A DNA stretch of 57,701 nt from Candidatus Limnocylindria bacterium. Its GTDB lineage: Bacteria > Chloroflexota > Limnocylindria > P2-11E. The notes under the pieces were generated by a model. That model was given only the letters and a program-made list of their open reading frames with translations, made no database searches and was not told the DNA's origin. The position numbers were made by a program, and so were the translations under genes. The stretch spans positions 1 to 57,701 of the forward strand of contig DASWCU010000056.1 in the NCBI GenBank assembly GCA_036389935.1, written 5' to 3'. Below, piece by piece: positions 1-57,701 of the stretch; position 1 is the stretch's first letter; each line of letters starts with the position of its first letter.

Positions 1-388
1 CGAACGCGACGCCGATGAGCAGCGACCGCGTATAGCCGCGCGTCCCTTCGCCGAGCCGCACGTCGGACGGCCGGTCGAGGAACGGGATCGTGATCAGCCC
101 GAGCATGTGCGTTCCCAGCACGATGAGGAGCGCTCCGGCGATGCGCTGCATCCAGGTGACGAAGTCGCCGACGAGGCCCCCGAGGAGCGCGATCCCGACC
201 CACAGGAGCGTGAACACCGCGCTGAAGCCCAGGACGAAGACGAGGGCGTGGCTCATCGTCCGGCGGCGGTCCGCCCCACCGAGGGCGCTCTCGCCGGCGA
301 GGTTCACGAGGTACGCCGGAACGAGGGGCAGGACGCAGGGCGAGAGGAACGACAGGATGCCGGCGCCGAAGGCGACAGCCAGGTTCAT
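1..388 (-). CDS. ccdA: CcdA/DsbD-core family thiol-disulfide transporter (cytochrome c biogenesis type); 3' end cut by window edge
   Basis: Not in the ORF track because it runs off the window. Own minus-strand translation from ATG 388..386 gives MNLAVAFGAGILSFLSPCVLPLVPAYLVNLAGES...LVFVLGFSAVFTLLWVGIALLGG... The SPCxLP motif and repeated hydrophobic helices fit the family. ATGA start/stop overlap with the upstream gene. Confidence 0.7.
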   Translation of the reverse strand, partial: MNLAVAFGAGILSFLSPCVLPLVPAYLVNLAGESALGGADRRRTMSHALVFVLGFSAVFTLLWVGIALLGGLVGDFVTWMQRIAGALLIVLGTHMLGLITIPFLDRPSDVRLGEGTRGYTRSLLIGVAF

Positions 389-1536
389 CCGATCGCGTCG
401 GCGAGATCGGCGATGAGATCGCCCACGGCCTCGATCCCGACGGAGAGGCGGATGAGGCCCGCCGGGGGAGCGAGCTTCGTGCCGCGCACCGAGCCGTGGG
501 TCATGGCGAGCGGCACCTCGATGAGCGACTCCACGCCGCCGAGCGATTCGGCGAGGGCGAAGATCGCGGTCCGGGCGACGGCGCGCTTCGCCGCGGCCTC
601 GCCGCCGCGCCGGAGCTCGAAGCTCAGCATGCCGCCGAACGACCGCATCTGGGTCCGCGCGAGCGCGTGCTGCGGGTGCGTCGGCAGGCCCGGGTAGTTC
701 ACCGCTCCGACCTTCGGATGCTCGGCGAGCCATTCCGCGATCGCGAGGCCGTTCGCCGAATGCCGCTCCATACGAACGCCGAGGGTCTTGATGCCGCGCA
801 GGACGAGCCACGCGTCGAACGGCCCGGGCACCCCGCCGGCGGCGTTCTGGATGAAGGCAAGTCGCTCGCGAAGGTCTGGCGACGTCCCGACGATCGCGCC
901 GCCGACGACGTCCGAGTGTCCGCCGAGGTACTTCGTCGTCGAGTGGAGCACGAGGTCCGCGCCGAGGCCGATCGGCTGCTGGAGGTACGGGCTGGCGAAG
1001 GTATTGTCGACGACGGCGATCGCCTTCGCGCGGTGCGCGAGCTCGGACACCGCGGAGATGTCGACGACCCGCAGCATCGGGTTGGTCGGCGATTCGATCC
1101 AGACGAGCCTGGTCCGTTTCGTGGTGGCACGCCGCACCTTCGCCGGATCGCGCATGTCGACGGCGGTGAGCGCGACGCCAAGCCGCTCGAACACACGTTT
1201 GAACAGGCGGTACGTGCCGCCATACACGTCGTCGGCCATGACCACGTGATCGCCGCTCGCGAGGAGATGCGCGATCGCGTCCGAAGCGGCCATCCCCGAC
1301 GCGAACGCGAGGCCCCAGCGTCCGCCCTCCAGCGCGGCGAGGCACGTTTCGAGCGCGGTCCGGGTCGGATTCCCCGTGCGCGCGTACTCGTAGCCGCGAT
1401 GCTTGCCCACCGCCTCCTGGACGAACGTGCTGGTCTGGAAGATCGGAACGATGACCGCGCCGGTCTCGGCCTCGGGCGCCTGTCCGGCGTGGATCGCGAG
1501 CGTCTCGAAGCTCGGCTTGCGGACGTCCTTCACCAC
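385..1536 (-). CDS. Cys/Met-metabolism PLP enzyme, cystathionine gamma-lyase/gamma-synthase type
   Basis: Last 383 codons of track ORF 385..2172, starting at GTG-GTG (1536/1533): VKDVRKPSFETLAIHAGQ... Contains the STTKYLGGHSD PLP-lysine motif. The upstream 212 codons of the track ORF are Arg/Gly-rich shadow overlapping the CBS gene. Sits directly downstream of cystathionine beta-synthase. Confidence 0.85.
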   Translation of the reverse strand: MVKDVRKPSFETLAIHAGQAPEAETGAVIVPIFQTSTFVQEAVGKHRGYEYARTGNPTRTALETCLAALEGGRWGLAFASGMAASDAIAHLLASGDHVVMADDVYGGTYRLFKRVFERLGVALTAVDMRDPAKVRRATTKRTRLVWIESPTNPMLRVVDISAVSELAHRAKAIAVVDNTFASPYLQQPIGLGADLVLHSTTKYLGGHSDVVGGAIVGTSPDLRERLAFIQNAAGGVPGPFDAWLVLRGIKTLGVRMERHSANGLAIAEWLAEHPKVGAVNYPGLPTHPQHALARTQMRSFGGMLSFELRRGGEAAAKRAVARTAIFALAESLGGVESLIEVPLAMTHGSVRGTKLAPPAGLIRLSVGIEAVGDLIADLADAIG

Positions 1537-1589
1537 GCGGCCAGTATGCGGCGCGCGGCCGGCCGGATGCCGCGCGCGGCCAGCGCCGC

Positions 1590-2990
1590 TCAGCGCGATT
1601 CGCGTCGCTGGTGCGCGACGAACTCGAGGAGATCGGCCTTCGTGATGATCGACACGGGGCGGTCCTCGTCGGCGGCGAGGAGCGCCGGCGCACCGCCGGA
1701 CAGCTCGGCGTAGAGGCGCTCGACATCCTCGCTCGCCTGTACGACGGGGAACGGCGCCTCCATCACCTGCTCGACGGTCGCGTCCACGAGCGAGGGCTCG
1801 CGGAACACGCGATCGAGCATCGTGCGCTCCTGGACGCTGCCGACGATGTCGGTGAGCGAGGCCGCCTGACCGTCCGCGACGACCGGGATCTGCGAGATGC
1901 CATAGCGCTGCATGGTGTCGATGGCCGCGCGCACCGTGTCCTTGCGCGAGATCACGACCAGCTGCGGGGTCGCGGCCTCGCGGCCCCGGATGACGTCGCC
2001 GACCCGGAGCAGATGCGCGAAGCGCTGCAGGAATCCGTTCTGGCGCATCCATTCGTCGTTGTAGAGCTTGGACAGGTACGACTTGCCGGAATCCGGGAAC
2101 AGCACCACCACGAGCGCGTCCTCGTCGAGCTCCTTCGCGACCTCGAGCGCCGCGAACATCGCCGTCCCGCACGAGACGCCGGCGAGGATCCCCTCCTCGC
2201 GGGTGATCCGCCGTGCGGTGAGGAACGTGTCGCGATCGGAGACGCGGACCCAGCGATCGACCAGCGCGGGATCGAAGGTGCCCGGCCAGAAGTCCTCCCC
2301 GATCCCCTCGGTCTTGTACGGATGCACCTCGCCCGTGTAGATCGAGCCCTCCGGGTCGGCCCCGACGATCACGATGCCCGGCCTCCGCTCCTTCAGGTAG
2401 CGGCCCGCCCCGGTCACAGTGCCGCCGGTCCCGACGCCGAGCACGAGGTGCGTGATCTTCCCCTCGGTCTGCGCCCAGAGCTCCGGCCCGGTCGTGCGGA
2501 AGTGCGCCGCGACGTTCTCGTCGTTCCAGTACTGGCCCGGCATGTATCCGCCCGGCAGCTCCCCGGCGAGGCGCTCGGCCACCTTGTAATAGGACTGGGG
2601 CGAGTCGGGCGGCACCGCGGTCGGGCAGATGACGACCTCGGCGCCGTACGCGCGGAGGATGTCGCGCTTCTCCTGGCTCTGCTTGTCCGGCATGGTGCAG
2701 ACGAGCCGGTAGCCGCGCAGCGCCGCGGCGATCGCGAGGCCGACCCCGGTGTTGCCGCTCGTCGGCTCGACGATGGTCCCGCCCGGCCGCAGCAGGCCGC
2801 GGCGCTCGGCCTCCTCGATCATCGCGAGGCCGATCCGATCCTTCACCGAGCCACCCGGGTTCAGCATCTCGAGCTTCGCGACGAGCCGTGGTCGGAGCCC
2901 CGCGCCGATGCGCGAGAGCCGGACGAGCGGCGTGTTCCCGACGAGCGACAGGATGTCGGGTGCGATGGCCATCGAGGCAATGCTAGGCAT
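1590..2990 (-). CDS. Cystathionine beta-synthase (fold-type II PLP core plus C-terminal CBS-domain pair)
   Basis: Track ORF: ...LVGNTPLVRL...NPGGSVKDRIG...EPTSGNTGVGLA..., then a C-terminal ~130 aa CBS-pair-like region. Alternative ATG at 2972. Confidence 0.85.
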   Translation of the reverse strand: MPSIASMAIAPDILSLVGNTPLVRLSRIGAGLRPRLVAKLEMLNPGGSVKDRIGLAMIEEAERRGLLRPGGTIVEPTSGNTGVGLAIAAALRGYRLVCTMPDKQSQEKRDILRAYGAEVVICPTAVPPDSPQSYYKVAERLAGELPGGYMPGQYWNDENVAAHFRTTGPELWAQTEGKITHLVLGVGTGGTVTGAGRYLKERRPGIVIVGADPEGSIYTGEVHPYKTEGIGEDFWPGTFDPALVDRWVRVSDRDTFLTARRITREEGILAGVSCGTAMFAALEVAKELDEDALVVVLFPDSGKSYLSKLYNDEWMRQNGFLQRFAHLLRVGDVIRGREAATPQLVVISRKDTVRAAIDTMQRYGISQIPVVADGQAASLTDIVGSVQERTMLDRVFREPSLVDATVEQVMEAPFPVVQASEDVERLYAELSGGAPALLAADEDRPVSIITKADLLEFVAHQRRESR

Positions 2991-4251
2991 CGATCATGCG
3001 CTCCAGCCGCGGGATCGGCCGGCCGGCTTCGAGGTGGATCGGCGGCTCGCCCTGCAGCGATTCGGCGTACTTGAGGCCCGTCCCGGTGTTGAACACGACC
3101 ACGTCCTCGTGCGGGTCGATGAATCCCTGCTGGCGGAGCTGATACGCGCCTTCGATCGCCGCGGCACCCTCGGGGCAGACGAGCATTCCCTCCGTCACGC
3201 CCACGACCCGCATCATCTCCGCGATCCGTTCGTCGCTGACCTCGATCGCGACGCCGCGCGACTCGCGCAGGATCCGGAGGACGAGGAAATCGCCGAGCGC
3301 CTTCGGCACGCGGATGCCCGCGGCGAACGTCGTCGGATCGGGCCACGGCTCGGACTCCTCCGCGTCGGCGTGGAACGCCTTGACGATCGGGGCGCAGCCG
3401 CTCGCCTGCACGGCCACGAAGCGCGGCGCGTCGCCGTTCGGGACCCAGCCCAGGGACCGGAGCTCGGCGAACGCCTTCCACATCCCGATGAGCCCCACGC
3501 CGCCGCCGGTCGGATACACGACGACGTCCGGGATCGTCCAGCCGGCCTGCTCTGCGAGCTCGAAGCCCATCGTCTTCTTGCCCTCGATGCGGTACGGCTC
3601 CTTCAGGGTCGAGGCGTCGAACCAGCCGTACTCCGCGCAGGCCCGCTTCACGACGGCGCCCGCATCCGCGATCGAGCCGTCGACGAGATACACGCGCGCG
3701 CCGTAGGCGGCGGTCTCGCGCTGGATGACGTCGGGCGTCGTCGCGGGCATCGCGACGACCACGCCGATCCCGGCGCGGGCGCCGTAGGCGGCCCAGGCGG
3801 CGCCCGCGTTCCCCGCGGTCGGCAGGGCGATGGTGCCGACGCCGAGCTCGCGCGCTCTCGTCACCCCGACCGCCGCGCCGCGCGCCTTGAACGTGCCGGT
3901 GGGCAGCAGGCCCTCGTCCTTGATGACCAGGCGATGGAGGCCGAGCGCCTCGCCCAGGGTCGGCACTTCGAGGATCGGGGTGTTGCCCTCGCCGAGGCTC
4001 ACGATGCGGTCGGGATCGTCGATCGGCAGGAGCTCGCGGTACCGCCAGAGCGACGCCTGCCGGCCGGCGAGCACGGTCCGCGGCACGCTGGTCCGCATCC
4101 GCTCGAGGTCGTAGCGCACGAGCAACGGTCCGCCACAGACCGGACAGAGGTTCGCGACCACCGTCGCGTCGGCGGTCGCGCCGCAGCGGGAGCATTCGAG
4201 GTGTGTGACATATGACCGCGGCGGAGCGACCAGCCGCTCGGGATCGATCAC
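2983..4251 (-). CDS. thrC: Threonine synthase-like PLP enzyme with N-terminal zinc ribbon
   Basis: ECSRCG...CPVCGG ribbon, then GNTPILE...PTGTFKARGA (PLP lysine) and YPTGGGVGLIG. TAG stop overlaps the CBS ATG by 8 nt. Confidence 0.75.
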   Translation of the reverse strand: MIDPERLVAPPRSYVTHLECSRCGATADATVVANLCPVCGGPLLVRYDLERMRTSVPRTVLAGRQASLWRYRELLPIDDPDRIVSLGEGNTPILEVPTLGEALGLHRLVIKDEGLLPTGTFKARGAAVGVTRARELGVGTIALPTAGNAGAAWAAYGARAGIGVVVAMPATTPDVIQRETAAYGARVYLVDGSIADAGAVVKRACAEYGWFDASTLKEPYRIEGKKTMGFELAEQAGWTIPDVVVYPTGGGVGLIGMWKAFAELRSLGWVPNGDAPRFVAVQASGCAPIVKAFHADAEESEPWPDPTTFAAGIRVPKALGDFLVLRILRESRGVAIEVSDERIAEMMRVVGVTEGMLVCPEGAAAIEGAYQLRQQGFIDPHEDVVVFNTGTGLKYAESLQGEPPIHLEAGRPIPRLERMIDA

Positions 4252-4270
4252 AAGAGGCGTCGAGGCTTCT

Positions 4271-5551
4271 TCACGCGGTTCGTTCGATCCTCGCGCCGAG
4301 CGCGCGCAGCCGTCCGTCCATGTCCTCGTAGCCGCGGTCGATCTGCTCGATGTTGTTGATCACGCTCCGGCCCTTCGCGCAGAGCGTCGCGGCGAGCAGC
4401 GCGAGGCCGGCCCGGATGTCGGGGCTGCGGAGCTCGGCACCGTAGAGCTGCGAGGGGCCGACGATCACCGCGCGATGCGGGTCGCAGAGGACTGCCCGCG
4501 CGCCCATCGCGATGAGCGAGTCGACGAAGTACATCCGGGCCTCGAACATCCACTCGTGGACGAGCACGGTGCCCTCGCATTGCGTGGCGAGCGCGGTCGC
4601 GATGCTCGTGAGATCGGTCGGAAAGCCCGGCCAGACCTGCGGCGAGATCTTCGGGATGCCGCCGCCGAGATCGGGCTGGATGCAGTAGCGCTCGCGCGCG
4701 GGGACGAGAAGGTCCTCGCCGTCGACCTCGGTGACGACGCCGAGCTTGGCGAACACCTGCCTGGTCATCCGCAGGTGCTCCGGCCCGCTGCCCTTGATCC
4801 GCGCTTCGCCGTGGGTCATGGCGACCACTCCGACGAACGACCCCACCTCCATGTGATCGGGCCAGAGCGTGTGGTCGATCCCGCGGAATCGCTCTGCCCC
4901 ATCGATCGTGATCGTGTTGGTGCCCATACCGACGATGCGCGCGCCCATCTTCGCCAGAACGAGCGAGAGCTCCTGCACGTGCGGCTCGCTCGCGGCGTTG
5001 CGGATGACCGTGCGACCCGGCGTACGGACCGCGCACAGGATGGCGTTCTCGGTCGCGGTCACCGACGGCTCGTCCAGGAGGATGTCGGCGCCCGCGAGCC
5101 GCTCGGCCCGCAGCGCGTAGCCGCCCGGCGTCACCTCGAGCTGGCCACCGAGCGCGGTGAGGGCGTGGAAATGCGTGTCGGTCCGCCGGCGCCCGATCAC
5201 GTCCCCACCGGGAGGCGCGAGCGTCACGCGGCCCAGCCGCGCCACCAGCGGACCGGCGAACAGGAGCGATGTGCGGATCTCCTTCGACAGACCGCGGTCG
5301 ACGTCGGTCCGGTCGACGTCCTTCGTGGTGATCCGCACGGCGTGCGGGTCGAGCTCCTCGACGGTCGCCCCGAGCTTGACGAGGATCTCGAGCATCCCCT
5401 CGACGTCACGGATGCGCGGCAGATTGCGGAGGGTGACCGGATCCTCGGTGAGCAGCGCGGCGGCGATGAGCGGGAGCGCGGAGTTCTTGTTCCCCGCCGG
5501 TGAGATCTCGCCACGCAACGGCGTGCCGCCTTCGACGATGAAGCGCGCCAT
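4271..5551 (-). CDS. murA: UDP-N-acetylglucosamine 1-carboxyvinyltransferase
   Basis: MARFIVEGGTPLRGEISPAGNKNSALPLIAAALL... and full-length EPSP-synthase-fold pattern. ATG at 5551. Confidence 0.9.
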   Translation of the reverse strand: MARFIVEGGTPLRGEISPAGNKNSALPLIAAALLTEDPVTLRNLPRIRDVEGMLEILVKLGATVEELDPHAVRITTKDVDRTDVDRGLSKEIRTSLLFAGPLVARLGRVTLAPPGGDVIGRRRTDTHFHALTALGGQLEVTPGGYALRAERLAGADILLDEPSVTATENAILCAVRTPGRTVIRNAASEPHVQELSLVLAKMGARIVGMGTNTITIDGAERFRGIDHTLWPDHMEVGSFVGVVAMTHGEARIKGSGPEHLRMTRQVFAKLGVVTEVDGEDLLVPARERYCIQPDLGGGIPKISPQVWPGFPTDLTSIATALATQCEGTVLVHEWMFEARMYFVDSLIAMGARAVLCDPHRAVIVGPSQLYGAELRSPDIRAGLALLAATLCAKGRSVINNIEQIDRGYEDMDGRLRALGARIERTA

Positions 5552-5614
5552 CGCGTGTAGCGTAGCCGCTGCATAGACTCCCGCTGTTCGAGCGAACGCG
5601 TCCGGAGGCGGAAC

Positions 5615-7213
5615 ATGTCGTGGTCGGTCGCGCGCTGCATCCCGATCGTCGTCCTCGTCGCCGCGGCGTGCTCCGCGGGCGCGCCGTCACCCGGACCGAG
5701 CGGCGGCTCCTCGAAGGTCGGCGGGAGCGTGACCTTCGCGGCGACGACCGACCCGGATACGCTCGACCTGCATCAGACGTCGAACCCGGTCTCGTCGACG
5801 ATCTTCGGCTGGATCTACGAGACGCTCGTCTATCAGGATCTCGACAACTCGTACAAGGGACTGCTCGCGGAGAGCTGGACGGTGAGTCCGGACAGCAAGA
5901 CGATCACGTTCACGCTGCGCAAGGGCATCACGTTCACCGACGGTTCGCCGTTCAACGCCGCGGCCGTGAAGTTCACGTTCGAGCGGCTCCAGCGCGTCGG
6001 CGCGAAATCGCCGATCTTCGAGACGTTCAAGAGCGTGGCGAGCATGGATGCGCCGAACGACACGACGTTCGTGCTCAGCCTGAAGGAGCCGTACGCGCCC
6101 ATCTTCCACGACCTCCAGACCGCCTACGGCGGGATCCTCTCTCCCTCCGCGGTGCAGGCGGCGGGGGACAGGATCGACCGCGCGGCGGTCGGCACCGGCC
6201 CGTACCGGCTGAAGGAGTGGCAGACCGGCCAGCAGCTCACGCTCGAGCGGAACGAGAAGTACGACCACGCGCCGGCCTTCTTCAAGAACCGGGGCGCGCC
6301 GTTCATCCAGGAGCTCAAGTACAAGGTCATCCCCGACGCGGCGACGCAGCTCGCCGCGCTCGACGCAGGCGAGATCGACGTGCTCACGCTCGCCGCGAAG
6401 GACCTCCCGAAATACGGGAGCGATCAGCGCTTCCGCACGTTCGACAGCTTCACCTACGGGCTCACCTACCTCGGGTTCGACGCCGCGCGCAAGCCGTTCG
6501 ACGACGCGCGGCTGCGCCAGGCGCTGAGCCACGCGGTGAACAAGGACGAGATCGTCCAGGTGGTGTTCGGCGGCACGCTCGCGAAGGCCCAGTGCTGCCC
6601 GATCGCGCAGAGCATCCAGGGCTACGACGAGAAGCTGAAGCAGTACGAGTTGAAGTACGACGTCGCGGCCGCGAAGTCCGGCCTCGACCAGCTCGGCTAC
6701 AAGCCCGGGCCCGACGGCATGCGGACGAAGCCCGACGGCTCGCCGTTCAAGCCCGTCCTCTACACGACGACGAGCACCGATCACGGGAAGATCGCCACGC
6801 TCCTGCAGGCCCAGCTCAAGACCGCCGGAGTGGACATGCAGGTGAAGCAGCTCGAGTCGGGCGCGCTCCTCGCCGCGACGCCGAACGCCGAGCACGACCT
6901 CTACCTGAACGGCTACTCGTGGAACGAGCCCGACATGTTCAGCCTGTTCCTCTCATGCGATCGGGTGAAGTCGTCCAACCGGGTGCTGTTCTGCGATCAG
7001 AAGCTCGAGGCGCTGATCAAGGCCGGCCGCACCGAGCTCGATCAGGCGAAGCGGATGCAGATCTACGCCGACGCCCAGAAGTACACGATGGAGCAGGCGC
7101 CGTGGCAGCCGCTCTACATGCCGGTGTCGAAGACCGCCGTCGCGGCCAAGGTGTACGACCTGCGTCAGGGCCAGGCCGGCGGCCTCCTCTGGCACGACGC
7201 CTATGTGAAATAG
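5615..7213 (+). CDS. ABC transporter substrate-binding lipoprotein, family 5 (peptide/nickel, DppA/OppA-like)
   Basis: Signal peptide with Cys (VVLVAAACSAG). The ~530 aa length and motifs fit SBP family 5. GGAGG Shine-Dalgarno motif (ribosome-binding site, RBS) 6 nt upstream of ATG 5615. Confidence 0.85.
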   Translation: MSWSVARCIPIVVLVAAACSAGAPSPGPSGGSSKVGGSVTFAATTDPDTLDLHQTSNPVSSTIFGWIYETLVYQDLDNSYKGLLAESWTVSPDSKTITFTLRKGITFTDGSPFNAAAVKFTFERLQRVGAKSPIFETFKSVASMDAPNDTTFVLSLKEPYAPIFHDLQTAYGGILSPSAVQAAGDRIDRAAVGTGPYRLKEWQTGQQLTLERNEKYDHAPAFFKNRGAPFIQELKYKVIPDAATQLAALDAGEIDVLTLAAKDLPKYGSDQRFRTFDSFTYGLTYLGFDAARKPFDDARLRQALSHAVNKDEIVQVVFGGTLAKAQCCPIAQSIQGYDEKLKQYELKYDVAAAKSGLDQLGYKPGPDGMRTKPDGSPFKPVLYTTTSTDHGKIATLLQAQLKTAGVDMQVKQLESGALLAATPNAEHDLYLNGYSWNEPDMFSLFLSCDRVKSSNRVLFCDQKLEALIKAGRTELDQAKRMQIYADAQKYTMEQAPWQPLYMPVSKTAVAAKVYDLRQGQAGGLLWHDAYVK

Positions 7214-7285
7214 GTGGTCACGCGTTGCCGCGCAACGCCTGATCGTCCCGCTCCGCCCGGCCGCGCCGGGACGCGGTAACGCCCC

Positions 7286-8206
7286 GTGGGCCGGTATGTC
7301 CTCCGCCGGCTCGTACTGGCGATCCCGGTCCTGCTCGGGGTCTCCGTCGGCGTGTTCCTCATGGTCGCCTTCGTGCCCGGCGACCCGGCGACCGTCCTGG
7401 CCGGCGACACCGCCTCGCCCGAAGCGATCGCGCGGATCCGCACCGAGCTCGGGCTCGACCAGCCGCTCCCGATCCAGTACCTCCACTACCTCGATCGCCT
7501 GCTCCACGGCAGCCTCGGCACCTCGATCCGGACGCACCGCGACGTGACCGTGGAGATCCTCGATCGGCTCCCCTACACGCTCGAGCTCGCCGTCGCGGCG
7601 GTGCTGCTGTCGACGACGCTCGGGATCGTGCTGGGCGTCGTCGCCGCGGTGAATCGCGGGCGGACCGCCGACCTGCTCGCCATGGGTGTGGCGATCGTCG
7701 GTCTCTCCGTGCCGACGTTCTGGATCGCTCTCCTCGGCATCCTTCTGTTCTCCCTCCGGCTGCACTGGCTGCCGGTCACCGGCGCCGGCTCGGTCGCGAG
7801 CCTCATCCTGCCCGCGGTGTCGCTCAGCCTCCATTCCGCGGCGGTGAAGGCGCGGATCACGCGCTCGAGCATGCTCGAGGTGCTCGGCCAGGAGTACCTG
7901 CGCACGGCACGCGCGAAGGGCCTGCGCGAGCGGGCGGTCATCTGGCGCCACGCGCTCCGCAACGCGCTCATCCCGATCACCACGATCGTCGGGCTCCAAT
8001 TCGGCAGCCTCCTCGGCGGGGCGTTCATCATCGAGACGATCTTCGCGTGGCCCGGCGTCGGCCGGCTCGCGGTCCAGGCGATCTTCAACCGCGACTTCCC
8101 GCTCATCCAGGGCACCGTGCTGCTGGTGGCGGTCGCCTACCTGCTGACCAATCTCATCGTCGACGTCCTCTATGCCTCGCTCGATCCGCGGATCCGGTAT
8201 GCGTGA
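7286..8206 (+). CDS. ABC transporter permease (DppB/OppB-like)
   Basis: GTG start. N-terminal YVLRRLxxxIPVLLGVS and multi-TM profile with the EAA-loop region (RTARAKGL). Confidence 0.85.
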   Translation: MGRYVLRRLVLAIPVLLGVSVGVFLMVAFVPGDPATVLAGDTASPEAIARIRTELGLDQPLPIQYLHYLDRLLHGSLGTSIRTHRDVTVEILDRLPYTLELAVAAVLLSTTLGIVLGVVAAVNRGRTADLLAMGVAIVGLSVPTFWIALLGILLFSLRLHWLPVTGAGSVASLILPAVSLSLHSAAVKARITRSSMLEVLGQEYLRTARAKGLRERAVIWRHALRNALIPITTIVGLQFGSLLGGAFIIETIFAWPGVGRLAVQAIFNRDFPLIQGTVLLVAVAYLLTNLIVDVLYASLDPRIRYA

Positions 8207-9029
8207 CGCCCTCGCGCGGCTCATCCGGTCGCCGCTCGCCGTCTGCGGGCTCCTGCTCTTCGGCGGCCTGCTCGCGGTCGCCGCGCTCGCACCGCTCATC
8301 GCGACGCGCGACCCGATCTCGTTCGACGTGCGCGACGCGCTGCAGGGGCCGACGCCGGCGCACCCGTTCGGCACGGACGAGCTCGGGCGCGACATCTTCA
8401 GCCGGGTGGTCTGGGGCTCGCGGCTCGCGGTCCGGCTCGGGGTCCTCTCCGTCGTCGTCGCCGCGGGCGGCGGCGTCGTCCTCGGCCTGGTCTCCGGGTA
8501 CTACGGCGGGTGGCTCGACAGCCTCATCTCACGGCTGCTCGAGGTCGTGCTGGCCTTCCCGGGGCTGCTCTTCGCGATCGCGATCGTCGCGATCCTCGGG
8601 CCCGGGCTCGACAACCTCATCGTCGCCCTCGGCCTCTTCGGCTGGCCCGGCTACGCACGGCTCGTTCGCGGCTCCGTGCTGAGCACGCGTGAGCGGGACT
8701 ACGTCGAGGCCGCCCGTGCCGTCGGCGCGCGCGCCCGTCGGATCATGGCCCGGCACATCCTGCCCAACGTCGTGGCGCCGGTCATCATCCTGTCCGCCAC
8801 GCGCTTCGGCGGCGCGCTCCTCGCCGGAAGCGGGCTCTCGTTCATCGGCCTGGGCGTACCCATCCCCGAGCCCGAGTGGGGCGCGATCATGGCCACCGGG
8901 CGCGAGTACATGGGCAGCGCGTGGTGGATCACCGTGTTCCCGGGTGCGGTCATCGCGCTCGCGGTGCTGGGCGTCAACCTGCTCGGCGATGGGCTCCGCG
9001 ACGTGCTCGATCCGCGGCTGCGCGCCTGA
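8199..9029 (+). CDS. ABC transporter permease (DppC/OppC-like)
   Basis: ATG 8199 gives an 8-nt overlap (ATGCGTGA) with the preceding permease; ATG 8172 is also possible. Conserved HPFGTDELGRD and YVEAARAVGA motifs. Confidence 0.85.
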   Translation: MRDALARLIRSPLAVCGLLLFGGLLAVAALAPLIATRDPISFDVRDALQGPTPAHPFGTDELGRDIFSRVVWGSRLAVRLGVLSVVVAAGGGVVLGLVSGYYGGWLDSLISRLLEVVLAFPGLLFAIAIVAILGPGLDNLIVALGLFGWPGYARLVRGSVLSTRERDYVEAARAVGARARRIMARHILPNVVAPVIILSATRFGGALLAGSGLSFIGLGVPIPEPEWGAIMATGREYMGSAWWITVFPGAVIALAVLGVNLLGDGLRDVLDPRLRA

Positions 9030-9064
9030 TGCGCGGGTCGGTAGCGGGTCGGTACGCTTCGTCC

Positions 9065-9673
9065 ATGAGCTACGACGCGGTCGGCTTCGACCTCCTCACC
9101 GCACTGCTCGACACGCTGCCGCTCTGGCGCGCCGCCGCACGGGACGATCGGCTCGGGCCGGCATGGCACGCGGCCTCCCAACGCCTGCTGCGCGGCCGGC
9201 CGTATCGACCGTTCGAGGACATCGTGCGTGAGTCCGCGCGCGAGCTCGGACTGGCCGACGAGCGCGCGGACGAGCTCCTGACCCGCTGGGGCGAGTTCGC
9301 GCCCTGGCCCGATTCGCCTCCGACCCTCGAGCGGATCGATCCGGCGCGGCGGTTCATCGTGACCAATTGCTCGACCGAGCTGGGGCTGCGCGCGGCCTCG
9401 ACGCTCGGCGCGTTCGCGCTCGTGATGACGGCCGAGGCGGCCGGCGCGTACAAGCCGGATCCACGCCCGTACCACGCCGCCCTCGGCGCGCTGGGTCTCG
9501 ATCCCGAGCGCGTCCTGTTCGTCGCCGGCTCGGCCCACGACGTCGGCGGAGCCCGGCGGATCGGGATGGACGTCTACTGGGCGAACCGCCTCGCCGCTCC
9601 GCGGCCGGTCGACGCCGCGCCGCTCGTCGAGGCGCCGGACCTCAGCGGGCTCATCCCGCTCCTCCATGGCTGA
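9065..9673 (+). CDS. HAD-superfamily hydrolase (haloacid dehalogenase-like)
   Basis: Internal ATG of track ORF 8876..9673 lying just after the permease stop. MSYDAVGFDLLTAL (motif I-like D..T), TNCS (motif II), YKPDP...FVAGSAHDV (motifs III/IV). Confidence 0.6.
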   Translation: MSYDAVGFDLLTALLDTLPLWRAAARDDRLGPAWHAASQRLLRGRPYRPFEDIVRESARELGLADERADELLTRWGEFAPWPDSPPTLERIDPARRFIVTNCSTELGLRAASTLGAFALVMTAEAAGAYKPDPRPYHAALGALGLDPERVLFVAGSAHDVGGARRIGMDVYWANRLAAPRPVDAAPLVEAPDLSGLIPLLHG

Positions 9674-11591
9674 ACGGACCACGGGGGCGGCGGCTCCGAA
9701 CGCGGCCGAGCGCGACCCGACGCAGCTCACCCTCTCGCTCCCGTTCGGCCGGCCGGTCCGCGGCGCGAACGCGCTCGTCGCGCGCGACGACGGCAGCACG
9801 CTCGTCCCGTCGACGGACGCGGACTGGCAGGACTGGGTCGCGGCCGGCGCGACCGCGAGGTGGTGCCGAAATGACGCGCTCGTCGACTGGCTCGACCGCT
9901 ACGGCGCGGCCTGCGGTCACGTGCGCGACGATCGGCGCGCGGCGTACGACCCGCGATTCGACTTCCACGCGTTCCTCGCGGAGCAGGGCCTTCGCTTCGA
10001 GGAGGCGGTCATCGCCGACCTCGAGCGGCGGGTCGGCGTGACGCGGATCGCGACGGACCCGGCCGGAGCGCGCTCGCTCGCGGCGGCCGAGGCGACCGTC
10101 GCGGCCCTGGAGCGGGGCGAGCGCGTGATCGCGGGCGGGGTCCTTCGGGATCCGCAGGCCCGGAGCTACGGCCGCGTCGACCTGCTCGTCCGCTCCGACG
10201 TCCTGACGGAGCTGTGCGCCGACGCGTTCTGGGAGGGCGACGATCCGGGCGCGGTCGCGCCGGGCCTCTACGGTGCGGCGTGGCACTACCGCGTCGTGGA
10301 CGTGAAGTTCTCGACGCTCGAGCTGCTGAAGGACGGGTCGCTCTCGACCTCGAGCGACCTCGCGACGTGCGCGCAGGTCTGGACATACGATCGCGCGCTC
10401 GCCCGCGTGCAGGGATACGCGCCGCCGTTCGCCTACGTGCTCGGACGCGCCTGGCGCCAGGGCCAGGCGAAGGGCGAGGCCTGCTGGCAGCGGCTCGCGC
10501 GGGTGCCGCATGCGGCATTCGTGCGCTCGCGCGAGGCCGCGCTCGAGGACGTCGTGGCCGAGGGCGCGAAGTGGATCCGGCGGATGCGGCGCGAGGGCGC
10601 GGAGTGGCAGGTGCTTCCGGTCCCGAGCGTCGACGAGCTCTGGCCGAACATGAAGTCCGACCGCGACTTCCCGTGGCACGAGGCGAAGAAGGAGATCGCG
10701 GACAAGCTCGGCGAGCTCACGTTGTTCTGGCAGGTGAGCGCCCCGATGCGCGATCGGGCCCGGCTGCGAGGCGTCACGCGCTGGGACGATCCGCGCGTCT
10801 CGGCCGCGTTCCTCGGCATCAGCGGCGAGCGGCGGGCGCTCATGTTCGACGCGCTGCTCGACGTGAACCGCGGCGACGGGCCGCCGCTCGCGCCGGTCCG
10901 GATCGAGGCGGACGAGGGTCGCTGGCGCGTCCCGGCGCCTTTGGAGCTCTACGTCGACTTCGAGACGGTGAACGATCTCGACGACGATTTCACGTCATTC
11001 CCGCAGCGGGGCGGGAGCCCGCTCATCTTCCAGGTCGGCTGCGGGCGGTACGACGAGGGGCGGTGGGAGTTCGTCCAATTCACCGCTCGCGCGCTCACGG
11101 CCGAGGCCGAGGCGGAGATGATCGACGCGTGGCTGGCGCACGTCGACCGCCTCGCGCGGGCGGCCGGGCTCGCCGGCGCGAGCGAGCCGCGGCTGTTCCA
11201 CTGGTCGGCCGCCGAGACCGTGTTCATGGACGCGATGTACGACTCGGCGCGGGCGCGGCATCCGGACCGACCCTGGCCGGCGCTCGGCTGGTACGACCTG
11301 CTCGAGCGCATCGTCCACGCCGGGCCGGTCGTCGTCCGTGGCGCCCGGCGGTTCGGGCTGAAGTCCGTGGCGCGGGCGATGCGCGCGCACGGCCTCATCG
11401 AGACCGAATGGGGCGAGGGCCTCGCCGACGGCACCGGCGCCATGGCCGGTGCCTGGGCCGCGGCTCGCCTGGCCGCGGCGAACGGCGGGAACATCGCGGA
11501 GGTCGAGCTGATGCGCGAGGTCGGCCGCTACAACGAGATCGATTGCCGGGTCATGGCCGAGGTGCTCGACCACCTGCGTCGCGAGCACTGA
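9666..11591 (+). CDS. Two-nuclease fusion: N-terminal RecB-like PD-(D/E)xK domain plus C-terminal RNase H-fold DEDDy 3'-5' exonuclease-like domain (TM0106/YprB-like architecture)
   Basis: N-terminal half: GRVD172LLV ... VVD212VK214 ... Q237VWTY241 (D / DxK / QxxxY). C-terminal half: LYVD431FE433TV ... GLKSVARAM ... Y622NEID626. Start overlaps the HAD stop by 8 nt; 3' end overlaps the convergent LLM gene by 41 nt. Confidence 0.6.
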   Translation: MAERTTGAAAPNAAERDPTQLTLSLPFGRPVRGANALVARDDGSTLVPSTDADWQDWVAAGATARWCRNDALVDWLDRYGAACGHVRDDRRAAYDPRFDFHAFLAEQGLRFEEAVIADLERRVGVTRIATDPAGARSLAAAEATVAALERGERVIAGGVLRDPQARSYGRVDLLVRSDVLTELCADAFWEGDDPGAVAPGLYGAAWHYRVVDVKFSTLELLKDGSLSTSSDLATCAQVWTYDRALARVQGYAPPFAYVLGRAWRQGQAKGEACWQRLARVPHAAFVRSREAALEDVVAEGAKWIRRMRREGAEWQVLPVPSVDELWPNMKSDRDFPWHEAKKEIADKLGELTLFWQVSAPMRDRARLRGVTRWDDPRVSAAFLGISGERRALMFDALLDVNRGDGPPLAPVRIEADEGRWRVPAPLELYVDFETVNDLDDDFTSFPQRGGSPLIFQVGCGRYDEGRWEFVQFTARALTAEAEAEMIDAWLAHVDRLARAAGLAGASEPRLFHWSAAETVFMDAMYDSARARHPDRPWPALGWYDLLERIVHAGPVVVRGARRFGLKSVARAMRAHGLIETEWGEGLADGTGAMAGAWAAARLAAANGGNIAEVELMREVGRYNEIDCRVMAEVLDHLRREH

Positions 11592-12648
11592 AGCGAAGGT
11601 CCGCCACGAGCGGGAACACCTCGGCCGCGAATCGTTCCATCTCCTCCGCCTGCGGGCTGCACTGGATCAGCAGCAGATCGACGCCGGCGGCGTGGAGCGC
11701 GCGCGCCTGCTCGGCGACCCGCTCGGGCGTGCCGACGAGGCCGGTGCGGAGCCCGCGGTTCGACACGCTGTAGTCCTCGAGCGAGATCCGGGTCCCGAGC
11801 TCCGAGCCCTTCACGAAGTCGAGATACGAGGCGTACCCGCGCGCGCTCGCCTTCACGTTGGTGATGCGCTCGATCTCGCGCTTCGCCGCGGCTTCGCTCT
11901 CGCGGACGATCGCGTACGCGGCGACGCCGAAGCGGAGCGGCGGCAGCTCGGCGTGCCGCGCCCGCCGCTGGCGCAGGTCCCCGATCTTCTCCCGCAGCAC
12001 GTCGATCGGGTCGCCGTGCATGAGGTAGGCGTCGCACTGCGCGGCGATCAGGTCCTTCGCCGCGGGCGACTCACCACCTGCGTACAGCGTCGGCCAGGGG
12101 CGCCGGACCGGCTTCGGCGCGAGGCGGGCGTCGTCGATCGCGTAGTAGCGGCCGCGCAGGCTGAACGCGGGGCTCGTCCACATCCCCTTGAGGACCGCGA
12201 TGAACTCCGCCGTGCGCGCGTAGCGCTCGTCGTGCTCGACCCACGCGCCGCCGTACATCTTCGACTCGGTCTCCCACCAGGCGCTCACGACGTTGAGCGT
12301 GAACCGCCCGCCCGAGATGCGGTCGATCGTCGCGGCCTCTTTCGCGACGACCGCCGGCAGCCGGAAGTTCGGCCGCACCGCGGTCATGAGCTCGAGCGTG
12401 GACGTCGACGCGGCGAGCGCGGCGGCGGTCGTCCAGGCCTCGAGGCAGTCGGCGTCGGGACCCTTGATGTCGTTCAGGTTGAGCTCCGCGATGAGCGTGA
12501 CGTCCCAGCCGGTGCGCTCGGCGGAGCCTGCGAGGTCACGTTGGTACTCCCAGGTCGCGGCCATGCGTTCGTCGTCGACGTTGCGCAGCCAACCGCCGAA
12601 CACCGGCATCCAGAAGCCGAAGCGGAGCGGGCGCGCCCTCGCGGACAC
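11551..12648 (-). CDS. Luciferase-like (LLM) flavin-dependent monooxygenase, SfnG/dimethylsulfone-monooxygenase-like
   Basis: GTG 12648 start is downstream of the ATP-grasp stop; GTG 12726 is an alternative. LRFGFWMPVFGGW..., TIDRISGGRFTLNVVSAWW and WVEHDERYARTAEFIAVLKGMWT resemble the SfnG subgroup. Confidence 0.7.
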   Translation of the reverse strand: MSARARPLRFGFWMPVFGGWLRNVDDERMAATWEYQRDLAGSAERTGWDVTLIAELNLNDIKGPDADCLEAWTTAAALAASTSTLELMTAVRPNFRLPAVVAKEAATIDRISGGRFTLNVVSAWWETESKMYGGAWVEHDERYARTAEFIAVLKGMWTSPAFSLRGRYYAIDDARLAPKPVRRPWPTLYAGGESPAAKDLIAAQCDAYLMHGDPIDVLREKIGDLRQRRARHAELPPLRFGVAAYAIVRESEAAAKREIERITNVKASARGYASYLDFVKGSELGTRISLEDYSVSNRGLRTGLVGTPERVAEQARALHAAGVDLLLIQCSPQAEEMERFAAEVFPLVADLRFSARDAGGRAPRP

Positions 12649-12700
12649 CTGGTCGTCGGACCTCGCGGTCCTGTGGTCCGCTGCGCCTGCCGGCTTCGCC

Positions 12701-13825
12701 TTAGCAGGCACAGTAGTAGCGGCCACCCGGCCCTTCGTTCTCGATGAGCTGGGCGAACGGCCCGGGATCGGCCGGGTCCCACACGGCGAGGACCACGTCT
12801 CCGCTCGCCGGGAACAGCGGCCGCCGGCGGGCGAGGACCGCGTAGTCGCGCTCGTAGATCCAGCGCAGGCCGTAGCGCGGCGCGGGCGCCGGCGTGGCCT
12901 CGCCGATCGAGTCGGCGTACGCGAGCCACGGCAGGTCCGCACCGCTCGCGATCGGGAGGCCGATCCATTTCCAGACGCGGGGGTTCACGTCGATGAGCAG
13001 ATGCTCGCCGCGGGCCGGATCCCAGAGGAACTCGACCTCGGCGATCCCCTGATAGCCGAACGCCCGCAGCACCGCCGCCCCGCGCTCGACGATCTCGTCG
13101 ACCCGCTCGCCGGTGACGAGGCACGCCGTGCCGAAGCCCTCGGGATACTGCTCGAGCTTGCGGCCGACGAAGCCATGGACGGTCCCTGTCGGGCCGGCGT
13201 AGGCCCCGAGGCTGTGGAAGCCACCGGGCGGCACCGCGACGACCTCCTGGGCGACGCACGCGAGATCCCGCGCGTCCGCGGCGAACCGGACGAGCGCCTC
13301 CGCGTCGTCGGCCTGGAACACCTTCACGCCGAACCGATCGTAGAAGCGGCGCTGCTCGGCCGGCTTGACGACCGCGGGGTAGCGGATGCGCCGGGCGGTC
13401 GCGCTCGGGTCGTCAAGGGGATAGGTGGCGGGGATCGGGATGCCGAGCGCCGCACAGCGCGCGTACAAGGTGCGCTTGTCGAGGATCTCCTCGAGGGCCG
13501 GGCCCGCGCTGAACGGGATGCGGAAATGCGGCCGGAGGCGGTCGGCGTGTCGCGCGACCGCGAGCACCCACTCGTCGTTCGTCGGGAACAGGACCGGGCG
13601 GTCGCCCCACGCCGCGGCGTGGCCGACGAGCCATTCGACGAAGCCCGCCTCGTCGTCGAGCGGGTTGGGACACGGCAGGCGCTCGCGCACCGCGTTCGAT
13701 GCCTGGCCGAGGCCGCGGGGATCGGGGTCCAGCGCGATGACGGGCACGCCGCGCGCGGCGAGGCTCCGCGCGACCGCGAGACCGGTGATGTGGCAGTTGA
13801 AGACGAGGGCCGCGGGCCGCGGCAC
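12701..13825 (-). CDS. ATP-grasp carboxylate-amine ligase (COG3919 / D-aspartate-ligase-like)
   Basis: GTG 13825 lies 2 nt after the upstream TGA stop. Pre-ATP-grasp N-terminus NCHITGLAVARSLAARGVPV; ATP-grasp core YPAVVKP..., EVEFLWDPARGEHLLIDVNPR. The remaining 315 upstream codons of track ORF 12701..14770 are shadow. Confidence 0.75.
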   Translation of the reverse strand: MPRPAALVFNCHITGLAVARSLAARGVPVIALDPDPRGLGQASNAVRERLPCPNPLDDEAGFVEWLVGHAAAWGDRPVLFPTNDEWVLAVARHADRLRPHFRIPFSAGPALEEILDKRTLYARCAALGIPIPATYPLDDPSATARRIRYPAVVKPAEQRRFYDRFGVKVFQADDAEALVRFAADARDLACVAQEVVAVPPGGFHSLGAYAGPTGTVHGFVGRKLEQYPEGFGTACLVTGERVDEIVERGAAVLRAFGYQGIAEVEFLWDPARGEHLLIDVNPRVWKWIGLPIASGADLPWLAYADSIGEATPAPAPRYGLRWIYERDYAVLARRRPLFPASGDVVLAVWDPADPGPFAQLIENEGPGGRYYCAC

Positions 13826-13827
13826 GC

Positions 13828-15021
13828 TCAGACCCGGGCGAGCGCGGCGTCCAGATCGGCGACGATGTCGTACGGATCCTCGATGCCGACCGAGACGCGT
13901 ACGGTCCCATCGGTGATCCCCATCCGCTCGCGTTCGGCTGGCGCGACCATGCGATGCGACGACGTCGCCGGATGGAGGACCTCGGTGTAGAGGTCGCCGA
14001 CCGTCGTCGCGGACGCGGCCAGCTCGAGCGCGTCGAGGAACCGGTAGGCGGCATCGCGCGTGTCGTCGCGGAGCGCGAACGTGACGACGGCGCCGCACCG
14101 CTCGCCGAACTGGGCTCGCGCCAGCTCGTGCTGCGGATGCGACTCGAGACCCGGATGGATGACCCGAGCCACCTTCGGCTGCGCGGCGAGATGGGTCGCC
14201 AGGGCGAGCGCGTTGGCGCACTGCCGGCCCATGCGGAGCTCGAGGGTGCGCATCCCCCGGACGACGAGCCAGGCCTCGTGCGGTGGCAGGTACGCGCCGT
14301 CGCTCGTCACGCGGTCGCGCAGCGGCGAGATCTGCTCGCGCCGACCCCCCACGCTTCCGCCCATCACGTCGCCGTGCCCGTTGATGTACTTCGTCAGCGA
14401 GTGGAGCACGAGGTCCGCCCCGAGCCCCGCCGGGCGGAGGAGCGCGGGCGAGGCGAAGGTGGCGTCGACCGCGAGCCGGGCCCCGGCGCGATGGGCCAGC
14501 TCCGCGAGCGCCGCGACGTCGACGACCCGCAGGAGCGGGTTGGAGATCGCCTCGACGTAGAGGAGGGTCGTGTCGCGCTCCGCGAGCGCGCGCTGGACGC
14601 CGCGATGGTCGGTCGGATCGACGAAGGCGACGTCGGCGCCCTCCGCGCGAAGGCGTTCGAGGAGCGAGCGGGTCGAGCCGTAGGTGTCCTCCTGGGCGAC
14701 GATCCGTCCACGGCCCTCCCGCGCGATGTCGAGCAGCGCGGCGATCGCCGCCATGCCGGACACGAAGCACACGACCTCCTCGACCTCGTCGAGCGCCGCG
14801 AGCGCATGCTCCAGGGCGGCGGTCGTCGGCGTCCCGTAGCGGCCGTAGACCCAGCCCGGCCGCTCCTTGCCGAAGATCGCGTCCTGCTCGCGCATCGAGC
14901 CGTAGTCGAAGGCGACGCTCTGGACGAGCGGGAGGACGTTCGGGATCCCCGCGCCGGCGGGCAGCTCGCGCGCCGCGCGGACGACGCGACTCCCGAAGTG
15001 GATCCGCCGGGCCTCACCCAC
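13828..15021 (-). CDS. Cys/Met-metabolism PLP enzyme (methionine gamma-lyase / cystathionine gamma-synthase family), second paralogue
   Basis: Track ORF with HSLTKYINGHGD PLP-lysine motif, NPLLRVVD and the ATSSH motif near the C-terminus. Confidence 0.8.
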   Translation of the reverse strand: MGEARRIHFGSRVVRAARELPAGAGIPNVLPLVQSVAFDYGSMREQDAIFGKERPGWVYGRYGTPTTAALEHALAALDEVEEVVCFVSGMAAIAALLDIAREGRGRIVAQEDTYGSTRSLLERLRAEGADVAFVDPTDHRGVQRALAERDTTLLYVEAISNPLLRVVDVAALAELAHRAGARLAVDATFASPALLRPAGLGADLVLHSLTKYINGHGDVMGGSVGGRREQISPLRDRVTSDGAYLPPHEAWLVVRGMRTLELRMGRQCANALALATHLAAQPKVARVIHPGLESHPQHELARAQFGERCGAVVTFALRDDTRDAAYRFLDALELAASATTVGDLYTEVLHPATSSHRMVAPAERERMGITDGTVRVSVGIEDPYDIVADLDAALARV

Positions 15022-15033
15022 GAGGGGTGAGTA

Positions 15034-15360
15034 TCACTCCCGGGCGGGGCCTCCGGCGGGCTCCGCGTCGAGCCGCTTGGCGCGTTCGACGAGCGAGGCC
15101 ACCTTCTGCCCGCCTCGCCTGCCGATGCGCTCGAAGTGACCCGCGCCGTACTTCTCGCTCACGACCTTGCCGCCCTTGCGGCCGATCCGGCCGAAGAACT
15201 CAGGTCCGTAGCGCTCGGCCGTGCTCGAGCCGCCCTTCTTGCCGATCTTCTCGTAGAACTCGGCGCCGTACTTCTGGCTGACGAGCTTGCCGCCCATCCG
15301 GCCGGCCTCGGCGACGGTCATCCCGCCACCCGCCTTCTTCGTCTCACTCTTCGTCGCCAT
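15034..15360 (-). CDS. KGG-repeat general stress protein (YciG/GsiB-like)
   Basis: Three ~22-aa repeats (GGKLVSQKYGAEFYEKIGKKGG / SSTAERYGPEFFGRIGRKGG / KVVSEKYGAGHFERIGRRGG). AAGGAG RBS 8 nt upstream of the ATG. Confidence 0.8.
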   Translation of the reverse strand: MATKSETKKAGGGMTVAEAGRMGGKLVSQKYGAEFYEKIGKKGGSSTAERYGPEFFGRIGRKGGKVVSEKYGAGHFERIGRRGGQKVASLVERAKRLDAEPAGGPARE

Positions 15361-15508
15361 CCGGGCCGCTCCTTTCGCGCTGAGCGACGAACGGAGCGGC
15401 AGGTGTCGTGCCCAAAGACACGCGGCGTTAGGGCGGACCGTGACGGCTCGGTAACGGCGGCATGACGGAAGCGACCCGGCGGCCGCGCCTTTCAGGCGGC
15501 TGCGCCTG

Positions 15509-16702
15509 TCAGCGAAGTGGCTCGGCTTCGAGGTCGATCGGCTCCTCGCGCACGAGCGTCGTGACGATGACCGCGGACGTCGCGGCGACGCAGAGGCAGA
15601 AGAGGCCGACGTACGCGAACCCCGGCCCGTCGATGAGCCGTCCGCCGATGGCCGACCCGACGGTGATGGCCAGGCTCGCCACGGCGCTCGACATCGCGAG
15701 CATCGTGCCGCGTGCCTCGGGCACCTGCTCGGTCATGAGCGTGTTGTTCGTCGCGAAGCGCGCCCCGATGACGGTGGACAGCGCGAGGTTCAGCGCGGCC
15801 GTCACGACCAGCGGCAGGCTGAGGTTCGTCTGCAGGAACAGGAGCGCGCCGGAGGTGAGGATGCTCCCCGCCACGATGCGGCGGTGGCCGGTGCGGTCGC
15901 CGAGCCGGCCTCCGATCTGGCTCCCGAGTAGGACGCCGACACCCATCGTCAGCGCGAGGGTCGATGCGACCCCCTGCGCCAGTCCGAACGTGCGCTGGAA
16001 GAAGACGACCAGATACGTGACCCAGGTGAACCAGAACAGCGCGCCGAGGAAGCTGGAGACGATCGCGGCCATCGCCGAACGGTTGCGGAAGATGCTCGCG
16101 TAGAGCGACCGCATCGGCGCCGCCTCATTCGCCCCCCGCGCGCCGGGCAGCCCGAGGAAGAGCACGACCGCCGCGAGGATCGCGATGATCCCAACGAGCG
16201 CGACCGAGACGCGCCACGTCGTCGCCTCGGCGACGATCCCGGCGAGCGGCACACCGAGGATGCTGGCCATCGTGTTCATCCCCATGACCGTGGAGATCGC
16301 GGCGCCGCGTTCGCGGTACGGGAACGTGTCGGCGACCGTCGCGTTGATGTTCGGGAAGATCACGGCCGCGCCGGCACCCGCGACGACACGAGCGGCGATG
16401 ATGAGGGGGAACGACGGCGCGGCCGCGGCCGCGACCGTCGCGAGGCCCATCACCACGGGGCCACCGACGAGGAACGGCTTGCGCCCGATCCGATCGGAGA
16501 ACGGTCCCGCGATGAGGGCCACGACGACCCCGGGAGCCCCGTACGCCGCGACGACGAGCCCGACGACACCGGCGGAGCTCCCGAATTCCTCGGCGAGCTG
16601 TTCCAGCACCGGGGACATCACGAGGCCGTTGTAGACGGCGCCGAAGGCGAGGAAGCCCAGGACCAGCAGGATGGTCCGCCGGTCGCCCGGCTTCGATCTC
16701 AG
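15509..16702 (-). CDS. MFS transporter
   Basis: 12-TM-like profile with the GPFSDRIGRKP loop motif. 5' end unresolved. The track ATG 16936 would overlap the upstream peptidase by 238 nt. The only start keeping TM1 (TILLVLGFLAFGAV) is CTG 16702 in a C-TGA overlap. GTG 16621 / ATG 16618 would delete TM1. Confidence 0.65.
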   Translation of the reverse strand: MRSKPGDRRTILLVLGFLAFGAVYNGLVMSPVLEQLAEEFGSSAGVVGLVVAAYGAPGVVVALIAGPFSDRIGRKPFLVGGPVVMGLATVAAAAAPSFPLIIAARVVAGAGAAVIFPNINATVADTFPYRERGAAISTVMGMNTMASILGVPLAGIVAEATTWRVSVALVGIIAILAAVVLFLGLPGARGANEAAPMRSLYASIFRNRSAMAAIVSSFLGALFWFTWVTYLVVFFQRTFGLAQGVASTLALTMGVGVLLGSQIGGRLGDRTGHRRIVAGSILTSGALLFLQTNLSLPLVVTAALNLALSTVIGARFATNNTLMTEQVPEARGTMLAMSSAVASLAITVGSAIGGRLIDGPGFAYVGLFCLCVAATSAVIVTTLVREEPIDLEAEPLR

Positions 16703-18075
16703 CTTCGATCCAGTGGACGATCCGCGAACGCGTCGAGGAAGCGACCGAACGCGCGGATGTGATCGAGGTAGTCCGCGATCGCGATGTTCTCGTTCGGGGC
16801 GTGATTCGCCGAGGCGGCGTGGCCGGACCCGAAGCCCACCGCCGGGATCCCGAGCTGCCCGCAGACCTGGTCCATCGGCCCGGAGCCGGCCATGAGCGGG
16901 TACACGACCGGCTCGGTGCCGTACGCGGAGCGGCACGCGGCGATGGCCGCCCGGGCCGCGAGACTGTCGGCCGGCCAGCGTGAGGGCCGCTCCCCGTGAT
17001 GCGGCGTGATCTCGACGTCGCTGAATCCGCGCCGGTCGAGGTGGGCCCGCAGCAGCCGCCGCACGAGCTCAGGCGTGAGGTCGGGCACGAGCCGGAAGTC
17101 GACCTTCGCGCTCGCCACGGCGGGCAGGACCGTCTTCGAGCCCTCGCCCTGATACCCGGAGGTGAGTCCGCAGATCGTGCAGGTCGGAGCGAGGAGGTAG
17201 CGGAGCTTCAGCTCCGTGCCGGTCCGGCCACCCACGAACGAGGGGATCCCGTGGATCGCGCGCATCCGGCCCTCGTCGAACGGCAGACGCTCGAGAAGGG
17301 CGATGTCCGAGTCGCTCGGTGGCCGCACGTGCTCGGCCAGGCCGTCGAGGGTGACCTCGTCGTGCTCGTCCTTGAGGCTCGCGAGCGCCCACACCAGGCG
17401 CCAAGCCGCGTTCGGCACGATGCCGCCCACGGACGAGTGCGCATCGAGCTTCGTCGCGCGGACGCTGAGGTCGACGTAGCAGATGCCCTTCAGCCCGAGG
17501 CTCACGGTGGGCCGTCCGGCCGCGTCCTTGTAGCCGGCCTCCCAGACGCATCCGTCGGCGCGCAGCCGGTCGGCATTCGCGCGCACGAAGTCGGCCAGAT
17601 GCGCCGAGCCGATCTCCTCCTCTCCTTCGAACAGCACCCGGATCCGCAGCGGGAGCTCGCCGACGGTCGCGCGGTACGCCTCGACCGCCTGCAGCCGGGC
17701 CATGAGGTTGCCCTTGTTGTCGGAGGTCCCGCGGCCGAACAGGAAGCCGTCGCGGATGACGGGCTCGAACGGAGGGCTGATCCATTCGTCCAGCGGATCC
17801 GGCGGCTGGACGTCGTAGTGGTCGTACACGAGCAGTGTCCGTTCCCCCGAGCCCTGCTCGCCCACGATCGTCGGCGGCCCGCCCGGTGCGCGCTCGCTCG
17901 CCGCCGCGAACCCGGCGGCGCGCGCGCGGTCGATCACCAGGCGCGCGGTCTCGTCGATCCCGGTGTTCTGGGCGGATACGGACGGCTGGCGAATGAGCGT
18001 CTCGAGCTCCTCGAGATACCGACCTTCGTGCGACCGGACGTGCGCGTCGAAGGCGGAGAACGCATCAGGGGTCAC
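16699..18075 (-). CDS. M20-family metallopeptidase/dipeptidase
   Basis: LLVYDHYDVQPPDP...GRGTSDNKGN...EGEEEIGS motifs. Confidence 0.85.
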   Translation of the reverse strand: MTPDAFSAFDAHVRSHEGRYLEELETLIRQPSVSAQNTGIDETARLVIDRARAAGFAAASERAPGGPPTIVGEQGSGERTLLVYDHYDVQPPDPLDEWISPPFEPVIRDGFLFGRGTSDNKGNLMARLQAVEAYRATVGELPLRIRVLFEGEEEIGSAHLADFVRANADRLRADGCVWEAGYKDAAGRPTVSLGLKGICYVDLSVRATKLDAHSSVGGIVPNAAWRLVWALASLKDEHDEVTLDGLAEHVRPPSDSDIALLERLPFDEGRMRAIHGIPSFVGGRTGTELKLRYLLAPTCTICGLTSGYQGEGSKTVLPAVASAKVDFRLVPDLTPELVRRLLRAHLDRRGFSDVEITPHHGERPSRWPADSLAARAAIAACRSAYGTEPVVYPLMAGSGPMDQVCGQLGIPAVGFGSGHAASANHAPNENIAIADYLDHIRAFGRFLDAFADRPLDRS

Positions 18076-18090
18076 GCCGCGACCATAGCC

Positions 18091-18381
18091 CTAATCGGGA
18101 ACGGTCGTGAGGCGCGTCTTGCTCTTCCCGAGCGCGCAACGCGGCGAGTACGGGGTGACCTCGATCCACCGTTGCTCGCAGAGATAATGCACGAGACCGT
18201 CGGCATCCTCGAGCGTCTCACGCTTGTACACCTTGGCGCGCGGGATCATGTGCACGCAGTCACCGCAGTTGTCGGGCAGCGCCGGGCGCGGGCGCCGCGC
18301 TCGGCGCAGGGCGACGAGGGCGAGGAAGACCGCCGCGAGCATCGCGGCGGTGACGAGCACGACGACGATCAGGAGACCCAT
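18091..18381 (-). CDS. Small membrane-anchored 4-Cys protein, function unknown
   Basis: N-terminal TM helix (LLIVVVLVTAAMLAAVFLALVAL), followed by RRARRPRP and a CGDC...C...C domain. No recognised family. Confidence 0.45.
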   Translation of the reverse strand: MGLLIVVVLVTAAMLAAVFLALVALRRARRPRPALPDNCGDCVHMIPRAKVYKRETLEDADGLVHYLCEQRWIEVTPYSPRCALGKSKTRLTTVPD

Positions 18382-18427
18382 ATCCGTTCGGCCGCTCCGT
18401 CCGTACCCACCGTATCAGGAGGTCGCC

Positions 18428-18628
18428 ATGAAGCGAACGATGGTCCCGCTGCTCATCCTCGCCGCGGCCGTGATCGGCGCATCGGCATGCGGCGGCGCGG
18501 GCGGAGGCGGCACGAGCCCCGCACCCACCGCGAGGCCCTCGGGTAGCACACCCTCCGGCTATGGCAGCGAGCCCACTCCGACGCCCTCGAAGAGCCCGTA
18601 CCAGCAAGGAGGTTACGAGGGCTACTAG
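18428..18628 (+). CDS. Small Pro/Ser/Gly-rich secreted lipoprotein, function unknown
   Basis: Internal ATG of track ORF 18224..18628, preceded by AGGAGG (18416..18421). MKRTMVPLLILAAAVIGASAC lipobox-like signal. Confidence 0.5.
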   Translation: MKRTMVPLLILAAAVIGASACGGAGGGGTSPAPTARPSGSTPSGYGSEPTPTPSKSPYQQGGYEGY

Positions 18629-18681
18629 CCAGCGCTATCCACGCGGCCGGCCTGGTTGCTACCGAATTTAGATGCAGCCGG

Positions 18682-19392
18682 GTGGCTGGGTGGACAGAGA
18701 ACGGACAATATGCCGCGGTGGTCATCGACCAGAAGGTGTGGGACCTCGCGGCTCAGCTTGGCGACGTGCTGCCGATCCACGTACTGGGTGACGCAGACCG
18801 TCAGGAGCTCGTGTCCCACATGCACGTCCGCCGGTTCAAGGAGAGCGAGGTCGTGTACCACCGCGACGACCCAGCCGAGGACGTCTTCGTCGTCTACCAC
18901 GGCCTCGTGAAGTCGCTGCTCCACGATGAGGAGGGGCACGAGCTGGTCGTCGCGCTGCTCGGCCGCGGGCAGTTCTTCGGGACCCTCGCGCTCTTCGAGA
19001 AGCAGCCGCGCGAGAGCACCGTCGTCGCCGTGATCCCGACCACGGTGCTCCAGATCGCGCGCGCGGACGGCCTGAGGGTCCTCGAGCGCAACCCGCGCGC
19101 GATGTACTTCATGTTCGAGCGTCTGGCCGGCACGATCCACCAGCTCTCCGGGATGCTCGAGGGGATCGTGTTCCTCGACGTGCCCAGCCGGCTGGCGAAG
19201 TACCTCATCGAGGCCGATCGGGTGGGCGGGAGCGCGCTGACCCAGGACGACATCGCGGCGGCGATCGCCTCGACGCGGGTCACGGTGAACAAGACGCTCG
19301 CCGACTTCGAACGCCGGGGCCTGATCAGGGTCGATCGACGGCAGGTCCTGATCGTCGACGAGGCCGGCCTGCGCCGCGAGATCCGGCCCTAA
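18682..19392 (+). CDS. Crp/Fnr-family transcriptional regulator
   Basis: cNMP-binding beta-barrel region (GRGQFFGTLALF) plus C-terminal HTH (TQDDIAAAIASTRVTVNKTLADFERRGLI). GTG start; GTG 18718 is an alternative. Confidence 0.85.
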   Translation: MAGWTENGQYAAVVIDQKVWDLAAQLGDVLPIHVLGDADRQELVSHMHVRRFKESEVVYHRDDPAEDVFVVYHGLVKSLLHDEEGHELVVALLGRGQFFGTLALFEKQPRESTVVAVIPTTVLQIARADGLRVLERNPRAMYFMFERLAGTIHQLSGMLEGIVFLDVPSRLAKYLIEADRVGGSALTQDDIAAAIASTRVTVNKTLADFERRGLIRVDRRQVLIVDEAGLRREIRP

Positions 19393-19428
19393 CGCCGCGC
19401 CTCGGAGCACGACCTCCGAAACGCGACC

Positions 19429-21060
19429 CTAAGCGACCGCCGGCGTCCGCCGCCGCGCCATTGCCCACTCGCGCACGGCCGCGCGCCGCACCTTCAAGGT
19501 GTGGGTCCGCGGGAAATCGGCATCCGGCCAGAGCTGCCAGCGCTGGACGCGCTGATGGGTACCGAGGTGCCGGTTCGCTTCGCGGACCGCAGCCGCCACG
19601 CCGTCGGCGTCGAGCCGCTCCCCCGCCCTGACGATCGCCTCGAGCGTGCCCGGCTCCGTCTCGACGACCACGCTCTCGGGAACGCCTGCGGCGCGCAGCG
19701 CGCTCTCGACATCCTCGGGGTACACGTTCAGGCCGTTCGGCAGGACCACCATGTCCTTCGCCCGGCCATGAAGGACGAGGCTGCCGTGGCGATCGAAATG
19801 GCCGAGGTCACCGCTGCGATACGAGCCGTCGTTCGCGATCGCCTCGGCGGTCGCGAGCGGATCGTTCCAGTAACCGCGGAACACGCCCGGCCCTCGAACG
19901 AGCACCTGTCCGTCCGCGTCGAGCCGCAGCTCGTTCGGTGCGGTGACCCGCCCGACGATCCCAGCCTCGTGATGGCGAGCGGTCGCGCAGCACACGATGC
20001 CGCATTCCGTCGCGCCGTAGCCTTGGAGGACGGTCACCCCGAGATCCTCCCAGAAGGATTGCACCGGAGGCGGCAACGCCGCGCCCGACGAGATGAAGAG
20101 CCGGAGCCCGCCGCCAAGCTGCGCGTGGACGTCCGCGAAGAGCCGCCGCCGCAGGAACACCGGCAGGTGGCGCGCCACGACCCGTGCGGCACGGAGCCGG
20201 CGGGCCCGCCCGCGCCGCTCGGCCTCGCGCTCGATCGCGCTCTCGAACAGCTCGAGGGCCATGGGCACGACCGCCATCGTGCTGACCCGATGGGCACGCA
20301 GGGCCTGGAAGATCACCCGAGGCTGCATCGAGCGGACGTAGAGGACCGATGCGTCGACGAGGAGCGCGTAGAAGAGCTCCGCCAGCTGGCCGAAGACGTG
20401 GCTCAGCGGCATCAGGGACACGACCCGGTGGCGTTGGGTCGGGATCGCGTTCGTGCAGGCCTCGACCCAGCTCAGGATGTTGCCGTGCGTGAGCGTGACC
20501 CCCTTCGGGCGGCCCGTGGTGCCCGACGTGTAGATGATCTCGAACACATCGTCGCGGCCGGGGCCGGGCGGGCCCGCGAGGTCGTCGATGGGCGCCGACG
20601 ACGCCCGATCGACCACCGCCGTGAGCGACTCGACCGTGGCATATGGCAGCCCGCCCAGGCCGAGCCGTGCCGCCTCGGCCTCGAGCCCGGCGCCCAGGGC
20701 CAGGGCACGCGCACCTGAGTCCGCGGCGATCCGGCCGACCGCGTCCGCCGACATGCGCAGGTCGAGCGGGACGACGACGACGCCGGCTCGCATCGCGCCG
20801 AAGAAGACCGCGGGCACCGACGGCGTGGAAGCCGAAAGGACGAGCAGCCGGTCGCCGGGCGAGAGACCGAGTCGCTGCGCGAGACGATGTCCAGCGGCGA
20901 CCGCGCGCTCGGAGAGCTGCCGACGGGTCCACGTTTCCGTCGTTCCGTCCTCCCGAAAGAGGCCGAGGCAGGCCGCATCGGGCTCACGCCGTTCGGCGTC
21001 CTGCAGGATCTCGAGCAGGCTCTCGTAGCGGCGGACGTCGGGCACGGGCTGCGATCTCAT
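19429..21060 (-). CDS. AMP-dependent synthetase/ligase (acyl-CoA ligase family)
   Basis: IIYTSGTTGRPKGV AMP-binding motif, GYGATE and the C-terminal domain. Confidence 0.85.
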   Translation of the reverse strand: MRSQPVPDVRRYESLLEILQDAERREPDAACLGLFREDGTTETWTRRQLSERAVAAGHRLAQRLGLSPGDRLLVLSASTPSVPAVFFGAMRAGVVVVPLDLRMSADAVGRIAADSGARALALGAGLEAEAARLGLGGLPYATVESLTAVVDRASSAPIDDLAGPPGPGRDDVFEIIYTSGTTGRPKGVTLTHGNILSWVEACTNAIPTQRHRVVSLMPLSHVFGQLAELFYALLVDASVLYVRSMQPRVIFQALRAHRVSTMAVVPMALELFESAIEREAERRGRARRLRAARVVARHLPVFLRRRLFADVHAQLGGGLRLFISSGAALPPPVQSFWEDLGVTVLQGYGATECGIVCCATARHHEAGIVGRVTAPNELRLDADGQVLVRGPGVFRGYWNDPLATAEAIANDGSYRSGDLGHFDRHGSLVLHGRAKDMVVLPNGLNVYPEDVESALRAAGVPESVVVETEPGTLEAIVRAGERLDADGVAAAVREANRHLGTHQRVQRWQLWPDADFPRTHTLKVRRAAVREWAMARRRTPAVA

Positions 21061-21188
21061 GGTGACCCCTCCTCGAACCTTCCGCGACGAGGCTCAGGGC
21101 CGCTCACCCGAGCCGACGTGAGCGAGAACACACTTCCGCCGTACGCCGTCCGACGCCGCGCGCCGGCTCCGGACGCTTCACTGACCGG

Positions 21189-21899
21189 GTGAACGCGGTC
21201 CGCGAGGAGCGCCCGTCCGACCCGGAACGCCTCATCACCCGCGCACGCGTCGGCTGGTGGCCGCGCCTCGCGCGGCTGATCCTCCGGGCGGTCCTCGGGA
21301 CGCTGTTCCGGATCCGGCTCGTCGGGGACCCGCCGGAACGGGGCCCGTACATCCTCGCCGCGAACCATCAGGGCTGGAGCGACGCGTTCCTGATCATCGC
21401 CCTGTTCCCGGCTGCGCCGCGGATCTACTTCATCGGGGACCAGCGGGCCACGATGACCGTGTGGTGGAAGCGCTTCATCCTGAACACGCTCGGCGTCGTC
21501 GTGCCGGTGAAGCGTGAGGGGAGCTCCGAGCGCGACGCGATCGAGCGCTCGCTCGAAGTGCTCGCCGAAGGCGCGGTGCTCGGCATCTTTCCCGAGGGCC
21601 GGGTCTCGCGTACGGAGGCCTCGCTCGGGAGCTTCCACCGAGGCATCGGCTACCTCGCCGCGCGGGCGCGGGCCCCCGTGCTGCCGGTGTGGCTGCGCGG
21701 GACCGGCGAGCTCTACCTCGGACGAGCGCTGACGGCGTACGTCGGCGCGCTCCACCGGCCGCCGGAGGGCGCGCCGACGAAACAGCTCACGAGCGACTAC
21801 GCGGGCTGCGTGCGGCGCGACTTCGAAGCGCTCGCGCTGCCCTGGACGGAGCCGGCCGGCGTGCGCAAGCGCCTGCGCTGGCTGACCGACATCCTCTAG
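21189..21899 (+). CDS. 1-acyl-sn-glycerol-3-phosphate acyltransferase-like (PlsC family)
   Basis: AANHQGWSD (HxxxxD) and FPEGRVSR motifs. Divergent from the acyl-CoA ligase. Confidence 0.8.
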   Translation: MNAVREERPSDPERLITRARVGWWPRLARLILRAVLGTLFRIRLVGDPPERGPYILAANHQGWSDAFLIIALFPAAPRIYFIGDQRATMTVWWKRFILNTLGVVVPVKREGSSERDAIERSLEVLAEGAVLGIFPEGRVSRTEASLGSFHRGIGYLAARARAPVLPVWLRGTGELYLGRALTAYVGALHRPPEGAPTKQLTSDYAGCVRRDFEALALPWTEPAGVRKRLRWLTDIL

Positions 21900-21906
21900 G
21901 CGCGAG

Positions 21907-23232
21907 ATGAGCGAAGTCTTGATGGCCGCGTACGAGACGAGCGAAGGCGGCGAGCGTCCGACCCGGAAGCTGCCGCTCGGGCAGCTGCTGAACCTTTCGC
22001 TCTACTGGCTCGGCATCAACATCATCTGGGGCGGGATCAACGTCGTGCTGCAGCCGCGGATGGACGAGCTCGTCGGCACGGCCGCTTCGGGCACCGCGCT
22101 CGCGCTGATCACCGCGATCGGCACGGTCGTCGCGATCGCGGTGCAGCCGACGGTCGGCGCGATCTCGGACTACACCATCTCGCGGTGGGGCCGGCGGAAG
22201 CCGTACATCGCGATCGGGGCGACGCTCGACCTCGTGTTCATCGCCGGCGTCGCCCTGTCGAACACCTACCTCGGCGTCGTCGCGTTCGTCGCGCTGCTCC
22301 AGTTCTCCTCCAACTTCGCGCAGGGACCGTTCCAGGGCTATGTCCCCGACCTCGTCCCGGAGGAACAGGTCGGCACCGCGAGCGCGCTGATGGGCGTGAT
22401 GATCATGCTCGGCCGGGTCGTCGGGGCGGGGATCGGGACCATCGGGCTCTGGACCGGCAGCTTCGTGCTCGCGACCATCGGCCTCGGGGTCATCGAGGTC
22501 GTCACGGCGATCGCGACGCTCCTGACCGTGAACGAGGGCCGGCACGCGCCACCGCGCGAGGGCCGGTCGCTCTTCCGGATCGCCCGCGAGGCCTGGGGCC
22601 TCGACATCCTGGAGCAGCGCGATTTCCTCTGGCTGCTCGGCTCGCGGCTGTTCGTCCTGATGGGGCCGGTCGTCCTGACCGACTTCGTGTACTTCTACCT
22701 GAATCGGGCGTTCGCGCTGAGCGACAAGGAGACCGCGGTCTGGATCGCCGTCGCCCTGCCGCTCTTCGCCGTCGGGACGCTCCTCACGATCTATCCGGCG
22801 GCGAAGCTCTCCGACCGCTTCGGCCGCAAGCCGCTCATCTACGCGAGCTGCGCGATCGGGGCGGTCGGCATGCTCGGGATGGCGCTCGCCCCGACGGTCT
22901 ACGTCGCGGTCGCGATCGCGCCGCTCGTCGGCGTCTCCGCCGGCGCCTTCGTGGCGGTCGACTGGGCGCTGATGACCGAGCTCATCCCCAAGGTGACGAG
23001 CGGCCGCTACATGGGGATCTCCAACGTCGCGAGCGCGATCGCCGGCCCCATCGCGGTCACGCTCGCCGGCATCACCATGGACCGCGTCGGGGCGCTCGAC
23101 TTCGGCGCGGGCCCGCGCGCGGCGCTGTTGCTCGCGCTCGTCTTCTACGCGCTCGGCGCCCTATTGCTCGGCCCGGTCCGCGAGCCGGGCGCGAAGGTCG
23201 CGCTCCACGCCGTGCCCGAAGCGGCGGCCTGA
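21907..23232 (+). CDS. MFS transporter
   Basis: 12-TM profile with DYTISRWGRRKP and LSDRFGRKP loop motifs. Confidence 0.8.
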   Translation: MSEVLMAAYETSEGGERPTRKLPLGQLLNLSLYWLGINIIWGGINVVLQPRMDELVGTAASGTALALITAIGTVVAIAVQPTVGAISDYTISRWGRRKPYIAIGATLDLVFIAGVALSNTYLGVVAFVALLQFSSNFAQGPFQGYVPDLVPEEQVGTASALMGVMIMLGRVVGAGIGTIGLWTGSFVLATIGLGVIEVVTAIATLLTVNEGRHAPPREGRSLFRIAREAWGLDILEQRDFLWLLGSRLFVLMGPVVLTDFVYFYLNRAFALSDKETAVWIAVALPLFAVGTLLTIYPAAKLSDRFGRKPLIYASCAIGAVGMLGMALAPTVYVAVAIAPLVGVSAGAFVAVDWALMTELIPKVTSGRYMGISNVASAIAGPIAVTLAGITMDRVGALDFGAGPRAALLLALVFYALGALLLGPVREPGAKVALHAVPEAAA

Positions 23233-23263
23233 CCTCGCGCGCCCTGTAGCCGCCGCGCCGCGC

Positions 23264-24067
23264 CTAGTGCCGAGCGTCCGCCCAGTAGACGTGGGTCACG
23301 AGGTAGCGGCCGCCACCGAGATCCTGGACGTAGACCCTGCCGCGCTCGGGTGATGCACCCGGCGGCGTCCCGTCGCCGTCGTCCTCGCCATCGGCACCGG
23401 CGGGGGCACCCGCGACGGCGACGGCCTTGACGGTCGTCGTGCCGTCGAGATGCGCGTAGATGATCCCGAGCTCGTCGTAGTCATGTTGGTTCGGCGTCGT
23501 GCTCTTCGTGTCGCTGTCGCTCGTGTTGTGGTAGTAGTCCATGCAGGTGTTGAGCGACGCCCCCGAAGTATCCTGGTGATCCAGGCCGAGGGTGTGCCCG
23601 ACCTCCTGGCAGACGACGTGCTCCTTCTCGTTCTTGTTGTTGTAGCTCGGGTAGGCGAAGTACCAGTCGTTGACCTTGACGACGCCCTGGGTGATGTGGC
23701 TCCCGCTCAGCCAGATCTGGGCGATGCCGAGCCAGCCGTTGTTCCCGTAGCTGCCGTTGCAGACCTGGACGGTCCCGTCCAGTCCGCCGCAGCGCTTCTT
23801 CGTCGACGAACCGGCGACCACGACCGTGTCGAGCACTGTCGCCTTCGACCAGTCGCTCGAGGTCTGGGCGAGGTGGCTCTTCCAGTCCGCGGTGGTCATG
23901 TTGTCCCCGAGCTGCAGCGTGAATGGATTCGCGGTGCGTGCCCAGTGGTAGCCGTTCCACGAGTTCGTGGCCGTGACCGGCGCGGCGTTCGCGCCGACCA
24001 TGGCGAGGACGAGGAGCGCGACCGGAGCGAATCGAGCGGTGAAGCGACGCACGGGGCACCTCCGCAA
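23264..24067 (-). CDS. Secreted metzincin-like metalloprotease with atypical QExxHxxGxxH motif
   Basis: Signal peptide (FAPVALLVLAMVGANA). Motif C-Q154EVGH158TLGLDH164 at 23576..23608. Confidence 0.55.
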   Translation of the reverse strand: MRRCPVRRFTARFAPVALLVLAMVGANAAPVTATNSWNGYHWARTANPFTLQLGDNMTTADWKSHLAQTSSDWSKATVLDTVVVAGSSTKKRCGGLDGTVQVCNGSYGNNGWLGIAQIWLSGSHITQGVVKVNDWYFAYPSYNNKNEKEHVVCQEVGHTLGLDHQDTSGASLNTCMDYYHNTSDSDTKSTTPNQHDYDELGIIYAHLDGTTTVKAVAVAGAPAGADGEDDGDGTPPGASPERGRVYVQDLGGGRYLVTHVYWADARH

Positions 24068-24170
24068 ACAACACCCGCCAAGCGGCTAAGCCGTCGAAAG
24101 ATAGCCTGAACGGCGACGGGCGTCTATATGGGAAATAGGTATGGGCACGGAACGCGCGACCGATGTCCGG

Positions 24171-24243
24171 CGGGCCGTGCGCGACTCGAACGCGCGACTT
24201 GCTGCTTAGAAGGCAGCCGCTCTATCCGCTGAGCTAACGGCCC
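24171..24243 (-). tRNA. tRNA-Arg (anticodon UCU)
   Basis: Reverse complement folds as a cloverleaf: GGGCCGU-UA-GCUC-AGCGGAUA-GAGC-G-GCUGC-CUUCUAA-GCAGC-AAGUC-GCGCG-UUCGAGU-CGCGC-ACGGCCC-G. 73 nt, GTTCGAGTC T-arm, CCA not encoded. Confidence 0.85.
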
Positions 24244-24256
24244 GTTCTTGCGTCCA

Positions 24257-25666
24257 TTATCGCTGGGCGGTGTGGATCGCCCGCCCGATCGAGACGAGCG
24301 CGGCCTCGTGCAGCGTCTCGGCGAGCGTGGGATGGGCGTGGATCGTGGCGACGAGGTCCTCGGCCGTGGCCTCGAGCCGCAGCGCGAGCGTCGCCTCGGC
24401 GATGAGCTCGCTGGCCTGCGGCCCGACGATATGCGCGCCGACGATGCGGCCGTGCGGCCCGGCGGTGATGAGCTTGCACAGCCCGTCGCTCTCACCGAGC
24501 GCGAGCGCCCGGCCCGACGCCTTGAACGAGAAGCGCGACGCCTTCGCATCCGGGTACCTCTCCCGCGCCTGGGCCTCGGTCAGGCCCACGGTCGCGAGCT
24601 CCGGATGGGCGTACACCACGTTCGGCACCGCGTCGTAGTCCATCGTCGCGTCCTCGCCGAGGATCGTGTCCACCGCCACCTCGCCCTGGGTCGATGCGAC
24701 GTGCGCGAGCTTGGCGGAGCGGGGGTCGCCGATGCAGTCGCCGATAGCCCAGACGCCTCCGACGCTCGTCCGCATCCGATCGTCGACGGCGATGCCGAGC
24801 TTCTCGGTCTTGAGCCCGGCATTCTCGACGCCGCTGTAGTTCGCGACGCGACCGGCGCCGAGCACCACCTCGTCGCCGTCGATGGAGCCGGACTTCCCCT
24901 CGGTCTCGTAGGCGACGGTCACCGATCCCTTGCCCCGGTGGACCTCGGTGACCTTCGCGTTCGTGATGACCTCGAGGCCCTTCGGCTTCAGCGAGCGGAC
25001 GAGGATCCGTACGAGCTCCGGGTCGGCGTAGGCGAGCGGCTGGGGCAGGAGCTCGAGCACGGTCACGGTCGAGCCGACCTCCGCGAAGAAGGTACCGAGC
25101 TCCATCCCGATGACCCCACCTCCGATGACGACGAGCCGCTTCGGGATCTTCGTCAGCGCGAGCGCGCCGACGTTGTCGAGCGGCTTCGCCTCGGCCAGGC
25201 CGGCGATCGGCGGGATCCCGACCTTGGAGCCGGTCGCCACGATCACCGCGTTGGCCTTCACCGAGCGCTCCGTTCCGGCGACCTTCACCGTGAGCTCGCC
25301 GGGTGCGGCGAGGGTCCCCTCGCCTGTGATGAGATCGACCTTCCGGCCCTTCAGCAGCTGCTCGGTCCCTCGGACGAGCTGATCGACCACCGCGTCCTTG
25401 CGCGCGACCGCCTGGCGGAGGTCGAACGAGGCGCCCTGCACGTTGATCCCGTGCTCCTGCCCGTGTGTGGCGGCCCAGTACGCGTGGCTCGAGTCGAGGA
25501 GGGCCTTCGAGGGGATGCAGCCGACCGTGACGCAGGTGCCACCGACGCGATCGCGTTCGACGAGCGCGACCCGCGCACCCTTCGCGCCGGCGTAGAGCGC
25601 CGCGACGTAGCCGCCGGGCCCTCCGCCGAGGATCGCGATGTCGTACGTGCCGGCGGTGTCGGTCAC
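24257..25666 (-). CDS. lpd: Dihydrolipoyl dehydrogenase
   Basis: YDIAILGGGPGGY, GGTCVTVGCIPSK redox-active disulfide and C-terminal HAHPTLAE signature. Confidence 0.9.
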   Translation of the reverse strand: MTDTAGTYDIAILGGGPGGYVAALYAGAKGARVALVERDRVGGTCVTVGCIPSKALLDSSHAYWAATHGQEHGINVQGASFDLRQAVARKDAVVDQLVRGTEQLLKGRKVDLITGEGTLAAPGELTVKVAGTERSVKANAVIVATGSKVGIPPIAGLAEAKPLDNVGALALTKIPKRLVVIGGGVIGMELGTFFAEVGSTVTVLELLPQPLAYADPELVRILVRSLKPKGLEVITNAKVTEVHRGKGSVTVAYETEGKSGSIDGDEVVLGAGRVANYSGVENAGLKTEKLGIAVDDRMRTSVGGVWAIGDCIGDPRSAKLAHVASTQGEVAVDTILGEDATMDYDAVPNVVYAHPELATVGLTEAQARERYPDAKASRFSFKASGRALALGESDGLCKLITAGPHGRIVGAHIVGPQASELIAEATLALRLEATAEDLVATIHAHPTLAETLHEAALVSIGRAIHTAQR

Positions 25667-25917
25667 CCGAGGAGCAGCGTATCCGCGCTCGCGGCGTCGC
25701 GCTCCAACGGATGCGCCCGGTACCCGTAGCGCGCGAGCAGCAAGAGGTAGAGCGGCAGGTACGCGAGGCCGATCCGCTCGTACTGCGCGACGTGGCGGCG
25801 TTCGTGCATCCAGAGCGCCTCCGTAGGCTCACGCGCGGCGACGATGACGTGGCCGAAGGTGATCGCCGTGTAGCCACGCCGCGTGAGCAGGATGCGCGCG
25901 AGCCCACGGTCGCTCAC
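25663..25917 (-). CDS. Small HExxH (zincin, DUF4157-like) protein
   Basis: GTG start. GYTAITFGHVIVA...ALWMHERRHVAQYE resembles the DUF4157 zincin core and is followed by a hydrophobic segment. ATGA overlap with the lpd start. Confidence 0.45.
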   Translation of the reverse strand: MSDRGLARILLTRRGYTAITFGHVIVAAREPTEALWMHERRHVAQYERIGLAYLPLYLLLLARYGYRAHPLERDAASADTLLLG

Positions 25918-26020
25918 GTACAGGAAGCAGCCGTCCCGAACACGGGGGCGCGCGAACGAGAGCGCTCCGACGAGATGACCCAGTGGATCGGCGTGATGCC
26001 CGGCGAGGATGCGCCTCAGA

Positions 26021-26338
26021 TCACTGAGCGACTCGCTCGACCACCTTCTCCACCGCCGCGATGACCTTGGCCTCGGTGGTGAGGTGAGGGTCGTAGCGGA
26101 CCACGAGCCGGTGCGCGACCGCGTCCGCCTCGACGTGGGTGACGCCCTCGATGCGCCGCGTTCCCGCTACCACCTGTAGCGCACAGGTGTGTCATATGAG
26201 CTCGAGCACATCGAGCGTGACCTCGCCCTCATCCGCCGCGGCGACCGCCACGGTCGCGGGCGCGGCCGGTGGCGTCGCGGGCGCGCCGCAGCTGACGGAG
26301 ATGGCGAGAGCGAGCAGCAGAATGGGCGCCCGGTCCAC
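26021..26338 (-). CDS. Signal-peptide HMA (heavy-metal-associated, MerP/CopZ-like) protein with in-frame TGA at the first Cys of CxxC; candidate selenoprotein or nonsense pseudogene
   Basis: Absent from the ORF track because both halves are under 60 aa. Own translation from GTG 26338: VDRAPILLLALAISVSCGAPATPPAAPATVAVAAADEGEVTLDVLELI-TGA(26194..26192)-HTCALQVVAGTRRIEGVTHVEADAVAHRLVVRYDPHLTTEAKVIAAVEKVVERVAQ-TGA(26023..26021). Aligns without gaps to the HMA pattern. Confidence 0.55.
26171..26189 (-). other. Perfect 7-bp stem / 5-nt loop hairpin starting 2 nt after the in-frame UGA (SECIS-like position, atypically close)
   Basis: mRNA sense: UGA-CA-CACCUGU-GCGCU-ACAGGUG-GUAGC. Plus strand: CACCTGT-AGCGC-ACAGGTG. 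Confidence 0.5.
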
Positions 26339-26370
26339 GAGCGCCCATTCTGCGCTTCCAGTCGCGAACT

Positions 26371-26387
26371 CCGGCCGTTGCGGCCGG
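26371..26387 (-). terminator. GC-rich hairpin 7 nt after the csbD stop (no U-tract)
   Basis: CCGGCCG-CAA-CGGCCGG on the minus strand. No T-run follows, so termination efficiency is uncertain. Confidence 0.35.
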
Positions 26388-26393
26388 GGAGGA

Positions 26394-26594
26394 CTACCGC
26401 TCGATGTCGTCGTCGGGCATGCCCTGCTTCAGGTCGCCGATGCCCTCTTTGACCTTGCCCTTGCCCTGGTCGTACTTGCCGCCGAGCTCGGTCGAACGAT
26501 CGCCGCCGAGCTTCCCGGCCTCTTCCTTGACCTTGCCGGTGCCCTGGTCCTTCTTGCCCTCGATCTTGTCCTTCATGAAAGACGCCTCCTTCAC
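26394..26594 (-). CDS. CsbD-family general stress protein
   Basis: KDKIEGKKDQGTGKVKEEAGKLGGD...GKYDQGKGKVKEGIGDLK is typical CsbD repeat chemistry. GTG 26594 or ATG 26576 start. Confidence 0.8.
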   Translation of the reverse strand: MKEASFMKDKIEGKKDQGTGKVKEEAGKLGGDRSTELGGKYDQGKGKVKEGIGDLKQGMPDDDIER

Positions 26595-26711
26595 ATCGCG
26601 ACGCCGCGCGGGGCGGCGTCTGATCGAGAAGAGGCCGCATGCGCCGTGCCACCTGGTGTCGCGACCCTGCCGAGCGCGGGCATGGCATGATCGCTGCTCG
26701 TCACGCGACCG

Positions 26712-27434
26712 TTGCCGGCCGCACCCGCCCAGCGAGCGCTCGATGTCGCCGCGTACTACGCGGCCATCGCGCCGTTCTACGACGCTGAGATGGCGTTGCG
26801 CGACGACGTCGAACGGTGGCGCGCGCTCGTGCGGCGCAGCGGCGCGCGGACGGTGCTCGATCTCGGCGCCGGCGCCGGTCGCATCGCTCTCGGGATCGCC
26901 GACATGACGCGCGCCATCGGGGTGGACCTGCTCACCACGCTCCTCCAGCGTCCGCCCGCGTTCCGCTTCGTGCAGGCGGACCTCCGGGCGCTACCGTTCG
27001 GCGACGGTGTGTTCGAGCTGGCGCTCGCGGCGAACGATCCGTTCGCCCATCTGCTCGAGGACCGCGAACGCGCGACCGCGCTCGACGAGGCGGTGCGCGT
27101 CGCACGGCGTGTCGTCGTCGAAGGACTCCATCTCACCGCCGCGGACGCGTCGACCGCCCGCGATCCGGGCGGGCTCGCGCGCGAGGCGACCCTGCCCGAT
27201 GGCACGGTGCGTCGCGAAGCCTGGCACGCGATCGGCGGCGACCGCTATCGCGTCACCTACCGGTACCTGCGGGCGGGCCGCACGCTCGCTGAAGCCACCA
27301 CGGACGTGCGCGCCTGGACCGCTCGTGAGCCGGCCCTGCGCCGCAACGGCGCGGAGCTCCGGGGCGGGCTCGACGGCCGGCCATACGCCGCCGGCGCCGC
27401 GGACTTCATCATCTGGATCGGAGGAACGCCATGA
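26712..27434 (+). CDS. Class I SAM-dependent methyltransferase
   Basis: TTG start. VLDLGAGAGRIA motif I, plus FDGVFELALA-type motifs. Confidence 0.75.
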   Translation: MPAAPAQRALDVAAYYAAIAPFYDAEMALRDDVERWRALVRRSGARTVLDLGAGAGRIALGIADMTRAIGVDLLTTLLQRPPAFRFVQADLRALPFGDGVFELALAANDPFAHLLEDRERATALDEAVRVARRVVVEGLHLTAADASTARDPGGLAREATLPDGTVRREAWHAIGGDRYRVTYRYLRAGRTLAEATTDVRAWTAREPALRRNGAELRGGLDGRPYAAGAADFIIWIGGTP

Positions 27435-27946
27435 AGCTCAAGCACCCCGTCGTCTACGGCCATCCTCTGCACGCGATGGCGTCGGATCTGCCGGTGGCGC
27501 TCATTCCGACGGCGCTGCTCGCGGCGGCCGCGGACCGGGCGCGGCCGAGCTCGAGCACGCGGCTCGCATCGGACGCGGCCTCCGTCCTCGCGCTCGGCGC
27601 GGCAACGGCGGCCGCCTCCCTCGGGTGGTGGGACTGGCTGACGATCCCGAGCGGCCATCCGGTGCGACGGCCGGCGACGATCCATGGCCTCATCAACACG
27701 TCCGGCCTCGCGCTCGGGGCGCTCGCGCTGGCCGACCGCCGGCGCCGCTTCGGGCTCCTGCTGGCGATCAACGCCTCGCTCCTCGTGGCGGCCTGGATCG
27801 GCGGCGACCTCGTTTACGCGTTGGGCTGGCGCGTGCGGCCCGCGGAGGAGCTCGAGCAGCTCGATGAGGGCCGAACGCGGGAGGAGGCCCGGCGGATCGT
27901 CGACGAGCACGAGCGGAAGGACCTGCTCCTGACGACGACGCGCTGA
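27431..27946 (+). CDS. DUF2231-like integral membrane protein
   Basis: ATGA overlap with the methyltransferase. N-terminal HPLHAMASDLPVAL, HGLIN and 4 TM segments. Confidence 0.5.
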   Translation: MKLKHPVVYGHPLHAMASDLPVALIPTALLAAAADRARPSSSTRLASDAASVLALGAATAAASLGWWDWLTIPSGHPVRRPATIHGLINTSGLALGALALADRRRRFGLLLAINASLLVAAWIGGDLVYALGWRVRPAEELEQLDEGRTREEARRIVDEHERKDLLLTTTR

Positions 27947-27949
27947 CGC

Positions 27950-28984
27950 TCAGCCGGCGATCGTGACGTAGAGCCGCTCGTGCGCGTCGAGCATGCGCTC
28001 GAGGCCGAAGCGCCGCGCGTCGGCGCGGCAGTCGTCCCGGCGCAGCGAGCGCGCCTCGTGCACGGCGGCGGCGAGCGCCGGCTCGTCGTCCGGCGGAACG
28101 AGCCGGCCGCTGTGCCGGTCGACCACGACCTCCGGGAGTCCGCCTCGCGCGTACGCGATCACCGGCGTGCCGGCCGCGAGTGACTCGAGCGCGACGAGGC
28201 CGAACGGCTCATCCCAGCGGACCGGCATGAGCGTCGCGAACGACTCAGCCATCAGCCGTGCGACCGCGCGGCGATCGAGCTCGCCCAGGTACGCGACGTC
28301 CGGGCCGAGGAGCGGCTGGACCGCGCGAGCGAAGTAGCCGGCGTCGTAGATCGGGCCGGCGAGCCGGAGCGGGATGGCCACGGCCCGCGCGACGCGGCAG
28401 GCGGCGTCCGCGCCTTTCTCGGGCGACATCCGGCCGACGAACGCGAGGCCCCCGCCGCGGCCGTCACCCGCGGGGACCGAGTCGACGGCGATGCCGTTCG
28501 GGAGCACGTGGTCCACCTCCACGCCCGCGGCGGCCCACGCCGCTCGGCAGCTCGCCGAGACGGTGGCGAGCCGCGCGTCGGCCCGTCCCGCGGCGTCCAC
28601 GACTTCCGCGTCCATCGGCGGCAGATGCAGCGTGTGCAGGGCCCGCGGCCCGCGCACCGCCGCGAAGGCCGGCGCGTCGAAGGCGTGGGCGTGGACGACC
28701 GCGAAGTCGCGATCGCTCAGCCACGCGCCCACGGCCGCGAACGCCCGCCACTGCGAGTCGCCACCGCGCGCGACGCCCACGGCCTCGCTCGGGTCGGCGT
28801 CGATCCCAAGATCCTCCACCCTCGCACCGGTCACGTGCGAGCCGCGCGGGGCGAGCACGGTGACCTCGTGCCCCCGCGCCGCGAGGCCGGTGGCGAGATC
28901 CGCGAGCACCGCCTGCGCGCCACCGATCTGCGGCCGCCGGTCGTCGATCGGCGCTACGAACGGCGCGACGAGCGCCAGCCGCAC
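27950..28984 (-). CDS. GT-B glycosyltransferase (GT4 / glycosyl transferases group 1)
   Basis: GGAQAVLADLATGLAARGHEVTVLAP N-terminal domain. EPFGLVALESLAAGTPVIAYARGGLPEVV (E-x7-E region). Confidence 0.8.
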   Translation of the reverse strand: MRLALVAPFVAPIDDRRPQIGGAQAVLADLATGLAARGHEVTVLAPRGSHVTGARVEDLGIDADPSEAVGVARGGDSQWRAFAAVGAWLSDRDFAVVHAHAFDAPAFAAVRGPRALHTLHLPPMDAEVVDAAGRADARLATVSASCRAAWAAAGVEVDHVLPNGIAVDSVPAGDGRGGGLAFVGRMSPEKGADAACRVARAVAIPLRLAGPIYDAGYFARAVQPLLGPDVAYLGELDRRAVARLMAESFATLMPVRWDEPFGLVALESLAAGTPVIAYARGGLPEVVVDRHSGRLVPPDDEPALAAAVHEARSLRRDDCRADARRFGLERMLDAHERLYVTIAG

Positions 28985-29021
28985 CCCGCTACTGCGGAGC
29001 CGCCAGGCGAAGAAGCAGGAG

Positions 29022-29052
29022 GGTCACGCAGCCGCGAAGCGGTGGTGTGACC
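29022..29052 (-). terminator. Compound hairpin immediately after the folE stop
   Basis: GGTCAC...GTGACC outer stem with a CCGC-TTC-GCGG inner stem (minus-strand sense). No U-tract. May partly uncouple GT4 from folE. Confidence 0.3.
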
Positions 29053-29054
29053 AC

Positions 29055-29750
29055 CTATGCGAGCGACGTGCGCGAGGGCAGGAGGCTCAGGAACTCGTGG
29101 CGGACGCGCTCCTCCTCGAACGCGCCCGAGATCGCGCTCGTCGTCGTGAGGACCCCGGGCTTCGCGACCCCGCGCATCTCCATGCAGAAGTGGCGCGCCT
29201 GGAGGACCACCATCGCGCCCTGTGGCTCGAGGCGATCGTTGAGGCAGGCCACGATCTGCTCGGTCATGCGCTCCTGGATCTGCGGCCGGCGCGCATAGAA
29301 GTCCACGAGCCGTGCGAGCTTCGACAGGCCGAGGATGCGCTCGCCGGGGATGTACGCGACATGGGCCGAGCCGAAGAACGGGAGTAGGTGATGCGCGCAC
29401 AGCGAGAAGAACGGCACGTCGAGGACCGACACCATCTGCGAGTAGCCCTCGCTGTTCGGGAACGTCTGCCAGGTCGGCTCGTTCCCCTCGCGCAGGCCCG
29501 AGAAGAGCTCCTCGTACGCGCGGGCCATTCGGATCGGCGTGTCGTGGATGTTCGGATCCGTCAGATCGATCTCGAGCGCCTCGAGGACCGCGCGCATCGC
29601 GGTCGCGACGCGGTCGATGCGGCTGCCCGGCTCGGCCGGGGCGCGCTCCTCCTCCTCGAGGTCGTGGTCGCGCACGGGCGCACCGCGGGACGCTTCAAAG
29701 CCATGCAGTGGAACGCCATGTCTGCTCGTCATCAGATCCGCACCTCGCAT
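29055..29750 (-). CDS. folE: GTP cyclohydrolase I
   Basis: DTPIRMARAYEELF, FFSLCAHHLLPFFGSAHVAYIP, RPQIQERMTEQI and HFCMEMRGV motifs. An internal ATG start is possible. Confidence 0.9.
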   Translation of the reverse strand: MRGADLMTSRHGVPLHGFEASRGAPVRDHDLEEEERAPAEPGSRIDRVATAMRAVLEALEIDLTDPNIHDTPIRMARAYEELFSGLREGNEPTWQTFPNSEGYSQMVSVLDVPFFSLCAHHLLPFFGSAHVAYIPGERILGLSKLARLVDFYARRPQIQERMTEQIVACLNDRLEPQGAMVVLQARHFCMEMRGVAKPGVLTTTSAISGAFEEERVRHEFLSLLPSRTSLA

Positions 29751-29775
29751 CTTTCGCGCTCCGGCGTCGCTTCGT

Positions 29776-30486
29776 TCACAGGATGCCCTCCGGCGGCATG
29801 AGCACGATCTCGTCCAGGCTCGCTCCCTCGGGCTGCATGGCCACCCGCACGATCGTGCCCGCGACGTCCTCGGGCCGCAGCATCCGGTCGCGCGGGAGCT
29901 CCGTGCCGCCGGCCGCGTCCCAGAACGGCGAATCGACCGATCCGACGACGAGGTCGGTGACCCGGACCCCGGCCCGGCGGTTCTCCGCCGCGACGACCTG
30001 CGCGAGGAGCCGCACGCCGGCCTTCGCCGCGCAGTAGGCGGCGGAGCCGGGGAACGCGTGGACCGCGGCCACCGAGGCGAGCGTCACCAGCTGACCGCGC
30101 GAGTGCCGGAGATGGGGCAGGGTCGCGCGCACCACGAGGAACGTGCCGCGCAGGTCCACGTCGAGGACCAGATCCCAATCCTCCACGGAGAACGTCGCGG
30201 TATCCCCGAACCGTCCGAGCCCCGCGGCGGTCACGACGAGGTCGAGGCCGCCGAGCTCCGCCGCCGCACGGGCGACCGCCGCTTCGACCATCGCCGCATC
30301 GCGAACGTCGCATGGCGCGATCATCGATCCGGGAAGGTCGCGGCTCAGCCGTTCGAGCGCGTCGCGATCGCGCGCAAGGAGCGCGACACGTGCGCCGGCC
30401 GAGGCCAACGCGCGCGCGGTCGCCGCGCCGATGCCGCTCGAGGCGCCCGTGACCAGCGCGCGCCGGCCGGCAAGGCCGCTGCTCAC
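29776..30486 (-). CDS. Short-chain dehydrogenase/reductase (candidate sepiapterin/pterin reductase by context)
   Basis: GTG 30486 in a GTGA overlap with the PTPS stop. TGASSGIG cofactor motif and the YCAAK catalytic dyad. The upstream 103 codons of the track ORF are shadow. Confidence 0.8.
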   Translation of the reverse strand: MSSGLAGRRALVTGASSGIGAATARALASAGARVALLARDRDALERLSRDLPGSMIAPCDVRDAAMVEAAVARAAAELGGLDLVVTAAGLGRFGDTATFSVEDWDLVLDVDLRGTFLVVRATLPHLRHSRGQLVTLASVAAVHAFPGSAAYCAAKAGVRLLAQVVAAENRRAGVRVTDLVVGSVDSPFWDAAGGTELPRDRMLRPEDVAGTIVRVAMQPEGASLDEIVLMPPEGIL

Positions 30487-31322
30487 CCCGCCGGCCCCTC
30501 GTAGGTGAAGGCCGAGCGCGGCGTCTCGTACACGACGATCCTCGCCAGGCCGGGCACGGGCCGAGCGAGGAGGGCCCAGATCCGCTCGGCGATCCGTTCG
30601 GCGGTCGGGACCACGCTCGTGAACGGCTCGACCTCGACGTTGAGATAACGATGGTCGAACCGAGCGATCACCTCGCGCTCGACAGTGGTGTCGAGGGTGG
30701 CCAGGTCGATGACGATGCCCGTCGCGGGATCGGGCCGGCCACGCACGCTCACCTCGAACCGGTAGTCGTGTCCATGCGGCTCGGGATTCGCGCACTTGCC
30801 GTACAGCGCCCGGTTCTCCTCGTCCGATCGCCGCGGATCGACGAGCCGGTGCGCCGCGGAGAACGAATACGCGCGGGTCAGCTCCACGTCGGGACCTCCG
30901 TTCGCGTCGGCCCAGAGGGCCTCGGTCTCAGCGAGCCGGGCGGCGGCCAGGCGCGCCCGGGGGATCGCGCGGCCCACCTCCGGTGCGAGCGACTCGAAGA
31001 GCGCCACGACGATGGCCTCGCACGACGGCTCGCGGTCGCCGAGGGCCGCGTACTCCAGATCGAGCCGGCGATGGTCGAGCGGCGCGGTCGCCTCCCGCAG
31101 CAGCGCGTCCAGCGCTCGGAAATCCACGAGGAAGTCCGTCGCCGGGTCGATCGATCCGGCGATCGTCGCGCTCAGGACGTAGTTGTGCCCGTGCACGCGG
31201 CGCGCGGCGCCGAACGATGGAGCGCGATACGCGTGCGCCGCCTCGAACGGCTTGGCCCGCGTCACGCGCACCTCGCCCGGTCGCGCATCAACGCGCGGGC
31301 CGAAGAAGGGCTGGATCGTCAC
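30483..31322 (-). CDS. Tandem-domain 6-pyruvoyl-tetrahydropterin synthase family protein (PTPS/QueD fold x2)
   Basis: Half 1: FEAAHAY...RRVHGHNY (no Cys upstream of HGH). Half 2: FSAAHRL...YGKCANPEPHGHDY (C-x5-HGH). Confidence 0.8.
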   Translation of the reverse strand: MTIQPFFGPRVDARPGEVRVTRAKPFEAAHAYRAPSFGAARRVHGHNYVLSATIAGSIDPATDFLVDFRALDALLREATAPLDHRRLDLEYAALGDREPSCEAIVVALFESLAPEVGRAIPRARLAAARLAETEALWADANGGPDVELTRAYSFSAAHRLVDPRRSDEENRALYGKCANPEPHGHDYRFEVSVRGRPDPATGIVIDLATLDTTVEREVIARFDHRYLNVEVEPFTSVVPTAERIAERIWALLARPVPGLARIVVYETPRSAFTYEGPAG

Positions 31323-31344
31323 GTGCCGGATGAGCGCTCGGCGG

Positions 31345-31665
31345 TCACGGCTCGCGGAGCGCGGAGAGCACGCGCTCCTGCCGCTCGAGCACGTGGGACT
31401 GGATCTCCCGCAGCCAATGGGCGAGGTCGGCGCTCAGCTCGATGGCCTCGGCACGGATCGCGTTGCGCTCCTCGGCGGACGCGCCGGTCCACCGTCCGAG
31501 CAGGTCGTCGGTCTTGGCCTCGTAGTCGGTGACCTTGACGCCGAACACCTTGAGCAGCTTGCGTGTCGGGTCCATCGGCCCGCGAGCGTCGCGCGGCTCC
31601 TCCATGTTGCTTCTCCCCTGTTCAGTCTCGTCGCCTCGGAGCCGCTCCTCGTTCTGCGCTTTCAT
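31345..31665 (-). CDS. Hypothetical small helical protein heading the pterin gene string
   Basis: Track ORF with no recognisable family. Start uncertain (internal ATGs at codons 21 and 31). Confidence 0.4.
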   Translation of the reverse strand: MKAQNEERLRGDETEQGRSNMEEPRDARGPMDPTRKLLKVFGVKVTDYEAKTDDLLGRWTGASAEERNAIRAEAIELSADLAHWLREIQSHVLERQERVLSALREP

Positions 31666-31737
31666 TTCCCCTACGAACGGCTCTGTAGCCCGGATGACGC
31701 TTGCGCCGACCGACGCTGGAGCCGATGCTGCAGCGTC

Positions 31738-32751
31738 ATGGACACGATGACGAGCGTCTACGAGGACCTCACCGCAACACTACCCAGCGGTTACGCCGCC
31801 CGCGAGTTCGCCGACCGCGACCGCGAGGCGCTCGTGGCCGAGCGGAACGCCCAGGTGCACGAGCTCCAGCGCGGCGACGCGGACGAGTGGCGCGACTGGG
31901 AGCGCATCCAGCCGCCCAAGGACGAGCTGCGTATCGTCGTCGTCGCGCCCGATGGCGCGCCGGTCGCGACCGGCGAGGTCGGCCCGGGCCGGTTCGTCGA
32001 CCGGCCGGACGGCACGCTGCACGGGAGCGTGGGCGTCGCGCGTGCGCACCGCGGCAAGGGCATCGGTTCGACGCTGCTGGGCACGATCGAGGGGGAGGCC
32101 CGCCGGCGCGGCGCGCCCCGGATCCTCTCGAACACGAGCGTCGCGTTCCCCGGCGCGCTCGAGTGGGCCGAGCGCCGCGGCTACCGCGAGATCGGCCGGC
32201 GGATCGAGTCGTACGTCGACGTCACGACCTTCGATCCGACGCCGTTCGCGGAGACGATCCGCGCGGTCACCGATTCGGGGATCCGCTTGACGAGCATGGC
32301 CGAGCTGGTCGCCGGACGCGACGAGGCCGGCCGCGACGCGTTCTGGCGCGAGCTCTACGAGGCCGAGGCGCCGATGTGGGACGACGTCCCCTGGGCGACC
32401 CCGACGCCGCACTGGGACTACGAGCGCTTCCGCCGCATGGCGGTGGACAGCGGCAAGCTCATTCTCGAGGCGTCGGTCGTCGCGCTGGACGGCACCCGGA
32501 TCGCCGGCTTCACCACCCAGGGTCGTCAGAAGGACCGCGGCTACACGTGGATGACGGGCACCGCCCGCGAGTACCGCGGCCGCGGGATCGCCCTCGCGAT
32601 GAAGGTGGACATGCTGCGCCGCGCCCGCGAGGCCGGCCTGCGCGCGATGCTGACGACGAACGACGAGCCGAACAAGGCGATGCGCGGGATCAACGCGAAG
32701 CTCGGGTACGTGATGCTTCCCGCGCACGTGGAGCTCGAGAGAGCGCTCTAG
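31738..32751 (+). CDS. Tandem-GNAT N-acetyltransferase (MshD-like two-domain architecture)
   Basis: Internal ATG 31738 of track ORF 31183..32751. Two acetyl-CoA motifs: HRGKGIGSTLL and YRGRGIALAMK. Confidence 0.75.
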   Translation: MDTMTSVYEDLTATLPSGYAAREFADRDREALVAERNAQVHELQRGDADEWRDWERIQPPKDELRIVVVAPDGAPVATGEVGPGRFVDRPDGTLHGSVGVARAHRGKGIGSTLLGTIEGEARRRGAPRILSNTSVAFPGALEWAERRGYREIGRRIESYVDVTTFDPTPFAETIRAVTDSGIRLTSMAELVAGRDEAGRDAFWRELYEAEAPMWDDVPWATPTPHWDYERFRRMAVDSGKLILEASVVALDGTRIAGFTTQGRQKDRGYTWMTGTAREYRGRGIALAMKVDMLRRAREAGLRAMLTTNDEPNKAMRGINAKLGYVMLPAHVELERAL

Positions 32752-32806
32752 ACGAAAGGAGGAGGCTCATCGCCTCCTCCTCCGCGCGGGATCGGATCGT
32801 ACCGCG

Positions 32807-34312
32807 TCAGTCCGCGGGGGTCGCCTCCGTGACCAGGCCCGGCTCCTCTTCACCGCCCACCTCGGTCCAGATCTTCACGTCCTTCGGCTCGCGCAGGAAG
32901 AGCGTGCCGACGACGACGGTCATGAGGGCGACGGTGATCGTGTAGCTCAGCCCGAGGTACACGTTGCCGTTGGGGTCGTTCGTCGTGTTCAGGCCCCGCA
33001 GGTCGAACAGCCCCAGGAACGGCACGTAACCGGAGCCGGTGAGCGTGGCGCCGACGAGCGCGGTGAAGGTCAGCGGGAGCAGCCCCCCGAACCATCCGTT
33101 CCCGAAGTGGTACGGGATCGACAGCGAGGTGTACCGGACCTTCGCCCGGAAGTACTCGACGAGGAACGCCGCGATCGGTCCGTACACCATCGTGACGTAG
33201 ATGACCTGGATCCAGACCAGGCCGGTGAGCACGAGCGAGTCGGGGTCGGCCTTGGTGATCAGACCGTTCGCCCCGTACGTGACGTGCGCGGCGTCGTACA
33301 TCGCGTGGTAGATCGGGACGTACGTGACCGCCGCGATGAGACACCCGGCGAGGATGATCACCTTGCGTCCGATCTTGTCCGACAGCCAGCCGAAGAACAG
33401 GAAGAACGGCGTCCCGAGGCCGACGGCCCAGAGCATGATCGGATACGACTGGAGGAACGACAGCTTCAGGTACGTCGTCATGAAGAAGTTCGCCTGGAAC
33501 TGGCCCTGGTACCAGACGACGCCCTGCCCGGCGGTGAGGCCGAGGAGCACCAGCAGGATGACGCCGATCTTGCGGCCGCTGAAGCTCTCGCGGGCCCAGG
33601 TGCCGGTGTTCGTCACGGTCTCCTTGCGTGCCTTGAGCCGCGCGAAGAGCGGCGTCTCCTGGAGACGCATGCGGATGTAGATCGCGAGCGCGAGCAGGAT
33701 CGCCGAGATGAGGAACGGGAAGCGCCAGCCGGTGCTCGCGAAGTCGGCGGCGGTCATGTTCACGCGGAAGGCGAGGATGATCGCGAGGGCGAGGAAGAAG
33801 CCGATCGTCGCGGTCGTCTGGATCCACGACGTGTAGAAGCCGCGCCGGTGGTCGGGCGCGTGCTCCGCGACGTAGATCGCGGCGCCGCCATACTCGCCGC
33901 CGAGCGCGAGGCCCTGCGCGAGCCGCAGGAGCACGAGGATGGTCGGCGCGAGGACGCCGATCTGCGCGTACGTCGGCAGGAGGCCGACGACGACGGTCGC
34001 GAGCCCCATGATCGAGATCGTGAGCAGGAACGCGTACTTGCGGCCGATGACGTCGCCGATCCGTCCGAAGACGACGGCCCCGAACGGCCGGACGAGGAAC
34101 CCGGCCGCGTACGCCGCGAACCCGGAGAGCAGCTGGGCCGTCGGGTTGTCGTTCGGGAAGAACAGCGGCGCGAGGAACGGCGTGAGCGTCGCGTAGAGAT
34201 AGAAGTCGTACCACTCGATGATCGTGCCCGCCGACGAAGCCCCGATGACGAACGGCAGGCCGTACGAGGTCCTCCAGCTCCCTGACCGGGGAGCCGTCAT
34301 CGCTGTTGCCAA
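32807..34312 (-). CDS. MFS metabolite:H+ symporter (MHS family, ProP/KgtP-like)
   Basis: GTIIEWYDFYLY and FGRIGDVIGRKY motifs. TTG 34312 lies 5 nt after AAGGAGG; ATG 34300 is an alternative. Confidence 0.85.
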   Translation of the reverse strand: MATAMTAPRSGSWRTSYGLPFVIGASSAGTIIEWYDFYLYATLTPFLAPLFFPNDNPTAQLLSGFAAYAAGFLVRPFGAVVFGRIGDVIGRKYAFLLTISIMGLATVVVGLLPTYAQIGVLAPTILVLLRLAQGLALGGEYGGAAIYVAEHAPDHRRGFYTSWIQTTATIGFFLALAIILAFRVNMTAADFASTGWRFPFLISAILLALAIYIRMRLQETPLFARLKARKETVTNTGTWARESFSGRKIGVILLVLLGLTAGQGVVWYQGQFQANFFMTTYLKLSFLQSYPIMLWAVGLGTPFFLFFGWLSDKIGRKVIILAGCLIAAVTYVPIYHAMYDAAHVTYGANGLITKADPDSLVLTGLVWIQVIYVTMVYGPIAAFLVEYFRAKVRYTSLSIPYHFGNGWFGGLLPLTFTALVGATLTGSGYVPFLGLFDLRGLNTTNDPNGNVYLGLSYTITVALMTVVVGTLFLREPKDVKIWTEVGGEEEPGLVTEATPAD

Positions 34313-34533
34313 CGTGCCCTCCTTGCACTCATGCGCGCACCCTGCGGTCCACGCGAACTGCGGTCACCAACACGAAGCGCGATCACCAGCCTCGGACGAG
34401 CGAGCCAGCTGCCTCTCTCCACCACCTCCAAGCGCCCGGCCATGCGAGCCCAAGCCCGGCATTCTTCGCGCCGGGAGCGGCTGCGTCAAATCGACGGCCT
34501 GAGGGCTCGCCTTCGCGCCAGGCGAAATCGGCG

Positions 34534-36492
<1,959 letters not shown>

Positions 36493-36545
36493 CGTCATCC
36501 TCCTTGGAGGCTCGGAACGATAGCGTTCCCTCGCGCTGGAACGCG

Positions 36546-37043
36546 CTAGAGGGCGCTCCCGCGGCCCTCGCGGAGCGCGGTCAGGTGCGCGGTGTAGTGG
36601 TTCGGCAGGGTGAGGAGCCAGCCGAAGCAATTCAGCCGGCCGTAGAACGGATGGACGGCCGTCGCGCCGTCGTCGGGGTCCGCCGGAAACTCGGCCAGGA
36701 GCCGCTCCTGGGCCGCCGCCGCCTTCGCGCCGAGCGCGAGGATGCCCTCCCGGCTCACCTCCGCCGCGGCCGGCCGCGGCTGCCCGGTCGGACCGCCGGC
36801 TTCTCCCCGGGCGAGCCGGAGCGCGAGGGCAGCCACCCCACGCTCGACCACGAGGAGGTGCACGGCGATCTGCCCGAGCCCCCAGTCGCTGTCCGTCCCC
36901 GAGCCCAGGTCGGCGTCGCTGGCCGACTCCACCCGGGCCAGGAGGGCGGCGCGTTCGGCGCCCGTCCGATCGGCGACGAGCCGGATGGTCTCCCGGATCC
37001 ACTCCGGTCGGTCGGCAGGCTGGTCGATGACGGTCAGGGGCAT
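36546..37043 (-). CDS. DinB-fold (YfiT-like) protein
   Basis: Internal ATG 37043. [14 protein letters not shown]... and [10 protein letters not shown] histidine pattern of the DinB superfamily. Confidence 0.6.
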
Positions 37044-37132
37044 CCGCCCGACATAGTGCCGCCCCGATGTGCACAATGCAGCGGAAATCGGCCCGAACGG
37101 GCTATGCATGGAGGAGCGGCAGGGTGGCCTCG

Positions 37133-37417
37133 ATGACGAAGTCGCAGACGATGACGACGCTGGCGGAGCGCACCGGCCTTTCGAAGAAGCAGGTGAACGA
37201 GGTCATGGACGAGCTTGCGGGCATCGCGTACCGCGAGGCGAAGAACGGCTTCACGGTCCCGGGCCTCGGCAAGCTCGTCATCGTGGACCGCAAGGCCCGG
37301 ATCGGGCGCAACCCCGCCACAGGTGCGGAGATCAAGATCCCCGCGAAGCGCGTCCTCAAGTTCCGCATCGCCAAGGCGGCGAAGGACGCGACGATGGCGA
37401 AGCCGAAGGGGAAGTAG
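37133..37417 (+). CDS. hup: HU/IHF-family nucleoid-associated DNA-binding protein
   Basis: MTKSQTMTTLAERTGLSKKQVNEVMDEL...GFTVPGLGKLVIVDRKARIGRNPATGAEIKIPAKRVLKFR aligns to HU over its full length, with a short Lys/Ala tail. Confidence 0.85.
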   Translation: MTKSQTMTTLAERTGLSKKQVNEVMDELAGIAYREAKNGFTVPGLGKLVIVDRKARIGRNPATGAEIKIPAKRVLKFRIAKAAKDATMAKPKGK

Positions 37418-37432
37418 CGCAAGGCGCGAGCC

Positions 37433-37484
37433 GGGTCCTTCAGCGCGCGAGCCGCTTTGGGTCGGACCGCACGATGAAGGACCC
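37433..37484. terminator. 10-bp inverted repeat between convergent genes (possible bidirectional terminator)
   Basis: GGGTCCTTCA (37433..37442) pairs with TGAAGGACCC (37475..37484); the loop is 32 nt. Confidence 0.3.
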
Positions 37485-37501
37485 CGCTCTCGTCGACCGC
37501 G

Positions 37502-38434
37502 TCACGCGCCGCGCGCGAGGTCGCGCGCGAGCGGTGCGAACGCGTCGATGAATTCGCCGCGAACGCTGAAGTAGCTCCAGCCGAACGCCTCGCGCGTGCG
37601 AAGAAGCTGCGCACGCATCTCGTCGAGGGAACCGACGAGCAGGAACGGCGACCGGTCCGCGAGCTCGACGCTCCAGTTGAAGCGTTCGGCCACGCCGGGC
37701 AGCGCCGCGGCGCGATCGTCGGCGACGACGAGCATGAAGATCAGCGTGTTCAGCTCGAGCGACGCCAGCCGGTCCCCGGCGATCCGCCGCACGTACTCGG
37801 CACGCTCCATCGCCGCCTCGTAGGTGAAGTTCGCGCGATCGGGTGAGCCGTCGCGCTGCGTCCGCGGGACGACGGCCACGATGTCGGCCTCGCCCACGGC
37901 GAGCTCGAGGATCCGGTCTCCCCCACCCGCGATCATGATCGGCGGATGCGGCCGCTGGACCGGCCGCGGTCCCGCATGCGCGCTCGCGTGGCGGTAGTGG
38001 GTGCCGGCATGGGTCACCTCGTCCTCGGTCCACAGCCGCTTCAGCAGCGGCACCGCTTCGGCGAGCCGCTGCACCCGCACGGCCGGCGGGTCATACGCGA
38101 TGCCGAGGCTGTCGTTGTCGCGACGGAGCCAGCCGGCGCCGAAACCGAGCTCCAGGCGTCCGTTCGAGATCACGTCGACCGTCGCCGCCTCCCGCGCGAG
38201 CAGCAGTGGGTTGCGGAAGTCGTTGTCGATGACGAGCGTGCCGACGCGCAGCTCCCGCGTCGCCGTCGCCGCCGCCGCGAGCGCCGGGAACGGGGCGAGC
38301 CCGTCGCCGACGACGTGGTCGGCCGTGACGAGCGTGCCGTAGCCCAGCGCCTCGATGTGGCGCGCGTACGTGGCCCAGTCCCGACCCTTGGGCGGCGCGC
38401 CCGCCTGCACGGCGAACCGGAACGGCCGATCCAT
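37502..38434 (-). CDS. LLM-class (luciferase-like) oxidoreductase, probably F420-dependent
   Basis: MDRPFRFAVQ..., VSNGRLELGFGAGW and a ~310 aa TIM-barrel LLM pattern resembling the actinobacterial F420-dependent subgroup. Confidence 0.7.
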   Translation of the reverse strand: MDRPFRFAVQAGAPPKGRDWATYARHIEALGYGTLVTADHVVGDGLAPFPALAAAATATRELRVGTLVIDNDFRNPLLLAREAATVDVISNGRLELGFGAGWLRRDNDSLGIAYDPPAVRVQRLAEAVPLLKRLWTEDEVTHAGTHYRHASAHAGPRPVQRPHPPIMIAGGGDRILELAVGEADIVAVVPRTQRDGSPDRANFTYEAAMERAEYVRRIAGDRLASLELNTLIFMLVVADDRAAALPGVAERFNWSVELADRSPFLLVGSLDEMRAQLLRTREAFGWSYFSVRGEFIDAFAPLARDLARGA

Positions 38435-38493
38435 GGCTCAGCGGCGGTCCGAGGTGGAAGGTCCGCTCATGTCTCGGTCAGCCAGCGAGCCGG

Positions 38494-39843
38494 TCAGGCC
38501 TGCGTCGCGTATCGCCCGAAGAGGGCCACGGTCGCTCGGAGCGCCTTCCAGTAGTTGTCGAGCAGGATGTTCTCGTTCGGCGCGTGGGCCGCCGATCCCG
38601 GATGGCCCATCCCGAGGGTCACGTTCGCGAGCCTCCGTTTCCCGCAGACCACCCACATCGGCGAGGTGCCGCCCGATGACGGGATGAGCAGGGCCTCTTT
38701 CCCGAAGGCCTCCTCGGCGACCGCCTTGGCGGCGCGGACGAGCGGATCGTCGATGCGGCCGCGATACGGATGCTCCCCTTCCTTCGCGATCAGCTCCACG
38801 TCGCCGAAGCCGTGCCGATCGAGATGGTCGCGGAGCAGGGCGCGGATCCGCGCCGGCTCCTGGTCGGGGACGAGCCGGTAGTCGATCTTCACCATCGCCT
38901 CGGCCGGGATCACGGTCTTCGTCCCCTCGCTGATGAAGCCTGAGGAGATGCCGCAGATGTTGCACGTCGGCTCGTAGACCGACGCGAGGCGGACGTCGGC
39001 GTCGCCGCGACCCCACGCGAAGCGATCGATCGCGTAGATCCTCTTGACGACGTCCGCCTCGAACGGCAGCGCGGCGACGTGGTCGCGCTCGGCGTCGGTC
39101 GGCGGCCGCACGTCGTCGTAGAAGCCGTCGACGAGCACGTGCCCGCGATCGTCGATGAGCGTGTCGAGCAGCCGGACGAGCCGCCACGCCGCGTTCGGCA
39201 GGTGCGTCGCTCCGCCCGAATGCGCGTCGCGCGCCAGCGTTCGCACGCGCAGCTCGACGTAGAAGATGCCTTTGCCGCCGAGGAGCAGCTGCGGTCGCCC
39301 GGCCGCGTCGACGCCGCCCCCTTCCTTGAGCGCCGCGTCGCCATCGGTGAGGGTCGGATCGAGCGAGAGCAGCCGCTCGAGGTTGAGGCTGCCGCTCTCC
39401 TCCTCACCCTCGATGAGGAATCGGATCCGTATGGGAAGGTCGCCGTGGACCGCGCGGTACGCCTCGAGCGCCTGGATGCGCAGCAGCAGGTGCCCCTTGT
39501 TGTCATCCGCGCCGCGCGCGAAGACCGCGCCGTCCCGCACGGCCGGGTCGTACGGCGGCGTGGTCCAGAGCTCGACCGGCACCGCGGGCTGGACGTCGTA
39601 GTGCTGGACGCAGATGAGCGTTCGCCGGCCCGCGCCGGCCTCTCCGACTACGAGCGCGGGCCCGCCCTCGACCCGCAGCTCGCGCGCGCTCGCGCCGGCC
39701 GCTCTGAGGCGCTGGGCGCACCAGCGGGCGGCCTGGTCGAGCGCCTTCGGTTCGGTCGCCTCCGATCGGATCGCGCAGAGCTCGCGCAGCTCGGCCACGA
39801 GTCGGTCCCGGTTCGACATGAGGTAGCGGTCGAGGCCGTCCAC
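38494..39843 (-). CDS. M20-family metallopeptidase/dipeptidase (second paralogue)
   Basis: ICVQHYDVQPAVP, ARGADDNKGH and EGEEESGS motifs. GTG 39843 preferred by alignment with the paralogue's N-terminus; ATG 39819 is an alternative. Confidence 0.8.
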   Translation of the reverse strand: MDGLDRYLMSNRDRLVAELRELCAIRSEATEPKALDQAARWCAQRLRAAGASARELRVEGGPALVVGEAGAGRRTLICVQHYDVQPAVPVELWTTPPYDPAVRDGAVFARGADDNKGHLLLRIQALEAYRAVHGDLPIRIRFLIEGEEESGSLNLERLLSLDPTLTDGDAALKEGGGVDAAGRPQLLLGGKGIFYVELRVRTLARDAHSGGATHLPNAAWRLVRLLDTLIDDRGHVLVDGFYDDVRPPTDAERDHVAALPFEADVVKRIYAIDRFAWGRGDADVRLASVYEPTCNICGISSGFISEGTKTVIPAEAMVKIDYRLVPDQEPARIRALLRDHLDRHGFGDVELIAKEGEHPYRGRIDDPLVRAAKAVAEEAFGKEALLIPSSGGTSPMWVVCGKRRLANVTLGMGHPGSAAHAPNENILLDNYWKALRATVALFGRYATQA

Positions 39844-39871
39844 ACCGCGGAGTATCGCCGCGACGGCCCGC

Positions 39872-41578
39872 TCAGGGCACGACGCGGGTCGGGTCGGAGA
39901 GGAGCAGCGCGCGCAGGGCGTTCGGCCACGCGAAGTGGTGGCGCGACGCCACGGCACCCGTGCGCTCGTCGTACGCCTCCGGGAGCAGGTCGTCCCACGT
40001 CGCGACCGCGTCGAGACGGGAGGCCGCGCCATCCGCGCGCCGCGCCTCGCCGACGAGGCGCGCCACCACGAGGTCCTGCAGGTCGCCGAGCGGCCAGGGG
40101 TGGAGCGTGTGCACCGAGCCGAGCCCCGCGAGCGCTCCGCTCACGTATCCCTCGTTCGCGGCGCTCCAGGCGAAGTCGATCGTCGCGCGCCAGACCGGAT
40201 CATCGACCGCGCAGAATCGCCAGCCCGGCGCGAAGACGGTCGGGAGGTCGTTCGCGTCGTGGTAGTGGCGCGCGGCGTCACCCTCGCCGACGGCGTAGGC
40301 GAACCTGCCGTCCCGGGTGAAGTGCGACACGGTGTCCGCCCGCAGCCGGTCGGCGTCGGGATGGCCGAAGCGGTCGAGCACGTGCCAGAGCAGCACGTGG
40401 CTCGAGAAGTGATACGGCAGGCCCAGCGGATCGTCAGCCGGTGTCTCCATCGTCGCGATGAGGCCGAGCCGCCCGCGCCGCCCGAGGAGCCGATCCAGCG
40501 CGCGCCGCGCTTCGTTCCGATGGCGATCGGCGTCAAGCGCGAGCAGCAGCGGGTAGAGCTGCTGATCGAGCTGGAACTGCGGGTCCTTCACGGCGCCCGA
40601 GGCAAGGGACGATCGCGGCCACCACCCGCCGGGCCGCTCGGCGCGCTCGAAGAGCCAGCGGAGGAAGCCGGCGATCGCATTTCGCGCGCGCGGGTCGTCC
40701 GGGCGCAGCACGAGGAGCGCACGGGCGACGTAGTACGCGTCGCGGGTCCACACGAGCGGCAGGATCTCGTGATCCGCCATCAGTGCGACGATCCCATCGC
40801 CGAGCGCCGAGGCCGCGCAGTCGAGGCAGTACGAGAGCGCGCGCTCGACGATCACGTCGCCATGACGGCGCGACGGAGCGGCGCCATCCACGGGAGGACC
40901 GGCGTTGTCGGTTCCCGAGAGCGCTTCGGCGGCCGCGCCGAGGATCCGATCGGCTTCGTCGCGCGCCGCCTGGTCGCTCGGCCCGAGCGCGACGGCGAGG
41001 AGCACCTCCGCGCGCTCGCCGGGCGCGATCAGGTCCGGCCCGGCCGCCCGTGCGCACCACGCGGCGCCGAGCGTGCCGGGCACGACGGGAGGGAGCGGCC
41101 CGCCCTCGGTGAGCTGCGGGTACGCGGCCCGCGCGAGGAGCGGCTCGCCGGTGAGACGGCCCGGACGCGCGACGGGCACGTCGCCGGCAGTGATCCACGC
41201 GCGCTGGAGGACGCCGGCGCGCCCGGACGGCGCGAGCGTGAGCACCTCGACCGTCGCACCGCCTGCGGAGCGAACGATCCCGAGCGGCCACCGCTCATCG
41301 ACCAGTGACGCGTCGCCGCCGGCCGCGGCGATGGCCAGCCCGAAGCCCTCGCGCCGGAGATCCGCGAGCCGCGCTCGGTAGCGGCGCACGGCGGCCTGAT
41401 CGCGTCGGAGCTCGTCGGGGAATGGCTCCATGTCGCTCAGCACGACCCGACCATGCCGTGGATGCGCGATGCCGAGCGAAAGGATCCTGCCGCCGGGAGA
41501 GACCGTTCCCGACACGATGCCGTTCCCGAAGTCGAGCGGCTTGTACGGACGCGCCGGATCGAGCCTGCGCGCGCGCAT
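39872..41578 (-). CDS. (alpha/alpha)6-barrel glycoside-hydrolase-like protein (GH15/GH125-like), function uncertain
   Basis: C-terminal ~330 aa has WTRDAYYVARAL, QLDQQLYPLL, PYHFSSHVLLW and HYHDANDLP, reminiscent of six-hairpin glycosidases. The N-terminal ~230 aa is unassigned. Confidence 0.45.
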   Translation of the reverse strand: MRARRLDPARPYKPLDFGNGIVSGTVSPGGRILSLGIAHPRHGRVVLSDMEPFPDELRRDQAAVRRYRARLADLRREGFGLAIAAAGGDASLVDERWPLGIVRSAGGATVEVLTLAPSGRAGVLQRAWITAGDVPVARPGRLTGEPLLARAAYPQLTEGGPLPPVVPGTLGAAWCARAAGPDLIAPGERAEVLLAVALGPSDQAARDEADRILGAAAEALSGTDNAGPPVDGAAPSRRHGDVIVERALSYCLDCAASALGDGIVALMADHEILPLVWTRDAYYVARALLVLRPDDPRARNAIAGFLRWLFERAERPGGWWPRSSLASGAVKDPQFQLDQQLYPLLLALDADRHRNEARRALDRLLGRRGRLGLIATMETPADDPLGLPYHFSSHVLLWHVLDRFGHPDADRLRADTVSHFTRDGRFAYAVGEGDAARHYHDANDLPTVFAPGWRFCAVDDPVWRATIDFAWSAANEGYVSGALAGLGSVHTLHPWPLGDLQDLVVARLVGEARRADGAASRLDAVATWDDLLPEAYDERTGAVASRHHFAWPNALRALLLSDPTRVVP

Positions 41579-41605
41579 GACGGTCAGCGCGCGAGGCGCG
41601 CGGGC

Positions 41606-42832
41606 TCAGCCGTCGGTGCGCTCGAGGATCGTCGCGATGCCCTGGCCGGCGCCGATGCACATCGTCGCGAGCGCGTATCTCGCGTTCCGCCGGCCGAGCT
41701 CCAGCGCGGCCGTGCCGGCGAGGCGCGCGCCGCTCGCGCCCAGCGGGTGACCGATCGCGATCGCGCCGCCGTTCGGATTCACGCGCGACTCATCCCGCCA
41801 ATCCACGCCGAGCTCGTTCAGACAGGCGATCACCTGGCTCGCGAACGCCTCGTTCAGCTCGATGAGATCCATGTCCTCGATCGCGAGCCCCGCGCGCCCG
41901 AGGGCCTTGCGCGTAGCGGGGATCGGGCCGAGACCCATCTCGTCCGGCCGAACCCCGGCGACCGCGGTGCTGACCACGCGCGCGAGCGGACGTAGGCGAA
42001 GCGCCCGCGCGCGCTCGGCCGACGCGACGATCAGTGCGGACGCGCCGTCGTTGATGCCCGAGCTGTTACCCGCGGTGACCGAGCCGCCGCTCGCGAACGC
42101 GGGGCGCAGCGCGGCGAGCGCATCGAGCGTTGTCCCGGGGCGAGGGTGCTCGTCGACGTCGACGACGACCTCGCCGCCCTTCGGCTGGGGCACCGGTGTC
42201 GCGACGATCTCCTCGGCGAGCCGGCCGCTCGACATGGCGCGTGCGGCCTTCTGCTGGCTGAGCAACGCGAGGCAGTCCTGGTCCTCGCGGCGGATCCTGC
42301 GCCGTTCGGCCACGTTCTCGGCGGTCTCGCCGAGCGACGCGGTGTGCGCGTCGGCGACGAGCTTCGGGTGCGTGAAGCGCCAGCCGATGGTGCTGTCCGC
42401 CATCGCCGGCGTGCCGCGCGGGTACGCGAGCTCGGGCTTGAGCATCACGATCGGCGCTCTCGTCATGCTCTCGACGCCGCCGGCGACGAAGAGGTCGCCC
42501 TGCTTGCTCCAGATCGCCTGCGCCGCGTCGTTCAGCGCTTGCAGGCTCGAGCCGCAGAGCCGGTTCACGGTCTGGCCGGGCACCTCGACCGGGAAGCCGG
42601 CGAGGAGCACCGCGATCCGGGCGACGTTGCGATTGTCCTCTCCGGCCTGGTTCCCGCAGCCGAGGATGACGTCGTCGAGATCGGCCGGATCGATGCCCGC
42701 CCGCTCCACGACCGTGCGTACGGTGTGCGCGGCCATCACGTCGGGGCGAAGCCCGGCGAGCGCACCGCCGTACCGGCCGAACGGGGTCCGCACGTACCCG
42801 CAGATGACCGCGTCGCGCGGCTGCAGCGCCAT
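41606..42832 (-). CDS. Acetyl-CoA C-acetyltransferase (thiolase)
   Basis: NRLCGSSLQA active-site Cys, NEAFA, GHPLGASG and CIGAGQG motifs. Confidence 0.9.
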   Translation of the reverse strand: MALQPRDAVICGYVRTPFGRYGGALAGLRPDVMAAHTVRTVVERAGIDPADLDDVILGCGNQAGEDNRNVARIAVLLAGFPVEVPGQTVNRLCGSSLQALNDAAQAIWSKQGDLFVAGGVESMTRAPIVMLKPELAYPRGTPAMADSTIGWRFTHPKLVADAHTASLGETAENVAERRRIRREDQDCLALLSQQKAARAMSSGRLAEEIVATPVPQPKGGEVVVDVDEHPRPGTTLDALAALRPAFASGGSVTAGNSSGINDGASALIVASAERARALRLRPLARVVSTAVAGVRPDEMGLGPIPATRKALGRAGLAIEDMDLIELNEAFASQVIACLNELGVDWRDESRVNPNGGAIAIGHPLGASGARLAGTAALELGRRNARYALATMCIGAGQGIATILERTDG

Positions 42833-42956
42833 GGCCTAAGTGTCGCACCGGCCACGGGCCGCATGGCCCGCCGACTATGGGCCATTTGGCGCACGCGGAG
42901 CCGTGTCTCGGCCGATACGGTCCTCGAGCGGGGCGACTCCCGGGGGAGACCGAAGC

Positions 42957-43385
42957 ATGCGCGCTGTCCACGCCACCCACGAAGGTGGAGACCGCTTCCG
43001 GCTGAGCCTGCGGACGCACGAGCTGCGGGTCGATCAACCCCGGGACGAGGGTGGCACCGATACCGCCCCGACCCCGGTCGAGCTGTTCGTCGCGAGCATC
43101 GTGGCCTGCCAGGGATTCTTCGCGCGGCGGTTCCTCGCTCGCCACGGCATCGCGGACGGGGAGCTCGAGCTCGACGCCGAGTACGAGCTGGCCGCGGATC
43201 CATCGCGGGTGGCGAGCGTCCACACGCGGCTCCATCTGCCGCGCGCGCTCCCTGCCGGCGTCGAGGCGGGACTCCGGCGGGCCGTCGAGAGCTGCACCGT
43301 TCACCACTCGATCCGCTCGTCGCCGTCGATCGACCTGAGCCTCGCGACGCCCGCCGAGCTCAGCGTCCCAGTGGGCGCGCGCTGA
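42957..43385 (+). CDS. OsmC/Ohr-family peroxiredoxin-like protein
   Basis: Internal ATG 42957 with a GGGGGAG RBS. TPVELFVASIVAC and VESCTVH (the two conserved Cys). Confidence 0.75.
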   Translation: MRAVHATHEGGDRFRLSLRTHELRVDQPRDEGGTDTAPTPVELFVASIVACQGFFARRFLARHGIADGELELDAEYELAADPSRVASVHTRLHLPRALPAGVEAGLRRAVESCTVHHSIRSSPSIDLSLATPAELSVPVGAR

Positions 43386-44095
43386 TGGGGGCGGCCCGGG
43401 CCAGATCGCGGCGCCGCGGCGCGGCGCCCGGCCGGGGTCCATCACGCCACCAGCTCCTCATCGTCGCCGCGGCGGCGGCGCTCGCGGTGGTCGCGCTGAT
43501 CTGGGCGGGCAACGTGCCGGCTTCGGAGACGCTGGCGAGCACGTCCGGAACGGACGGCGCGCGCAGCACCGCACTCGTGGCCGGCAATCAGCGCGGGGCC
43601 GCGAGCGCACCGGTCACGATCGACGAGTGGGCGGACTTCCAGTGCCCGGCCTGCCGCTCCTTCGCCCTCGGGGCCGAGCGCGAGCTGCTCGGCTCGTACA
43701 TCCCGAACGGGCAGGTACGGATCCTCTTCCACAACTTCGCGTTCCTCGGCGCGGAATCCGAGTGGGCCGCCGAGGCCGCCGAATGCGCTCGCGACCAGGG
43801 TCGATTCTTCGACTACCACGATCGGCTCTACGCGGCGCAGTCCGGCGAGAACCGGGGCACGTTCACGAAGGCCAACCTCGAGCGGATCGCGGGCGAGCTC
43901 GGGCTCGACCAGAGCTTCAAGTCATGCCTGGCGTCGGACCGGTATCTCCAGCGCGTGCGGGACGAGCACGCGACCGGTCAGGCGAAGGGCGTGCGCGCGA
44001 CGCCGACGCTGTTCGTGAACGGACAGAAGATGGAGGGTGCGCCCTCCGCCGACCAGCTGCGCGCCGTGATCGATCGCCTCCTGGCGGCCCGATGA
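43385..44095 (+). CDS. DsbA-family thiol:disulfide oxidoreductase, membrane-anchored/secreted
   Basis: TGATG overlap with the OsmC stop. N-terminal TM (LLIVAAAAALAVVALIW), EWADFQCPACR active site and GVRATPTLFVNG cis-Pro loop. Confidence 0.8.
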   Translation: MGAARARSRRRGAAPGRGPSRHQLLIVAAAAALAVVALIWAGNVPASETLASTSGTDGARSTALVAGNQRGAASAPVTIDEWADFQCPACRSFALGAERELLGSYIPNGQVRILFHNFAFLGAESEWAAEAAECARDQGRFFDYHDRLYAAQSGENRGTFTKANLERIAGELGLDQSFKSCLASDRYLQRVRDEHATGQAKGVRATPTLFVNGQKMEGAPSADQLRAVIDRLLAAR

Positions 44096-44556
44096 CCGGG
44101 CGGCGTGCGATTGTGGCCCTCTCCGCGCTGGGCGTCCTCGTCTCCGCCTACCTCACCTGGGTGCACTGGTCGGGCGAGCTCGCCCTCTGCATCGGCGTCG
44201 GCGGATGCGAGACGGTGCAGACGAGCCGCTTCGCCGAGGTGGCGGGGGTGCCCGTGGCGCTGCTCGGGGCGATCGGCTTCGCCGGCCTGGGGGCGCTTGG
44301 CTTGCTCCGCCTGCGGGCCGAACCGGCGCCGTGGACGCTGACGGCGCTGTTCGGGCTCGCCTTCGGCGCCACGCTGTACGCGGCCTATCTCACGTACCTG
44401 GAGCTCGCCGTCATCGGTGCGATCTGCCCGTGGTGCGTCAGCGTGGCGACGATCGTGACCGCGATCTTCGTCCTGGCGGTGCGGGAGCTCGCCGACGTTG
44501 ACGGCCGGACGATCTCACGCCCGCTTCAGCCCAGGGCGCGGCGCTCAGGCCCCTGA
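44092..44556 (+). CDS. Vitamin K epoxide reductase (VKOR) family membrane protein
   Basis: ATGA overlap with the DsbA stop. CIGVGGC loop cysteines and the CPWC motif in the last TM helix. Confidence 0.8.
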   Translation: MTGRRAIVALSALGVLVSAYLTWVHWSGELALCIGVGGCETVQTSRFAEVAGVPVALLGAIGFAGLGALGLLRLRAEPAPWTLTALFGLAFGATLYAAYLTYLELAVIGAICPWCVSVATIVTAIFVLAVRELADVDGRTISRPLQPRARRSGP

Positions 44557-44571
44557 CGGGCGCGGGAGCGG

Positions 44572-45177
44572 CTACCGCTCCTGCTTCACGCGCTCCGGGA
44601 AATAGGTTCGGACCTTCTTCACCTTCGGCTGGGCGTTGTACACGATGTACGGGTCCGACGGATTCCGCGCGGCGTAGTCCTGGTGATACGGCTCGGCCTC
44701 GTAGAAGGCCTCGAGCGAGCGAACCTCGGTGACGATCGGCGCGTCGAACACGTGCGCGCGCTCGAGCTGCGCGATGTACGCCTCCGCGATCCGCTTCTGC
44801 TCCGCGTCCGCGAAGAAGATGGCCGACCGGTACTGGCGGCCGACGTCGGGCCCCTGCCGATCGCGTTGGGTCGGGTCATGTGCGATCGAGAAGAAGACCT
44901 TGAGGAGCTGACCGTAGCTCGTGCGACCGGGATCGAACCGGACCTCGACCGCCTCGGCGTGGTCCGTGCGGCCGCCCGAGACGGTCCGGTAGTCGGCCGT
45001 GTCGCCCGTGCCGCCCGCGTACCCCGACACCACCGCGGTCACGCCGTCGAGCTGCTTGTACACCGCCTCGACGCACCAGAAGCAGCCGCCCGCGAGCACC
45101 GCCCGGGCCGAGCCGGCCGCCCCGCCGGTCGGGCTGTCATCGGCAGGGTCGGGGAACTTCGTCGGATCGATCGGCAT
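44572..45177 (-). CDS. msrA: Peptide-methionine (S)-S-oxide reductase
   Basis: Internal ATG 45177. [23 protein letters not shown] and YHQDY motifs. Confidence 0.9.
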
Positions 45178-45304
45178 CGCCGACACTCTAGGCGAGATCC
45201 CGGTGCGTTCGGAACGCGCCGGCCGGATCGGCGAACGCTTCCGGCGACGCCGAGGCGTGCGTAGGATGGCGCACGTCGCGCGAACGACCCGAGGAGAAGG
45301 GATC

Positions 45305-45982
45305 ATGGGCTTCAGACAGATCACCGGCTTTGCCGGCATCGCCACCGTTCTCGTCGGCGCCATCGCCGTTTTCTTCCCCGCCAACGGCGACTACCCGACC
45401 ATCGCGAGCCCCGGGAAGGACATCGCGAGCTTCTACGCCCGCAACCGCGACGTCACCGTCACGACGTCGCTGCTCGGCGCGGGGCTGCTGTTCCTGATCG
45501 TCGTCTTCGCGGCCGGCGTGTACCAGACGCTCCGGGATGCGGAGCGGCCCCGCGGGGAGGGCTGGTCGCTCATCGGGCTGCTCGGGGCCACGGCGATGAG
45601 CGTGACCTACGTGATCGCGATCGCTCCGACGGTCGCGCTGACCGTCGGGTCGAGCGACCTCGCGGGCCAGGACGCGCTCGTTCGAGCGCTCTACCTCTTG
45701 GGGAACGCCGTCGGGTCGCTCGGCGGGGCCTTCGCCGCGCTCTACCTCGTCGGATTCGGCATCGCCATCCTGCGGACCGGCGCGTTGCCGGCCTGGACCG
45801 GCTGGCTCGGGCTCGTCGCCGCGGCGCTGAGCCTCATCGGCGTACCGGCGGCGGTCGCGGCCGGACCGTGGGCGGCCATCGGCTACGTCGGGGGCATCGG
45901 CGGGTTCCTGCTCTGGACGCTCGTCGTGGCGGTCTGGATGGTGCGCTCGGTGAGGCCGATGGTGGTGCGAGCGCCGGCGTGA
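45305..45982 (+). CDS. Integral membrane protein (DUF4386-like), function unknown
   Basis: Internal ATG 45305 with a GAGGAGAAGG RBS. About 6 hydrophobic helices. Confidence 0.5.
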
Positions 45983-46037
45983 CCGCCGGCCCGCCGCGGC
46001 GCGACCGTATGCTGCGCTGATCCGCCGCCCGAACGCC

Positions 46038-47030
46038 ATGTTCGTGTGCGCCCTTCTCTCCGGCGCGGCGATGCTCGCGTGCACGGCGAGCGCGCCGGTC
46101 GCGCCCAGTGCATCGCCGGGCGCGAGCGGTGGCTACGTTGTGCTCGGGACGTGGAGCGGCCCCGGCACGCAGAACACCGAGGACTTCACGGTCAATGCTG
46201 CGAAGGGCCCGTGGCGGATCCGCTGGTCGATCTCGGGCGGCGTGCCGTTCGTGATCACGCTCTACCGCTCCACTGGGCAGCTGATCGACTCGTTCTCGGG
46301 CCTGAGCGGAACGAGGGACGAGCGCGAGACCGGCACCTTCTATCTCGACCTCGGCGGGTACGAGCCGTGGACGGTCGCGGTCGAGCACCCCGCGCCTGCG
46401 CCGGCACAGCCGTCGGCGCCCGCCTACACGGCGGTACGGATGTGGACGGGGACAGGCGCCCTGAACACCGACGCATTCGCGGCGACGGCCGCGGGCGGAC
46501 CATGGCGGGTACGCTGGTCGTTCACCGGCGACCGGCAGCTCTCGATCGGCGTGCACATCGCCGGCACCGTCGCGAACGGGCCATTCGAGCCGCGCGAGCT
46601 CGTCGACTCGCCCGCCGGCGTGACCGGCATGAGCTACCAGCGCCTCACGGGTGCCTTCTACCTCCACCTGGAGGGCGAAGGCACGTGGACCGTGACGGCG
46701 GAACAGGTGCCGCCGATCCCGGCCCAGCCGGCGACGCGGGGCTACACGGCGGTGAAGAACATGAGCGGCACAGCCGCCGTGCGGACCGACGCCTTCGCCG
46801 TCGACGTCGCGAATGGGCCGTGGCGGATCCGCTGGACGGTCGCGGGAGGCCCGGCCGCCTCGATCGCGGTCCGGGCCGCGCAGCCGTTCGGCGGCCACCT
46901 CGCGGATGAGCTGCTCGAGACCGCGTCCGGGCCGAGCGGCGGGACGACGTACGTGCACCTCGGCGGCACCTTCTATCTCGAGGTCACGGCGCAGCGTCCA
47001 TGGACGGTGACGATCGAGCGCGCGGACTGA
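46038..47030 (+). CDS. Secreted/lipoprotein composed of three tandem ~95-aa beta-rich repeats, function unknown
   Basis: Signal peptide with Cys15 (AAMLAC). The repeats share xYTAVxxxSGxGxxNTDAFxxxxxxGPWRIRWSxxG....GxFYLxLxGxxxWTVTxE and are separated by PAPAPAQPSAP / VPPIPAQPATR linkers. Confidence 0.6.
   Translation: MFVCALLSGAAMLACTASAPVAPSASPGASGGYVVLGTWSGPGTQNTEDFTVNAAKGPWRIRWSISGGVPFVITLYRSTGQLIDSFSGLSGTRDERETGTFYLDLGGYEPWTVAVEHPAPAPAQPSAPAYTAVRMWTGTGALNTDAFAATAAGGPWRVRWSFTGDRQLSIGVHIAGTVANGPFEPRELVDSPAGVTGMSYQRLTGAFYLHLEGEGTWTVTAEQVPPIPAQPATRGYTAVKNMSGTAAVRTDAFAVDVANGPWRIRWTVAGGPAASIAVRAAQPFGGHLADELLETASGPSGGTTYVHLGGTFYLEVTAQRPWTVTIERAD
46131..47027 (+). repeat. Three in-frame tandem protein-level repeats (approx 46131..46388, 46422..46706, 46740..47027)
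   Basis: Manual alignment of the three segments of the 330-aa product. GPWR[IV]RW and WTV[AT] anchors are conserved in all three. Confidence 0.7.
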
Positions 47031-47034
47031 CCTC

Positions 47035-47054
47035 TCGCGCGCCCGGACGCGCGA
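47035..47054 (+). terminator. GC hairpin 5 nt after the lipoprotein stop
   Basis: TCGCGCG-CCCGGA-CGCGCGA. Followed by AACCCC, with no U-tract. Confidence 0.35.
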
Positions 47055-47135
47055 AACCCCTAGGCTCGGACCGAGGCGATGAGGCTCGCCTGAACCGCCG
47101 CCCCGAGCGGCTGATGGCCTCTACCGATCAGACAC

Positions 47136-48320
47136 ATGGTGGAGGGCATCGTGGACACGCTGCTCGTCGCGACGATCATGGGCGGCCTCATCCTGCTCGC
47201 GTCGGTCGTGAGCGTCGAGCTCGGCATCTCGGTCGCGATCATCGAGATCGCGTTCGGCGTGATCGCCGGCAACTTCCTGGGCATCACCTCGACGCCGTGG
47301 GTCGACTTCATCGCGGCGTTCGCGTCGATCGTGCTCACGTTCCTCGCCGGCGCCGAGGTCGATCCGGGCCTGCTTCGCGAGAAGTGGCGCGCCTCCTTCC
47401 TCATCGGCGGCCTCTCGTTCGCGCTGCCGTTCGCGGGCGCGGGCCTGTTCGCGTACGTCGTCGCCGGCTGGAACGTCCAGCAGTCGGAGATCGCCGGCGT
47501 CGCGCTCTCCACCACGTCGCTCGCCGTCGTGTACGCGGTCCTCGTGGAGACCGGCCTGACGAGGACGGAGATCGGGAAGGTGATCATGGCCGCGACGTTC
47601 GTCACCGATCTCGGGACGGCGCTCGCGCTCTCGATCCTGTTCATCACGCCGACGGCGTACCTGGTGGTCTTCATCGCCGTCTCGGTCGCGGTGATCGTCG
47701 TGATGGCCACCCTGCAGCGGCCCTTCTTCGCCCGCTACGGCGATCGGGTCATCGAGCCGGAGCTGAAGGGCGCGTTCTTCGCGCTGTTCCTGCTCATGTG
47801 GACGGCCGAGCTGGCGCACAGCCAGGCCGTGCTTCCGGCGTTCGTGCTCGGGCTCACGGTGGCCGGCGTGTTCAGCCGCCATCCCGAGCAGCTGAAACGC
47901 TTCCGGGTCGTCGCGTTCTCGCTGCTCACGCCGTTCTTCTTCTTCAAGGGCGGGCTCAACGTCGATCTCGCCGCGCTCGCGGCCGCGGTCCCGCTCCTGG
48001 CCGGCTTCTTCGTGGTGAAGATCGGCCTCAAATTCGTCGGCGTGCTGCCGGCGGCGCTGCGCTACGTCCGGCCACACGCGACCTTCACGACCCTCCTCAT
48101 GAGCACCGGGCTGACCTTCGGCACGATCTCGTCGCTCTACGGGCTCAACGCCGGGATCATCGACCGGACCCAGTTCTCGATCCTCGTCACGGTCGTCATC
48201 CTCTCCGCGATCCTCCCGACCGCGATCGCGCAGCGATTCTTCTCGCCGCCCGTCCACCGGCTCACCGACGCCGAGGTCGTCGCCGTCGAGGACGAGGAGT
48301 TCGAGCCTTCGCGCGCGTAG
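47136..48320 (+). CDS. Cation:proton antiporter (CPA1/CPA2, Na+/H+ exchanger family)
   Basis: About 12 TM segments. N-terminal LGISVAIIEIAFGVIAGNFLG and LTFLAGAEVD are typical of Kef/NhaP-type exchangers. Confidence 0.8.
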   Translation: MVEGIVDTLLVATIMGGLILLASVVSVELGISVAIIEIAFGVIAGNFLGITSTPWVDFIAAFASIVLTFLAGAEVDPGLLREKWRASFLIGGLSFALPFAGAGLFAYVVAGWNVQQSEIAGVALSTTSLAVVYAVLVETGLTRTEIGKVIMAATFVTDLGTALALSILFITPTAYLVVFIAVSVAVIVVMATLQRPFFARYGDRVIEPELKGAFFALFLLMWTAELAHSQAVLPAFVLGLTVAGVFSRHPEQLKRFRVVAFSLLTPFFFFKGGLNVDLAALAAAVPLLAGFFVVKIGLKFVGVLPAALRYVRPHATFTTLLMSTGLTFGTISSLYGLNAGIIDRTQFSILVTVVILSAILPTAIAQRFFSPPVHRLTDAEVVAVEDEEFEPSRA

Positions 48321-48323
48321 CCC

Positions 48324-48953
48324 TCAGCCGAGCTTCGCGCCGAGGTACCGCTCGAGCTCCCGGAGCGTCCGCTCGAAGCGCTTCGGGTCGGTCGACGCGG
48401 TCGGGAGCATGTACGCGCCCTTGAGCGCGGCCACGACGAAGCCGGCGAGGTCGTCGACGTTCGTCCCCCGGGCCAGGGCACCCTCTGCCCGCGCTCCGCG
48501 GACGAGATCCGCGATCGTGCGCTGCCAGTAATCCTCGGTCTGACCGATCAGGCCCGCCAGCGCCGGGTCGCGCCGGGCGCGCAGGGTGAGCTCGCCCATC
48601 ACCGCGAAGACCTCGGGCTCCTCGCGGGCGAGCCGCCGCAGGCCCCGGAGGTGGCCGCGCAGCCGCGCGGATGCCGCGCCGCTCTCCGGCAGCGTCGTCC
48701 GGAACCTCGCGAGCGCGTGGCCGACGACCCCTCGGATGAGCGCCTCTTTGGTCGGGAAGTAGTAGTGGAGCGTCGCGACGTTGATCCCGACGGCCGCCGC
48801 CACCTCGCGTGTGCGGAGGCCCTCGAATCCGCGGTCAGCGAGCACGGTGAACGCCGCGCGGACGAGCTCCTCCCGTCTCGGCTCCGGAGCCGGCGTGCGG
48901 GGTTGCGCAAGTGGGATGCGCGCGGCCCTTCTCGGACGCACTTGCTTTTCCAT
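48324..48953 (-). CDS. TetR-family transcriptional regulator
   Basis: HTH region LRTREVAAAVGINVATLHYYFPTKEAL. ATG 48953 (TTG 48956 in the track). Confidence 0.85.
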   Translation of the reverse strand: MEKQVRPRRAARIPLAQPRTPAPEPRREELVRAAFTVLADRGFEGLRTREVAAAVGINVATLHYYFPTKEALIRGVVGHALARFRTTLPESGAASARLRGHLRGLRRLAREEPEVFAVMGELTLRARRDPALAGLIGQTEDYWQRTIADLVRGARAEGALARGTNVDDLAGFVVAALKGAYMLPTASTDPKRFERTLRELERYLGAKLG

Positions 48954-48968
48954 CAATCAGATGATTGA
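48953..48968. promoter_or_regulatory. AT-rich 6-4-6 palindrome, candidate TetR operator
   Basis: TCAATC-AGAT-GATTGA in the 46-nt divergent intergenic region. It overlaps the TetR start codon and lies 32 nt upstream of ATG 49000. Confidence 0.45.
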
Positions 48969-48999
48969 ATCATGAGCGAAGCACACAGGAGGTCCACCG

Positions 49000-49470
49000 A
49001 TGAAAGCGACTCTGCCGGCCCAGAGCCGGTCCCGCCGGCCCGGGCCATCGCTCCTCACCCGCGCGCTGCACCTGTTCAACGCCCCCGCGGTGCGGTTGGC
49101 GGGCAGCCGATACCTGCCGATCTGGGCGCTCCTCCGTCATCGCGGCAGGCGCTCCGGGCGCACGTTCGCCACCCCGGTCGCAGCTCGGCGCATCGCCGGC
49201 GGCTTCATCGTCCCGCTCGCGTGGGGCGAGAACGCGGACTGGTGCCGGAACGTGCTGGCGAGCGGCGACTGCGTGATCCGCTGGGCCGGCGCCGAGCATC
49301 ACGTGGAGGGCGCCACCGTCGTCGGACCGGATGAGGGCATGGCGGCGTTCCGGTCGTTCGAGCGGCGATCTCTGCGCGCGTTCGGCGTCAAGCGCTTCAT
49401 GCTGCTCCGCGATCGCGCGGCGGCCCCGAGCGGACCGATGCCGGCGGGCGGCGCCTCCGGGGACCCGTAG
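49000..49470 (+). CDS. Deazaflavin(F420)-dependent nitroreductase-family protein (DDN/DUF385-like split beta-barrel)
   Basis: LRHRGRRSGRTFATPV motif. AGGAGG RBS. Confidence 0.65.
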   Translation: MKATLPAQSRSRRPGPSLLTRALHLFNAPAVRLAGSRYLPIWALLRHRGRRSGRTFATPVAARRIAGGFIVPLAWGENADWCRNVLASGDCVIRWAGAEHHVEGATVVGPDEGMAAFRSFERRSLRAFGVKRFMLLRDRAAAPSGPMPAGGASGDP

Positions 49471-49479
49471 GATGCGGCG

Positions 49480-49815
49480 ATGGGTACGGCGCTCACGACT
49501 GCGCGCTCGTTCATCCGCGCCGTCCAGGAGAAGGATGCCGACGCCGCGGCCGAGCTCTGCACCGACGACGTCGAGGTCCTCCTTCCGGTGGTGAACGTGC
49601 CCTTCCGCGGCAAGGACGGGGTACGCCAGATGGTCCGCATGGCGCCGGCCGAGCTGTTGCAGAGCGTGCGCGAAGAGGAGGAGGACGGCACCCAGGTGCG
49701 CGTGCGCACCCTCACCCGCGCGCCAGGCGTTTTCGCCAACTACACGTCGTGGATCTTCGAGACCGACGGCCAGAAGATCCGCCACCTCACCTTCGAGCTG
49801 CGCGCCGCGAACTGA
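49480..49815 (+). CDS. SnoaL/NTF2-like fold protein
   Basis: ARSFIRAVQEKDADAAAELCTDDVE is an N-terminal pattern typical of SnoaL-like domains. 111 aa. Confidence 0.5.
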   Translation: MGTALTTARSFIRAVQEKDADAAAELCTDDVEVLLPVVNVPFRGKDGVRQMVRMAPAELLQSVREEEEDGTQVRVRTLTRAPGVFANYTSWIFETDGQKIRHLTFELRAAN

Positions 49816-49829
49816 GCGCGGTCCCGCGG

Positions 49830-50881
<1,052 letters not shown>

Positions 50882-50882
<1 letters not shown>

Positions 50883-51688
50883 CAGCGGGCGCCCCAGAGG
50901 TTCAGGAGATACCGGCGCATGAAGAAGATGAAGACGATCGCCGGCAGCACCATGAAGAAGCCGCCGGCGAACTTGAAGTAGAGCGGCGAGTCGTTCAGCG
51001 CGCCGAGCACGAGCGCCGGAAGCGTGCGCTGCCGGAGGGTGAGGATCGTCGCGGCGAATACCTCGTTCCACGAGATCACGAACGTGAAGATCGCCGCGGC
51101 CGCGAGCCCCGGCAGGGCGAGGGGCAGCGCGACCCGGAGGAACGCGGTGAAGCGGGAGCAGCCGAGGGTCATCGCCGCCTCCTCCAGCTCGTTCGAGACG
51201 CCGGCGAACACGCCGGCGGTGACGAGGACGATGAACGGCAGCGCCATGGCCGTGTGGATGAGCGCGACCCCGAGGATGTTGTCGTAGAGGCCGAGCTGGA
51301 GGAAGGTCACCGCAAGGGGGATCGACAGGATGGCGACCGGGAACATCTTCGTCACGAGGATGATCAGCTGGAACCCGGATCGCCCGGGGAAGGCGAACCG
51401 CGCGAGCGCGTACCCGGCCGGCGCGCCGAGCGCCAGTCCGAGGACGATGGTGATGACGGCGACCGCGATGCTGTTGAGCACGGAGGCGAAGACGCCGCGG
51501 GACCGCAGGAAGAAGTCCATCGTCTCCGTCGAGAGCGCGACCGGAAGGAGCGGCTTCGGATAGGTGAAGACGTCGTCGGGCCGGCTGAACGCCGATAGGG
51601 CGATGAGGTAGAAGGGCACGATCACCCACGCCGCGAGGAGGAACGCACCGCCGTACACGAGCGTCCGGTCCCAGCTCCGGGCCGTCAT
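50882..51688 (-). CDS. Carbohydrate ABC transporter permease (MalG-like)
   Basis: 6 TM segments and the EAA loop (ELEEAAMTLGCSRF). Confidence 0.85.
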
Positions 51689-52554
51689 CGCTTGACCTCC
51701 GCCTCGCGGAGGCCGAGGACGCGGAGGTAGAGCACGGTCGCGACCATGGTGAACAGGAGCAGCAGGATGGCGTAGGCGGCCGCGACGTGCGGGTTACGGT
51801 TGTTCGCGTACCACGCGTACGCCTCACCCGCGATCACGGGCATGTTCCGGCCCGCGAGCGCGAGCACCACGGCGAACGTCTGGAACGCGAAGATCGTCCG
51901 GATGATCAGCGCGGACTGCAGGCTCGGGCGCAGGAGCGGCAGGACGACGTGGATCGTCCGGCGGATGCGGCTCGCACCGAACAGGTCAGCGGCCTCGAAG
52001 AAGTCGCGCGGGATGAGCTGCAGCCCCGCGACGAGGATGACCATGACGATGGCCGTGGCGCGCCACGACTCGGCGAGGACGATCGCCGCGAGCAGCGACG
52101 GAAAGCTCTCGAACGACAGGAAGACCCGCGGCGTGTCGATGGCCCCGACGCCCTGCGCGACCGTGTTCAGGTAGCCACGCTCGGTGAAGACGGCGAGCCA
52201 CAGGATGCCGGCGGCGAGGTCGGAGATCGCGAGCGGGATCGCGTAGACATAGAGGAACCAGGCGTGGCCCCTGATGCGCGAGTGGACGAGGAGCGCCATT
52301 GCGAGGGCGAGGACGATCTGCAATGGCACGATGAGCACGAGCAGGAGGAGCGTGTTCCGCCATGCGTCGCTGAAGTTCGTGTCGACCGTCATCCGGTTCA
52401 GGTAGTCGGTCGTCAGCTCGCCGCTGTCGGCCTGGACCGCGAGGAAGAGCGCCTGGACCATCGGGATGACGATGAGCAGGACGAGGAACACGATGGCCGG
52501 GAGGAGGAGCGCGAACGGCAGCAGCTCCTCCGTCCGCGCCCGCATCCTTCTCAC
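51685..52554 (-). CDS. Carbohydrate ABC transporter permease (MalF-like)
   Basis: 6 TM segments and the EAA loop (FFEAADLFGASR). 4-nt overlap with the downstream permease. Confidence 0.85.
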   Translation of the reverse strand: MRRMRARTEELLPFALLLPAIVFLVLLIVIPMVQALFLAVQADSGELTTDYLNRMTVDTNFSDAWRNTLLLLVLIVPLQIVLALAMALLVHSRIRGHAWFLYVYAIPLAISDLAAGILWLAVFTERGYLNTVAQGVGAIDTPRVFLSFESFPSLLAAIVLAESWRATAIVMVILVAGLQLIPRDFFEAADLFGASRIRRTIHVVLPLLRPSLQSALIIRTIFAFQTFAVVLALAGRNMPVIAGEAYAWYANNRNPHVAAAYAILLLLFTMVATVLYLRVLGLREAEVKR

Positions 52555-52566
52555 GCGCTTATCCGG

Positions 52567-53907
52567 TCACTTCACCTGGCACGGTCCTGACGACGTGCCG
52601 TCGGGACCCCAGCACTTCGCGTTCGCGTCGACCATCACCTGCTGGACGATCTTCGCCTGCTCGCCGAGGACGGTCTGGATGCTCTCACCCTTCACGACGA
52701 TCCGCTGGAACGTATCGGTGATGGCCTTGTTGAAGTCACCGCCTTTGCTCCCGAGCCCGACCGGGAGCGGCACGACCTTCGCGTCCTTCGCCGCAGACTG
52801 CTTCGCGACCGCGTCGGCCTCGAGCTTGAGCCCCTTATTGAGGTCGTCCGGCAGCTTGACATCGACCACGGGGAAGAAGCTGTTCTCGCGCAGCGTGATG
52901 ATCTGGGTCTCCGGCTTGAGGAGGTGATCGATGAGCGCCTCGGCGCCCGACACGTTCGGGCTCGTCTTCGGGATGCCGAGCCCGACGACGACGCTCATGT
53001 AGTACCGGCCCTTCGGTCCGGCCGGCGCCGGCACCGCGATGAAGTCGTCGGGCTTCGCCTTGAGGACGTTGATGAGCCTGGCGGCGTGGTCCATCGCCAC
53101 CCAGACCTCCTCCGACTGGAGCGGCTCCTGCATGTTCTGGTACGTCGTCGACTGCGGATTCGAGTACTGCCAGAGCTCCTTGATCTTCTCCCACATCGTC
53201 GCGGCCTCCGAGCTCTTGTACGTCGTCACGAGGCCGCCGGTGTAGGAGGGATACCAGTAGCCCTGCAGCAGCCGGTGGATGAGCCCGGTGTTGCCGAGCG
53301 GCCAGCCGAAGCGCTTCTGGCCGGTCTTCTCGGTGATGTTCTTCGACCATGCGATGAGCTGGTCGTACGTGAGCGCGTTCACGTCGGCGCCGCTCGGCAG
53401 GTACTGGAGCGCCTTCTTGTTGGCGACGAGGAAGTACGTCGCCTGCATCCACGGCACGTACAGCGGCTGGCTGCCACCGAACTTGCCGAGGGTGAGCATG
53501 TCCTGGTTGATCTTCTTGTCCTTGTTGCGGTCGACCACCTTGCTGAGGTCATTCAGGTAGTTGCCCGCCACGATCGAGCCGAACTGGCCGTTCTCGAGGC
53601 CGATGATCCCGATCTGGCCGGTGCCGCCGGCCTTCGCCTCGGCGATGATCCGATCGATGATCACGGGCTCCATGTCGGTGATGTATTCGATCGCGGCGCC
53701 CTTCCAGGCCCCGAGGATCTTCTGGCGCATCGCCTCCTGCTCGGTCACCGGGGTGAACTGCGTCGACTCGAACGCGAAGCCCTTGCCCACGTCGCCGCTG
53801 GCACCACCACCGCCGCCGCCGGAGGTGCCGGTCGTCGAGCAGGCGGTGACGAGGATCGCGAGTGCGCCCACCAGTGCGAGCGCGCGCATGCCTTTGGAAC
53901 GCTGCAT
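52567..53907 (-). CDS. Sugar ABC transporter substrate-binding lipoprotein
   Basis: ATG 53907 (MQRSKGMRALALVGALAILVTAC lipobox) with GGAGGG upstream. The 152-codon 5' extension in the track is rejected. Confidence 0.8.
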   Translation of the reverse strand: MQRSKGMRALALVGALAILVTACSTTGTSGGGGGGASGDVGKGFAFESTQFTPVTEQEAMRQKILGAWKGAAIEYITDMEPVIIDRIIAEAKAGGTGQIGIIGLENGQFGSIVAGNYLNDLSKVVDRNKDKKINQDMLTLGKFGGSQPLYVPWMQATYFLVANKKALQYLPSGADVNALTYDQLIAWSKNITEKTGQKRFGWPLGNTGLIHRLLQGYWYPSYTGGLVTTYKSSEAATMWEKIKELWQYSNPQSTTYQNMQEPLQSEEVWVAMDHAARLINVLKAKPDDFIAVPAPAGPKGRYYMSVVVGLGIPKTSPNVSGAEALIDHLLKPETQIITLRENSFFPVVDVKLPDDLNKGLKLEADAVAKQSAAKDAKVVPLPVGLGSKGGDFNKAITDTFQRIVVKGESIQTVLGEQAKIVQQVMVDANAKCWGPDGTSSGPCQVK

Positions 53908-54092
53908 CGGCATTCCCTCCTGGCTTGTCCGGCGAGACTCTAGGTCTCCGGATAGGAAAATGCGACCTGCAGGACGTCGGCGCGCCGCGCGAGCGCGGCG
54001 GCTTCCACCGCTCCCGGATCGGCCATGACGGTCCGCGCGCTGACCGGCCACTCGACCGCCACCCATCTCGCCGCGTCGATCGCGGGGGGCGG

Positions 54093-55319
54093 CTACTGCG
54101 GCGGCAGCGGCCACCCCTTCGTGAACCAGCCGAGCGGCACGGCATCCGCGAGGGCGCGGTGGCCGATCTGGTTCGGATGGATGTCGTCGGAGATGTAGTC
54201 CGGGTGGTAGACGTCCGGATCCACCGCCTGCCAGCGAAGCACCGCGTTCCAGTCCACGACGCCGTCGCAGCTGCCGCTGTTCATGATCCAGGCGTTCAGC
54301 AGGTGCAGCTGCGTCGCGCCCGTCAGCCCCTGCCCGGCGACCGACTGCGCGGCCGGCGGCCACGTCGGACAGAACACCTTGATATGCCGCGCGTGGGCCA
54401 GCTTGATCAGGCTGAGGTAATCCTGGGCGATCTCGTACGCCGTCCGGCCCGAGCTGATGTCGTTGACGTCGTAGACGATGACTCCAGTGACGCCGGTCTG
54501 GGAGAACACGTCGCGCTCGAGCCGATCCTGCATCGCCTGGTGCAGCGTGTCGCCACCGATCCCGGCATTCACGATCCCCTTCTGCTCGCCGTAGGGAAGC
54601 CGGTTCACGCGCACCGAGAGGAGGCTGAGGACGTCGCCGTACGACTCCGGCACGGAGTTGTTGCCGTTGAACGTCGAGCTGCCGAGGCCAACGACCGCGC
54701 CGTTCGCGTCGCTCGTGAGCACGTCGATCGCGGTCAGCGCGTAGGTGCTGTTCGGGATGGGCACCGCGAACAGCGCTCCGGTCTCGTCCGCCGTGCGATC
54801 GCCGGTCCCGGCCGCGGTCGCGTAGGAGCTGTTCCAGCCGGCGGTCCCCGCCGGCGGATTGACCGCATTGGGGACGAATAGGCTGACCGCGACGTTCTGC
54901 TGAGCCTGGATCGGGAAGCCGACCGGATCGCTGTAGACGTAATTCGTGCCAGGCGCGACCGTCACGCGCGCAGATCCTCCGAACGTGACGCGCCGGGTCG
55001 TGCCGGGAACGACCTCTGGGCCGGTCGCGTTCAGCTGCAAGCCGACGGTGGCCGCACCCACGACGAGCGGCAGGTCGCCGCTCGCGTTCGTCAGCCTGAT
55101 CCGAATGGCCGAGCCGCCGAGGGTGATGCGCGCGATGTTCCGGACGGTCGCGTTGCTCGGTGGCGTCCCGCCACCGGTGAATGGCTTGCCCCAGGCCGCT
55201 ATCCAGAGCGGGCCGGAGGCGTCGGCGGTCCGTCCGGGGAGATCACCGAGCAGCAGGATCGCGATGAGCGGTACCAGCGCGACGGCGACGGCCGACCTTC
55301 TGAGCGGCGAGCTGGTCAT
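54093..55319 (-). CDS. Secreted SGNH/GDSL-family hydrolase
   Basis: ATG 55319 with an AGGGAGGAA RBS and a signal peptide. An N-terminal beta-rich domain is followed by the SGNH blocks GLGSST, GIGGDT and DDIHPNQIGH. Confidence 0.7.
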   Translation of the reverse strand: MTSSPLRRSAVAVALVPLIAILLLGDLPGRTADASGPLWIAAWGKPFTGGGTPPSNATVRNIARITLGGSAIRIRLTNASGDLPLVVGAATVGLQLNATGPEVVPGTTRRVTFGGSARVTVAPGTNYVYSDPVGFPIQAQQNVAVSLFVPNAVNPPAGTAGWNSSYATAAGTGDRTADETGALFAVPIPNSTYALTAIDVLTSDANGAVVGLGSSTFNGNNSVPESYGDVLSLLSVRVNRLPYGEQKGIVNAGIGGDTLHQAMQDRLERDVFSQTGVTGVIVYDVNDISSGRTAYEIAQDYLSLIKLAHARHIKVFCPTWPPAAQSVAGQGLTGATQLHLLNAWIMNSGSCDGVVDWNAVLRWQAVDPDVYHPDYISDDIHPNQIGHRALADAVPLGWFTKGWPLPPQ

Positions 55320-55498
55320 GGTTCCTCCCTGTGTTGCGTGAGCGCGCGCGCTCGAGCGCGCAGCACGGGGGATGCCCCGGACGGTCAACAAATCGTCAAA
55401 ACGGTCGGATGGCGGACGGCCATAGGTGCGCTGGACCGGTGGCCAGACCGCTCAGCACGTTCCGCGCGGCGCGCGCTAAGCCATCACCGGTTCGATGA

Positions 55499-55933
55499 GC
55501 GCGCCGGTCGGCGATCCATCACGTTCAGGCGACCAGACGGAGGGGAAACGTTCGCGGGGCATGGGCCGAGGCGGTCGTCGCGCGTGAGATCGTCGCGCGC
55601 GGATTCCTCCCGGGGGACACCAATCCATGGATCGAGGCCGAGCGTCGGACGCTGCGCGACATCGAGGTCCAGGCCCTGGAAGCCATCACGGACGCGGAGC
55701 TCGCCCAGTCGCGGCCGCTCGACGCGGAACGCGTCGCCCGGGCGTTGGTCGCGCTCGAGCCGCTGCGTGAGTCGGGCTACCGGCTCCTGATGAGGGCGCT
55801 GGCCGCAAGCGGCAACCGGGCGCAGGCAGCGCGCGTCATGGCCGAATGCCGCACCGCACTCAGGGCCGTCTCCCTTACGCCATCGACGGAGACGCTCAGG
55901 GTCTTCACCGACATCTCCGATAGCGCCGGCTGA
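55499..55933 (+). pseudogene. Remnant of a SARP/AfsR-type regulator: BTAD domain without winged-helix domain or usable start codon
   Basis: The frame that contains track ORF 55745..55933 reads WAEAVVAREIVARGFLPGDTNPWIEAERRTLRDIEVQALEAI...LEPLRESGYRLLMRALAASGNRAQAARVMAECRTALRAVSLTPSTETL, a BTAD pattern. There is no ATG/GTG/TTG between the stop at 55496 and TTG 55745. BTAD-start-like RFDERAG lies in another frame upstream. Confidence 0.5.
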
Positions 55934-55984
55934 GCCGTCCGCCGCGGGACCGGCGGCGCGCGACGACGTAGGCTCCCGGCGCGA

Positions 55985-56863
55985 ATGGGGTCCTGGTTGG
56001 GCCGGGTGTTCCGCGGCGACGACGGCGAGCGGCCGGCGGGAATGCCGCTGCCGGGCGACGCGCCGGAGTTCCGGCCGGCCGGAGCCGAGCGCATCTTCCG
56101 CGCCCGGCGGACCGCGGCGCGCGACGATCCGGCGACCGGCAAGCGCGTGATCCGCACGGGGGTCGGCGCTTCTCTCACCTCGCGGGAGGAGGCCGAGCAG
56201 CTGGCTCAGGCCCAGGCCGAGCGAGCGGTCGAGGCGGCACTCCGCGGCGGCGAGGAGGCGCGGCGTGGCTACGCGTACCTGGTCGACCGGGGACTCGAGC
56301 CGCTCGTCGAGACGATCGACGGTCAGCCCGGCTCGGCACGGATCACGGTGAACGTGTACGGCGCGCTCGTGCTGAACGCGGCGTCCGCGCTCTTCGTGGA
56401 CGTCGACGGCGCCGATGACAACGATGCGAGCCCGCGCCGCGCGAAGCTCGATGCGCTGCTCCGGCGGCGAACGGACCTGGGATTCCGCGTGTACCGAACG
56501 CACGCCGGGTGGCGCTACCTGTGCACGACGGACGCGTTCGATCCATCGGCCGACGACACGCGTGCGCTGATGAACGAGCTCGGGGCTGACGAGAAGTACG
56601 TGCTGCTCTGCCGCGTGCAGCGCTCGTTCCGCGCGCGGTTGACGCCGAAGCCCTGGCGGGCCGGCCTTCGTCATCTCGATGTCTCGACCACCCGCGCGAT
56701 CTCGCGACGGGTCGTGCAGCGCTACGTCGACGACACCTGGCGCTTCGCGACGACGCAGTACGTGGGTACGAGCGGACGTGATGAGACCATCGCCGGTCTC
56801 GGTCCGCTCATCGACTATCACGACCGGTGGACGCAGGCCACCAGCACGAAACCACTCGCCTGA
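55985..56863 (+). CDS. Uncharacterised protein (possible divergent primase-polymerase/AEP-like core)
   Basis: Track ORF with balanced composition, unlike the shadow ORFs. Ordered motifs: ALFVD139VD141G, RVYRTH173AGWRYL, GAD202EKY and RARLTPK222PW. Confidence 0.55.
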   Translation: MGSWLGRVFRGDDGERPAGMPLPGDAPEFRPAGAERIFRARRTAARDDPATGKRVIRTGVGASLTSREEAEQLAQAQAERAVEAALRGGEEARRGYAYLVDRGLEPLVETIDGQPGSARITVNVYGALVLNAASALFVDVDGADDNDASPRRAKLDALLRRRTDLGFRVYRTHAGWRYLCTTDAFDPSADDTRALMNELGADEKYVLLCRVQRSFRARLTPKPWRAGLRHLDVSTTRAISRRVVQRYVDDTWRFATTQYVGTSGRDETIAGLGPLIDYHDRWTQATSTKPLA

Positions 56864-56876
56864 ACGGAGGGCTCAT

Positions 56877-57272
56877 ATGCGTTCGCGGTTCTCGCAGCGG
56901 GAGAAGCGTTTCCTCGACCGCGCCCGTGTCTGCCGCGTCGGCTCGGTCGACCAGCGTGGCGTGACGCACACCGCGCCGCACTGCCACGCCTTCGATCGCG
57001 AGCGGCGCACCGTGTACGTCGCCACGGACGGGCTCACTGCCGCGAACCTGCGCGCCCGCCCACGCGCCGCCGTCGAGTGCGACGACTACTTCGAGGATTG
57101 GGGCCGGCTGCGCGGGCTGGTCGCGCACGCGCGGGCGAAGGTCGTGACCCGCGGTCCCGAGGTCGACCGGGGTGGGCGGCTACTGAAGCGGAAATTCAAG
57201 CAGTACCGCGACACCGAGTTCGGCACGATGATCGCGCTGCGCATCGAAGGCGTGACGTCGTGGGGCCTCTGA
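56877..57272 (+). CDS. Pyridoxamine 5'-phosphate oxidase-family (split beta-barrel, FMN/F420-binding) protein
   Basis: Internal ATG 56877 with a GGAGGG RBS. RVCRVGSVDQRGVTHTAPHCHAFD...VYVATD pattern. Confidence 0.65.
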   Translation: MRSRFSQREKRFLDRARVCRVGSVDQRGVTHTAPHCHAFDRERRTVYVATDGLTAANLRARPRAAVECDDYFEDWGRLRGLVAHARAKVVTRGPEVDRGGRLLKRKFKQYRDTEFGTMIALRIEGVTSWGL

Positions 57273-57302
57273 TCGTGCCCTCGAGCGCGTCGTGAGCGTG
57301 GG

Positions 57303-57701
57303 CTGACGACCGCGGCTGTCGACATCTATCTCGAGTCCGGCACTCGTCGCGTGTTCGCGTGCGCGCTGAACTGGCCGGGCTGGTGCCGCGCGGGAGCCGA
57401 CGAAGAGCGGTCGCTCCAGGCGCTTGCGGCGGCGGCGCCGCGCTACGCGGCGGTCGCGGCGTCCGCCGGGGTGCGGTTTCCGACCGCCGGGCGGACGACG
57501 TTCCGCGTCGTCGAACGCCTCGACGGGTCGGCGAGCACCGACTTCGGCGCGCCGGGCGCGATCGCGGCGCGCGACCGGCGGCCGGTGACGCGGGCGGAGG
57601 GCGAGCGGCTCGCCGCGCTGGTGGCGGCGTCGTGGTCGATCTTCGACCGCGTCCTCGCCGTTAGCCCGCCGCGATTGACGAAGGGCCCGCGTGGCGGGGG
57701 C
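57303..57701 (+). CDS. Conserved hypothetical protein, 3' end cut by window edge
   Basis: Open frame not listed in the track because there is no stop in the window: LTTAAVDIYLESGTRRVFACALNWPGWCRAGADEERSLQALAAAAPRYAAVAA...FRVVERLDGSASTDFGAPG...LTKGPRGG. Start unresolved (CTG 57303 or GTG 57351). The overlapping track ORF 57359..57664 is Arg/Gly-rich shadow. Confidence 0.4.
   Translation, partial: MTTAAVDIYLESGTRRVFACALNWPGWCRAGADEERSLQALAAAAPRYAAVAASAGVRFPTAGRTTFRVVERLDGSASTDFGAPGAIAARDRRPVTRAEGERLAALVAASWSIFDRVLAVSPPRLTKGPRGGG

What the first reader, a model, noticed from the sequence alone, without database searches (positions are those of the whole stretch)
26021..26338. Hidden gene: secreted HMA metal-binding protein with in-frame UGA at the first Cys of CxxC (candidate selenoprotein)
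The 26.0-26.34 kb gap looks empty in the ORF track because a TGA splits the gene into 48- and 56-codon pieces.

Read through, the minus strand encodes a signal peptide (VDRAPILLLALAISVSC) and a Pro/Ala linker. A complete ferredoxin-like HMA domain follows: EVTLDVLELI-U-HTCALQVVAGTRRIEGVTHVEADAVAHRLVVRYDPHLTTEAKVIAAVEK. This aligns residue-for-residue, without gaps, to the CopZ/MerP pattern TLxVxGMxCxxCxxxVxxxLxxxxGVxxVxVxLxxxxVxVxxD. The TGA (26194..26192) falls exactly where the first metal-binding Cys should be, giving U-H-T-C.

Sec replacing a Cys of a CxxC redox or metal motif is the classical bacterial selenoprotein signature. The signal peptide plus single HMA domain gives a MerP-like topology. 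Codon third positions stay GC-rich in this frame on both sides of the TGA. The alternative is a one-base TGC/TGT-to-TGA nonsense mutation, i.e. a pseudogene.
Basis: partly seen in the sequence, partly recalled or inferred. Interest (0 to 1): 0.8.

Follow-up and report, generated by a model that had tools for sequence, protein, structure and literature searches.

The report
Selenocysteine metal-binding lipoprotein gene with SECIS
The apparent gap holds a real gene for a small membrane-anchored metal-binding protein. Its first metal-binding cysteine is very probably replaced by selenocysteine, read from a UGA "stop" codon with the help of a conserved RNA hairpin. It is a new example of a kind of protein that is already known.

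Summary
Window 26338..26021 (minus strand) is one reading frame: a lipoprotein signal peptide, an Ala/Pro linker and an HMA domain. It is interrupted only by TGA at 26194..26192, exactly where the first Cys of the CxxC metal site belongs.

It is not a pseudogene or a sequencing error.
- Three independent soil-metagenome contigs carry the same gene (317/318 nt) with the TGA.
- Fourteen distinct sequences keep the in-frame TGA with both halves intact.
- At least 120 orthologues have Cys (mostly CHSC). NCBI names several of them Candidatus Limnocylindria (Chloroflexota). Two of them were fetched and sit in the same gene neighbourhood.

In the TGA forms only, the roughly 35 nt after TGA are frozen even at synonymous sites. 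They form a 6-bp hairpin with an AGGUG loop starting 10 nt after UGA. A divergent member keeps this hairpin through three compensatory pair changes, and the two Cys orthologues checked lack it. The geometry is close to the E. coli fdhF SECIS. An arsenite methyltransferase gene with TGA at its active-site Cys, on a Limnocylindria contig, has a hairpin of identical geometry.

The genes that decode selenocysteine could not be searched for in the source genome.

Verdict: a genuine selenoprotein gene (about 0.85). It is a new family within the known class of HMA-type selenoproteins.

The parts
26021..26338 (-). Whole gene: 105 codons including one in-frame UGA, plus the stop codon. It encodes a lipoprotein with a single HMA domain and a U-H-T-C metal site.
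   Evidence: Translation. Pfam HMA hit. Codon-position GC. Fourteen distinct TGA forms and many full-length Cys homologues.
26336..26338 (-). GTG start codon.
   Evidence: Other family members have GTG or ATG at this position, for example ATG in L013 and GTG in L006 (= database protein P0002, MNRALILLL...).
26288..26338 (-). Lipoprotein signal peptide VDRAPILLLALAISVSC. The lipobox Cys17 codon is at 26290..26288.
   Evidence: A PROSITE-style lipobox rule, written from memory, is met by the window and by all 12 other family members tested.
26228..26287 (-). Ala/Pro-rich linker (residues 18-37).
   Evidence: Translation. Length and sequence vary among family members.
26024..26227 (-). HMA (heavy-metal-associated) domain, residues 38-105.
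   Evidence: Pfam PF00403. Gap-free alignments to solved HMA domains.
26192..26194 (-). In-frame UGA, the inferred selenocysteine codon. It occupies the first position of the U-H-T-C metal-binding motif.
   Evidence: Aligns to the first Cys of GMTCxxC. It is TGA in 14 distinct sequences and TGC/TGT in the syntenic orthologues L006-L011.
26183..26185 (-). TGT, the second Cys of the UxxC motif.
   Evidence: Invariant in all forms.
26165..26181 (-). Inferred SECIS hairpin CGCUAC-AGGUG-GUAGCG. It has a 6-bp stem and a 5-nt loop and occupies positions 14-30 counting the U of UGA as 1.
   Evidence: 98.8% of cells paired. Three of 6 pairs changed on both sides (all in L022); 1 of 500 shuffles does as well. 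TGA forms have 6/6 pairs (5/6 in L012) against 4/6 and 2/6 in the two Cys forms checked. The ArsM TGA in L001 has the same geometry. It resembles the E. coli fdhF SECIS.
26157..26197 (-). Block frozen at the nucleotide level in TGA forms: AUA UGA C.C ... UGU GCG CUA CAG GUG GUA GCG GGA ACG CG. It includes codons that are rare in a 71% GC genome (AUA, CUA, GUA, GGA).
   Evidence: Third-position pairwise identity is 0.93 in codons +3..+11 against 0.61 elsewhere. Codon table.
26319..26351 (-). Conserved 13-bp hairpin with the start codon in its loop. It lies between the csbD stop and the signal-peptide coding region. Its role is unknown; it could be a csbD terminator or a control of translation initiation.
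   Evidence: RNAalifold on 9 loci, both Sec and Cys forms: 13 pairs, 3 of them with compensatory changes. Sequences. The simple terminator scan does not call it.

Best explanation
This is a functional selenoprotein gene.

Protein. It encodes a roughly 105-residue lipoprotein. The protein is exported and lipid-anchored through Cys17, and a flexible Ala/Pro linker holds one HMA domain outside the cytoplasmic membrane. The metal site is Sec49-His-Thr-Cys52.

Decoding. UGA at 26194..26192 is decoded as selenocysteine. The hairpin CGCUAC-AGGUG-GUAGCG begins 10 nt after the UGA. When the UGA is in the ribosomal A site, the hairpin sits just outside the mRNA entry channel. There it recruits SelB carrying GTP and Sec-tRNA(Sec), as the fdhF SECIS does in E. 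coli.

Function. The protein most likely binds a soft metal or metalloid ion, such as Cu(I), Hg(II), Ag(I), Cd(II) or As(III), at the cell surface, for buffering or hand-off. The selenolate gives a tighter or faster ligand than the thiolate of the Cys orthologues.

Shown: the reading frame, the domain, the conserved UGA, the Cys orthologues, the conserved hairpin with covariation, and a second gene with the same arrangement in the same lineage.
Inferred: SelB-dependent Sec insertion, export and lipidation, and the identity of the metal.
For: 1. The frame and the HMA domain are confirmed.

2. The TGA is not an assembly error. L012, L020 and L021 come from other samples, are 317/318 nt identical and carry TGA.

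3. Fourteen distinct sequences keep the in-frame TGA (window, L012, L003, L004, L005, L013-L018, L022-L024). In the twelve whose contig includes the 5' part, the signal peptide, lipobox and 57 downstream codons are intact (63 in L017). Amino-acid identity to the window falls to about 50%.

4. At least 120 homologues have Cys at that column: CHSC 87, CHTC 3, CQTC 1. The fetched ones, L006/L007 and L008-L011, lie in the same csbD / HMA / small HExxH protein / Lpd synteny.

5. In a neighbour-joining tree of 131 HMA domains, the 11 TGA forms included make one clade with no Cys form inside it. This points to a single old origin followed by long maintenance.

6. Synonymous sites are frozen after the UGA only in TGA forms: 0.93 against 0.61.

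7. The hairpin at positions 14-30 has 98.8% of cells paired and 3 compensatory pairs, with 1 of 500 shuffles reaching that. The competing lower-energy hairpin at positions 6-24 has 8 broken cells and no compensation.

8. The two Cys orthologues checked cannot form the stem: 4/6 and 2/6 pairs, -0.4 and +2.9 kcal/mol, against -5.6 to -7.2 for TGA forms.

9. The E. coli fdhF SECIS sequence was verified. Its minimal hairpin starts 11 nt after UGA (spacing from my own knowledge) and its loop holds GGUC closed by an A-U pair. The hairpin here starts 10 nt after UGA and its loop is AGGUG. In fdhF the SECIS spans the 13 codons after UGA (PMC4513850); here the frozen block spans about 12.

10. Contig L001, named Candidatus Limnocylindria, has an arsenite methyltransferase gene with TGA at the conserved As-binding Cys (LWSG-U-IAGAL). 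Its hairpin CUCUGC-UGGAU-GCAGAG has the same 10-nt spacer, 6-bp stem and 5-nt loop with GG. ArsM is a published selenoprotein family (PMC2398784).

11. Selenoproteins are known in Chloroflexi (PMC1794560).
Against: - The selA, selB, selC (tRNA-Sec) and selD genes were not seen. None lies in the 57.7-kb window. No tRNA-Sec was found in the 14 larger loci scanned. The source genome could not be searched.
- All three compensatory pairs come from one divergent sequence, L022. The other TGA forms are nearly invariant in the hairpin and say nothing about its structure.
- The hairpin is short, at 6 bp and about -7 kcal/mol. A more stable competing hairpin overlaps it.
- No Rfam family matches the site.
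- One relative, L001, has a 1-nt deletion right after the TGA and a second indel, so at least one copy is decayed.
- There is no experimental evidence for Sec, for export or for the metal bound.
Confidence: 0.85

Rival explanations
1. The UGA is read through, but not as selenocysteine. A near-cognate or suppressor tRNA would insert Cys, Trp or Gly, or a tRNA-Cys shaped like tRNA-Sec would be delivered by a SelB-like factor. The hairpin would only stimulate read-through.
For: The Sec machinery was not observed in the window or in the loci scanned. The base after UGA is C in 13 of 14 forms. From my own knowledge, UGA-C is a weak termination context.
Against: The hairpin's spacing and GGU-containing loop match the SelB-binding fdhF element. 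The same geometry follows the TGA of ArsM, a published Sec family, in the same lineage. The UGA replaces a metal-ligand Cys, the classic Sec position. The gene's own stop codon is TGA, so UGA is a normal stop in this organism.
Confidence: 0.08
2. It is a pseudogene: a TGC/TGT-to-TGA nonsense mutation in a Cys-type HMA lipoprotein gene.
For: A single base change from TGC or TGT would produce it. Cys forms are the majority in the family. One relative, L001, really is decayed, with two indels. Another, L025, has lost the CxxC segment.
Against: Fourteen distinct sequences that have diverged to about 50% identity all keep the TGA. All 14 keep the downstream half in frame, and the 12 that include the 5' part keep the upstream half too. 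The coding-type GC pattern holds on both sides of the TGA. Synonymous sites are frozen downstream of the TGA. A compensated hairpin is present. The TGA forms make a single clade.
Confidence: 0.02
3. There are two separate small genes, or a regulatory stop. A 48-residue lipopeptide would end at the UGA. The downstream half would be translated on its own from GTG 26173, or not at all, and the hairpin would act as an attenuator.
For: Gene callers predict exactly these two ORFs, of 48 and 50 residues. In L001 an ATG overlaps the TGA (ATGA) and opens the downstream frame.
Against: An HMA fold needs strand 1 and the metal loop, which lie across the UGA, together with the rest of the domain. Alignments to solved structures run through the UGA without a gap. 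Residues between the UGA and GTG 26173, including the second Cys, are conserved in frame. The Cys orthologues are single 108-113-residue proteins.
Confidence: 0.03
4. The TGA is a sequencing or assembly error in this window.
For: None found.
Against: Three independent metagenome assemblies carry the same gene at 317/318 identity with TGA. Ten more diverged contigs also carry it.
Confidence: 0.01

Closest known systems
NCBIfam NF041115, 'UxxU metal-binding (seleno)protein' (listed in the 2026 selenoproteome review, PMC13188914)
   Same: A small protein with an HMA-type fold and selenocysteine in the metal-binding motif. It is the best NCBIfam hit of the window protein (31 bits).
   Different: The score is far below the family cut-off (31 against 95 bits). 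The motif here is U-H-[ST]-C with one Sec, not UxxU. This protein carries a lipoprotein signal and linker and is confined to Limnocylindria-type contigs.
'Mercuric transport protein MerP' and 'cation-transporting ATPase E1-E2 (UxxC)' selenoproteins predicted in the GOS and Carboxydothermus analyses (PMC2398784, PMC13188914)
   Same: Sec replaces the first Cys of the CxxC of an HMA-type metal-binding domain. Like MerP, the protein has an export signal followed by a single HMA domain.
   Different: MerP (TIGR02052) scores 28 bits against a cut-off of 92.55. There is no merT, merA or merR nearby. The adjacent flavoprotein is dihydrolipoyl dehydrogenase (TIGR01350, 489 bits against 408.8) and falls below the MerA cut-off. 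This protein is lipid-anchored rather than soluble in the periplasm, and it is not fused to an ATPase.
E. coli fdhF SECIS element
   Same: A hairpin inside the coding region just after UGA-C. The spacer is 10 nt here and 11 nt in fdhF. The apical loop carries GGU (AGGUG here; A-GGUC-U in fdhF). The constrained region is about 12-13 codons long (PMC4513850).
   Different: There is no bulged U and no evident lower helix. The stem is a plain 6 bp. Binding to SelB is inferred, not shown.
CopZ / Atx1-type copper chaperones and HMA domains of P1B-ATPases
   Same: The same Pfam domain. Alignments to solved CopA and ATP7B domains have no gaps. JGI names the Cys forms 'copper chaperone CopZ'.
   Different: All CopZ NCBIfam models score far below their cut-offs. 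This protein is extracytoplasmic and lipid-anchored, not cytosolic. The motif is L-I-U/C-H-[ST]-C rather than G-M-T-C-x-x-C.
Sec-containing arsenite methyltransferase (ArsM) selenoproteins
   Same: A Cys that binds a metalloid is replaced by Sec. In L001 its SECIS has the same geometry as the one here.
   Different: It is an unrelated fold and function. It is relevant only as evidence that this lineage decodes Sec, and for the shape of its SECIS.

Membership tests
Bacterial selenoprotein gene (UGA decoded as Sec) | In-frame UGA conserved among orthologues, with an intact frame on both sides | tested here: met
   Fourteen distinct sequences. Three independent assemblies of the window's own gene.
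Bacterial selenoprotein gene (UGA decoded as Sec) | Homologues with Cys at the UGA column | tested here: met
   L006/L007 have TGC and L008-L011 have TGT, in the same synteny. At least 120 Cys-form clusters, mostly CHSC.
Bacterial selenoprotein gene (UGA decoded as Sec) | SECIS: a stem-loop in the coding region shortly after the UGA, with G in a small apical loop | tested here: met
   A 6-bp stem with an AGGUG loop at positions 14-30. 98.8% of cells paired and 3 compensatory pairs. Absent from the two Cys forms checked. Synonymous sites frozen. [quoted passage not shown]
Bacterial selenoprotein gene (UGA decoded as Sec) | selA, selB, selC (tRNA-Sec) and selD present in the same genome | not testable with these tools
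   None in the window. No tRNA-Sec in the loci scanned. Indirect support: ArsM with TGA plus a matching SECIS on a Limnocylindria contig.
Bacterial selenoprotein gene (UGA decoded as Sec) | Selenium demonstrably incorporated (75Se labelling or mass spectrometry) | not testable with these tools
   Needs an experiment.
HMA domain (Pfam PF00403) | Score at or above the Pfam gathering threshold | tested here: met
   28.0 bits against 24.8 with U written as C. The Cys forms carry precomputed PF00403 hits.
HMA domain (Pfam PF00403) | Metal-binding CxxC in the loop between strand 1 and helix 1 | tested here: met
   Gap-free alignments to ATP7B and CopA domains place U-H-T-C on C-x-x-C. The three-dimensional fold itself was not predicted.
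MerP (TIGR02052) / mer operon | Family score cut-off, and mer gene context (merT, merA, merR) | tested here: not met
   28 bits against 92.55. The neighbours are csbD, a small HExxH protein and dihydrolipoyl dehydrogenase, which scores MerA 354 against 454.
NF041115 UxxU metal-binding (seleno)protein | Family score cut-off, and the UxxU motif | tested here: not met
   31 bits against 95. The motif here is UxxC.
NF045683 MerT/CopZ fusion-like selenoprotein | Family score cut-off, and the MerT membrane domain | tested here: not met
   25 bits against 375. There is no MerT part.
CopZ copper chaperones (NF033795, NF033794, TIGR00003) | Family score cut-offs | tested here: not met
   17-20 bits against cut-offs of 62-95.
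Bacterial lipoprotein (lipobox signal peptide) | A positively charged N-terminal region, a hydrophobic core, then [LIVMFWSTAG]2-[LIVMFYSTAGCQ]-[AGS]-C with the Cys at residues 15-35 | tested here: met
   A regular expression reproducing the PROSITE PS51257 rule from memory matches the window (LLLALAISVSC, Cys17) and all 12 other members tested. Eleven of the 13 have K or R in the first 7 residues. No dedicated predictor was available.

The most novel reading that the evidence does not exclude
This is a previously undescribed selenoprotein family: a lipid-anchored, extracytoplasmic HMA metal-binding protein with a Sec-His-x-Cys site, specific to soil Limnocylindria (Chloroflexota).

- It arose once from a Cys (CHSC) ancestor.
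- Its SECIS loop was built on the pre-existing Gln-Val codons (CAG GUN) of helix 1, by retuning the flanking codons into a stem.
- Together with the Sec-containing ArsM on a Limnocylindria contig, it would show that this abundant but uncultured soil class decodes selenocysteine and uses it to handle metals and metalloids outside the cytoplasm.
Probability: 0.6. Interest if true: 0.55.

Novelty: new member of a known kind. Interest (0 to 1): 0.5.

Why it matters
- **Annotation.** Gene callers split this gene into two hypothetical ORFs of 48 and 50 residues, including in NCBI assemblies of related genomes. Recognising it corrects the annotation and adds a family to the prokaryotic selenoproteome.
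- **Lineage.** It gives sequence-level evidence that Limnocylindria, an uncultured soil lineage, decode selenocysteine.
- **A natural comparison.** Sec and Cys orthologues sit in the same genomic slot. That allows a direct test of what selenium adds to a metal-binding site, as opposed to a redox site.
- **A SECIS template.** The compact 17-nt SECIS, with verified covariation and a second example in ArsM, is a usable search pattern for more selenoprotein genes in high-GC Chloroflexota.

Tried and rejected
- The word-indexed protein search with the full U-to-C protein found nothing. The family is too divergent in 5-residue words.
It was rerun with the exact 56-residue C-terminal part, and that run found the family.
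It returned only L001, so relatives there are under-sampled.
- An alignment of 12 members was too diverse for the metagenome scan. An alignment of 4 TGA forms worked, but one of its two search patterns (CALQVVA) favours TGA forms. The TGA-to-Cys ratio from that scan is therefore not meaningful.
- Rfam gave nothing at the site, at gathering thresholds or at permissive E-values.
- No sel genes or tRNA-Sec were found in the window or in the loci scanned.
- The literature search for Limnocylindria together with selenium returned nothing.

**Ideas considered and rejected**
- The lowest-energy hairpin, at positions 6-24 with loop GCGCU, is the one found by single-sequence folding and by RNAalifold. 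I rejected it as the functional element. It has 8 broken cells and no compensatory change. L022 does not keep it. It would also lie inside the ribosome when the UGA reaches the A site; that last point is an inference.
- Single-sequence folding of the 71 nt after the UGA is no more stable than shuffled sequence (z = 0.0). Folding energy alone is therefore uninformative here.
- A MerP or mer-operon reading is rejected on scores and on gene context.
- A wholesale reassignment of UGA is rejected because this gene itself ends in TGA.

**Left unexplained**
- Positions 31-38 (GGAACGCG) and the AUA codon before the UGA are also frozen in most TGA forms. No conserved lower helix explains this.
Full report
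**1. The observation**

The minus strand of window 26338..26021 reads as a single frame:

VDRAPILLLALAISVSC-GAPATPPAAPATVAVAAADE-GEVTLDVLELI-TGA-HTCALQVVAGTRRIEGVTHVEADAVAHRLVVRYDPHLTTEAKVIAAVEKVVERVAQ-stop

There are 48 codons before the TGA at 26194..26192 and 56 after it. ORF listing shows only the two halves.

- With U written as C, the protein passes the Pfam HMA model (28.0 bits against a cut-off of 24.8).
- It aligns without gaps to solved HMA domains of ATP7B (E 4.5e-11) and B. subtilis CopA (E 1e-8). The U falls on the first Cys of GMTCxxC.
- GC by codon position is coding-like and in the same frame on both sides of the TGA: 0.81/0.54/0.88 and 0.80/0.41/0.88. Neighbouring genes show 0.71/0.48/0.94.

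**2. Not an error and not a one-off**

Three independent metagenome contigs (L012, L020, L021) carry the same gene at 317/318 nt identity, each with the TGA.

An exhaustive HMMER search with the exact C-terminal 56 residues returned two kinds of relative.
- Full-length proteins of 108-113 residues with C-H-[ST]-C or CQTC.
- A set of roughly 50-residue ORFs that start just after the motif.

Fetching the DNA of the short ones, together with a metagenome scan, showed that each is a TGA-split gene. In all, 14 distinct sequences have the in-frame TGA: window, L012, L003, L004, L005, L013-L018 and L022-L024.
- All 14 are in frame across the TGA. The twelve whose downstream half was read through run 57 codons to the stop (63 in L017).
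- The twelve whose contig includes the 5' part keep an intact signal peptide and lipobox.
- Amino-acid identity to the window falls to about 50%.

A nonsense mutation would not survive that much divergence with both halves under purifying selection.

**3. Cys orthologues in the same place**

The Cys forms L006/L007 (TGC) and L008-L011 (TGT) lie in the same gene order as the window: csbD, HMA, a roughly 100-residue HExxH protein, then dihydrolipoyl dehydrogenase. L006 also shares the window's PTPS, short-chain dehydrogenase, GTP cyclohydrolase I, GT4 and methyltransferase block.

A search seeded with a Cys form found 144 clusters. NCBI names several of them 'heavy-metal-associated domain-containing protein [Candidatus Limnocylindria bacterium]'. 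Among 120 full-length members the motif is CHSC in 87, CHTC in 3 and CQTC in 1.

In a neighbour-joining tree of 131 HMA domains, the 11 TGA forms included make one clade with no Cys form inside it. The shared, SECIS-constrained CALQVVAGTR stretch inflates their similarity, so this result is suggestive only.

**4. A recoding signal**

In the TGA forms, the sequence AUA-UGA-C.C-...-UGU-GCG-CUA-CAG-GUG-GUA-GCG-GGA-ACG-CG is almost invariant. This holds even at synonymous sites and for codons that are rare in a 71% GC genome. Third-position pairwise identity is 0.93 in codons +3..+11 against 0.61 elsewhere. The Cys forms use ordinary GC-rich codons there (TGC GCC TCG CAG GTC GCC ...).

Two mutually exclusive hairpins can form.
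- **Positions 6-24.** This is the lowest-energy structure. It has 8 broken cells and no compensatory change.
- **Positions 14-30, CGCUAC-AGGUG-GUAGCG.** It is paired in 98.8% of cells. In the divergent L022 it becomes UGUCAC-AGGUG-GUGACA, which changes three of six pairs on both sides. Only 1 of 500 shuffles does as well.

All three compensatory pairs come from that single lineage, so the covariation evidence is real but thin.

When the stem is forced, it is worth -5.6 to -7.2 kcal/mol in TGA forms. In the two Cys orthologues checked it is -0.4 and +2.9, with 4/6 and 2/6 pairs. The loop is encoded by the Gln-Val codons (CAG GUN), which those two Cys orthologues also have. The SECIS therefore seems to have been built by retuning the flanking codons; this is an inference.

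**5. Comparison with a known SECIS**

The E. coli fdhF element I recalled is exact in 5,419 E. coli genomes, within fdhF. Its minimal hairpin GGUUGC-AGGUCU-GCACC folds with GGUC in the loop. From my own knowledge (Liu et al. 1998; Fourmy et al. 2002), it starts 11 nt after UGA and SelB reads G23 and U24. In fdhF the SECIS covers the 13 codons after the UGA (PMC4513850).

Here the spacer is 10 nt, the loop is A-GGU-G, and the frozen block covers about 12 codons. A hairpin starting at +14 would sit just outside the mRNA channel when the UGA is in the A site, whereas the competing hairpin would be unwound. This last point is an inference.

Rfam holds no model that matches the site.

**6. Does the lineage decode Sec?**

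The window holds no selA, selB or selD and no tRNA-Sec. None of the 14 larger loci scanned holds a tRNA-Sec. I could not search the source genome.

There is indirect evidence. I scanned the window and nine of the larger loci for TGA codons with coding signal on both sides. The scan turned up an arsenite methyltransferase gene in L001, a contig named Candidatus Limnocylindria, reading LWSG-TGA-IAGAL.
- It matches ArsM models, including ArsM selenoprotein models.
- The TGA aligns with the conserved As-binding Cys of solved ArsM structures.
- ArsM is a published selenoprotein family (PMC2398784).
- Its TGA is followed by CUCUGC-UGGAU-GCAGAG, which has the same 10-nt spacer, 6-bp stem and 5-nt loop with GG at loop positions 2-3.

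A strict scan for this geometry, over the window and every locus fetched, found only HMA genes and this ArsM gene. By my own rough estimate, not a tool result, a match at one pre-specified TGA is about 1 in 1,000 by chance.

Selenoproteins are known in Chloroflexi (PMC1794560).

**7. What the protein is**

The N-terminus meets a PROSITE-style lipobox rule in the window and in all 12 other members tested. The protein is therefore probably exported and lipid-anchored, holding the HMA domain on an Ala/Pro linker.

The motif is U/C-H-[ST]-C, with a conserved His next to the first ligand (R in L005 and L013, S in L022).

The gene context gives no mer or cop partner. The flavoprotein downstream is dihydrolipoyl dehydrogenase (TIGR01350, 489 bits against 408.8) and falls below the MerA cut-off. 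A second subgroup of TGA forms lies elsewhere: L018 in an unrelated gene neighbourhood and L001 in a separate island. L001 is the decayed copy. It sits in an integrase-flanked island with an ArsR regulator, a CDF efflux pump, the Sec-containing ArsM and OsmC, which points towards metal or metalloid handling.

The identity of the metal and the benefit of Sec are inferred, not shown.

**8. Relation to known families**

HMA-type selenoproteins already exist in the literature and in NCBIfam.
- A 'MerP' selenoprotein and a UxxC cation ATPase (PMC2398784, PMC13188914).
- NF041115, a UxxU metal-binding (seleno)protein.
- NF045683, a MerT/CopZ fusion.

The window protein scores 31, 25 and 28 bits against NF041115, NF045683 and MerP, whose cut-offs are 95, 375 and 92.55. 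It works like them but belongs to none of them. Current annotation splits it into two ORFs.

I file it as a new member (a new family) of a known kind.

**9. Verdict**

- Genuine selenoprotein gene: about 0.85.
- Non-Sec read-through: about 0.08.
- Two separate ORFs or an attenuator: about 0.03.
- Pseudogene: about 0.02.
- Sequencing error: about 0.01.

Interest is moderate (0.5). This is a clean, well-supported addition to the selenoproteome, with a useful Sec/Cys contrast in a metal-binding site and a first indication of Sec use in Limnocylindria. It is not a new principle.

Noticed in passing
window 26319..26351 (minus strand); also L003 84-143, L004 4796-4855, L005 3105-3164, L006 5979-6038, L008 4976-5035: A 13-bp hairpin (AGAAUGG...CCAUUCU) lies between the csbD stop and the HMA gene, with the GTG/ATG start codon in its loop. 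It is conserved in both Sec and Cys forms, and 3 pairs show compensatory changes. It could be the csbD terminator (a U-rich tail follows in L004 and L023) or a control of translation initiation. The simple terminator scan does not call it.
   Followed up: partly
L001 10454..11236 (+), TGA at 11063..11065: An arsenite methyltransferase gene with an in-frame TGA at the conserved As-binding Cys (LWSG-U-IAGAL). It is followed by a hairpin (CUCUGC-UGGAU-GCAGAG) with the same geometry as the one in the HMA gene. This is a second probable selenoprotein gene on a Candidatus Limnocylindria contig.
   Followed up: yes
L001 6164..11779: An island next to tRNA-Glu and a phage-type integrase. It holds a CDF efflux pump, an ArsR-family regulator, an HMA copy, a small Cys-rich ORF (MACNCGNCCGACCSG...), the Sec-type ArsM and an OsmC-like gene. 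The HMA copy keeps the TGA and the identical 43-nt block, but has a 1-nt deletion right after the TGA, a second indel near its 3' end and no signal peptide. It is probably a decaying paralogue.
   Followed up: partly
window 25663..26016 (minus strand): The conserved downstream gene encodes a roughly 100-117-residue protein with an HERRH (HExxH-like) motif and no Pfam or NCBIfam match. In the window, the conserved N-terminal part (LAGHHADPLGHLVGALSFARPRVRDGCFLYV) lies upstream of the first ATG/GTG/TTG. L004 has GTG where the window has ATC. The start is therefore non-canonical, or the 84-residue ORF call is too short.
   Followed up: partly
window 26165 (G30 of the hairpin); L012 and L020: Two independent metagenome copies of the window's gene share a synonymous G-to-A change (GCG to GCA). 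It turns the basal C14-G30 pair of the SECIS stem into C-A. This is a population variant that weakens only the last pair.
   Followed up: no
window 26157..26164 and 26195..26197 (minus strand): Positions 31-38 after the UGA (GGAACGCG) are invariant in 13 of the 14 TGA forms, and the rare AUA codon just before the UGA is kept in 12 of 14. Neither lies in the supported stem, and no conserved lower helix was found.
   Followed up: partly
L025 3001..3216: A family member (P0009) in which the segment holding the CxxC motif is missing (VEIVGAGKVAAGTSRIPGV...). It lies in a different upstream context and is probably a degenerate copy.
   Followed up: no
window 47066..47130 (+): A fluoride riboswitch (Rfam RF01734, 46.6 bits) lies directly upstream of a gene of the Na+/H+ exchanger family (47136..48320).
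   Followed up: no
window 24169..24243 (minus strand): tRNA-Arg(TCT) lies just downstream of the dihydrolipoyl dehydrogenase gene. A tRNA-Arg(TCT) also lies a short way downstream of Lpd in L004 and L005.
   Followed up: no
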